Assembly: GCA_002269645.1 (NCBI GenBank)
Contig: NIVC01001445.1
Location: forward strand, 186,001 to 250,000
DNA: 64,000 nt
Reading direction: 5' to 3'
DNA from: Macrostomum lignano
Taxonomy: Eukaryota
The first letter of the stretch is position 1. Each line of letters starts with the position of its first letter. Under the pieces are notes generated by a model. The model saw only the letters and a list, made by a program, of their open reading frames with translations. It searched no databases and was not told the origin of the DNA. Below are positions 1 through 64,000 of the stretch, piece after piece. A program made the position numbers and the translations under genes.

Positions 1-410
1 CTAAACTCAGGCTACCACTAATTAGAGATGTCATCACGTGACTAAACTCAGGCTATCACTATTTAGAGATGTCATCACGTGACTAAACTCAGGCTATCAC
101 TATTTAGAGATGTCATCACGTGACTAACTCAGGCTATCACTATTTAGAGATGTCATCACGTGACTAACTCAGGCTATCACTATTTAGAGATGTCATCACG
201 TGACTAACTCAGGCTATCACTATTTATAGATGTCATCACGTGACTAACTCAGGCTATCACTATTTAGAGATGTCATCACGTGACTAACTCAGGCTATCAC
301 TATTTAGAGATGTCATCACGTGACCAACTCAGGCTATCACTATTTAGAGATGTCATCACGCGACTAAACTCAGCCTACTACCAATTAGAGATGCCACGTC
401 ACGTGACGCG
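1..410. repeat. 40-41 bp tandem minisatellite (ctaactcaggctatcactatttagagatgtcatcacgtga), about 9-10 copies
   Basis: Period of 40 is directly visible from 121 onward; each unit contains TCACGTGA. Confidence 0.95.
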
Positions 411-907
411 ACTCAATTCAAATCTCGGGCTCATGCAAGTAAAACATCCGGAAAATTAAAAAGCCACCTAATTGGCAGCCGAATGAACCGCTTGAAGAAC
501 CCAAAATTTATACTACTAATAGTAAGAGCTGGACAGACATTATGCAAAAACATGGAAAATAACTAACAAAAGCCAGATACCTGTAAAACTGACTCCAAAT
601 AAAGGTGTAGTGGCACAAATATACGCAATACAAAGCCAAGACAATTAACTGAAAGATGCTGGTCAGTCTTAAACATCAAATATACAAAATAAAACTGAAG
701 TCAAACAGTGACACAGGAAATAAAGAGGATAAATTCAGTGTTGAAAGCCAGCGAAAGAATAGCGGATACACAGTCTGAACAGACAAGCGGGCGCTGAGTG
801 CACGAGACTTTTGTTTGCTTTTTTGTTTTCCGATTCAAGACAAAAATGCGCTCGTTTGATTGACATGTGCGGGTAGAGCTGCTCGGCTGTCAGCGTGGCG
901 AGGTAAG

Positions 908-1401
908 ATCGGGATTGGGCTGGGATGGATTGGGCTGAGATGGATTGGGCTGTGATAGATTGGGCTGAGCTGGATTGGGCTGTGATAGATTGGGCTGAGA
1001 TGGATTGGGCTGTGATAGATTGGGCTGAGATGGATTGGGCTGAGATGGCTTGGGGCTTTGATGGATTGGGCTGAGATGGATTGGGCTGAGATGGCTTGGG
1101 GCTTTGATGGATTGGGGCTGTGATGGATTGGGGCTGTGATGGCTTGGGGCTTTGATGGATAGGGGCTGTGATGGCTTGGGGCTGTGATGGATTGGGATGT
1201 GATGGATTGGGGCTGTGATGGCTTTGTGGCTTTGATGGATAGGGGCTGTGATGGCTTGGGGCTGTGATGGATTGGGATGTGATAGATTGGGGCTGTGATG
1301 GCTTGGGGCTGTGATAGATTGGGGCTGTGATGGCTTGGGGCTGTGATGGATTCGGGCTGTGATGGATTGGGATGTGATAGATTGGGGCTGTGATGGATTG
1401 G

Positions 1402-1433
<32 letters not shown>

Positions 1434-1455
1434 CACAGAGACAGACAGACAGACA
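908..1455. repeat. ~15 bp gattggg(g)ctgtgatg minisatellite followed by (GACA)n
   Basis: Tandem units at 908-1403; (GACA)n at 1404-1455. Confidence 0.9.
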
Positions 1456-1575
1456 ACTAGATACAATAATACAGCAATGAAAGCAAGTTAAACCGATAAA
1501 ACTGCCAGCCCGCCAGAATCAAACCGACATCCCTTAAAAAAGCCGAGCAAAAAGCATCGCACACAGGCCATCCGG

Positions 1576-3084
1576 TTAGTTATAACTGGCCCGATAGCCG
1601 TTGTACTCCTGCATCGGGTACGGCTTTGGGTGGGGGCCCTGCTGCCGGCCGTCAGCCTGCGGGATGGTGAGTTCGGATTTCTTATATGCAAATGCACATA
1701 GCGAATAGACTTGGGATCAGCGGCTCCAATGCTGCAATTTTAAACTCGATTCGCTGCAGGGGTCGGAAACTTCAAGTATTTCTGCCGCAGCTCAGAACTT
1801 TCTAATTGTCGAAGCCTTGATAGTTGCTGGTCACTTTTGCTAGTTGCTGGTCACTTCTGCTAGTTGCTGGTCACTTCTGCTAGTTGCTGGTCACTTCTGC
1901 TAGTTGCTGATCACTTCTGCTAGTTGCTGGTCACTTCTGCTAGTTGCTGATCACTTCTGCTAGTTGCTGGTCACTTCTGCTAGTTGCTGGTCACTTCTGC
2001 TAGTTGCTGGTCACTTCTGCTAGTTGCTGGTCACTTCTGCTAGTTGCTGGTCACTTCTGCTAGTTGCTGGTCACTTCTGCTAGTTGCTGGTCACTTCTGC
2101 TAGTTGCTGGTCACTTCTGCTAGTTGCTGGTCACTTCTGCTAGTTGCTGGTCACTTCTGCTAGTTGCTGGTCACTTCTGCTAGTTGCTGGTCACTTCTGC
2201 TAGTTGCTGATCACTTCTGCTAGTTGCTGATCACTTCTGCTAGTTGCTAACCGCAGCTAACTTAACTTAACTTTTGGCGTCCAATTAATAAAACCCAGTT
2301 CAGAATGTTGTTGATTTGAAAATAAAACAAAAGAAATGAAAACCATACTGCTGACAAAGTGAAAACAGCAGTAGTATAAATTAATTCATTTTCAGAGAAG
2401 CTGCTCACAGACTGATGATGAGGATTATAGGCGCGCTGATTAGCCGCGGCCGGAAGCTGCTGCAGCCTCATCCGCTTGGCGGCCGGTTCGCAGGTTGATG
2501 AAGCGGAAAGCTGCTGCTGCTGCTGCTGCAGAAGCAGAGCTTGCTGGTGGCTCTGCTGGTACTGCTGCAGGCTGGCGTGCACTGGCTGCGACTGCTGCTG
2601 CTGCAAGTTGAAGAATTGGAAGATGCTTAACAATATCCGAGCAGTTTGAGCACAGTATTATTTTGGAATAAAAGTGACAAAGCAGTGAGAAGCCGGCACC
2701 ATCAGCAAGCACCGCACTGTGCATTGGTCGGAGCGTAAAATTATTTTTGGTAAACAAAAAACAATAATCATGGCGCTAAAGCAGAATACAAATACAAAAG
2801 ATTAAAATCCTTGAGCCGCTTTGTTCTTATAAAAAGTTTCGAACTAAATAAAAGCTTTGACGAAAGGGAAAAATTGAAACACAAAACCAGCTGCTTGAAA
2901 TTTACCTGCTTAATTTGCTTTGCTGTCTGCCTGCCTCCCTGTCTATCTGACTCCGTGCCTTCTGTCTGTCTGTCTGTCTGTCTGGTCTGCCTGTCTGTCT
3001 GTCTGTCTGTCTGTGTGTGTGTCTGTCTGTCTGTCTGTCTGTCTGTGTGTCTGTCTGTCTGTCTGTGTGTCTGGTCTGTCTGCC

Positions 3085-3143
<59 letters not shown>

Positions 3144-3185
3144 GTGTCTGTCTGTCTGTCTGTCTGTGTGTCTGGTCTGTCTGCC

Positions 3186-3246
<61 letters not shown>

Positions 3247-3254
3247 GGTCTGCC

Positions 3255-3305
<51 letters not shown>

Positions 3306-3357
3306 GTGTCTGTCTGTCTGTCTGTCTGTGTGTCTGGTCTGTCTGTCTGTGTGTCTG

Positions 3358-3425
<68 letters not shown>

Positions 3426-6400
3426 GGTCTGTCTGTCTGTCTGGTCTGTCTGTCTGTCTGTCTGGTCTGTCTGTCTCACCCCAGAATTACCAAACTGCTG
3501 TTGCAGTGAAATCTGCCAAAACTGCCGCAATTCGCCCCAGCGTCGAAGCGATGCGGCAGCTGCTGCTGCGAGCAGATGGGTCTCTGCTGTTGCTGGGACG
3601 CCACAGCGAGATGGCGACCGCGGCTGGCAAAGTGAAGCTGGGCCAAGCAGGGACATAGATGGCAGCGAGAGCGATGCAATTGGTGCAGAATGCTCATACA
3701 AATGACTACGTGGCAATGACAGGTACAGACTACTGAATAAATGTGAAGACAACTTCACAAACAACTTTAAAAGCGCTACAAAATAAAAAGTTGATGATGA
3801 AGATTACTTTGATGAAAGCTTTTAATTTGCGAGTAATATATTTAAGACAATCGTTAGTTCACGTTGAGATTGTAAAAACTGCTTCCACCCCAGTATATTG
3901 CATGAGAGGACCGCTCCTACTCCTCCAGCATATCGGTCAAGAGGATTTGGAATAACTGAATAAGAGCTGAGCATTGAGAGTAATGCAAAATCAGTGCAAA
4001 TCAGCTTCAAGCAACACAATTTAAATGGCAATGCAAAGAGAAACAACACAAAAGTACAGTTAGAAAATGCACAGAAAAATGGGAAAACCGAATTATAAAT
4101 TCTGAGATCAGTGCGCTCACCCTGGCAGGGTCATCCTTGTTGTCCGAGCTGTCGCTGATAAAGTCCCGCTTGCCGTACGGAATGTCGAAGCCGTTAAAGA
4201 CGTCAGCGGCCGGCCGCGGCTCCTCTAGGAAATACCTGCGATCAGAGGTGTCAGCCTGTCAGCGTGTCTAGTAATTACTCGTAAGATTAAAGAGTCAAAT
4301 CACCAACTATTGTATCAATCTATCAATTATTGCATCAGATGATCAATCAATCAATGTATCAATTATTGCATTAGGTGATCAATCAATCAATCTATCAATT
4401 ATTGCATCAGATGATCAATCAATCAATGTATCAATTATTGCATCAGATGATCAATCAATCAATGTATCAATTATTGCATTAGGTGATCAATCAATCAATC
4501 TATCAATTATTGCATCAGATGATCAATCAATCAATCTATCAATTATTGCATCAGATGATCAATCAATCAATGTATCAATTATTGCATTAGGTGATCAATC
4601 AATCAATCTATCAATTATTGCATCAGATTGAAGTGAAACGAAGGCGCCGTTAGCAAGAGGATGGGAGAAATCAGCCGACACGCGCGTGATGCGTGAACAA
4701 GCATCCAGCCCTGGCAGCAACTCCCCAGATGCACAAGATCTGCATGCCTAAAAATAGTCCTGATGATCGGCGAGCAAGAAGCCCAGCCATGCGACCCTCG
4801 CGTGATGCATGCACAACCTCTGACCGACACTGCCTATTGGGCCTCGAAATCCCACTCTCTCCCCCTACTGCTCCTATTCCTCGTTGCTCGCGTACACAGT
4901 GTGCTAGCTTATAAAATATACTGATTGAAGAGGAAAGATCCTCGCCTGAAGTTTGAGAATGTGACTCTAGAGATCACACAGAGAAAGTTACCATCGAGGT
5001 CCATTGTTCGTTGTCTTCCTGAACTGTTGGCAGAAGGAAACGATAATATGGGAAAACCCATATAAATTGTCGTTTCAAGATGATCAATCAATCAATCAAT
5101 CAATTATTGCATCAAATGATCAACCAAACAATCAATCAATTATTGCATTAGGTTATCAATCAATCAATCTATCAATTATTGCATCAGATGATCAATCAAT
5201 CAATGTATCAATTATTGCATTAGGTGATCAATCAATCAATCTATCAATTATTGCATCAGATGATCAATCAATCAATGTATCAATTATTGCATTAGGTGAT
5301 CAATCAATCAATCTATCAATTATTGCATCAGATGATCAATCAATCAATCAATCAATTATTGCATCAAATGATCAACCAACCAATCAATCAATTATTGCAT
5401 CAGGTGATCAACCAACCAATCAATCAATTATTGCATTAGGTGATCAATCAATCAATCAATTATTGCATCAGGTGATCAACCAATCAATCAAGTATTGCAT
5501 CAGGTGATCAACCAATCAATCAATCAATCAATTATTGCATCAGATGATCAATCAATCAATCAATCAATTATTGCATCAGATGATCAATCAATCAATCAAT
5601 CAATTATTGCATCAGATGATCAATCAATCAATCAATCAATTATTGCATCAGATGATCAATCAATCAATCTATCAAGTATTGCATCAGGTGATCAACCAAC
5701 CAATCAATCAATCAATTATTGCATCAGGTGATCAACCAATCAATTAATCAATTATTGCATTAGGTGATCAATCAATCAATCAATTATTGCATTAGGTGAT
5801 CAACCAATCAATCAAGTATTGCATCAGGTGATCAACCAACCAATCAATCAATTATTGCATCAGGTGATCAACCAATCAATGTGTAATTGCATCACATGAT
5901 CAGTCAAACAATGATTGCATCACAGAATCAATCAAATCTATCAATCAGACCCACCTGTCCTCCAGAGCCTCCCTGGCGCTGGGCCGCCGCAGGGGGTCCA
6001 TAGCTAGCAGGCGGCTGAGCAGGCGGAACTCGGGCGAGGTCTCCGACATGCCGAAGCTGCGGCTCATGTGCCGGCCCAGGCTGAAGCGGGCGTACTGCTG
6101 CCCGGTGCCAAAGTTGCGCACAAGGTCGCCGTACTTCGGCAGGTGCGGCAGGTCCCGCCAGTCCTGCTGGCTGGGGAAGCCCATGACGCTGAAGATTCGC
6201 TCCAGCTGGTCGCGGTTGTACGGACTGCTGGTCTTGATGTCCTCCTCCTGCTTGCAGTAGAACAGCGGCTTGTCGGTGATGAGCTCCGCCATGATGCAGC
6301 CGATGGCCCACAGGTCAATGGCCTTCGTGTAGTGCCGTGCCCCCAGCAGCAGCTCCGGCGCCCTGTACCAGAAGGTCACCACCACAGGGTCGATCTCCGT

Positions 6401-7539
6401 TAGTGGAGTCAGCGGCTGGTGAAACAGGCGCGCCAAGCCCAGGTCTGCGATCTTAACGCGGCCGCGCTCCGGCGAGGTGGTACCCATCACCAGGATGTTG
6501 GCCGGCTGGGAGATGCGCGAGGGAGCGGAGATGCAGTGAGGGAGGGAGCGGAGATGCAGTGAGGGAGGGAGCGGATATGCAGGGAGGGAGGGAGCGGAGA
6601 TGCAGTGAGGGAGGGAGGGAGCGGATATGCAGGGAGGGAGGGAATGAGCGGAGATGCAGGGAGGGAGGGAGCGGAGATGCAGTGAGGGAGGGAATGAGCG
6701 GAGATGCAGGGAGGGAGGGAGCGGATATGCAGGGAGGGAGGGAATGAGCGGAGATGCAGGGAGGGAGGGAGCGGAGATGCAGTGAGGGAAGGGCGGAGAT
6801 GCAGTGAGGGAAGGGCGGAGATGCAGTGAGGGAAGGGCGGATATGCAGTGAGGGAAGGGCGGAGATGCAGTGAGGGAAGGGCGGAGATGCAGTGAGGGAA
6901 GGGCGGAGATGCAGTGAGGGAGGGAACGGATATCATCAAGAGGCAAGAAATCGCAGACAGCCTTACCTTCAGGTCCCTGTGCAGCACCCAGTTGGAGTGC
7001 AGGTAGTGGATGCCGCAGAGAATCTGGTGCATGATGCTCTTAGTGAAATTTGGCGGCAGGCTGACCTGGCTGTTGCACTTCTTGGCGCTGGCGTGAAAGT
7101 TGATCATGCGCCACAAGTCGTGCTCGGCGTAGTCGAACAGCAGCCAGATCTGGCGGGTCTCGTGAGCCAGGTAGACCTGCTTCAGCGAGATCACGTTGGG
7201 GTGCTTCAGCTCGCGCAGCAGGGCGATCTCGCGGCACGCGGACATGGAGAGGCCGCTGCCTTCGATCTGCTTGAGCGCGTAGTCGCCAGCGGGTGCGTCG
7301 GCGCAGCTCCTCGGCTTGGTCTTGAACACCTGGCCGTAGCTGCCGCGGCCCACTTTGCGGCCTTCGAATTCAAAGGCGTCTTCGACTCGCTCGCGCCGGG
7401 CGGACAGCTGGCGACGAAAATCCGCGTCCATCCAGGCCCGCGGCTGCTTGCCGGCCTGCGGCTGCTGGGAAGATGAGCATAATGATGAAGAGGAGGCTGG
7501 GACCGCCGGCTTCGCCTGCTGCTGCCGCTGCGAATTCAT
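1576..7539 (-). CDS. CDK8: Cyclin-dependent kinase 8 (Mediator kinase), spliced
   Basis: GT-AG exons 6967-7539, 5955-6505, 4121-4235, 2409-2600 and 1576-1656, plus a tentative phase-0 exon at 3491-3637; phases are compatible. CDK8/19 hallmarks: [43 protein letters not shown]|[51 protein letters not shown], and a Q-rich tail with AKRMRL. The 3' exons are less certain than the kinase exons. Confidence 0.95.
1821..2248. repeat. 20 bp tandem repeat (tagttgctggtcacttctgc), about 21 copies, intronic
   Basis: Near-perfect period of 20. Confidence 0.97.
2960..3476. repeat. (GTCT)n microsatellite, intronic
   Basis: Direct inspection. Confidence 0.97.
4300..5945. repeat. ATCA-rich ~33-37 bp minisatellite (tattgcatcagatgatcaatcaatc..), split by a solo LTR
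   Basis: Arrays at ~4300-4628 and 5078-5945. Confidence 0.9.
4629..5077. mobile_element. Solo LTR (449 bp) in CDK8 intron 2
   Basis: Unique sequence with TGAAG...TTTCA ends, flanked by a 4-bp TSD AGAT (4625-4628 and 5078-5081) that interrupts a minisatellite unit; TATA-like ttataaaa near 4910. Confidence 0.75.
6520..6925. repeat. GA-rich ~21 bp minisatellite (gagggaagggcggagatgcagt) in CDK8 intron 1
   Basis: Direct inspection. Confidence 0.92.
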
Positions 7540-7613
7540 GCGGACCGCCTAGCCGATCTGGGGGAGCAAGTTTCAATGATGGGACATTTACTAGGAAAAT
7601 GCGCGCCTTGCTT

Positions 7614-7976
7614 TTTTTTTAGAGGCAGGGGGGTTGTGTGCACCCTGGCGCACTTTAAGCGACATAGGCACACAACCGGTGAGAGGCATTACTGCCCATT
7701 CCGCCGACTCCCCTGAGCAGGCACACAAGCGCGCGGATACGTACGCAGGCACACACACACACACAGGAGTGTACAGCGGCCCTAACTTTATATTATCGTT
7801 AGGCATGTACACTTCACTGTGCCTTGGGGGGTTGGCTCTCAAGGCCGTTAATTGCACGAGCAGAGCCAAGCCGAGATTCCAATTCAGCCCCAAATTAATG
7901 TGACTGCACTTGGAATCGAGCCTGGGTCGCTGGCACACCAGAGCCTGCGCTAGACCGCTGGGCTACGGCTCCCCTT
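7614..7976 (-). mobile_element. tRNA-derived SINE with poly(A) tail and 35-bp flanking direct repeat
   Basis: The minus strand begins GGGGAGCCGTAGCCCAGCGGTCTAGCGC, with an A box at 7955-7965 and a B box GGCTCGATTCC at 7912-7922, and ends in an A-run at ~7612-7620. Identical 35-mers lie at 7579-7613 and 7977-8011. Confidence 0.85.
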
Positions 7977-8089
7977 ATGGGACATTTACTAGGAAAATGC
8001 GCGCCTTGCTTAATACAAGTAGAACTGCTGGTTATTGCTACTTTCTTGCTTAGAAGCCATAAGTTACGTATGTAGAATAAACATCCAGG

Positions 8090-9545
8090 ACACAGAGATA
8101 GACAGCTAGGACACTGAGATAGACAGATAGGACACTGAGATAGACAGCTAGGACACAGAGATAGACACGTAGGATACTGAGATAGACCTCTAGGACACTG
8201 AGATAGACCCTAGGACACTGAGATAAACAGATAGGACACTGAGATAGACAGATAGGACACTGAGGTAGACAGCTAGGACACTGAGATAGACAGCTAGGAC
8301 ACTGAGATAGACAGATAGGACACTGAGATAGACAGCTAGGACACTGAGATAGACAGATAGGACACTGAGATAGACAGATAGGACACAGAGATAGACAGCT
8401 AGGACACTGAGATAGACAGATAGGACACTGAGATAGACAGATAGGACACAGAGATAGACCTCTAGGACACTGAGATAAACAGATAGGACACTGAGATAGA
8501 CAGATAGGACACTAAGATAGACAGATAGGACACTGAGATAGACAGCTAGGACACAGAGATAGACACGTAGGATACTGAGATAGACCTCTAGGACACTGAG
8601 ATAGACCCTAGGACACTGAGATAAACAGATAGGACACTGAGGTAGACAGCTAGGACACTAAGATAGACAGATAGGACACTGAGGTAGACAGCTAGGAAAC
8701 TGAGATAGACAGATAGGACACTGAGATACGAGTGTAGACACCCAGGAAACTGAGATAGACACCTAGGAAACTGAGATAGACAGATAGGACACTAAGATAC
8801 GAGCGTAGACACCCAGGAAACTGAGATAGACACCTAAAACACTGAGATAGACAGCTAGGACACTAAGATACGAGCGTAGACACCCAGGAAACTGAGATAG
8901 ACACCTAGGAAACTGAGATAGACAGATAGGACACTAAGATACGAGCGTAGACACCCAGGAAACTGAGATAGACACCTAGGAAACTGAGATAGACAGATAG
9001 GACACTAAGATACGAGCGTAGACACCCAGGAAACTGAGATAGACACCTAGGAAACTGAGATAGACAGATAGGACACTAAGATACGAGCGTAGACACCCAG
9101 GAAACTGAGATAGACACCTAGGAAACTGAGATAGACAGATAGGACACTGAGATAGACAGCTAGGACACTGAGATAGACACCTAGGAAACTGAGATAGACA
9201 GCTAGGACACTGAGGTAGACAGCTAGGACACTGAAATAGACACCTAGGACACTGAGATAGACACCTAGGAAACTGAGATAGACAGATAGGACACTGAGAT
9301 AGACACCTAGGACACTGAGATAGACACCCAGGAAACTGAGATAGACACCTAGGAAACTGAGATAGACAGCTAGGACACTGAGATAGACACCTAGGACACT
9401 GAGATAGACAGCTAGGACACTAAGATACGAGCGTAGACACCCAGGAAACTGAGATAGACACCTAGGAAACTGAGATAGACAGATAGGACACTGAGATAGG
9501 CACCTAGGACACTGAGATAGACAGATAGGAGATAGACAGACTGAG
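8090..9545. repeat. 21 bp minisatellite (gacactgagatagacagctag) with a 71-bp higher-order repeat
   Basis: The variant ctaagatacgagcg recurs at 8792, 8863, 8934, 9005 and 9076. Confidence 0.95.
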
Positions 9546-10437
9546 ATAAACCATCATTGAAGAAGTATACAAAACTAGATATCAATGTGATAAAAAACAA
9601 AAAACATCAATATTATAATTAAAACACGGAACAAGGTAATGAAAATGTATATTTATAAATATTTCATATATATATATATATAGGCAAACACTAAACTAAT
9701 CAAATAGTAAGCAGGAGCCTTGGTGTCCCATGGCCAAGACTTGAGCCAGTCTGAGGTACAAGGTGAGGGGAGCTTCTCTCAAACATGTTGTTGATAAGAA
9801 ACGGAAAGTTCGCGCAATGCTCAAATCAGGTTACTAGAGAAAGTAGGATGTGCTGGGTAGGCAGGTATTAATTATAATTATCTAATAAATAGCAAAGTCT
9901 GCCAACATTTATGCAAAGCTTCTATGACGCTTTGGAAGCGATTGTAAAAATATTAAAAGTTGATTAAGAGGCAGTTTATTCAGTAGAGTTTTTTATGATC
10001 CGAGTCATAACGCACTCGATGACCCCAGACTGAGGTGCAGGCGGTGAATTCGGCAATAAGCTTTTATACAATGGAGAGAAATTATACAGTTACAAAGAAA
10101 TTTTATGGGAATAAAACAAGCACTAAAAAACTCCACAAATAAATTGAAGCAATAGTCGGACTACACTACTGCAGAAGTCTGTGAGTAGTAAAGTGCATAG
10201 CTCATATTACATAGGCCATATTACTATAAATAAATACCAAAAACCTTGAATATTTTATCCGAATAATACTTGCAAAGGAACCCGGGGAAACCGCACGGAC
10301 TAAACGCGAATTTGAACTTTTCTATTAGGCAATAAACTGCTTTCACAAGATTCCGTCTGTTCAGAATGAAAGATTTCGTAGTTGCAACCTCATAAATTGC
10401 ATTGCAGCTCAGCACATGAAGAAGGAAGCAGCCGGCT

Positions 10438-13400
10438 CTACTCGCGATATTCCTGAGCGGCGGCCATGGCGGCAGTCTCGAGAATGTCGGACAGCAGCAG
10501 GGAGCCGTCGTCCAGCACAAGGGCGGACTCGGCCGGCTCCGCAGCTACTGAAGAATCGCCGGCGGTTGCCGCGTTGCTGACAATGTCCGACGCCGACGAG
10601 GTGGCAGCGGAGGACGAGGCGGACGACATCTCAGCCTGCCGGTGCCGTCGCAGCGCCCGCCGCTGATCTCGGCGCCGCAGCTGGCGGCAGCGATTTTCGA
10701 ATTGTCGAGCCCGACGTCGGAAATCGGCGGCGGTGGCAGCCGCCGTAGCCGCCGGCGACAGGCCGCCAGACAAGCCGACAGGCGGGGGCGTCGCCCAGCC
10801 GACGGAGACGACCACAACGTCGCTGTCCGCGCTGTCCTCTGAATCTTCACGCGGCGGCGAAGGCGGCTCCCACTGCCGTCGCCTGCGACGACGAACGAAG
10901 CCGGACGTTGAGGGCTTTGGTCGAGTCGACGCGTTGCCGTCGGTCGGCTGATTGTCTTCAACGAAGTCGCCGAAGCCGCTGGTGGACGGCCCAACTGTTT
11001 GACCATCGCCCTCGATACTCAGCATCTCCGGACAGCAGCGGCGCCGAAGCCAGGAGGCCCCGACGCTCGGACTTGACCCGCTGGCCGGTGTCTGCCTCGT
11101 CAGCGGAGTCTTCCTCATCGGCGGCGGCCTCGGACTGATGGGGGTTCGCTCCTCCCACGGCCGCTCGTAGCCGACGATGACGCAGGAGTCGCTGTCGCTG
11201 GCCGGACCGTCGGCATCTGCGGCGGCGTCTTCACCACCGTCGCGATCGCGCTCTTCGCCGTCTGAGCTGCCGGTCTCGGAGCTGTCCGAGTCGCTGACGG
11301 CGGCCGAAGTTGACAGGGACGCCGCCCTCACCGAATCGGAGATCGTGAGCTCGCCGGTGGCGTTTGCCACGCTGGTGGGCACGTTGTCATCGTCGCTGAT
11401 CATCTCCACGATCACCTGCGGCGCATCGGCGGCGGGCCGGCCCGAGTCCGCACTGGCCGCGTCGTTTTGGACCCCCTTGCCGTCGTTTGTTGACTCTGGT
11501 AGCCGCTGGTCCGGCTGCGGATTGCCGTAGGTCCAGGAGTTGGCATCGAAAAAGTGCACCTCGCCGTAGGGCCAGGCAGCGGCGCCCGAATCGTCCAGCA
11601 GGTTGGCCGGCGGTGGGCCGAGAGGCGGCGCCGGGTGCTGCGGCTGCCTGTGCGACCGCCTGCCCGAGACCGCAGCCGGCCAGGGACTCTGCGGGCGCAG
11701 GTGGCGGATGATGCCGCTCAGCAGGTAGTCGTCGGCTTCGTCATCGGCAGCCGGCGCCGGGCCGACAGACTGCGGCGGCAGCGGCGGCGGTGAAGGCGGC
11801 AGAGGGAACTGCTGATGCTGCGGCTGCGGCTGCTGGTACTGGGGCGAGTAGGCGTACAGGTCAAAGAGACCGCGCCAGGACGAAGAGGACTGCCGCTGCT
11901 GCTGCTGCTGCTGAGGCTGCTGTGGATGATGAGGCTGATAGGATACTCTGGGAAGCTGGAACTGTTGGCGATAGTGCTGCTGATGCGGTGGCTGCAGCGT
12001 GACTGTCTGGGGTTGGTACTGCAGAAAGTGGTAGTTGTGATGGTGCTGCGGCGGCAGCTGGGGCTCGGCATCATCCGGCTCCAGCGGGGTCGGTCCGGGC
12101 CGCTGGTTGCGGGCCACCCGGCGGAGCTCCTCGGACAGCGAGTCGGCATCGGCGTCGGTCAGCGGCGCCGGGGGAGGCGACGGCGCTTCGCGCACCGCGT
12201 AGACAACCGCCTGATCGTACTGGGCGATGGTCTCGTGTCGGGACCGGGCGAAGGCCAGCAGCTCGTCGCAGAAGTGGCGCCCGTTGCCGCCGAGATAGGC
12301 GGTCATGATGCGCTGAAACACGGCGGAGTCGATGCGGTGGTGCCGCACCAGGCGCAGGATGTGGTGCACGATGCGCTGCGCCACCATGGGGTCCGGGCAG
12401 CCGGCGCAGGACAGCTCGCGCAGAAGGAACGGCACGAGACGGTGACGCTGGGTCTCGCAGGTGTCGAAGGACGGGGACACGTCGCGGACAATGTCACCGT
12501 CTGGCTGGGTGGCTGAGGCCACCGGGTACATGCGGCGCTGGTACAGCAGGCGGCGGTTCCTGCGAATTTCCTCAGCCGATTCTGGGACGGCGGCGGCCGC
12601 ATCTGATGAGGCAGCGGCGGCTGATCCGGGTTGGTCGCCGCGAACGCGCATCTGGTACCGGAACTGCTGCCACCGGTGGTGCGCGGCCGGCGGGTGCGGA
12701 GGCAGCTGTGGGGGATCCGCAGGAAGCCGACATGGTGGCGGTGGTAGGCGCGTGCCGTCCGCCCGCGTCGCCAGCCTCGGCAGCTCCGGTGAGGTCGATG
12801 CGCATCTCCTCCAGGCCCGCCCGCTGCTGCCGGTGGTGCCTGGGGCCGCCGAACAGGTGCTGGTAGCCGAAGGCCGACCCGGCCCCGAAGTGGGGACCGT
12901 GGTCACCGCCGTCACCGGCTCCGCTGCTGGAACCGCCGCCTGCGCCACCGTTGTTTCTGGCGGCTGCAGCTGCCGCGGCGGCAGCGGCGGCGGCAGCCGG
13001 CGTGAAGGCCATCCGCGAGGCCACGGCGGCCATTGCGGCGGCGGCGGCGGCTGCGGCCGTATTGACGGGCACGGCGTACTCGTCATAGTCGTCGTCGGCT
13101 CGGACATTGTGAATGATGGAGCTGAAGGGCCGCTTGCACTGCGGGCACTCGGGCTTGCGCTTGGACCATTCTAGCAGGCAGGCGAAGCAGTAGCGGTGCA
13201 GGCAGGAGTACGCGTACGAGATGTTCTCCGGCTCCGACAGGCAGATGGCGCACCTGTCCGCCGGAGACAGCGGCCTCGGCGACATCTTGTTGACTGCGGC
13301 AGCGTTGGCGGCGGCTTCGGGATCGAGGCGGAGCAGCTTGCGAGGCGGCGGCGCCCGTTTGCGGTCTTCGCCACCGCCAGCGGGCGGCTGGGCGGCGGCG

Positions 13401-13444
13401 GCGGCCGAGGATGAGGCGGAGGAAGAGGAGCCGCTGGCTGACAT
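10438..13444 (-). CDS. TOPORS: TOPORS-like RING E3 ubiquitin/SUMO ligase; reading frame broken by one +1 shift near 12700-12800
   Basis: C3HC4 RING (CAIC..CLHRYCFACLLEWSKRKPECPQCKRPFSSIIHNVRADDDY) in ORF 12572-13444. Topors-conserved block (HRLVPFLLREL..RHFCDELLAFARS..YDQAVVY), CVIVGYERPWEERTP and SIM-like VIVEMISDD/VVVVSV in ORF 10438-13107. Confidence 0.85.
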
Positions 13445-13584
13445 GGCTCAGGTGCGCTGCAGGAATTCACAAGTGGCTTGTTGAGGGCTGATGCTGGTGG
13501 CGGCTGGGGGACAGCGCTAATGTACCTGGGCTTGTGGGGAATCCTGTTGTATGTGCAGGGCTGCTGACGACTACAGTGTAACTA

Positions 13585-13860
13585 ATATGGATGTTCAGTA
13601 GCTAATAGGGATGTTCAGTAGCTTAGAGGAATATTCAGTAGCTAATGGGAATGTACACTAGCTAATGGGAATGTTCAGTAGCTAATTGGAATGTTGAATA
13701 GCTAATGGGAATGTAAACTAGCTTTTAGGAATGTTCAGTAGCTAATGGGAAAGTTCAGTAGCTTATAGGAATGTTCAGTAGCTAATGGAAATGTACACTA
13801 GCTTATAAGTATGTACAGTAGCTAAGAGGAATGTTTAGTAGCTTAGAGAAATGTACTGTA
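13585..13860. repeat. 20 bp minisatellite (agtagctaatgggaatgttc)
   Basis: Degenerate period-20 array. Confidence 0.88.
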
Positions 13861-14489
13861 TATACAGTAGGTAATAGCGATGTAATAAAAAAGCTCAAAG
13901 CTAAGCGCAGCCTTTTACATACTGCGGTTAAATAAAACGCAAACAGTTACTTAAATAACATTTAACGCAAGGTCTTAATTAAGAGTAATTACAACTACAA
14001 ACTACTAATTCAAGTAGCTTTTGGAGCGCATTAACATACAAATAACATTAGCATTGCAAGCAAGATTAATCAATAGAAATGGTAATCTTTTACATAAGGG
14101 ATTTTCGAATTGAGATTAGTAAATTAGGCGACAAAAATTCTACATAGGCGGCACTACAGCCAGTTCGACTAGGCAATTCAACCCCGAATAAGTGGCGACA
14201 GATCTGCGAAAACAAATACTGAAATATCACAGTGAGCCAGCTAATTTATGGGACCACCTGCGTGCGGCCAGTTCAGTGGGGTGCAGCATTGGATAAGTGA
14301 TGGATTAGTTTGTGAACAGCAATGCACTTATTGGGGTGAGTGGGGGCTGAGAGAAACTTGTAGCCGCTGCAACAGCTGATTGCGATTGTCTATGCACGCG
14401 TATGCATGTGCCTGTCTCCCTGCCTGCCCTTCTGTGCTAGTGTCGGTCTTGAGTACCTGCAGGTCTATCCTTGTGTGTCTGTCTATTCG

Positions 14490-14509
14490 TTTGTCTGTCT
14501 TTCTGTCTT

Positions 14510-14547
<38 letters not shown>

Positions 14548-15030
14548 ATAGTATATGTATGTCTGTCAGTCATAGTGTCTGCCTGTCTGTCTGTCAGTCA
14601 TAGTGTCTGTCTGTCTGTCTGTCAGTCATAGTGTCTGTCTGTCTGTCTGTCAGTCATAGTGTCTGTCTGTCTGTCATATTGCTGTCCGTCTGTCTGTCTG
14701 TCCGTCTGTCTGTCTGTCTGTCCGTCTGTCTGTCAGTCGCAGTGTCTGTCTGTCAGTCATAGTGTCTGTCTGTCTGTCTGTCAGTCATAGTGTCTGTCTG
14801 TCTGTCATATTGCTGTCCGTCTGTCTGTCTGTCCGTCTGTCTGTCTGTCCGTCTGTCTGTCTGTCTGTCCGTCTGTCTGTCAGTCGCAGTGTCTGTCTGT
14901 CAGTCATAGTGTCTGTCTGTCTGTCTGTCAGTCATAGTGTCTGTATGTCTGTCACATTGTCTGTCCCTCTGTCAGTCTATGTGACGTAGTGTCTCTTTAT
15001 GGTTTAGCGTGTGTCTGTCTGTGTGAATAT
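14490..15030. repeat. Degenerate (GTCT)n / gtcatagtgtct compound repeat
   Basis: Direct inspection. Confidence 0.9.
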
Positions 15031-15117
15031 CTTAGCTAGCCCTGTCTACTTGCCTACAAAGACGAAACAAAGATAGAACAAACAAAGACGGAAGCTGTTC
15101 GATGCGCTTCAAAGCTG

Positions 15118-16695
15118 TCAGAAGTCCTCAGCCCACGGATTGGTCTCCAGGAAGGTGCTGACCACCTCCTTCATGGCCAGGTTGGGCACCAGCTGTTCAA
15201 CTGTCAGCGGCTTCCTAGTGATGGGGTCGAAGTGGCCGACCCGATGCAGGTGGTCCTCGATGTCGCGCCTGTCGTAGGTGATGCCGGACGGGGAGATCAC
15301 GGGGTCGCGCATCAGGTCGAAGCTGATCTTGCCGCAGAGCACTTCGGGAACGTCGCGTTTCCGACGCCTATCGTCGACAGTGGCCAGAAGGTCGGCTAGG
15401 CGGGCTGTCATGTCGGTGCAGTGCTGGTCGATGGCCGCCAGCTCCGAGGCCGTCTGCGGGTCGGCTGTCGCTCCGGCAGCGGCGCCGGCTTCGGCGCTTT
15501 TAGAGTTTTCGACTTCTGCACGACGCCGACGACGATCGGCCTCGATGAGGTCGTTCAGGTAGGTCTGGAGTTCGATCTCCTGGGCCAGGCGCCGGCGCTC
15601 CTGCTGGTCGAATTTGGAGCGCTTGGCGCGGCGCACCTCTGCAGCAATGTCGTCGCCGAAATTCAGGCCCTGCGTGGGTGACATTGGGGAATACGAGTAC
15701 AAGTGCATGCCGATTGTAAAGATGGAACTGATCCAACACTGAAATCCCATTATCCCCATCTGTAATTTAATTATCAGTGTCAAGAACACCATCATCCCTG
15801 TCAGTACCCTCCTAGCCCTTGTCAGGAATTCCATTATCCCTTGTCAGGAATCCCATTATCCCTTGTCAGGAATCCCATTATCCCTTGTCACGAATTCCAT
15901 TATCCATTGTCAGAATCCCACAATACCTGGTCAGAAATCCCATTATCTCTTGTCAGGAATCACATTATCCCTTCTCAGGAATCTCATAATCCCTCGTCAG
16001 GAATACCACGATAATCATTTGTCAGGAATCCCATTATCCCTTGTCAGGAATCACATTCCCTTGTCAGGAATCCCATTATCTCTTGTCAGGAATCCCATTA
16101 TCTATTGTCAGGAATCCCATTATCCCTCGTCAGGAATCAAATTATTCCACACGTAAATTTTCCTTCTTTCAAAATGCCATTATCCCAAAATAAAATACCG
16201 AAAAAGCTATCTTAGAATTCCATTTTCCCTACCTGCAATCCCAATTATCCGGGTTATCCCTATCTGAACATACATGAAATTTCCCAGCAACCAAGCTAAA
16301 AAATTGCATAGCACAACAGAAATCTAAAAAGGCAAGCAGTGTATTGATTTGACAACAAAGAGTCGCACCTGCTCTCTAGCCTGGTCGTGCGCCTTGCTCA
16401 GGTGCATAACAGCCTCGTCAAACCGTTGCAGCTCGGTCAGGGCCATGCCCAGAAAGAAATGCCCCTTGACGCTCCGGCCGTCCAATTCGATGGCACGCCG
16501 GCTGTCCTCCACGGAGCGGTCCCAGTCCTTCAGCTTGATGTGGCAGATGGCCCGATTGGAATAGAACTTGGACACGCGCGGCGACTTCTCTATAGCGGAG
16601 GTGTAGCAGGCGATGGCCTCTTTGTAGCGGCCCAGGGCGAACAGGCGATTGCCATTCTCTTTGAGCTCGTTTGGCGTCTTTTTGCTGCTGTCCAT
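15118..16695 (-). CDS. STUB1: CHIP E3 ubiquitin ligase (TPR + U-box), two exons, ~292 aa
   Basis: Exon 1 at 16369-16695 (TPR: [24 protein letters not shown]), GT donor at 16367-16368. Exon 2 at 15118-15669 ([63 protein letters not shown]), phase 0. Confidence 0.97.
15770..16140. repeat. ~21-22 bp minisatellite (ccttgtcaggaatcccattatc) in the STUB1 intron
   Basis: Direct inspection. Confidence 0.9.
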
Positions 16696-16809
16696 CGAAT
16701 TCTAACGGCGGAGACTGCTATTGGCTCTGATAATCTGCAATTAACAAGTCCCGTTGTTGGCATTTCATTTTATGGTTTATCATCAATTACATGCTTGGCG
16801 CAACCTAGG

Positions 16810-16958
16810 GATTCACCTGGCCGTTTCTATTGACAACACACACACATGTAAGTCGCTATTGGACAGAATAGTAGTCACGTGACTGCTCTTTCTTGACTGT
16901 TCTCAGCCAATAGCGACTTACATGTGTGTGTTGCCAATAGAAACGGCCGGGTGATTCC
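16810..16958. promoter_or_regulatory. Palindromic element upstream of STUB1, with central AGTCACGTGACT (E-box/CLEAR-type) and inverted CCAAT boxes
   Basis: Arms ggccgtttctattgacaacacacacacatgtaagtcgctattgg and ccaatagcgacttacatgtgtgtgttgccaatagaaacggcc; GTCACGTGAC at 16874-16883. The palindrome is certain; regulatory function is inferred. Confidence 0.55.
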
Positions 16959-17059
16959 AAAGGTCGCTCATGTATGATCAACTACCCCCCGGATAGAGGG
17001 GTAGAGCAGGTTCATAGTTCATGCATTCGACTCTTGCAATATTGCTCGGTTCCCCTAGT

Positions 17060-17300
17060 TCATTGTCTTGCGATGCAAACCAGGGCCCAACTGGGACCCA
17101 TTGGGAGGTTGAGTGCCAAGGACAGGGTTAATCACTTGACTGCTGAGATATTCATGGAAGATGGAGCAAACATTGCAAAAGGCTGCGATCAGGGTTTCCT
17201 TGTTTCTTGTTGATTTCAGCAAGGTTGTGATTATGCATTTGTGCACAGGTTATACATGGAACTCAAGAAACCAGACCTGATTTTTGGCAATACAAGCTAG
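17060..17300 (+). pseudogene. Highly decayed non-LTR reverse transcriptase fragment
   Basis: GRLSAKDRVNHLTAEIF..LVDFSK resembles GRST.DAI..L...I..VDFSKAFD; broken by frameshifts. Confidence 0.3.
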
Positions 17301-19706
17301 ATCAGACCATTTCAGCTACTCTGGTCTGCTCTATCTATGCTTCCAATATCAAAATAGCCCAAGCCTCTTTAAAATGCACCAAGTCAGTGCCAAGGCCATA
17401 ATAGGTACAACAGAGTGCCTGCAACTCTCTTGTGATTATTAATAGTACTATTATGCAGACATGATCAATGCAATTTCAACTAAGTTCTGCTTTGATAATA
17501 GAAAGAAAGCACATATAAGATTCTTGCATCAATAAAATATGAAATTCTATACTAAAATCAATATTACTAACACAATATTTTTTTCAATAATCAGGAATTA
17601 TGGGGAAAATCAAATATTTACTTCAAATAAAAGTTTGCTTTAAATGTTTTTGCCATATATTAGCTCAAGTTTGATGAACATATATCTAATAATTTAATCA
17701 TAATACATTGGTTTGTTCTTTCTATACTTGAAAAGTGCCTTAAAAACAAACTATAGCAAAGCAGTACATGCGAAATTCTTTAGTATCCATTTATTTATGT
17801 TTAGGGATCTCTAAGGCAGCAATTATTTAGTCTTCTTAGTCCCTTTAGTCCATGCTTTCTAACCCCTATCTAGTCTTCACTTTGCAAACCATTAGTCTAT
17901 CCTCTCCACCTATAAATATATAGATCTCAATAACATTATGACCTTGGCATATTGCATGTAGACATAAAAATAGAATATTATCTATGGAATATATTTAAAA
18001 GTGACTGTGAAATGTTTTTAATATATTTAAAATAAATTAAAGATTTTTAGGCCTATAGATTTTCAAGAAACTTTATAGGCCTATAATTTATTACTCATTA
18101 CTGTATCTTTCCAAATCACTAAGATAGCTTGAAGAAATATAAAATTATTGCATAAATACAACAAACTATAATTATTACCTTAAGCTAAGTAAGTGATTAG
18201 CTTATTGCTTAGTTATAGCACATTTATTATTATTATTATATATTTTATTATCTAGAAGTTAGTAAAATTAGAAAAGATATAAAATAAAATAGAATTAAAT
18301 ATAAAGTTCCAGTTTCAATATAATTCTAATAGTATTTATACTACAATAATTGATTTTAATGGTCCTGATTTAAATTTTAGGTTTTTTGGCTAACCTATAG
18401 TTTCTCACGTTTAATTCCAACCCCCACCCCCCACCACCCTTGAATAGAGGGCGAAATAATTCCAGAAATAATTAAACGTGCGAAACTACAGGATAGCCGG
18501 TTTTTTTTCTATAAGCTAATAACATTGTGATAAAAAAATAGATCTAGCTGCATGCATTGCACAAGTGAATATAAATTATAAAAAGCTTAAAATATTGTTG
18601 TCATTTATATTTATTTGTTTATAAACATTTTTTCAATTAATAGGCCTAGATAAAAAAATTTCATAACTTTTGAAATACTATTTATAGCTTTGATGCAAGT
18701 TATATAGCTTAAAACCACTTGCATTAGCTGGGGTAGCATAGGCTAAAGTCAGAGAATAGTTTTAATGGAAGCTTTAAGGTAACTTTTAATTAAAAGTTTA
18801 TCATAAAAATTGACATTATTTATTTAATTTTCAAGAGGCATATTGTATAGTTCTAATAAAGTTAAGGTATAGTAGAATAGTATATTTTGAGATTTAGTTT
18901 TATAGACTATTAAACTTTTGATCATTGATATATTATAGGCCTATACAAAAGTATATTAGGGCCTAGTTATTAATTAGTGATATAAGCAACTTGGCTAATT
19001 TAGCAGCTTAGCTAACAACATAAAAAATTGTGGTAAGCTAGGCCTAGCTTAGGGATAAGTCTTTAGACATAGACAATTAGATAATGTAGCTATCTATTAT
19101 ACATAATATATCATAATTTGTAGGCATAATTTTTATTAAAATAGTATATAAGTTATAATTTTGGCTAATTAGTTTTTACCAATATTAAAACTGATATTAA
19201 AATATACATAGTGGGAGTAAGGTGGCTGTATACTAGACAACAAAATTATGGGGTGGCTGACCAAGAGGTGAGGGGTGAATGAGTATCATGCAGAATCATG
19301 CACATGTCTGATGTCTATGTACATTTTTACAGCACAGGTCAGTTTTAATGTTAGTAAATGGTTTTTAAAGTGTTTTAAAAGTTAAGATCAAGGCAAATGA
19401 AGAAAAGGGTCATAGCCTAGGTATCTTCTAGCCTACCCTAAACCCTAGCAATTGACTAGGCCTAGGCCTATTCTTCTATTCTTCTAGGCCTAGGCCTATG
19501 CCTACCTACTAAAAATGGCTAAATAACAGGTCCTAGCAAAGCAATAGGGCCTAGAGCTCTCTTGCTAGGCTCTAGGGCCTAATAGGCCTAATTCATTATA
19601 ATTCTAATTTAATGACAATAACTGTTGAACTAGGGCCTAATTTATAATTAAAAATAGGCCCTGCCTCTGTGTATACATAACATGCTTTCAGCAAGTAGCC
19701 TATAGT

Positions 19707-22699
19707 TAGGCTGTCCAGTGAGTTTTCTAAAGTTTATGGTATCCTATTTTTTCTTGTCTAGCATGATAGAGGGTCTTGAGTGATTTCCAAAATGGCCAAG
19801 ATTGTTAAGATTGGTCAAGTGATAAAAAAGTTATGGCTATTTAAAGATTCAAAATTTGCGTTTTTTTAGATATAAAAATTACACTATGGGCTTGTTCCCT
19901 TTTTGATATCAGTTTTGAAAAAAGGTACTTTAGTAGAGTGTAAAATAGTCATTTTTTGTCCAAATTTGCTACTTTTGGTCTTATTTCAAAGATCTACTTG
20001 TTTTGCTTCTTTTGCCATGCTTTTTCTGTCATTACATGGTTGGATATGAAAAATATGCTTACATGTTGTTACAAAAGTTGAAAAAAATGGCATATGCCGG
20101 AGCATGATTTTTTAATTCTTTTGTCAGTAAGTTAGAAACTATCCTGCCTTTTGTAGTGAGACTTTGCAAATTAAAGGTAAACAGTGGTTTGTACTCATAG
20201 ATAAATTTTGGAGTTTCTATTTAGGGTGGAACATTTTTTAAAAACTTTTTATCTCTATTTTTGTCACTTATTTTAGCTTTTTGGCTCATCCGGGCAAGTT
20301 TTTAGAACTTTTTTGTCTACAAGTTGAAAAATATCTTGGTTTCAGCAGTGAAACTTTACATTTATATGACAAACAGTTGTTTCTACAACTGTGTGTACCT
20401 TCTTTCTTTATATGTAGGTTATAGAAAACATTTTCTACTTTTTTGTTGCCTTTTTATCACTGTTTTTTAGCTTTTTGGCATATCTGCAGCACATTTTCTG
20501 TTTGATTTTGTCCATCAGTTCACAAGACACAATTATTTTGCAAAAGTGTATATTTAATTTTAAATTTAAGTTAACCTTAAAAGTAAACAAGTTAAAGATC
20601 ATTTACTAGATTTAGGCTCAGTCTTCAGGCATGGTCATAACTCGTGCAAGACTCATAGTCATATCATACATAGTCATTTAGGCTCAGGGGACTTCAGTCA
20701 ACTCTCAAGAAGTTAAGTTGAAACAATTATTCATTATATATAATTATATGTATAATATATGTTAATTATATTATACTTATACTATAACATATAGTTATAC
20801 AGTCTCATAGCTATATATATAGTCCTGGCTGGCCTATGCCAGGCTAGGCCTAGGGTTCATACTATCTTGTACTTGTAACTGAGACAGTGAAAGTCAAACT
20901 GGTTAGTCATTTTAGTCCATTTATAATTACATATTATAATTATTATTTACCTTTCTGACCCCTGCTCTTTTTACTGCATTCCAGCTACTGAAGTAGTGAA
21001 GATACAAAAGCTACAATTGCTTTTCTACAATTGCCAGATTTATTGTCAACTGAACTGTTTTATTTAGTTTAGTGTCCTCGTGTCCTTGACCCCACTCCCA
21101 CTTGTCCAAGTCCAATGGATCGCCTGATCCCCATCTCCATTGAGAGAGCCATCAAATTTGTCGATAAAGCCAAGGCCAAGGGCGAGAATGGCGCCAGTCG
21201 AGCGACCCGCCTCCTGCGTGCCATGGGCCTTCCCCCCACAGCTGTCAGCTTGCGTTCGAAGGAGGCCCTTCTGCGCAAGGTCGAACGTGAGAGGGGCAAT
21301 GCTGTGGTCCTGCGTCGGCGCCACTATGAGGAGGTGGCTGCTGGGAAGCCCTCGTCGTACGAAAATTACGTCAAGGGTGACCTGGATGTACCGAACGTTC
21401 TGCTGCAGGAGCTACAGCAGCTGTCCGTGACGCCTAAGCGTGATATCACTGGTGGTGAGCAGCAGCAGAGTGATGACAGCGATGCCAACAATACTGACGA
21501 TGCTCAGGCTGCTGCCACACCTGGACGCGGTGCTGCTGCTGCTGCTAGTGCTACGTCTGCTGTGTCGGGCATGTCCATAGACGAACAGTTGGGCGTGGAG
21601 GCAGCTCTGAAGGAAATCATCGATGAGCTTCGTGCCCAGCTGCTGGAAAAGCAGCAGGAGCAGCAGAGGCTGGAGCGCCGTCTTGCCAGACGACTCCCTC
21701 GAAAGGTGGTTTCCCATCAGCTACCAGGCGACTGCCAGGGATCACTTGTTGGGATAGCTATATACTGATTACTGGGGGTCAGAAATTCAGCAGCTTTCCA
21801 ATGGAAGCCTCCACAGTGACCCCCAAGGCTGAAATAAATCATGACTGCATTAAGTTTCACTTCTCCTTTCTATTTTTTGCAATAAAGAACTAAAAAGTAA
21901 TGAAAAATTCGTTTTTTTCATATTTTCTATGTAAGTAGTACAAAGTAGTTTGCATGCACATGAATGCAGGAAAAACAAAAAGAAAAGTTTCTCAAAACGG
22001 ACACACAATGAGTGGGCTGCACACGTTTTATCTATTTTACATTTCAATAGGGGCGAAGAATGTGCAAATACAACTGCGTCGGTCTGTTTAAAAAAAAATG
22101 ACAAGCCTTTTTCTATTTTAAATGGCAAAATACATGTAGAAGTATAAAAAATATAAAGTTCAATAACTTTTTTCGGACAACACCGATGCACAAGCAGTTC
22201 TTTGCGAACGGCTGGTATGAAGTGCCACTTTCATACATTAAACTGAATTAGTGCGTCGGAGATCGACTAAATACTTTTTTTGGGCAACAAAATTTTTTAT
22301 CGCTTTATATAGTCCATAAAAAAACTTTTTTTCTTTCAAAAATACAGTTACTGGTTTGTCTTAAATGTGAACATTGCATATTAGTAGCGAAACTTTGTTA
22401 AAATGTACCCTTTTGTGGAAAAAAAAAACTTTTTTTGAAATGTGATTTTCATTTCAAAATGGAGCCAATGCGATTCGTTACCGTAAAATGTATCCACTTT
22501 GACTGGTCACCGCATTAATTGTAGTGCATTGTTTTGTCTCCATTTTTTTTTAAATAACAACAGTGTTCTTTACTTTTTAGGGTATACTTTGGTTTTTCTT
22601 TATGTGCAATACTTTTTTTCTGGTACGCCAACAAAAAATATCATTTTTTGCTAAAATTCGTGTTTTTTTCAACTTACGGTAATCTCACTGGACAGTCTA
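19707..22699 (+). mobile_element. Non-autonomous TIR DNA transposon with 7-bp TSD (hATw-like), copy A
   Basis: TIRs TAGGCTGTCCAGTGAG (19707-19722) and CTCACTGGACAGTCTA (22684-22699); TSD CTATAGT at 19700-19706 and 22700-22706. Confidence 0.88.
21115..21768 (+). CDS. Unknown protein inside TIR element A (probably an N-terminal exon of an element-encoded protein; coiled-coil)
   Basis: GC-rich 217-codon ORF in AT-rich DNA; possible donor AAG|GTGG near 21705; resembles the ORF in element B. Confidence 0.6.
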   Translation: MDRLIPISIERAIKFVDKAKAKGENGASRATRLLRAMGLPPTAVSLRSKEALLRKVERERGNAVVLRRRHYEEVAAGKPSSYENYVKGDLDVPNVLLQELQQLSVTPKRDITGGEQQQSDDSDANNTDDAQAAATPGRGAAAAASATSAVSGMSIDEQLGVEAALKEIIDELRAQLLEKQQEQQRLERRLARRLPRKVVSHQLPGDCQGSLVGIAIY

Positions 22700-24654
22700 C
22701 TATAGTAGGCCTAGCGGCCCTAGCCTAACTAAATGACTTTAAAGCGACCAGAGGAACTGTTAAGTTATAGTTATCAAACTAAAGTCGCGTAAAGATACAA
22801 GCGTACATGACCGTTACTTTAACCGTTTGAAGTAACATCTGGCCGTACACATTTTTTTCTTCAGAGTTCAGGTTAGCACAGCATCTAGAAATGACTTCGA
22901 CGCCGCCACCGCTCAACAGTCGCCGGTCTCGAGAATAGATAGGAAACTGAAACTGGTAACATAATAGAAAAATAGATGACCCGCTTTATTTTAAAGACAA
23001 AAAGCTTTAAGTTTAAGCCTAAATTTCTACTAAGTAAAAAGAAAGAGGTAAAATTTGTTAAACACTTCTCAATAAAATAAATTGAGTAGACTTTTAAAAT
23101 GAGAAGTTTGAATAATAAATTTTAATTCATTTTAAGGTTTATTTTTTCTAGTACTTTATTAAATTAGCGTTAACTATGTAGGAAAAAACGCAATCAGGCA
23201 TCAGGGCGACTTTAAATAGTACTTAAGTTAAAGCACAAAGTCGTCCTTGTTTTGACGACTTGGCAATCAAGAAGAATGATCTTTTAACAAGTTTCTAAGC
23301 ACTTTAATATTTTTAAGATTTTTTATAGAAATTTTCTAGAAGTCTGAAAATATAACTTTTTTGTCTTTTCTCAGTGCGATAGTGAACATGATTAGCGATT
23401 GTCAATTGAGATTAAGAAGCATCCCTTGTATTTAGCTGTTAAATTAAATCTCATTTTATACCTTGACCTTACTAGGGGGTCCAGTGAGAAATTTTTTTTT
23501 TCAAAAACCAAATTTTTAATCAAGCCATATTGCAGCCCTGGGTATTATGAGTGAAATGACACTAGACTTTTAAAAATTGATCAAGTAATAAAAAAGTTAT
23601 GAAGTTTTTCATTTCGAAAAAATGGTGTTTTTTTCCTATCTCAAATACACTAAAAACTGTGCCATTTTTGGGCAAAAAGCATGTTTTTTGCAGTAAAATG
23701 TCTGTAACTTTTTTATTTCATAACCGATTTTAGTGTTTTAGGTGTTATTTTGTAGATTTTTGTTACCATAACATTTTTTGATATTTTTGTACATATTTAC
23801 TGTTCTATATATGCAGATATCTGCGGATTAAGACAGAAAAAGGGAAGAAAATTTTTTTTTCTAGAGTACCACTTTTTGGCTTTATCATGGTATTCTTTCT
23901 ATTAACCTTAATTTGTATTACTTTCATGTTAAAGTAATACTTGTATACTATAATTAGTAAGATTTTTTACTTTCTACTGTAAGTAGTATGCAAATAGTCG
24001 ACCATTTTTTCCATGAAAATGGGTCTTCTAAAGTACCACTCTGGTTGTCAAAAATCGATGTAGCTCCTGTCAATCCTTATCTTCTATCTTCATGCTGAAG
24101 TCATTAAAAACTTTTTGTAGTCCATCTGACAATTGTAATGAATCAATGCTTTACTAAGTAATATGTTACTAAATCATGTACTTTCATGTTTGAAAAGGCC
24201 ATGCCCGAATTCAGCAATTGAATCTACCTTTACAGTTTACCTGCATTATTTGATTCATTTACTTGTTCACTGTGTCCACTTTTCAGCACAATAGCTTTCC
24301 GTTGTAATCCAGTCAATTTGTCTGCTACCAATTCATCTGCAGTCAGCTCGTCAGCAAATATCTAAATGAACATTTCGTCTGCTGTGCTGGTCTTCTCATT
24401 GTACTATTAGTCTACTACAGTACTACAACTGTAGTTACTACAGTCAAGCCAGTCAGGCATGATCGAGACAATGTTACAGGGTGGGTTTCAGGGCTTTGAC
24501 ACGAATGTATAGGTCGCATCATTGGCAGTGTCAAGGGTGTCAGCTGCATCAGCCGGCATGCAGTCAATAAAATGCGAGTGCGTGCCTTTCCTCTCCAGTA
24601 TTACAGTGCCTACAGTGTCAGCAACATCAGCACCAGCTGCGGGCAATACGAATC

Positions 24655-24790
24655 AGCTTGGTTGACATGGCCTGGCAGCTAGAGACTGGAGTCGCCAACT
24701 GCGCAACAGTTTGCTAAGACGGACACCAGTTCGGCGATAAATTGTCGCATTGGTGACTCGCTCGTAGTAATCTAACAATCTTGGGGGCAG
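24655..24790 (-). pseudogene. 3' relic of an RTE/L2-type LINE ORF2, nested in TIR element B
   Basis: YERVTNATIYRRTGVRLSKLLRSWRLQ resembles the post-RT motif RVTNEEVYRRTG..LS..IR.RRL. Confidence 0.4.
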
Positions 24791-25060
24791 TACACTACAC
24801 AGCGTGATTACATTGTATTATGTACATGTACATTATGAGAGTATGACACTCGATTCGTCTGCTCCCGTTTTCATTCCCAGTCAGTTTGTCTGCCAGAAGC
24901 TGAATTGACTGAGAACCCTTTTAGTCAGCCCAGCTTTTACTCAGCTGCTCCATTTTAGTGCTTTAATACTGTATTAATTAGCTTGGCAAAATGTATCAGT
25001 CTGTCTATATACACTGAACCAGACGTACTTTATTACTTTATAACCTGTGGCTGTGGCAGG

Positions 25061-25339
25061 CAGTAACGAAAGTGAAGGAAAAAAATGCGGGACCTGTTAA
25101 GGTCGAAGGTGCGCGAAAAAGCTGCTGGCAAGCAGAGTCCCTGGGCCATCTACATGGACCAGATATTTGTCTTTCCTGCAGTGGTCCCAGCTGCAACTGC
25201 ACCAGAGTCGACTTCCAGCACGCCAGTTTGCCAACATTTCTCTGCTGCTGCTGTTGCCTCGTCCCCTTCAGAGAAGAGGGGCGCCGATGCAGGCCTTCAA
25301 GAAGCTTCGAAGCGCGATCTTCGGGCCCAGCTGGAATGA
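25061..25339 (+). pseudogene. Decayed homolog of the element A ORF, inside TIR element B
   Basis: KVKEKMRDLLRSKVREKAAGKQSPWAIY..LRAQLE versus KVERERGNAVVLRRRHYEEVAAGKPSSYENY..LRAQLLE. Confidence 0.55.
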
Positions 25340-27167
25340 TCAGAGGAGACTGTGTAGAAAGCTGCACCATGAGCTTGTCAGGCGCTCATAGCAGCTACTG
25401 TATACTATGTAGGTGCAGCGTGTCTGGCATCTGCAATATCTGCAAGTAAAGGATGGATTAGTGAGAAATGCATAAAAGTTGAAGTATATCCTAAGTCCTG
25501 CTATCATTTTTTAAAAAAATTGCATATATGACTTCTTTTCGAATGTACAACCCCTCAATGTACATTTTTCCTATCTCTGTAGTGTATTTTGCATGTACAC
25601 CTGTGCCAATTATGCTTAATAACTTTGGTGCGGCAAAAGCTACCAGGATGTGCCTTTAGGACAAAGAGTTTGGCCTGTTTTGCTATCATTTTATCGAAGA
25701 AACTAACTGGCCATTCTTTCGAGCTTCAAAAATTTCCCGATTTTTATGTCCCTTATGGGGATTTGCATGTATTTTGGCGATTTCCATTAAGCATACTGCG
25801 GCAAGAGTTACACTCATCCTGTCTAGCCTAAAAGTTTTATTTTGTCACTAGAAGTAAGTAGCAAAAAGAACTAGGGTGGCCGCTCTTTCCATTCAAAAGT
25901 TATGACCATTTTAAATTTTACATGTACATGTACATGTACATATTTTTGAACAAAAAAAGTTCACTTAAAATGACCTCCAGGAAGTTACCTACACTCAGTG
26001 TGCAAGCATTCTTAGCAGTTATGCATTCATTTACTAAAAAACGAATCCTCCCGACCCCATATTTTCAAGCAAATTCGGCACAGTTTTGAAAATGTACGAA
26101 AATGTACATGATGTTTGACAGTCTGTATCTTTGTAATTGTATGTCCTAAACATGTAAACTATATGTTGTTTGAAAGATCTATTTGTTTATTTTTTTAATG
26201 AATTTAAGAGCATAGCCATATCTTACATATTAAAAAAGTTACAGCCATTTAAATAAGACCACTTTTTCACGTTTTTTTCATTTTTGCACACGCTAAAAAT
26301 AGGCTCACTGGACACCCTAACCTTACTTTATTTTATATATTACAAGCTGTTGAAACCCGCGGATTTTGAACCCGGGGAATTCCAATCCCCGGAACCATTT
26401 TCGCATGTATTCTAAAATCCGAAGTCATACTAAAAGACTTGTTATTAGTTAGGATAGAGGTGTGAAAAAAACTTGGTATAAATGTGTGTTAAAAAGTATA
26501 TTTCTAGAATAGAATAAAACAGAACAGAATAGAAACTAAGACTACACAAACGTTTACATCATCAGGACAGTATAGAATCTATCTAAGGAGATGGGATTAT
26601 TATGTAGCTTTCAAGCATAGCAACAAAGAATCAGTACAGTAGTTGCTGTAAAAGAGAAAGTAAGAAAAAAAGAAAGAAAGAAAGTAAAAGACTAAGTAAA
26701 AGAGAAAAATTGTTGTGCTGTTTAAGTATTCTAGAGAAACTAAGCAGAGTGAATATGCAGGACAACAGCAAAACCGATAAGGAACATATTTGGGGAGTGA
26801 TAAAATAATATTTTAGTATCGACACTGCAAATTAACAGTAGAAGTACCAAGCTTTTATTCTGCCAACTTTCTTTGCAAATCAATCTTCTAGTTCTAGTCC
26901 AGTCTGGAACGAATTTTACTTGACTCTTGCTTTAGTAGGTTAGCAAAGTCCTTGAAGTCGTTTTCTGGGGTTCGTCCACTCTGGCAAGAAAGTTTGAAAA
27001 AAATTAGCAAGAAAAAATATTTGAATAGGGGAGCGTGGTACGTCTGCTGCTGATAAAGGTAGTTTTTAATAAGATTAACAAATAGATAAAAGTTCAGCTT
27101 TAAGATAAGTTATGCTCTTGTCAGTGAAAAGTGAATATAGTTCAGTTGTAATAACTTTCACAGATGT

Positions 27168-30100
27168 TTATCGCAGTGCCTGAGGATACACCAGATTCCT
27201 TGTTCTCCCCCTGGGAGCAAGGATGAAGAGACCAGCTGGAGTTCCAACGCGTGAGCATGCAACATAAAGTTGGCCATGTGAGAAGCAGGGAGACTCCAAG
27301 TTGATTCCGGCCACCTTTAGCGACTGTCCTTGGGCTTTGTTGATGGTCATGGCAAAGCAGACCTTCACTGGGAACTGTACTCGCTTGAATTGAAAAGGCA
27401 GGTCCGATGGAATAATTGGAATTCTTGGAATAAACACAGACTGCCCTTTGCCGGATCCTGTCACGATTGTTGCCTCAATCACATTCGGAAAGAGTTGCTT
27501 GACGATCAGCCTGGTGCCGTTACATAGCTTTGGGGCATTCAAATTGCGCAGTAGCATAATTGGTGCACCCACTTTTAACTGGAGGTTGTGCGATGGCGTT
27601 CCAGGAGGCTCTAGAGAGTTCAAGAACTCAATTGGAAACTCTACAGCATTGTCATCAGTCATTGTTGTGTCAATTGACTTGTAGCTGGTGGTATTGCCAG
27701 GCAGCTCATTGAGCAGCTGAGAGTTGATACCATTAGCTGCGTCATTCCTGGGACACAAAATGGCTCTCTCTGACAGCCAGTTAATGTCAGAAAATTTGTG
27801 CGACAGGTTTAGGTAAACCTTAGCCTTGAGCTCCTGCACAGAAGAGACGATTGTACCGAATGCAGCAATTGGTGACAGCCCATCCTCAGGGCTGACCTCC
27901 AGTTGGCCATCACCAATTCGCAAAAGATTGATAGAAAACCGATGAGCCGTTTCATCGCCATAAACTGCAGCCCTCATGTTGGTTCGCAAGTGCAGCTTCT
28001 CAACTGATGGCCACAGATGCGAAGATTTGAGGCAAGCATTAATTTCATCGGCTGGGGTGCCACGCGGAATTACAGGCAACGTCTGTCTAAAGTCTCCAGA
28101 GAGCAGCAGGGTGACACCACCCATTAGCTGGTTGTTGCTGCGCAGATCCTTCAGCGTCAGGTTAAGTGCTTCAAAAGCCAGTTTGTGGGACATGGTACAC
28201 TCATCCCAAACAATAAGCTTGCAGGCTTGTAATACTCTGGCAGTGCCGCTGTTCTTCTTGATGTTGCACAGGGGATTTTCAACTCTTGACAGATCAAGTG
28301 GCAGTTTTAGTGCTGAGTGAGCAGTGCGACCACCTGGAAGTAGCGTGGCTGCGATTCCAGAGGAGGCGACAGCAATTGCAATATCGCCTCCGTGTCTAAC
28401 CTTTGACAGAAGGAGGTTGATCAGAAAAGTCTTTCCTGTCCCCCCTGGAGCATCCAGGAAAAGTATTCCTCCTAAATTGTCATTCACTCTTCGCAGTACC
28501 TCTTGGTACGCCTCTGCCTGCTCAGGTAGTAGGCGGGGCTCATTTTCCTCAATGAACTGGCGGAGCTGCTCGCGGTCAAAGCTAGTTTCTCGCAGCATCT
28601 CCCTACTCAAATTCTCTTGTTGATGCCTTGCAGGTGTTGGAAGTCCAAAAATATGCAAGGGACGATCCGTCAGTTCTAAAACCTTGTCCTCAATGCGCAG
28701 CAAGGCCTCGTTGAATACTGCCTCTGTGAAGGGCAATTCCTGCTCCTGTAGCAACTGTCGCGCCCGATGGAGAATATCCTCAGCCATATCTTCCTTGAAG
28801 TCTTCCCAAAGCTGAAGAGGATTAGAAAGACCACAGGTGGCAATCAGAATAGCAAAGAGGTCTCGCATTTGGCCTGCTGAGCGCACCACAGATGCTTCTT
28901 GCATTGTGCTTCTCCACTGCGCGTCGTCTTCTAGTAGCCCCATTCGATGACACGCTTCTTGATAAGTTAAGCAGATCTGACCTTCTACCGTCTTGATGTG
29001 CTGGAATGACATCGGGCCAACTACATTGTGCAGTAGCATGCGCAGATAAAAACACTCGCGATGATTTGGGTGCACCGTGTAGACTCTGGACAGTGCATCT
29101 GTTTGCCGCATTCCTGGATGGCCTGGAACTTCAGCGCCTTGAACTCGTCGTTTCCAACTTTTCGAAGAGGCGTTCCACGTGTAGTATGTAGGTACCTGAT
29201 GGTATAGTAAGGTTCTGGCAAAGGCATCTTCGGCACACAACTTAAAAAAGGCAGTGAGTGTAGTGCCCGGTGGTCGCTGACCTCGCTGCATCATGTTTTC
29301 CTCGGTGAAGTACACTCTTTGACCATTCTCCAGGTGCACGCTGAGGTGCACTACGGTTGGGTGACGTTCATGAATTGAGAAACCAAAAATTCGCCACATT
29401 GCTTCATTTGAGCTGATGTACCGTCCACTCTCGTAGCGAGCCACCTCATCGCGCTCAGCTCCTTGCCTTTCAAGGCCAAACACTGCCTGGTCGCTGCCCT
29501 TGTTGACATACTTGCAAATGTACTTGATTGACTTGACTGAGTTGCAGTATTCAACATTGATGTGTGCGTTGAACACTTTCGACAGGAGTGGGCAGTAGGG
29601 AACGACCCACCTGTTGTCCAAATTCACCTCCTCAGTCTGTCCATTTGCACGTAGGATTATTGGAAAGGTGAAGCCACCGTCCTCAGGTGACCTTCTTCGA
29701 TACAACGGGTATCCATCTTCGCCGGTCACTGTCTCGCGCAGCAGAGCCTTGGGAAATTTCTTGGAGCAACGGCCATCTACCATGCAAGGCGAATCTGGCT
29801 TCAGACGGCTGCATGGTCCATGAATCATCTGCCTAGTGACGATTTGGTAGAGCTGAGGGTCCTCGTCTGGATCAGGAATCTCAGCGCGGATAACGCTATC
29901 AATTTGATTCGGCCTAATCCGGTTCCGTAGCCAAATCAGAATATGCGCGTGTGGCAGTCCCCGTTTCTGCCATTCGATCGTGTACATGTCGCATCTAGTA
30001 GGCCCAAAGATAGCTCCTTTGGTAATGAATTCCATCAGTTGTTTCAATTTCAGTTGAAAAACTCGGGCCACTAAGTCGTGTCTATCCTGACTTTGCTGTC

Positions 30101-32093
30101 CCGGCATGAGCTCTGATTTAAGCTCATTCCATGCACTGTTGCAGGTGAAAGTAATAAAGAGGTCGGGGCGACCGTACTTTCTTACGTAAGTCATGGCGTC
30201 TTGTGTACGCTCATGCATGTAGCGTGGGCCACCAGTAAATGAAGAGGGCAAAATAACCATTTGGCCAATTTCATTCGGATTTCTCTCTCCGGCAATAGCG
30301 TCTCGAAGATGAATGTACTCTTCCACTCTAAGCTTCTTTTGGTTAAAGCGGATGAAATTCAGTCTCTCGCACTCAATTTTAGCGTACATGTCCACAGCAA
30401 ACTGCAGCAGTAGCTTTCGACACCGAAGAATACAGTTGAAACTTCCTTCACGAACCATTAGCCGATAAGCGTAGAAGTCCATTGCCGACACTTTCTTTGT
30501 GGCTGATGGATTTCCGGTGCGAATGTCAGTCTGTCGGATATCGAAATGATATCCGTCTTCGCCTTCCCAGAAAATAAGAGGGTACTGCAGAGCATCATAC
30601 CCCCTGTGCATCTCAGATATCCTGGTTAACTGGCTGCTTCGCAGTTCCAAAACAATGTCTCGCTTTTCAAACTGTTGACCAACAATTTGAATGGCAACGT
30701 CGTCAACAACAGGTGCATTGAATCTTCTTTCGTGTTGGCCAGCAGGCGTCTTTGTTGCGTGAATGACAACTCTAAGTTCCTCTACATTTGGAGGTAGCCG
30801 CTCCATAGCAGTTTTGAAATCGCGCACGTACTTGTTATGCGCATGCATAATTTCCTGTAGCTCGAAAACAATGTTAGGTCGCACACCTGGAGCAATCCTA
30901 CATCGGCGCTCAACTTCTTCGTGGCTGTCTCCCATGAAGTAGATCTGCAGGAACTTTGGCTCCTCTCCTTGCAGCGGCAGCAACGATCCCACCAGATGGT
31001 ACACCTGCCCTTGGATTTTAAAAGTAGGCATGAAGCCTGGCTCTTCAACTATTCTTTCAGCTCCGAAAGAAGTGAACTGAAAACAGCTATTGTATCGTCG
31101 AATGTTGGACAGAAAATGATCCGATTCCTCAGAGTTACCCAGCAACAAATGGCGAAGATAGTCTGGTAGATTCTCATTCAGGGGAGTGAGTCTGACTTTT
31201 CCATTACTACAACACATGCCAGGTGTCTCATTTGCCCACCTCAACGCATTGCAATGCTGACATTTCTTCGACATTCTTTCGATAGCAAGCTTTGGGTGGC
31301 TGCTATAAACAAAAGTAGGATCATAATTTAGAGCAAAGCTTAGGGCCCAAGGAGGTGGTCCAATTGCTTGCTCAGATTCGTCATGGGCAACATCTTGCTC
31401 AATAAATCGATAGGCCGCAGTGCGTTCTCTGTGGCGTCTTCGATCGTCTTCACGGCGCACTCCAGCTTCACCCGTCGTTTCATTACGTCGTGCCTCTGCG
31501 GTCTGATCTCTGTTACGTTCCTGCCGCTGCTGAGTCTGAACAGTCGTTTCATTGCGTCGTGCCTCTGCGGTCTGATCTCTGTTACGTTCCTGCCGCTGCT
31601 GAGTCTGAACAGTCGTTTCATTGCGTCGTGCCTCTGCAGTCTGATCTCTGTTACGTTCCTGCCGCTGCTGTGTCTGGACAGTCGTTTCATTGCGTCGTGC
31701 CTCTGCAGTCTGATCTCTGTTACGTTCCTGCCGCTGCTGTGTCTGGACAGTCGTTTCATTGCGTCGTGCCTCGGCTGTTTGTTGTCTTTTTTGTTCACGT
31801 CGTCTTTCTTCCCAATTTGCAGCCCTGAGAGGAAACTGTGTACCTCCAGTTCCATCGGAAGTGCTGGCGCCGGCTGCTGATGTCGATGATCTTGTCGGTG
31901 GTCGAAGGCTTCTTTTCTGGGCTTGTTCTTCTACCGCACTTGCACTCGATCTGGCCTGGGCAGAGCTACCTGTGTTGTCTGCTTCCTCTGTGCCATGCGA
32001 TGTTCCTGCTTCAGCCGCATTGCTTTGCCTTGCAGATCTCAATCGTCTAGCTGCTGCAGTGAAACGACCCAATGCGCTTTTCTTTGGAGGCAT
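27168..32093 (-). CDS. Helitron Rep/helicase (HUH endonuclease + Pif1-family SF1 helicase), 1641 aa, with N-terminal 23-aa STPR-like repeats
   Basis: Rep motifs EWQKRGLPHAHILIW and KYICKYVNKG. Helicase motifs DAPGGTGKTF, IVWDE, GDFRQTLPV, TINKAQGQSL, SHGQLYVACSRV. Zn motif CQHC..CCSNG. 69-bp repeats at ~31480-31770. Confidence 0.97.
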   Translation of the reverse strand: MPPKKSALGRFTAAARRLRSARQSNAAEAGTSHGTEEADNTGSSAQARSSASAVEEQAQKRSLRPPTRSSTSAAGASTSDGTGGTQFPLRAANWEERRREQKRQQTAEARRNETTVQTQQRQERNRDQTAEARRNETTVQTQQRQERNRDQTAEARRNETTVQTQQRQERNRDQTAEARRNETTVQTQQRQERNRDQTAEARRNETTGEAGVRREDDRRRHRERTAAYRFIEQDVAHDESEQAIGPPPWALSFALNYDPTFVYSSHPKLAIERMSKKCQHCNALRWANETPGMCCSNGKVRLTPLNENLPDYLRHLLLGNSEESDHFLSNIRRYNSCFQFTSFGAERIVEEPGFMPTFKIQGQVYHLVGSLLPLQGEEPKFLQIYFMGDSHEEVERRCRIAPGVRPNIVFELQEIMHAHNKYVRDFKTAMERLPPNVEELRVVIHATKTPAGQHERRFNAPVVDDVAIQIVGQQFEKRDIVLELRSSQLTRISEMHRGYDALQYPLIFWEGEDGYHFDIRQTDIRTGNPSATKKVSAMDFYAYRLMVREGSFNCILRCRKLLLQFAVDMYAKIECERLNFIRFNQKKLRVEEYIHLRDAIAGERNPNEIGQMVILPSSFTGGPRYMHERTQDAMTYVRKYGRPDLFITFTCNSAWNELKSELMPGQQSQDRHDLVARVFQLKLKQLMEFITKGAIFGPTRCDMYTIEWQKRGLPHAHILIWLRNRIRPNQIDSVIRAEIPDPDEDPQLYQIVTRQMIHGPCSRLKPDSPCMVDGRCSKKFPKALLRETVTGEDGYPLYRRRSPEDGGFTFPIILRANGQTEEVNLDNRWVVPYCPLLSKVFNAHINVEYCNSVKSIKYICKYVNKGSDQAVFGLERQGAERDEVARYESGRYISSNEAMWRIFGFSIHERHPTVVHLSVHLENGQRVYFTEENMMQRGQRPPGTTLTAFFKLCAEDAFARTLLYHQVPTYYTWNASSKSWKRRVQGAEVPGHPGMRQTDALSRVYTVHPNHRECFYLRMLLHNVVGPMSFQHIKTVEGQICLTYQEACHRMGLLEDDAQWRSTMQEASVVRSAGQMRDLFAILIATCGLSNPLQLWEDFKEDMAEDILHRARQLLQEQELPFTEAVFNEALLRIEDKVLELTDRPLHIFGLPTPARHQQENLSREMLRETSFDREQLRQFIEENEPRLLPEQAEAYQEVLRRVNDNLGGILFLDAPGGTGKTFLINLLLSKVRHGGDIAIAVASSGIAATLLPGGRTAHSALKLPLDLSRVENPLCNIKKNSGTARVLQACKLIVWDECTMSHKLAFEALNLTLKDLRSNNQLMGGVTLLLSGDFRQTLPVIPRGTPADEINACLKSSHLWPSVEKLHLRTNMRAAVYGDETAHRFSINLLRIGDGQLEVSPEDGLSPIAAFGTIVSSVQELKAKVYLNLSHKFSDINWLSERAILCPRNDAANGINSQLLNELPGNTTSYKSIDTTMTDDNAVEFPIEFLNSLEPPGTPSHNLQLKVGAPIMLLRNLNAPKLCNGTRLIVKQLFPNVIEATIVTGSGKGQSVFIPRIPIIPSDLPFQFKRVQFPVKVCFAMTINKAQGQSLKVAGINLESPCFSHGQLYVACSRVGTPAGLFILAPRGRTRNLVYPQALR

Positions 32094-34074
32094 TTTAATT
32101 TTTAAGTGCCTTTAAATAGGACTTACTGTTACAAATTCCATTTTTTTGTGATTAATTCAGGAATCAGGATTGCATCGTATCGCTTTTTGTACCACAGTAC
32201 AACTATGCTAGTCTTATCGATTGCCATCTTCCTCATCCACTGCTAAACTGTAGGGTTAGACTTAGACCTGTACGAATTGTAGGACAGGGATTAGCAGGGA
32301 CGGATTTAGGGAGGAGGGCGAAGCGCGCAACCCCGGTCAGTTTTGTGTATCCCAGATAAAAGATGTGTGCATTCCCCCATTGGAAATTTCTCTATCCGGT
32401 CCTGGGGGTTAGAATTTCTGTCCTTCGCTATCGATCTGTGCCTCCAACATGGTCCGCGCTTTCGTCCCCTTGGAGCCAGCGGAGGCGACTCCCTACTGGG
32501 GTAAATGGACCATATCTTCCCTGCCAAAGAACTATCCACGGCAGCCCAGCCTATCTGTAGCCTAGCCAGCAGTGTCCCTTGGGCATGCAGGGAAGGCCAA
32601 AAATAATGTCATTCCAGTACAGTGTACACTAAGCCCTACCCCCTGTTCTGGGGGAATGAGTGCGTGAGCGGCCTTTCTCATCCAAGCTGTTGAACTTGCA
32701 GAGTTAGGCCTACACAGATGAAGGAGGGAGATGTAGAAAATGTCAGTAGAAAATATCAGAATTAGCACAGTGGTTAAAATTTCTCGCTAAACTGCCATCT
32801 TATAGCCTCTTCACTGGGGCAGAGAGAATTCAAGTTGTTCGAAACACTGTACATTGTTGCGTTGCGTGCACACTGACCCTGGTATGGGGAAATGAGTGAG
32901 AGCTGCTTGCTCTCCTTCTGCTGTACTGTACTGCACTCAATCTGGCACTTAAATTTTTTATTTTAAGTGGCTTTAAGTAAAACTTAATAAGAAATGTTAA
33001 AATTTACATTTTTGTACTTGCATTTGCACTTAGTCAGTAGAACTATATCTATATCGCTTTTTCAGAGATTTTTTGATCAAGTTTGTCAAGTTTGAATTCA
33101 ATTGCTTCATGTGGAGCAAACCTATGACAGCCGAAAGTTAGTCTATTTTAAAACCTTTTCCACATCTCGCCAGATAAGGGAGAGAGCGGCGAAGGTTGGG
33201 GTGGCTGCCTCTCCTGCCCATATTCTCTGCTCTCCTTAACCCCCTCGTCTCTCGCGTTATCTTCTATCGTTTCTCTTCGCCCCCTCTCGCCCCCTCTCGC
33301 CCCTACTCTCTTTCTAATAGTCTATTCCTTTTCCTTTTCACTCTCATCTGGCCCGCAGCCATGGGCTGGATTCTTTATCTGGCCTTTGAGATAAAAATCT
33401 GCCAATCCCTGCTTCAAAAGCCAGTTTGTGGAATTGTGGGACGTAGTACTCGCATGGCTGTTATCATTTCTTATCCTTTAATCACGTCATCTTTCTGGCC
33501 AATTAGCAGCCCTTGAGAGAAATTTGTGTATCTCCAGCTCCACCACCAAAGTCTGCACTCTGCAGCAGTCTAACAACCAACCAAGGGAAATACGCATTTC
33601 TTAGGAGCCATTTAAATTTTAAAGTTACCTTATGCGAATTTTAATGTTAAAAGCTTCATGCTGTAACTAACTGATTTAGTAGAATTGCATTGTAATCAGT
33701 TGTTATTCATTTATTTTTTTCGCTATTTTTACAAACCATCCCACATTGTCTTGACTCTTGATTTGCCATCCACAGTTAAACTGCTGCAGACTTGTCTATA
33801 CAGAGGACAGTGGTTTGAATCTCTCGCTAAACTGTCTCTCCTCTCCACGCCTCTCTAATCGCGGTCGCGGGGTACAGAGAAGGCTATTAAAAGTTATTCC
33901 AAAACACTGTACATTCGCTATGTACATTCAGCCCTATCGCCTGACCCTTCGTCTGAGCTGGGGGAATGAATGAGTGAGCGGCACAAACAACAGAAAAAGC
34001 AGAAAAACTTCACATGCTTACAGTTTGCGTCCTGTTTGAGATACAGAGTTGAGACTTTACATTTAGACAGAGAA

Positions 34075-35122
34075 TGAATCAAAGAAGAATTGTGTTAAGT
34101 TAGAAGTCAATCGCTTCACGTGGAGCAAACTTATAGCAGCCGAAAGTTAGTCATTTTAAAACCCATTTACACCCTTTGCCCAGATCGGGAAAGAGAGGCA
34201 GGCGGGCGAAGGTTGGGGTGGCTGTCTCGCTGAAAAAAACAGCCAAACTTTAAAAGTGCACAGCGGCTTTCAGGATTAACTTTGAGATTTGAAATTTTAC
34301 ACGATTGTGTCAAAATAGTTGAAAATTGCCTGTGTCAAATTTGAAGAGAATCGGTAGAAGTGGAGCGGCGCTATGGAGGATTTAGTGAAAAAATCGCGCA
34401 TTTTGAGCAGTTTTTTGCACTTTTAGGTAGGAAGACTCAAATTTAGGAAATTTAAAGGTAGCCTAAGACATTCTCCGTAGTGAGTTTAGGGTGGGTGTAA
34501 AATTTGGTGTCATTTGGTTGAGCGGTTTGGGAGTCCATAGCGATCAAAATTGTCCACACACACACACACACAGAGTTTTGATTTTTATAGGTAGAGATGA
34601 ATCAAAGAAGAATTGTGTTAAGTTAGAAGTCAATCGCTTCACGTGGAGCAAACTTATAGCAGCCGAAAGTTAGTCATTTTAAAACCCATTTACACCCTTT
34701 GCCCAGATCGGGAAAGAGAGGCAGGCGGGCGAAGGTTGGGGTGGCTGTCTCGCTGAAAAAAACAGCCAAACTTTAAAAGTGCACAGCGGCTTTCAGGATT
34801 AACTTTGAGATTTGAAATTTTACACGATTGTGTCAAAATAGTTGAAAATTGCCTGTGTCAAATTTGAAGAGAATCGGTAGAAGTGGAGCGGCGCTATGGA
34901 GGATTTAGTGAAAAAATCGCGCATTTTGAGCAGTTTTTTGCACTTTTAGGTAGGAAGACTCAAATTTAGGAAATTTAAAGGTAGCCTAAGACATTCTCCG
35001 TAGTGAGTTTAGGGTGGGTGTAAAATTTGGTGTCATTTGGTTGAGCGGTTTGGGAGTCCATAGCGATCAAAATTGTCCACACACACACACACACACAGAG
35101 TTTTGATTTTTATAGGTAGAGA
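34075..35122. repeat. Tandem duplication (~524 bp x2) of the Helitron 5' terminus
   Basis: 34075-34597 and 34598-35122 are near-identical; both present A|TC on the minus strand. Confidence 0.93.
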
Positions 35123-36169
35123 TAGTACAAAACTTCAAAAGCTAGCTAGTAGCCTATAGTACACGAATATATACAATATATTATTACATGCTTTGTAAAG
35201 CCAAAGGCTAATTCCTAATATAGTGTTATTTTTTACTTTTTATGCAATTTATGCAATATGAGTATAATAATCTAAATAGTATAGTAGTAGAGCTAGTATT
35301 CTTATAGCATGTTAGCCACATAGGCCCAAAAGGTTTTTAATTTTTAAGTTGAATTACTTTTTTGACTTAGGTCTATGTCAATATAATATTGTTTTCTATC
35401 TTATTGCAAATTGAATACAGGTGACAATTTATATCTGCACTATCCTATGTAAGCTATATTATTATTATATTTTGCTAACATCCTTTGCTAAAGGATAATG
35501 AATGAAAATAATTTGTAACATCTATGTATTTTATAATTAAATCAATCAAGCAATCAATTTCAGCTCTTGCCAAAATAATTTGTTTGAGAAAAAAATGTTC
35601 AGACTTCCAAACATAGGAATTGTTTTGCTTATTCTGTATGGAATGTACATTACAACAGTAAGTGTTAATTGCATTTTGTTTAGATTGCAACTTTTAATTG
35701 AATCAATTTGCCTGACTTTTAAATTTTTCTAATCTCATTTTGTGCTTTTAGATGGCTGTTTTTGCCCCACAAAATATATTTCCTCCTCAGTTGAAGCCCA
35801 TAGTCAATGGTTTGACTTATCAAACTCGATGTATCATGTAAGAACCTTTTTGATAATGAAATTATTATATATTATATTTAACATTTTAACTTCATTTTAA
35901 TTAACCTATAATACTTTTAGCTGCATTCTTGCTTGGCTTGCACATGTTCTAGAGGGAGTCCTAGTCTTCTACTGGTCCAGGTATAGAAAATAATGTTTTG
36001 TATAGTGAAACATACTATTTTTATATTAGACCACTAAAAACTCTTCTTATCCATCATACACGACTAGTTCTGATTCTATATTGTATTATCTAGTTTAACA
36101 TAACAACCTGCAAAATTTCTTAGATAAAACCTCAATACTTATTTATTCTATAACTATATCTGTAGTTTC

Positions 36170-36665
36170 ATATTCAAGATCCACAGGTTAGAGAGCCATT
36201 TCCAAGATCCTCAAGTTAGATCACCTATAGCCATTTCCAAGATCCACAAGTTAGGTCACCTGTAGATATTTCCAAGATCCACAAGTTAGGTCACCTATAG
36301 CCATTTCCAAGATCCACAAGTTAGGTCACCTGTAGCCATTTCCAAGATCCACAAGTTAGGTCACCTGTAGATATTTCCAAGATCCACAAGTTAGGTCACC
36401 TATAGTCATTTCCAAGATCCACAAGTTAGGTCACCTGTAGATATTTCCAAGATCCACAAGTTAGGTCACCTATAGCCATTTCCAAGATCCACAAGTTAGG
36501 TCACCTGTAGATATTTCCAAGATCCACAAGTTAGGTCACCTATAGCCATTTCCAAGATCCACAAGTTAGGTTACCTGTAGATATTTCCAAGATCCACAAG
36601 TTAGGTCACCTATAGCCATTTCCAAGATCCACAAGTTAGGTCACCTGTTGCTATTTCCAAGATCC
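36170..36665. repeat. 35 bp minisatellite (tttccaagatccacaagttaggtcacctatagcca), ~14 copies, two variants largely alternating
   Basis: Period of 35 with no spacers. Confidence 0.95.
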
Positions 36666-39069
36666 TAGTTTACAGTTAGTCTTTAAATCAGTTCTTTTGT
36701 CTTTTTTTCTAATTTTGCAGAAAAGTAGGCGACACCTGGACAGAATCAGTCCTGTGGTTTCTGCAGACGTCTTTGGTCGGCTATCCATCAACGTCGATCA
36801 AACTGCAACACTATAGGGAGGCTAACCATAAAAGAAAGGCATAGGGACTTTCCGTGGCTAGTCAGACTCGGTGCTGATGTTTTTATAAATTCCATAGCAT
36901 ACTGTCTAATTTAACTCATTATTCCTTAATTGTATGCAGGCATGTAGGGTTAAACTTTACATGGAGTTTTAGATACTTACTGTAATGTAACAATAGCACC
37001 ATGTACATGTAAATTTTACCCGACTATAACTGTAGTGGTATTTTACTTAGGTGTCTGTTTATTAATCAAAATTGCCTTGCCAGACAAAAAATATAATGAA
37101 GAATTCGTTTTCCCTTATTTTGTTCAGAGAGCAGCTATGTTAAACTTGTTGTAAAAAAGGTGTTTGCGCATGAATGCTTTTATTTATGTACTTCATTAGC
37201 GCACCTGCTAAATAGCTAATTAGCTATTAATTTTATCGAGATTCGACGCCTAGCTCACCGGTTTACTTTAAAGAGAGCAATTATTAAGAGGTCTTTGCTC
37301 ACTGTCTTCCGCTAAAGAAGAAGACATAACAAATACATTGGCTAGCTCGTACAATGTCACACATGTCACGGATATAAGGAGATCTTTCACATATACTTTC
37401 AAGTTTCACCCATGCAGGCACAACAGCAATTGCATGTACTTTTGGCCTTAATATACCACAGAATTTCTATCCAATGTATTTTATCTATCTAACTCTGCGT
37501 ATCTAATGAAATGCGTGGAAATATTGAAATAACAATTGCCAACGAAAGTGTCCAACAATTAGCTAATGGTCACAGAAATGGTAGAACAATGCTACTTGCA
37601 CCTGTTACATGTATGTATTTCAGCCACTATTTTAACTCAGCTAACATGTGCCTTAGAAACAACTAACAATCAGCGCCGCCACTGAGGAGTGAACAAAGAA
37701 TTCAATAATTTTTTTCTAAATAAAGTACATGTATCTTCTGGTCTCTCAGCTTTTACTCGTACATTTCAGAAATTTCTTCCGTAAACCTTGACACCGAAGA
37801 AATACCCCCGTAAGCCTCGACATCTCAGCGATTCCCCAAAGCATCTTTAATGTTCGGCATGACGCTTCTTTTATTCTGACATGACGCTTCTTTATGTTTG
37901 ACAAACGCTTCTTTTATGTTTTTTCTTTTCCTTGAGTTTTCTTCAAAATGAAAAAAGCATTTAATATAAAAAGTTGACACTTAAATTTGAACCCAGGTCG
38001 CTGCATTAGCAGTTCAGTCTGTTCACTTCTTAAGGCCCATTCACACCGCCATCAAATGAGGCCAGTTTTCGAGTGATCACACAAAATTTCAGTTAATGAT
38101 TAACGAATCTTTGACAATCACCTCAGTTTTCACGCCAACTGACTTTTACGAGTGATCGCAAGCGTTCACACTGCAATCAACTGACATATACTGAGAAGAA
38201 TGACTGGGCTGTGGTTTAGAGGAGGGTGACGCAAGTTTTCCAATTTGTTGCGCGAGCAATACTGTGCGCACATATCTCCAGCTGAGCTCAAAATCGTACA
38301 TATTTTCAGCACGTTTGAGAAAACTATTTTGTGCTTTGAATTCAATACCAGTGTACAGTCTGTATCAGTGTACAAAGGCCAGTGCTCTTATTGATATAAC
38401 TGGCGTGAGATAACGAAAAACCTAGCACCTAAACTTTTCCGATCGTCCTTTTTCCTGGTATACTCAGCAACAATTAAAAGTTCCACCCCACTAAGCGAGA
38501 TGATTTTTTCACTTATTGCGAGTGACGCAACCTACGGCACGCGCAAAGCTTATTGCCGCTTGGGGGTGGCTTGGGTCTGCTTAATGGTCCAGGCCTGGAC
38601 ATTGACAAGCATTTCACTACCCAATAACACGCACGCGGGATGCGTGCTATTGTCCATATAGACAAAAACATTAGTTTAACGAGTTTATTAGATGACCCAA
38701 ATATTAATCATTAAATGAATATTTTTAAATTTATTATTATAAGTTATAAACAACAACTACTTATAGCATGAACATGAGGGGGGAATGTCTAAAGCCATAG
38801 TTTCTCTCGAAGAATTAGTCTTTTTGATAGATACGCCTTACTCAAACACAATGTTAAACAAATTGTTGTTGCCGTCAATGCTAACACGAATATTCTTGGT
38901 CGGACAGGCCTCGATATGAACTGGCCGAGGAACCGGTTCGTCATCACTTGCGCGCAGACAGTAGAACTGATAGAGCCGCTCGCATTAGCAGAGAAAGACG
39001 CCTCATTGGACGGCATTGACATTGTGCTTGTGCTTGGAATATGCCGGCTTAGTGCACAGTTCACTGCCT

Positions 39070-39400
39070 TGGAACTCCTGAACGGACTGCGGTCCCGGCG
39101 CCTGGTTAAATACCTTTTGACCGTCTTTTCACATTTCTGGCCGGTAATAAGCATTATGTCTTGCAGCGAATGGCCAGCGGCGACTAGATCGCACACTCAA
39201 GTGACTCTGTGGGAGAATCAAAGGAAAGTAATTTTATATGAACTATTTAAAACTAGCTCGTATTTATATACCATATCGGAAAACGAAATTGACTTACCTA
39301 ATACAGTGATTAGTGTAGACCTTGCTTAGACCGGCCTTCGCACTCAGATTCTTCATAAATTCTTGAAGGAATCGATATCCTCGAGCGGTCTTCTCGGAGA
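39070..39400 (-). pseudogene. Crypton-type tyrosine recombinase C-terminal relic with a spliceosomal intron
   Basis: Splicing the 91-nt intron 39207-39297 (gtaagt..cccacag) gives FMKNLSAKAGLSKVYTNHCIR|VT*VCDLVAAGHSLQDIMLITGQKCEKTVKRY, which matches the YR box II pattern NHxxR..TGH..Y; in-frame TGA at 39197-39199. Confidence 0.8.
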
Positions 39401-39769
39401 AACGGTACGGTTTTCAGGTTGTCCTTGAAGAGGCTTCGGAAAAAACGATAGCGAAGCGCAGGGCCTAAACGGGTATATTTATTCAAATATACTGGAGGGG
39501 GGTGCAAGATAAGACAGGGGTGGGGTGGTTTCCGCAACTGAGGAAAGAGGTGAGAACTGAGAGCCAATCAGAAGGCAGCGAGGGAGAGATAAATGACATA
39601 ACAAAATTGAACTAGACAGATTCTACTGAGACTGCGTGTTATTGTCTTTCTCGATCATAAACAACTAGCCTATTTGGAAACACTAGTCAATGCACTTTTC
39701 TGCAGTCGGGATGCATGATATCGGTATAACACGCGAGCGCCGGTACCATTAAGCAGACCCAAGCCCAGG

Positions 39770-40078
39770 AACAACGCCCCGCCACACCAAGCCGATGCTG
39801 TTAGTCAACTGAAGGAACAGCTACAGCTGCGCACTCTGCGCTGGCCTTCCCGGTCCCCAGACATGGATCCCATCGAGCATGTCTGGGACTTCCTAAAACG
39901 TAGCATTCGAAAAGAGCTCTCCATAGAATGTTGCGGAGAGCTCTGCGTCATGCCATTGAAAACGCTTCGGAGCGGCTTCCCCAGGGACTTTCTGCGCCGC
40001 CTCATCATTGGGATGCCACGCAGAGTCGTCGCACTTCTGCGTGCGAGGGGATCCGACACGCATCACGATTCTAACTGA
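39770..40078 (+). pseudogene. Tc1/mariner (DD34E) transposase C-terminal relic
   Basis: NNAPPH..WPSRSPDMDPIEHVWDFLKR..LIIGMPRRVVALLRARG; 34 residues lie between the second-D position (now N) and E. Confidence 0.85.
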
Positions 40079-40938
40079 ATATTGCATAAAAATTTATGAT
40101 TTTACTACAAGTATTGATAGTCAATCAACTTTCCCTTCCTCGCGGCGGCTTAGTTGCGTAACTTGAGGGTTGAATTGTGAGTGTAAAGTTGTCGCAATTT
40201 GGAGGGTGGAACTTTTGACTGTTGCTGAGTATATATGTGAAAAATTCAACATGCACATCAATTTGGTTAGAGTAAAAGTCACAGAAAGCAGTTATGACGT
40301 GATCGATTTCTCTGTCAGTCAGAATCAATCTATTAAAGTTAACAATTGGTTACGAAATCTTGATCAAGTCTTGTGCATGCTTTGCTTCCTTACTGTTTTC
40401 AACCTGATTTGATGCAAAGTAGTCAGTGCACCGCAGACAATTGCAGCTATTGTGAACTGATGTCATTCAAAGAGGGACTCGATTTAAACATCTAGTTGGC
40501 CTGCAGCAAACCTGCAGCTCATCACAAAAGTTAAGGAGGGAGAATAAAGGCCGATCTCAAACTTGCAGCTTCGCTTGACGCAACTAAAAACGAGACGTTC
40601 CATCCCGACTTCGCTCTTTGGGGTGTCTGGAAATACATGCTCGTGCCAGGGGAGATTGCATTGCATTATTTCTTATTTCTAGATCAAAAGCAATTCCGAC
40701 ACCTTCGTTGCAGGGTTACGGATAGCCAACAAAAATGTGACCGTCTGTATGATCAAGCAGTGCTGGCATCGAGTTGGACTGCAAAGCCTTCGGCAACCGA
40801 CTGTTGACTACGAGATATGATGCAAAACTAGGAAATTACAGTTTTTTTAATACTCGTATAAATACATGACGCTGTCAACATCTCAAGCTTTTTACGGTTT
40901 CAATATTTTATTCAATAATTAAATTTTTAGTCATTAAA

Positions 40939-41057
40939 GGGTCGTACTATAAAGCTGTCGTAGCGTAAGTTCGATCGTACGTCGGAACTTTTACACTGCG
41001 GAGAGAGGAGCTATATAAGAACGATCTTATCTTACGATGGCTTTATAGAACGGGCCC
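40939..41057. mobile_element. 119 bp MITE, PIF/Harbinger-like
   Basis: Imperfect ~35-bp TIRs (gggtcgtactataaagc.. / ..gctttatagaacgggccc), flanked by AAA on both sides. Confidence 0.5.
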
Positions 41058-43805
41058 AAAGTGTTGAACTGATTCATATACATGTAGAATCTTTCATCGC
41101 ATACAGTGTATAGCGTTTAAGATCACAGCACAAAAATACCTCCTCGCACCTGATAAAGTACGTAGTAGCTATAAGGAATACTTCGGGCCCAAAGTGCCTA
41201 AAAATCAATTTGCAGAGATGGATGAAACTGGACACAATAAAGAGAGCCTCAAAGAAATCTGGGTTATCAAGAATCTTACGTTCGCCCACTGGACGAGTGG
41301 CAACAAGCCCCGTGACCAATGGCTGCCCACCAACTTCTCGCTCCCGCCAGACACACCGCTTCCAGCTGAGGAGGACTTCTGCACCAGCCCAGCGCCGCGC
41401 TATCTGACACACCCTGACCGCTTGACTCGGGTTATTGGGTTGCATATTTTGTTCTGTTATTGCTTTTAATCTGGTCACTGTTAGACCTCTTAGTTGGTCC
41501 AATGAAAAAACTGAAAGGTTCGACTCGACAGCTCTCTTTTTAGCCCATCTCTGGGTCCTCTTTCTTTGTCCCTTCATGCCGCAGCTCTCTTTAGCCGTCG
41601 CCAAATCAGTACGGTACGCGCGTAGTAGAAAAAAAGTCATCAAGAACTTAATTCGCAAGTATTAATATAAGTCAAGCACAAGTACTGCATACATGTATGT
41701 AACAGTCACGCGCTCTTTTTGCACATGCAGTTGTCAATGTTATACACACGGTCTCAACAGGGTAAATAAGAGCTGTGTATTATTCTTATCAACATTATGA
41801 TCTACCAGTGACGATTTTATAAATTCACACTTTCGATTGTACATGCATGCATGTATGCATGATCGTGAATGACGTGAAAGTCCTACACTGCGGGCCATCA
41901 CAGTATTCGTATTAACTATACGCCACTGTAAAACTGTATCGTTAATAAATATATGACAAAGAAGTGAACTATGCCTTCCAAATTTTTTCCAGTAGTCATA
42001 TGCTTGTTATATTTGTAGAATAAAGTCTGCTTTCACGGCAATATGTTCATCAATACGAGCGAGTAAGATAATTTCCTGCGATGTTTAGCATGCTGAATTA
42101 CTCGGCAATGTAGGCGTACACACCAACTTCGGCGATATTGTGCGCGTAATTACTGGATTCAGTTTCAGCAATCACCAGATATTTTATATCCGCACCAAAG
42201 CAATCGTACAGTGAGTACTGAGGAAGAATATCAGCGCTGGTTTTACAACTACTAATAAAGTTTTTTTCAGAATCTAATAGTGTGAATTCTAACAAAGGGA
42301 CAGCAGAAGAGCCAGAGTTATTTCTTTTGCGCCAGATGATAAACCCTCTCACAGTTGCCGCTTTGTCCAGTCTGTACTGCAAATAGGATAATTTATCAGG
42401 TCCTCCAGCTCCATACCGGCTTCCAAAATTGATTGCTCCGTATGTGCTCACATCGTTATCAACAGTTCTTTCACATTTGTCAAAGCTCGCATCCCACTTC
42501 ATGGGCAACTTGGCTGAAAAAAGATAGGATAAGCAAAAAGCCAAACAAAAGTAATAAACAAACTCTGGAAAGCGCAATTACTTACGGTGACATTTCCCCG
42601 TGCCAAAGGTAGTGCCAGAGTCAGGGCACAGGTCACAATGCGCCATTCCAATGCGGTGTCTCAGGGCGAAGTTCAAATCGCAATCGTGGCGTTTTTGGGA
42701 ACCGGATTCGCTAGCGTAGTTGCCAGCGGGACATTTCGAGCACTCGCTGCTGCCTGGGTTAAAAGAGAAAGTGCCTGCTGGGCACAAAGTGCAGTTGGCA
42801 GCGTTTCCAAGTGAGAATGAGCCTCCTTTGCACAGCTCACATGCTGTGGAGCCTGCGTTACTCCAGCTTCCTGCAAGGCACTGGCTGCAGTTTTTTGGAG
42901 TGCATTTGGTCGGCAAAGCTCCCAGCAGGGCACGGGGTGCAAGACGCTGACCCAGCGCGACTGGAATAGCTGCCTTCGAAACACGAAGTGCAATTTATCG
43001 ATCCCGCGCTGGGAGTGAACGAGCCTGCAGGGCATTTGGCGCAAGGGATGCCCTCGACTGGACTGAACTCGCCCCTCTTGCAGTTGTTGGCGCAGCTCAC
43101 TGAGCCCTCAGCACTCGACGTTCCAGCAGGGCAAGCAGTGCAGGATTTCTGACCTGGCTTGTCGGCGAAGAACCCCGCAGAGCACAACTGGCACTGCGTC
43201 TGTCTCTCTGCTTTATTGAACTGTCCGGCTGGACATGGAGTGCACTCCGTTTGACCTCGCTGAGCTGCGAACAAGCCGGCACTGCAGGCCGCACACGAAG
43301 CAGATCCGTTAAACCTGCTCGCTGTTCCAACATGGCACTGCTGGCACTGTACCGATCCTGGCTTGGAAGCGAAATTTCCTGGACTGCAGAGCATGCAATT
43401 CACAGTCGTGTTTGATGCAGAAAAACTTCCAGGAGCGCATGGCAAGCAGTTATGATTTCCCGTTGTGTTCTTAAAAGTATCTGATTGGCAGGGCACACAC
43501 AGATTTTCCTTGCTGTCACTCAGTTGGTAGCCAACTGGACACTCTGTCAAGAACTGCACTGTCCTGACTCTCCTGCCCCCAATCGAATTCCACAATTCAA
43601 CGCGCACATTGCGACACTGGAAGCAGCTGGTGTCATCTTTTGCTAAATTGCAGTCGATGCACTCTTTGTGACAATCCAGGATGAAGTGACCATCAATGAT
43701 CTTGTAGTTATTGTTCAAACACTCCACCTGCGGCATGTCCTTGGTGAGGTGAATATCCATCAGCGACACAGACTTTGAGCCCGCTCCGAACGTGTAGAAA
43801 GACAG

Positions 43806-46198
43806 TGTTGTACTCTATTCTACCTTGCGCCCTGCGCCCTTGTCAATTTGTAATGTACATCAAACTAATGTACATCCACAATACTCAAGTGCACGTTGCT
43901 CTCGGAGCGAACCCTTAGACTTCAAATATATAAATCGCATTCAATGCCCAAATAGGGGCTAACTTCTTATTCAGCAAATTCTACTGGCCTCGCGTCGATT
44001 ACTACATTGGCGTCGCAAGCAAAGCAATGGCTGTCCAACTGCAACTGCCCCCACCCGAGCCATTTGTTGCCAACTGCGAACCTCACACTCTCGCTTCGCG
44101 CTGGGAAGACTGATCATCGCAATTCTTGTGCTTCATCCAGGCCGCAGGAATCAAGGACCCCGCGCAACAGAGGCAAGTTCTACTCTACACTGGCGGCAAA
44201 GAGCTGGCCGAACTGTACAAACAGCTGAGCAACACCGGAGACACCATCGAGTCACTCATCAAGTCATTTAAGGACCACTTCACCAGTCGCAAAAGTATCG
44301 TGTTCTCCAGGTATGAATTCCGAAACTGCGTGCAGCAGCCTGAACAGAGCATTGACAAGTGGGTCAGCCGACTGTACAAGGCAGCAGAAAGCTGCGACTT
44401 CAGGGATCTGCGGGACTCCCTCATCCGCAATCAGATCGTCGCCGGGTGCCACTCAGAACAGCTCAGACAACGGCTGCTCCAGACTGCCAACATCGGCCTC
44501 CAGGAGGTGCTGCAACTTTGCCGGGTCTATGAAGCTGCAAAATACCAATCAGCCGCTATGGAGTCGCATCGCGAAGAGGCTGTCAATCATGTGGGGCGCT
44601 CAAGAGGTGAGCAAATCGACAGGCCAGCCTTCAGACCCAACAATCGGCAAACGTGCTACCGATGCGGCGAATTCGGGCACCGAAGTTGCGATGCGGCCGT
44701 AGGGAAAACCTGCAGCATCTGCAACAAACCTGGACATATTGTCAAGGCCTGCATGTCCAAGCGAAACTCAAGAGACCGCGTGCACATCCTCGATGATCAA
44801 AGGCGGCAGGACCCGGAGAGCTTCAGCAGTCTACCGAGCGACGATGAGGTGTTCTGTCTGGCTACAGACAAACTGCCGCTGCTGACAGTCTCAATCAACG
44901 GCCAGCGGCTGGAAGCTCTCGTCGACAGCGGCGCCAGTTGCAATGTCATCGACATGGCGACCTTTCAGGAGATCAAGACTGGTAAGACGCCACTTCGGCT
45001 GCCAGCAAGGCGGCTTTATCCTTTCGGCTCTCGGTCGCCCCTGGAAACTGCCGGCAGGGCTAAGCTCCTGGTCAGCGTCGGCGGCTCGAAGGACATGGTC
45101 GACTTTACAGTGGTGCGCAACCAGGGCGTCACCATCCTGGGGAGGGCGACGAGTGAGAAATTCGGCGTATTGCGAGTTGGGCCAAAAAGAAAGACGCACA
45201 TCGGCAGAATTGGCAGCGCTGGCGGAATCGAAGCAGCTGAACTTGAGTGTCCGGAGAGCTACTCCGCGAATCTTCCAACTGACCAACTCGGTCAAGCGTT
45301 CAACTACCACCGAACAGAAGTTTTAACAGCCAAACCGTCGCTATCCACGCTACCGAAGTCGGCATGGTCGATCATCAGTGTCGATTTTATCGGGCCCGTC
45401 AACGGTCGGCATTTCCTTTTGATCGTGGACCAGCACTCGCGCTACCCCATCATCGTAGCAATGAAGTCGATTACAGCTGTAGGCACGATCAATCAGCTGA
45501 AACAGATCTTCGCTATGTTCGGTATTCCGAAGCAAATCATGACCGGCAGCGGTCGGCCATTCTCTTCGGAAGCATTCATCCAATTCGTCACCAGTCACCG
45601 GATCGGTCACGACCGCATCAAGATGCTGCATCCAGAGGCCCAACGCATCACAGAGGACATGAAGCGGCTCCTAAACAATCTGCTCCGCTCCTCCAGCGCC
45701 CAAGGAGCCGCCTGGAGTGTTGCGCTGCGAGACTGGCTCGCCGCGTACCGCAGGACCCCAAACATCGACACGGGAGCCGCGCCAGCTGATCTGCTGTTCA
45801 GGAGACCGGTCCATCACTGCGGCCCAGAGACTGGCTAACCAGCGGAGGCCGAGGCTACTATCGCCGATCGTACGCTGTGTTCATTCAACATAGGACAAGT
45901 CACGAGCTTTAATTATTTAACTCATGCGAATACGAGCCTATTTTAAGTGCACTTTCCTTCTTTTTAATTTCCTTCAAAAATTCGTGTAGGGGAAACATGT
46001 TGTACTCTATTCTACCTTGCGCCCTGCGCCCTTGTCAATTTGTAATGTACATCAAACTAATGTACATCCACAATACTCAAGTGCACGTTGCTCTCGGAGC
46101 GAACTCTTAGACTTCAAATATATAAATCGTATTCAATGCCCAAATAGGGGCTAACTTCTTATTCAGCAAATTCTACTGGCCTCGCGTCGATTACTACA
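43806..46198 (+). mobile_element. Young non-autonomous Ty3/Gypsy LTR element (2.4 kb) lacking RT and RNase H
   Basis: 201-bp TG..CA LTRs at 43806-44006 and 45998-46198, differing at two C/T positions. PBS-like TGGCGTCGCAAGC at 44008; purine tract before the 3' LTR. ACAG on both flanks (43802-43805; 46196-46199, overlapping the LTR end). Confidence 0.93.
44027..45838 (+). CDS. Gag (two CCHC knuckles)-aspartic protease-degenerate integrase fusion, with one premature TGA at 44111
   Basis: ATG at 44027 is in frame with ORF 44126-45838 (RWED*SSQF). Knuckles CYRCGEFGH and CSICNKPGHIVKAC; protease ALVDSGASCNVI; integrase WSIISVDFIGP..VDQHSRYP..FGIPKQIMTGSG (SDNG changed to TGSG). No YxDD motif. Confidence 0.88.
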
Positions 46199-48140
46199 GG
46201 CGGCTGTACTGGCTGTCCGGTCGGAACTTGTACCCAGAGTAGACAGTGCCGATCTCGCTGTTCGAGCCCGCCTTACCGAACTGCATTAGAACTGATCCAT
46301 TGGCCTGATTCACACACAAGAAGTAGGACTGGTACAGGTTCTTGTCTCCAAGTGTCCCCATTCCCTTCTGATAGTCTCTCTTTTGCGGTTTCATTGCTTT
46401 GTAGAATGTCATTCCCGCTAGAACTGTGAGACTCTTGATTACGTTCATTTCTTGTGCTCCTGTACTGACTGTCGGACTTTGCACTGCTCGATTTTGTCGT
46501 AGTCTTTTTTCTTTCCACCAAAACCCAAAAAGCCCGTCCGAGTGGTTTTCTGAGAATATTTTGACTGCAGCGATGAAAACATTGACTGGAACTCGGTCCC
46601 AGCCAGACTGGCAAACTCTTCCGACGACGCAAACTTTTTTGTCTTTGCTCTCTTTGTGATTTTTAGCTGACCGCCGAACTTTCCAGACCGGATAAAATGC
46701 GTGCCCCAGCGTAGCAGAAAGTCTTGAAATTTGCTGGCAGCGCCCACTGAAGAGTATGACTCTGGAAGACTCATGTAGTCTCTGAGCGCAGCGAAGTTGA
46801 TGTCATTAGGCTTCACATCATCCAGTGAAATTTTGTACATGATTACACTCACATACATGATGGCAAAGAAATCGTCAGTAGAACCTTGTTTTCTTGCAGC
46901 CTGGGAATACTGTGAATTTATTGAGGCTGATTGACTGCTAGTGGTTGATGACGAGCTGCCAGAGCTTTCTCCTGACCCAGATGAAAGCGAGCCACCCACC
47001 GCGCCACCAAGCGTCGCTCCCAAGGCCGCTCCCGCAGGCCCACCCGCTATGGCTCCAATAGCACCAACGACGATTCCACCTATCGCACCGAGATTGAACC
47101 CAGACGCCTCAGAAGTGCTGTGCTGGCGAGCCTCGCTCAAGAACAAATTTCGCTGCTCTGATAGACCGGCTTTGTCCCTGATGTAGCTCATGTACTCGTC
47201 CGCAGACCGGAACGACTTGGTCTCAGCTGTGGTCTCGAAGATGCCAAACACGTTCATCGTGTCGGGCACGTCCTTGTCCAGGAAGGTGGCCATGCTGGAG
47301 CAGTAGCGCTGCACCAGACTGGCTTTGAGGCTCGCGATCTTGTAGAATCCTCGTCCGTCGAAGCCGACGCCGATGTACGCGGCAGCGTCCAGGAGCTTCA
47401 TGCAGATTGTATTGCCCTTGCCAGGAACCTTGCTGGAGTAGCACTTGCTAGTCTTGGGATATGATGCACCTGTGTACCCATTCATCAACACCGGACCAAC
47501 TCCCATTGGATAGACATAGACGGGCATCTTGTCTTTTGCCTCTTCCTTCTTTTTGTCAGGCTCACCCACGGTCTCCGTCATCACCCAACCCGAAGGCTGT
47601 TAGTTGGAGAATCCGTTGAAGCCCTGCTCGGCCTGCAGACTGATGGATCTCGTGCCTGCTTTCTGCGTCTTTGCCGAGCGCTCTTTCAGCATGTTCTTTA
47701 GAATTTCCTTGGTGATGAGTGGGGTGGCTTGACCGTCAGTTGATTGCGTGAGATCATCCAGCAAGTCCTTGGTCTTCTTGTCTGAGTTGCTGATTGCGTT
47801 TGCAATCGCGTCTACAGCCGGACCGTACTGCTCCAGGGCGTTGGCATCGACAGTCTTGCTGGTGTCTTTCTCTGCAGCTTCAACTTGAAATCCAAGCAAT
47901 GCAATTGCGATCACTGCAGCCAGACAGGCGTGAATTTTCGAAGCCAGCAATTTGCTTCAGACGGTAGTAAAACTGGAATGGTTTTGACGCTTCTTGAATC
48001 AGTTCGAGTCGGTTCTGGGGGGGGGGGGGGTTGATAGAAAATATGAAAGTGTGCATTATCCACTAATATATTAAATTTTTGAAGTGCTAAAATACGCTCG
48101 TATTTGAACAATTAACTGTGAGGTGCTTAGAAAGATAGAG

Positions 48141-48415
48141 GAAGCCGATGGAAGGAGAGCGATGGGGAGGAGAGGGATGGGGAGGAGAGGGATGGGGAGG
48201 AGAGGGATGGGGAGGAGAGGGATGGGGAGGAGAGGGATGGGGAGGAGAGGGATGGGGAGGAGAGGGATGGGGAGGAGAGGGATGGGGAGGAGAGGGATGG
48301 GGAGGAGAGGGATGGGGAGGAGAGGGATGGGGAGGAGAGGGATGGGGAGGAGAGGGATGGGGAGGAGAGGGATGGGGAGGAGAGGGATGGGGAGGAGAGG
48401 GATGGGGAGGAGAGG
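48141..48415. repeat. 15 bp perfect minisatellite (gatggggaggagagg)
   Basis: About 18 copies. Confidence 0.97.
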
Positions 48416-49429
48416 GAGAAAAATAAATGCCCGTGTGCCAGTCAGTCGCTAGGTGAGCAATGCTACCAGCTGCTTTTGCACGCGTCGACACAAAACCGAC
48501 CTCATTCGAATTAAAGAATAAGAAATGATTTAAATTTGCTTAAATTCTGGAACTACCACGCCAGGAAACTATATGTAGGTGTTATTTAAAATTCAAAAAT
48601 CAATATATAATCGTTGACATCCATAGCCAATACTTAGCGATTTGAGTGCAGCCAGGATTCAATACGGCTCAGCCTGAGAAGGAAAAGGGAGATCAGAATA
48701 AGAGTGAGGCGGACACTTCAAATACAATCTTACTGAGTTATTTAAACAGAATGAAAATAGTAGCAGGGTATTGCTTAGAGTCATTAAGATTCAAATGCCT
48801 CTGAAGAAAAGCATCTGAATAATATGCTAAAGCAGGAGCGTCACAGAGCACAGAGGAAGCTATGTGGGTTTAGCACAACACATAGCTCTGCACAGCCCAT
48901 CTCGAGTGCAAGTGCAGCAAAATGAGAGCCAAAGCAGAACAGAAGCCTTCCACCACAGACAAATCAGTGACACCACAACAGGTTCTCATTGAGTTCTCAA
49001 CTCTGGAGCAGAGTCGGCAAACTCCGGCTTGCGGGCCACACGCGGAACTGGAAGCGTCTGTATCAGGCCCCTCGGGTCCTTTGAAATTTCACGATAGCAA
49101 TCCTTCCCCTCGAGATTTGTGTCTCAGCTCTCTATTTTCTGTCTTCTCTCTCCTCCCTCCTCTCTTCTCTCCTCCTCTCTTTTCTCTCCTCTCTCCCCTC
49201 TGCCTATCTCACCTCTCACTCATTTTTCATCTCCTCTTTCCTCCCTTATCACCCTTCCCTTTCTCCTTTCTCCTCTCTTTTTTCCTTTTATTTTCTACTT
49301 TTACTCTCATCCAATTTAAGGGTTTGCTTTTCCAATATCATAAATAATGCCTACGAACTGCGAAGGTGACTATGAGTACTCGTATAATGAACAAAATTAA
49401 TTTCCTGTAAGTGTTTGTGCAGTCTTAAA

Positions 49430-64000: not shown

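Follow-up and report, generated by a model that had tools for sequence, protein, structure and literature searches.

A pseudogene in Macrostomum lignano points to an unnamed family of predicted secreted MACPF proteins with exchangeable heads

In animal immunity, killing by pore formation is mainly the task of MACPF proteins, whose targeting is understood for only a few, i.e. complement, perforin, MPEG1 and the snail toxin PV2. In the last of these a disulfide joins the MACPF subunit to a tachylectin subunit, the two chains coming from two genes, and the MACPF toxins of sea anemones act either offensively or defensively. Several other MACPF proteins, including the astrotactins, the BRINPs and Torso-like, are not known to form pores. 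Amongst extracellular disulfide repeats, those of the Chlamydomonas mastigoneme protein Mst1 build a rigid rod. Apextrin/ApeC proteins and MPEG1 (perforin-2) represent invertebrate MACPF proteins linked to immunity, and the joining of MACPF to a lectin is described for the apple-snail perivitellin-2 (PV2) toxin (bioRxiv 10.1101/2019.12.23.880021).

The window analysed here, a stretch of 64,000 nucleotides from contig NIVC01001445.1 of the flatworm Macrostomum lignano (a PacBio/Canu assembly polished with Pilon), contains at 42098-47950, on the minus strand, an ordered architecture running from a signal-peptide-like start through a MACPF domain, 13 Cys units and a 72-nt phase-1 intron to a terminal domain of 137 aa at 42101-42513. 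An earlier note, made from the sequence, had proposed for this interval a signal peptide, a MACPF domain, an unknown domain, Cys repeats and a terminal domain, and each of these elements is present. In the reading direction of the gene the features are:

47600-47950, minus strand: N-terminal piece of 116 codons, comprising a signal-peptide-like hydrophobic start and the N-terminal region
47600-47602, minus strand: in-frame TAA within the conserved block GFNGFSN-stop-QPSGW, at a position that is a sense codon in all relatives, with no splice signals
46505-47584, minus strand: first two thirds of the MACPF domain (Pfam MACPF E=1e-8; tblastn to paralog P0158 E=8e-121)
46416-46505, minus strand: frameshift in an A-run at about 46505, then a TMH2 remnant in another frame (residues 491-532 of P0007 aligned, E=3e-4)
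46415-46425, minus strand: deletion junction with about 365 codons lost (about 520-885 of P0158, about 520-889 of P0007)
46199-46415, minus strand: β-sandwich remnant of 73 codons closing the middle module (63% identical to P0158 886-958, E=9e-24)
43806-46198, plus strand: LTR retrotransposon of about 2.4 kb, within the Leu codon matching P0158 residue 958
42858-43805, minus strand: β-sandwich end, Cys-rich transition (CHKECIDCN...) and nine stalk units (43% identical to P0158 958-1266)
42905-42915, minus strand: second frameshift, inside one repeat unit (...CPAGSFADQ / TKCTPKNC...)
42586-42916, minus strand: four further stalk units and a divergent last unit, up to the splice donor (Ephrin_rec_like E=1.4e-12)
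42514-42585, minus strand: sole intron located, phase 1 and 72 nt long (GTAAGT...TTTCAG), separating the stalk from the head
42098-42513, minus strand: C-terminal head domain of 137 codons plus TAA, with no Pfam match

The N-terminal piece (47950-47600) opens on the hydrophobic core ACLAAVIAIALLGF, followed by VEA/AE (Kyte-Doolittle values up to 3.1), and aligns to residues 47-125 of P0158, a stretch that the paralog model renders as helical. The assignment of a MACPF domain is well supported: the piece at 47584-46445 matches Pfam MACPF (PF01823) with 36 bits against a cut-off of 21.5, is 54% identical over 472 residues to intact M. lignano paralogs, and contains at 46670-46708 a signature of the WGTHF...GG type (RWGTHFIRSGKFGG; WGTHFIRSGKFGG) that fits the pattern (Y/W)-G-T-H-(F/Y)-x6-G-G. 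The first helical cluster, at about 46940-47110, is rich in G, A and S. The domain is incomplete in this copy, with positions 2-149 of the 214 in the profile matched and the remainder frameshifted and then deleted; the remnant at 46416-46505 is the polar second helical cluster (TMH2).

The GCC2-GCC3 identity proposed for the Cys repeats also stands. Across the pieces 43769-42858 and 42916-42578 a regular expression counts 13 C-x2-C-x2-G-x-[FYWA] units, mostly spaced 17 residues apart; the C-x2-C-x2-G-x-[FY] units match the GCC2_GCC3 (Ephrin_rec_like, PF07699) profile, with E=4e-29 over six stretches for the piece at 42858-43805. The gene was described as almost without introns, in agreement with the single one located, whose junction H/P is also used by the UniProt model P0006, a partial model of the same locus. 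At the corresponding boundary of the paralog, a phase-1 intron precedes each kringle.

This copy is dead. It has no ATG, the frame opening with TTG two codons after a TGA; without a start, and with a premature stop, two frameshifts, a loss of about 365 codons and a split by an LTR element, it is unable to work. The earlier note rightly called the copy disabled, but understated the damage, missing both the internal deletion and the retrotransposon. Across adjoining bases of the window the paralog coordinates leap from about 518 to 886. The missing codons, which are present in all relatives and encode the end of the MACPF domain and most of the conserved middle module, occur nowhere else in the window, and the paralog has no intron at this position. 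Since each of the two single-base frameshifts falls within a short run of A in a PacBio assembly, they could be assembly errors; this is much less likely for the TAA stop, the deletion and the LTR insertion.

These observations bear directly on whether the gene might instead be intact, its stops, shifts and 2.4-kb insert representing introns or assembly errors and a working protein being made. Whilst the PacBio basis of the assembly, the A-run context of both frameshifts and the existence of introns in the gene family would accommodate this proposal, paralog residues 1-1506 lie in one unbroken exon, the TAA falls inside a conserved block that offers no splice signals, the LTR element splits a codon in a conserved β-strand region, some 365 conserved codons are missing from the entire window, and no ATG is present. 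An intact gene is accordingly largely refuted, and we consider it highly improbable. An intron reading of the TAA and of the gap was rejected on the basis of the paralog alignment and the single paralog exon. Many M. lignano mRNAs are trans-spliced, and the leader ends in AUG; provision of the start codon by this route was also rejected, as the only AG acceptor just upstream (47957-47956) places the AUG out of the signal-peptide frame.

The insert has two direct LTRs (43806-44006 and 45998-46198) with TG...CA ends and 2 mismatches in 201 nt, a primer-binding site beginning TGG (TTGGCG...) after the 5' LTR, a purine tract, GGGGAAACA, before the 3' LTR, and a gag/pol reading frame, i.e. the constituents of an LTR retrotransposon. 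This one ORF (44126-45838, 570 aa) encodes, according to Pfam, a gag-CCHC segment (zf-CCHC), an aspartic protease and an integrase; it lacks RT and RNase H, so that the element is non-autonomous. The insertion is young. The paralog alignment is contiguous across it, and the length of the insert with 4 bases added is divisible by 3, consistent with simple insertion. No clean target-site duplication of 4-6 bp was found between the flanks GACAG and GGCGG, the assignment being ambiguous in that ACAG works only by assigning the final ACA of the 3' LTR to the target. The M. lignano genome is recently polyploid and repeat-rich, and the window also contains a Helitron ORF. The interest of the locus in itself is confined to illustrating how a gene decays and how LTR elements are active in such a genome.

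The earlier note anticipated that intact paralogs might exist, and one is encoded in the same genome (PAA73168.1 / Mlig027585g1, 1685 aa). It also called for a taxonomic survey, which now extends from cnidarians to amphioxus: an exhaustive HMMER search recovered 171 relatives, 29 of them below 1e-30. A word-indexed search with the whole MACPF piece returned only 5 matches and missed the same-genome paralogs, we infer because the G/A/S low-complexity stretch crowded the 8000 candidates. Full-length relatives (1100-1900 aa) are found in Macrostomum, amphioxus, a hemichordate, Lingula, Owenia, a chiton, corals and Nematostella, and amphioxus has many 50%-identity clusters of the family. The view that the architecture belongs to no named family is borne out, in that relatives, where named at all, are 'uncharacterized', 'hypothetical' or 'MACPF domain-containing'. 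A literature search found no publication on the pairing of MACPF with Ephrin_rec_like, and searches on MACPF with GCC2 in amphioxus, MACPF in Macrostomum, MACPF with kringle in Nematostella and Mlig027585 returned nothing relevant. From these comparisons the family appears ancient and unnamed, comprising large, predicted secreted, perforin-like proteins of marine invertebrates. The window copy is in all probability a pseudogene of this MACPF family, whose members are best read as lectin-guided effectors.

What the full-length relatives have in common is the MACPF domain and a middle module, about 450 aa long, without a Pfam match. Amongst 21 long members, column conservation is 0.45-0.65 over P0158 residues 160-1040, the exceptions being two low-complexity helical-cluster stretches (about 281-360 and 481-520). 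A Pfam MACPF match is present in all 30 aligned relatives, and the signature G, T, H, F and G and the GG are invariant in these 30 members. An intact member runs from a signal peptide through some 100 aa of N-terminal region, modelled as helical, the MACPF domain, the middle module and, in many cases, the stalk to one or more heads. The 'unknown domain' of the earlier note corresponds to this conserved module, although only its last 75 or so residues could be seen at the locus, the rest being deleted here.

When paralog residues 1-1059 were modelled with AF2, most pLDDT values were 70-90 over residues 570-1010, and 30-60 over much of 130-520, i.e. the MACPF part is of low confidence. Foldseek on this model ranked perforin (3nsj) first with E=2.6e-7, followed by GNIP1Aa, C9, MPEG-1 and Mp2Ba1; its matches to MACPF proteins range in E from 2.6e-7 to 5e-4, with low whole-chain TM-scores of 0.18-0.20. 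Compared with PDB sequences, the family profile matched C8α (E=4e-5), C9 and perforin. Foldseek also returned many jelly-roll matches to galectin, LamG and L-type lectin folds (TM 0.55-0.61 relative to the target). The paralog region equivalent to the window remnant at 46199-46415 is all-β with high pLDDT, and in the model the middle module ends in a concanavalin-A/galectin-like β-sandwich. From its secondary structure this jelly roll can be placed, provisionally, at paralog residues 850-1000, Foldseek giving no query-residue ranges.

The module leads, in many members through a GCC2_GCC3 (Ephrin_rec_like) disulfide-repeat rod, to one or more heads. Across 30 members these comprise F5_F8_type_C (5), F5_F8_type_C_2 (5), SRCR (4), C-type lectin (3), Laminin_G_3 (3), pentraxin (2), and SUEL, tectonin, kringle, D8C, HYR and Sushi (1 each); most of the interchangeable heads are lectin or pattern-recognition domains. 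In the flatworm paralog a single exon of about 4.5 kb encodes residues 1-1506, i.e. everything up to the stalk, and each head is carried on a separate exon flanked by phase-1 introns, an arrangement that renders the heads exchangeable by exon shuffling.

For the window copy itself, the discoidin/fucolectin-like β-sandwich cap suggested by the earlier note finds weak support in hhalign, which relates the head to the F5_F8_type_C_2 domain of amphioxus P0022 (probability 70%, E=4e-5), but not in Pfam, where neither F5_F8_type_C_2 nor any other profile matches even at E≤10. Its only PDB sequence match is 1k12_A (E=0.81), and its identity to the head of P0007, the closest relative, is only 21%; the P0007 head in turn reaches F5_F8_type_C_2 with E=0.024 and 15.7 bits, below the cut-off of 27.8, and P0022 by phmmer with E=3e-5 (in a set of 161 sequences). 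In a three-sequence alignment the window head, unlike those of P0007 and amphioxus, has no paired-Cys stretch (RKRNNSGSS, against NRQECCQDR in P0022 and KRTDCCPDQ in P0007). The sugar-binding motif of F-type lectins, His ... Arg-x-Asp-Cys-Cys-x-x-Arg with His and Arg forming the fucose-binding triad, is likewise absent from the window head in this alignment. A single-sequence AlphaFold (AF2) prediction of the head was poor (pLDDT 49.7) and was discarded, Foldseek finding nothing below E=0.1 with it, and a word-indexed search for homologues of the head found only P0006 and no other head protein sharing 5-residue words. The head is thus weakly linked to the F-type lectin fold, and is probably a divergent F-type-lectin-like β-sandwich that lacks the paired-Cys stretch. 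The related suggestion of a lectin targeting arm fares better for the relatives, amongst whose heads are discoidin, F-lectin-like, C-type lectin, SUEL, tectonin and pentraxin/LamG domains, than for this copy, whose own head has the weak link described.

How an intact member might act can be proposed from its parts. The head would bind a glycan or surface pattern on the target cell, the stalk would hold it at a distance in the manner of a spacer or arm, and oligomerisation of the MACPF core would lead to its insertion into the target membrane. The whole would function in humoral defence, or possibly as a toxin. Whilst the domain identities, the lesions, the family with its distribution and the range of heads are established here, secretion, binding of glycans, pore formation and an immune role are put forward as what the domain content suggests. 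It is conceivable, though we judge it unlikely, that the family is real and its MACPF domain non-lytic, the proteins being secreted adhesion, matrix or signalling molecules in the manner of the astrotactins, BRINPs and Torso-like, with lectin, kringle and SRCR heads serving extracellular-matrix or cell-cell binding. The heads do include kringle, EGF, Sushi, HYR and D8C, which are typical of matrix and adhesion proteins; the helical-cluster regions are low-complexity and poorly conserved, in flatworms TMH1 being rich in G, A and S and TMH2 in S, Q and T, with no obvious alternating amphipathic pattern; and confidence in the modelled MACPF part is low. Nevertheless, the MACPF signature and GG do not vary in 30 members, the nearest solved structures by sequence and fold are the pore formers C8α, C9, perforin and GNIP1Aa, and the many amphioxus clusters together with lectin and SRCR heads resemble expanded families of innate-immune genes.

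Intact members could alternatively be toxins that kill prey or deter predators, and not antimicrobial effectors of immunity. However, amphioxus, Lingula and Owenia, in which the family is present too, are filter or deposit feeders with no known venom, and the proteins are very large for toxins; we therefore regard this as improbable, despite the presence of the family in cnidarians and a combination of lectin and MACPF that follows the logic of snail PV2 (bioRxiv 10.1101/2019.12.23.880021).

The family would provide a natural series, in which the same MACPF core is fused to a dozen recognition heads across eight phyla, with expansion in the basal chordate amphioxus. If its intact members form pores, the dependence of MACPF specificity on the targeting domain could be tested directly, structural work would gain a new conserved accessory module, and the family would be a candidate for an ancient humoral effector independent of complement. 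As both transgenesis and RNAi are feasible in M. lignano (PMC5730564), the intact paralog can be tested in vivo. As a tentative extension, somewhat doubtful at present, the family may constitute undescribed single-chain 'lectin-headed perforins' of cnidarians and bilaterians, uniting swappable recognition heads and MACPF attack in one secreted protein, with the middle module as a new MACPF accessory for membrane docking or oligomerisation; if so, the recognition-plus-MAC logic of complement would have in them a counterpart consisting of one molecule.

With respect to known systems, the family has in common with perforin and C8α/C9 the MACPF domain with its (Y/W)GTH(F/Y)...GG signature, (predicted) secretion and accessory domains C-terminal to MACPF, although sequence similarity is restricted to the MACPF core. 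In place of TSP1, LDLa, EGF and C2 it has the module of about 450 aa with its ConA-like jelly roll, the GCC2_GCC3 stalk and lectin-type heads; the TSP1 and LDL-receptor class A domains of terminal complement (C6-C9) gave no Pfam match in the window pieces or 30 relatives. Apextrin/ApeC proteins and MPEG1 resemble the family in placing a recognition or membrane-binding domain C-terminal to MACPF; no ApeC domain was matched in the window pieces or 30 relatives, no MPEG1-type domain was found by Pfam in the 30 members scanned, and MPEG-1 ranked only 50th in the Foldseek search on the paralog model. SCUBE, ELAPOR and Mst1 contain the same C-x2-C-x2-G-x-[FY] disulfide unit as the stalk, and the stalk repeats of the family profile match Mst1 (8tx1) with E=2.4e-9; unlike the family, none of the three has a MACPF domain. 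Bona fide F5_F8_type_C and F5_F8_type_C_2 heads, as in F-type lectins (fucolectins; eel agglutinin 1K12) and discoidin, occur in several members; the window head shares with these its conserved Cys positions and a ...AEV.VY C-terminal strand, and differs from F-type lectins in lacking a Pfam match, the paired-Cys stretch and the His/Arg triad positions. PV2 and the family both couple a lectin targeting part to a MACPF membrane-attack part, and one family member carries a tectonin domain; in contrast to the two chains of PV2, the family combines these parts in a single polypeptide with a long stalk.

The modular layout that the earlier note had read at 42098–47950 on the minus strand, a MACPF domain followed by cysteine repeats and a terminal domain, proved correct, far beyond chance, on the Pfam matches and sequence features of its individual pieces:

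47950–47600, minus strand: N-terminal piece of 116 codons with a hydrophobic, signal-peptide-like start (ACLAAVIAIALLGF...VEA/AE) and no ATG
47602–47600, minus strand: in-frame TAA
47584–46445, minus strand: MACPF piece of 379 codons (Pfam MACPF, E=1e-8, profile positions 2–149 of 214), containing RWGTHFIRSGKFGG
43769–42858 and 42916–42578, minus strand: stalk pieces (Pfam Ephrin_rec_like, i.e. GCC2_GCC3, E=4e-29 and 1.4e-12)
42514–42585, minus strand: phase-1 intron of 72 nt, GTAAGT...TTTCAG
up to the TAA at 42098–42100, minus strand: terminal domain (the head) of 137 codons

The MACPF piece is followed by a short scrambled zone, a 2.4-kb insert and then the stalk pieces, which hold 13 C-x2-C-x2-G-x-[FY] units spaced mostly at 17 residues. 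Directly upstream of the pseudogene start lies a 15-nt microsatellite of approximately 25 copies (48090–48477), frames of which read PSPPH or GEGWG.

Lesions were mapped by piecewise alignment of intact relatives to the window, with nothing joined or mended. The ATG is absent, the frame opening two codons past a TGA, and the in-frame TAA falls within a conserved block (GFNGFSN-stop-QPSGW) at a position that is a sense codon in every relative. A frameshift in an A-run at approximately 46505 leaves part of the polar second helical cluster (42 residues) traceable in another frame (E=3e-4). At approximately 46415–46425 the coordinate of the intact paralog jumps from about 520 to 886, a loss of some 365 codons that takes the end of MACPF and the greater part of the middle module between it and the stalk; the missing codons were not found at any other place in the window, and at that site the paralog is free of introns. 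An LTR retrotransposon (43806–46198, plus strand) splits the codon matching Leu958 of the intact paralog P0158, alignment resuming exactly on the far side of the insert, and a second frameshift (approximately 42905–42915) interrupts one of the repeat units. Residual long-read errors could account for both frameshifts (the Mlig_3_7 assembly is PacBio/Canu, Pilon-polished); such an origin is much less likely for the other lesions, and the window copy is non-functional. A 172-aa UniProt model of the 3′ end of the locus (P0006; 42098–42830, minus strand) has an H/P splice junction as at the 72-nt intron, and additionally splices out 45 codons (GTGAGA...CCTCAG, 135 nt); since these align to homologous coding sequence in the closest relative, P0007, the skip probably reflects either an error of gene prediction or cryptic splicing.

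A primer-binding site and a purine tract were identified in the inserted element, whose one ORF (570 aa) fuses gag-CCHC, protease and integrase and contains neither reverse transcriptase (RT) nor RNase H. With LTRs that mismatch at 2 of 201 positions, the element is therefore a young, non-autonomous copy, which can have moved only by mobilisation in trans. The flanking bases are ambiguous as to a target-site duplication; the 15-base stretch to the left of the 5′ LTR looks like the element's own purine tract (CGTGTAG followed by purines). The genome of M. lignano, a free-living marine flatworm, comprises approximately 21% LTR retrotransposons and carries much recent duplication. Elsewhere in the window were observed:

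27168–32093, minus strand: Helitron with an apparently intact 1641-aa ORF (Rep, Helitron_like_N, plus PIF1 helicase), an annotated gene in the public assembly and identical residue for residue on NIVC01001445.1 of GCA_002269645.1
5945–7539, minus strand: protein kinase domain divided between a pair of overlapping ORFs (Pkinase profile positions 4–125 and 126–263), a split that indicates a frameshift or short intron
52880–57618, plus strand: second retroelement, with an 813-aa RT and RNase H ORF behind three ORFs without Pfam match
10438–13107, minus strand: 889-aa ATG-initiated ORF, Pro/Gln/Ser/Ala-rich, in a 62% GC block, without Pfam match

Among 1.84 billion representatives scanned exhaustively with HMMER, 171 relatives were found, 29 of them below 1e-30 and many of 1100–1900 aa. 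A word-indexed search with the MACPF piece gave five matches only and missed paralogs in the same genome, we infer on account of a low-complexity G/A/S stretch. That stretch, G/A/S-rich and glycine-zipper-like (...GAIGGIVVGAIGAIAGGPAGAALGATLGGAVGG...), is present in the first MACPF helical cluster of flatworm members (window 46940–47110, minus strand; P0158 residues 290–340). Intact M. lignano paralogs, which the earlier note had thought possible, do exist: PAA73168.1/Mlig027585g1 (1685 aa), PAA49111.1 (1281 aa) and one UniProt model. The closest relative, P0007 (64% identity, 1523 aa), is encoded in SRA run SRR30276812 by a contig of 4934 nt that looks like a transcript. Amphioxus contributes many separate clusters at 50% identity, and the other members occur in the hemichordate Glandiceps, the brachiopod Lingula, the annelid Owenia, the chiton Liolophura, stony corals and Nematostella. 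The family is animal-only apart from P0079 (405 aa, 1250-bp contig, NCBI 'MAG: Kangiellaceae bacterium'), a fragment 55% identical to the flatworm core that is probably animal DNA misbinned into a bacterial metagenome-assembled genome.

Across 21 aligned long members, P0158 residues 160–1040 are conserved (commonest residue shared by 45–65% of sequences per column), except for two low-complexity helical-cluster stretches (approximately 281–360 and 481–520), and sequence beyond residue 1040 is variable throughout. The conserved part comprises the MACPF domain and approximately 450 further residues, the middle module, for which Pfam gives no match even at E≤10. In an AlphaFold model of flatworm paralog residues 1–1059, built from a 30-sequence alignment, overall pLDDT was 59 and that of the middle module (570–1010) mostly 70–90, the module ending in an all-β region (850–1000). 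Foldseek against the PDB ranked perforin first (3nsj, E=2.6e-7) and also found GNIP1Aa, C9, Mp2Ba1 and MPEG-1, matches that support a MACPF fold in the modelled paralog. It further retrieved dozens of galectins, laminin-G/LNS domains, a levanase, SPRY and VIP36 (target-relative TM 0.55–0.61, about 148 columns), which in the model correspond to a predicted concanavalin-A-like jelly roll; as Foldseek gives no query ranges, its placement at residues 850–1000 is our own inference. Against PDB sequences, the MACPF part of the family profile matches C8α (E=4e-5), C9 and perforin, and the cysteine repeats match Mst1, a Chlamydomonas mastigoneme protein.

Beyond this core the heads differ among members, as summarised below.

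Domains detected by Pfam in 30 family members (number of members)
MACPF: 30
Ephrin_rec_like: 9
F5/8 type C (discoidin): 5
F5_F8_type_C_2 (F-lectin-like): 5
SRCR: 4
C-type lectin: 3
Laminin_G_3: 3
EGF: 3
Pentraxin: 2
SUEL lectin, tectonin, kringle, D8C, HYR, Sushi: 1 each

In the four coral members scanned, Pfam detected no Ephrin_rec_like stalk, and a LamG/pentraxin-like or D8C head follows immediately on the core; their MACPF match is much shorter (approximately 170–185 residues versus about 230). One flatworm paralog ends in two kringles. At its locus, residues 1–1506 lie in one uninterrupted exon and the two kringles follow on separate exons, each preceded by a phase-1 intron (97 or 1003 nt); the phase-1 intron of the window copy falls at exactly the same boundary. 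Modules on their own exons behind phase-1 introns are the classical arrangement for exon shuffling. It also accounts for the near absence of introns from the window copy, in a genome averaging about five per gene.

The proposed fucolectin/discoidin-like cap is well established for other family members, whereas for the window copy it is plausible but not established. The window head has no Pfam match, its single-sequence AlphaFold model was unusable, and it is only 21% identical to the P0007 head. The latter matches F5_F8_type_C_2 weakly (E=0.024) and also the bona fide F-lectin-like domain of amphioxus P0022 (phmmer E=3e-5, in a small sequence set). A two-sequence flatworm head profile aligned to the P0022 domain with an hhalign probability of 70%, and its sole PDB match below E=10 was 1k12_A (titled 'lectin', E=0.81), which we take to be eel fucolectin. 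The window head lines up with those of P0007 and P0022 in its conserved cysteines and its terminal AEV.VY strand, but has RKRNNSGSS where they have R-x-[DE]-C-C.

The MACPF core is most similar to known pore formers, the additional conserved module has a predicted jelly roll of lectin type, and the exchangeable heads are dominated by carbohydrate- and pattern-binding domains; the signal-peptide-like start suggests secretion. Intact members are most likely recognition-coupled humoral effectors, in which the head would attach to a glycan or pattern on a surface, with the disulfide stalk keeping it at a distance from the core, and the MACPF domain would oligomerise and then insert into the target membrane. 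That lectin-plus-MACPF logic works in nature is shown by the snail toxin PV2, in which chains of the two kinds are joined (bioRxiv 10.1101/2019.12.23.880021). Several MACPF proteins are non-lytic extracellular-matrix or signalling proteins, and intact members could be likewise, or could be offensive toxins.

Databases already contain proteins of the family, as unnamed predictions, any designation given being without exception 'uncharacterized', 'hypothetical', 'predicted' or 'MACPF domain-containing'. Our literature search found no paper joining MACPF with Ephrin_rec_like and none naming the flatworm gene, in keeping with the suggestion that the architecture is not a named family, nor did we find a description of the middle module with its jelly roll, of head swapping on phase-1 exons or of the cnidarian-to-chordate distribution. 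The window gene carries both the signature and the profile match of the MACPF superfamily, the fold being supported on the paralog model only. Within that superfamily it is neither a complement component nor an apextrin, and probably not an MPEG1, because none of the accessory domains that define each of these was found.
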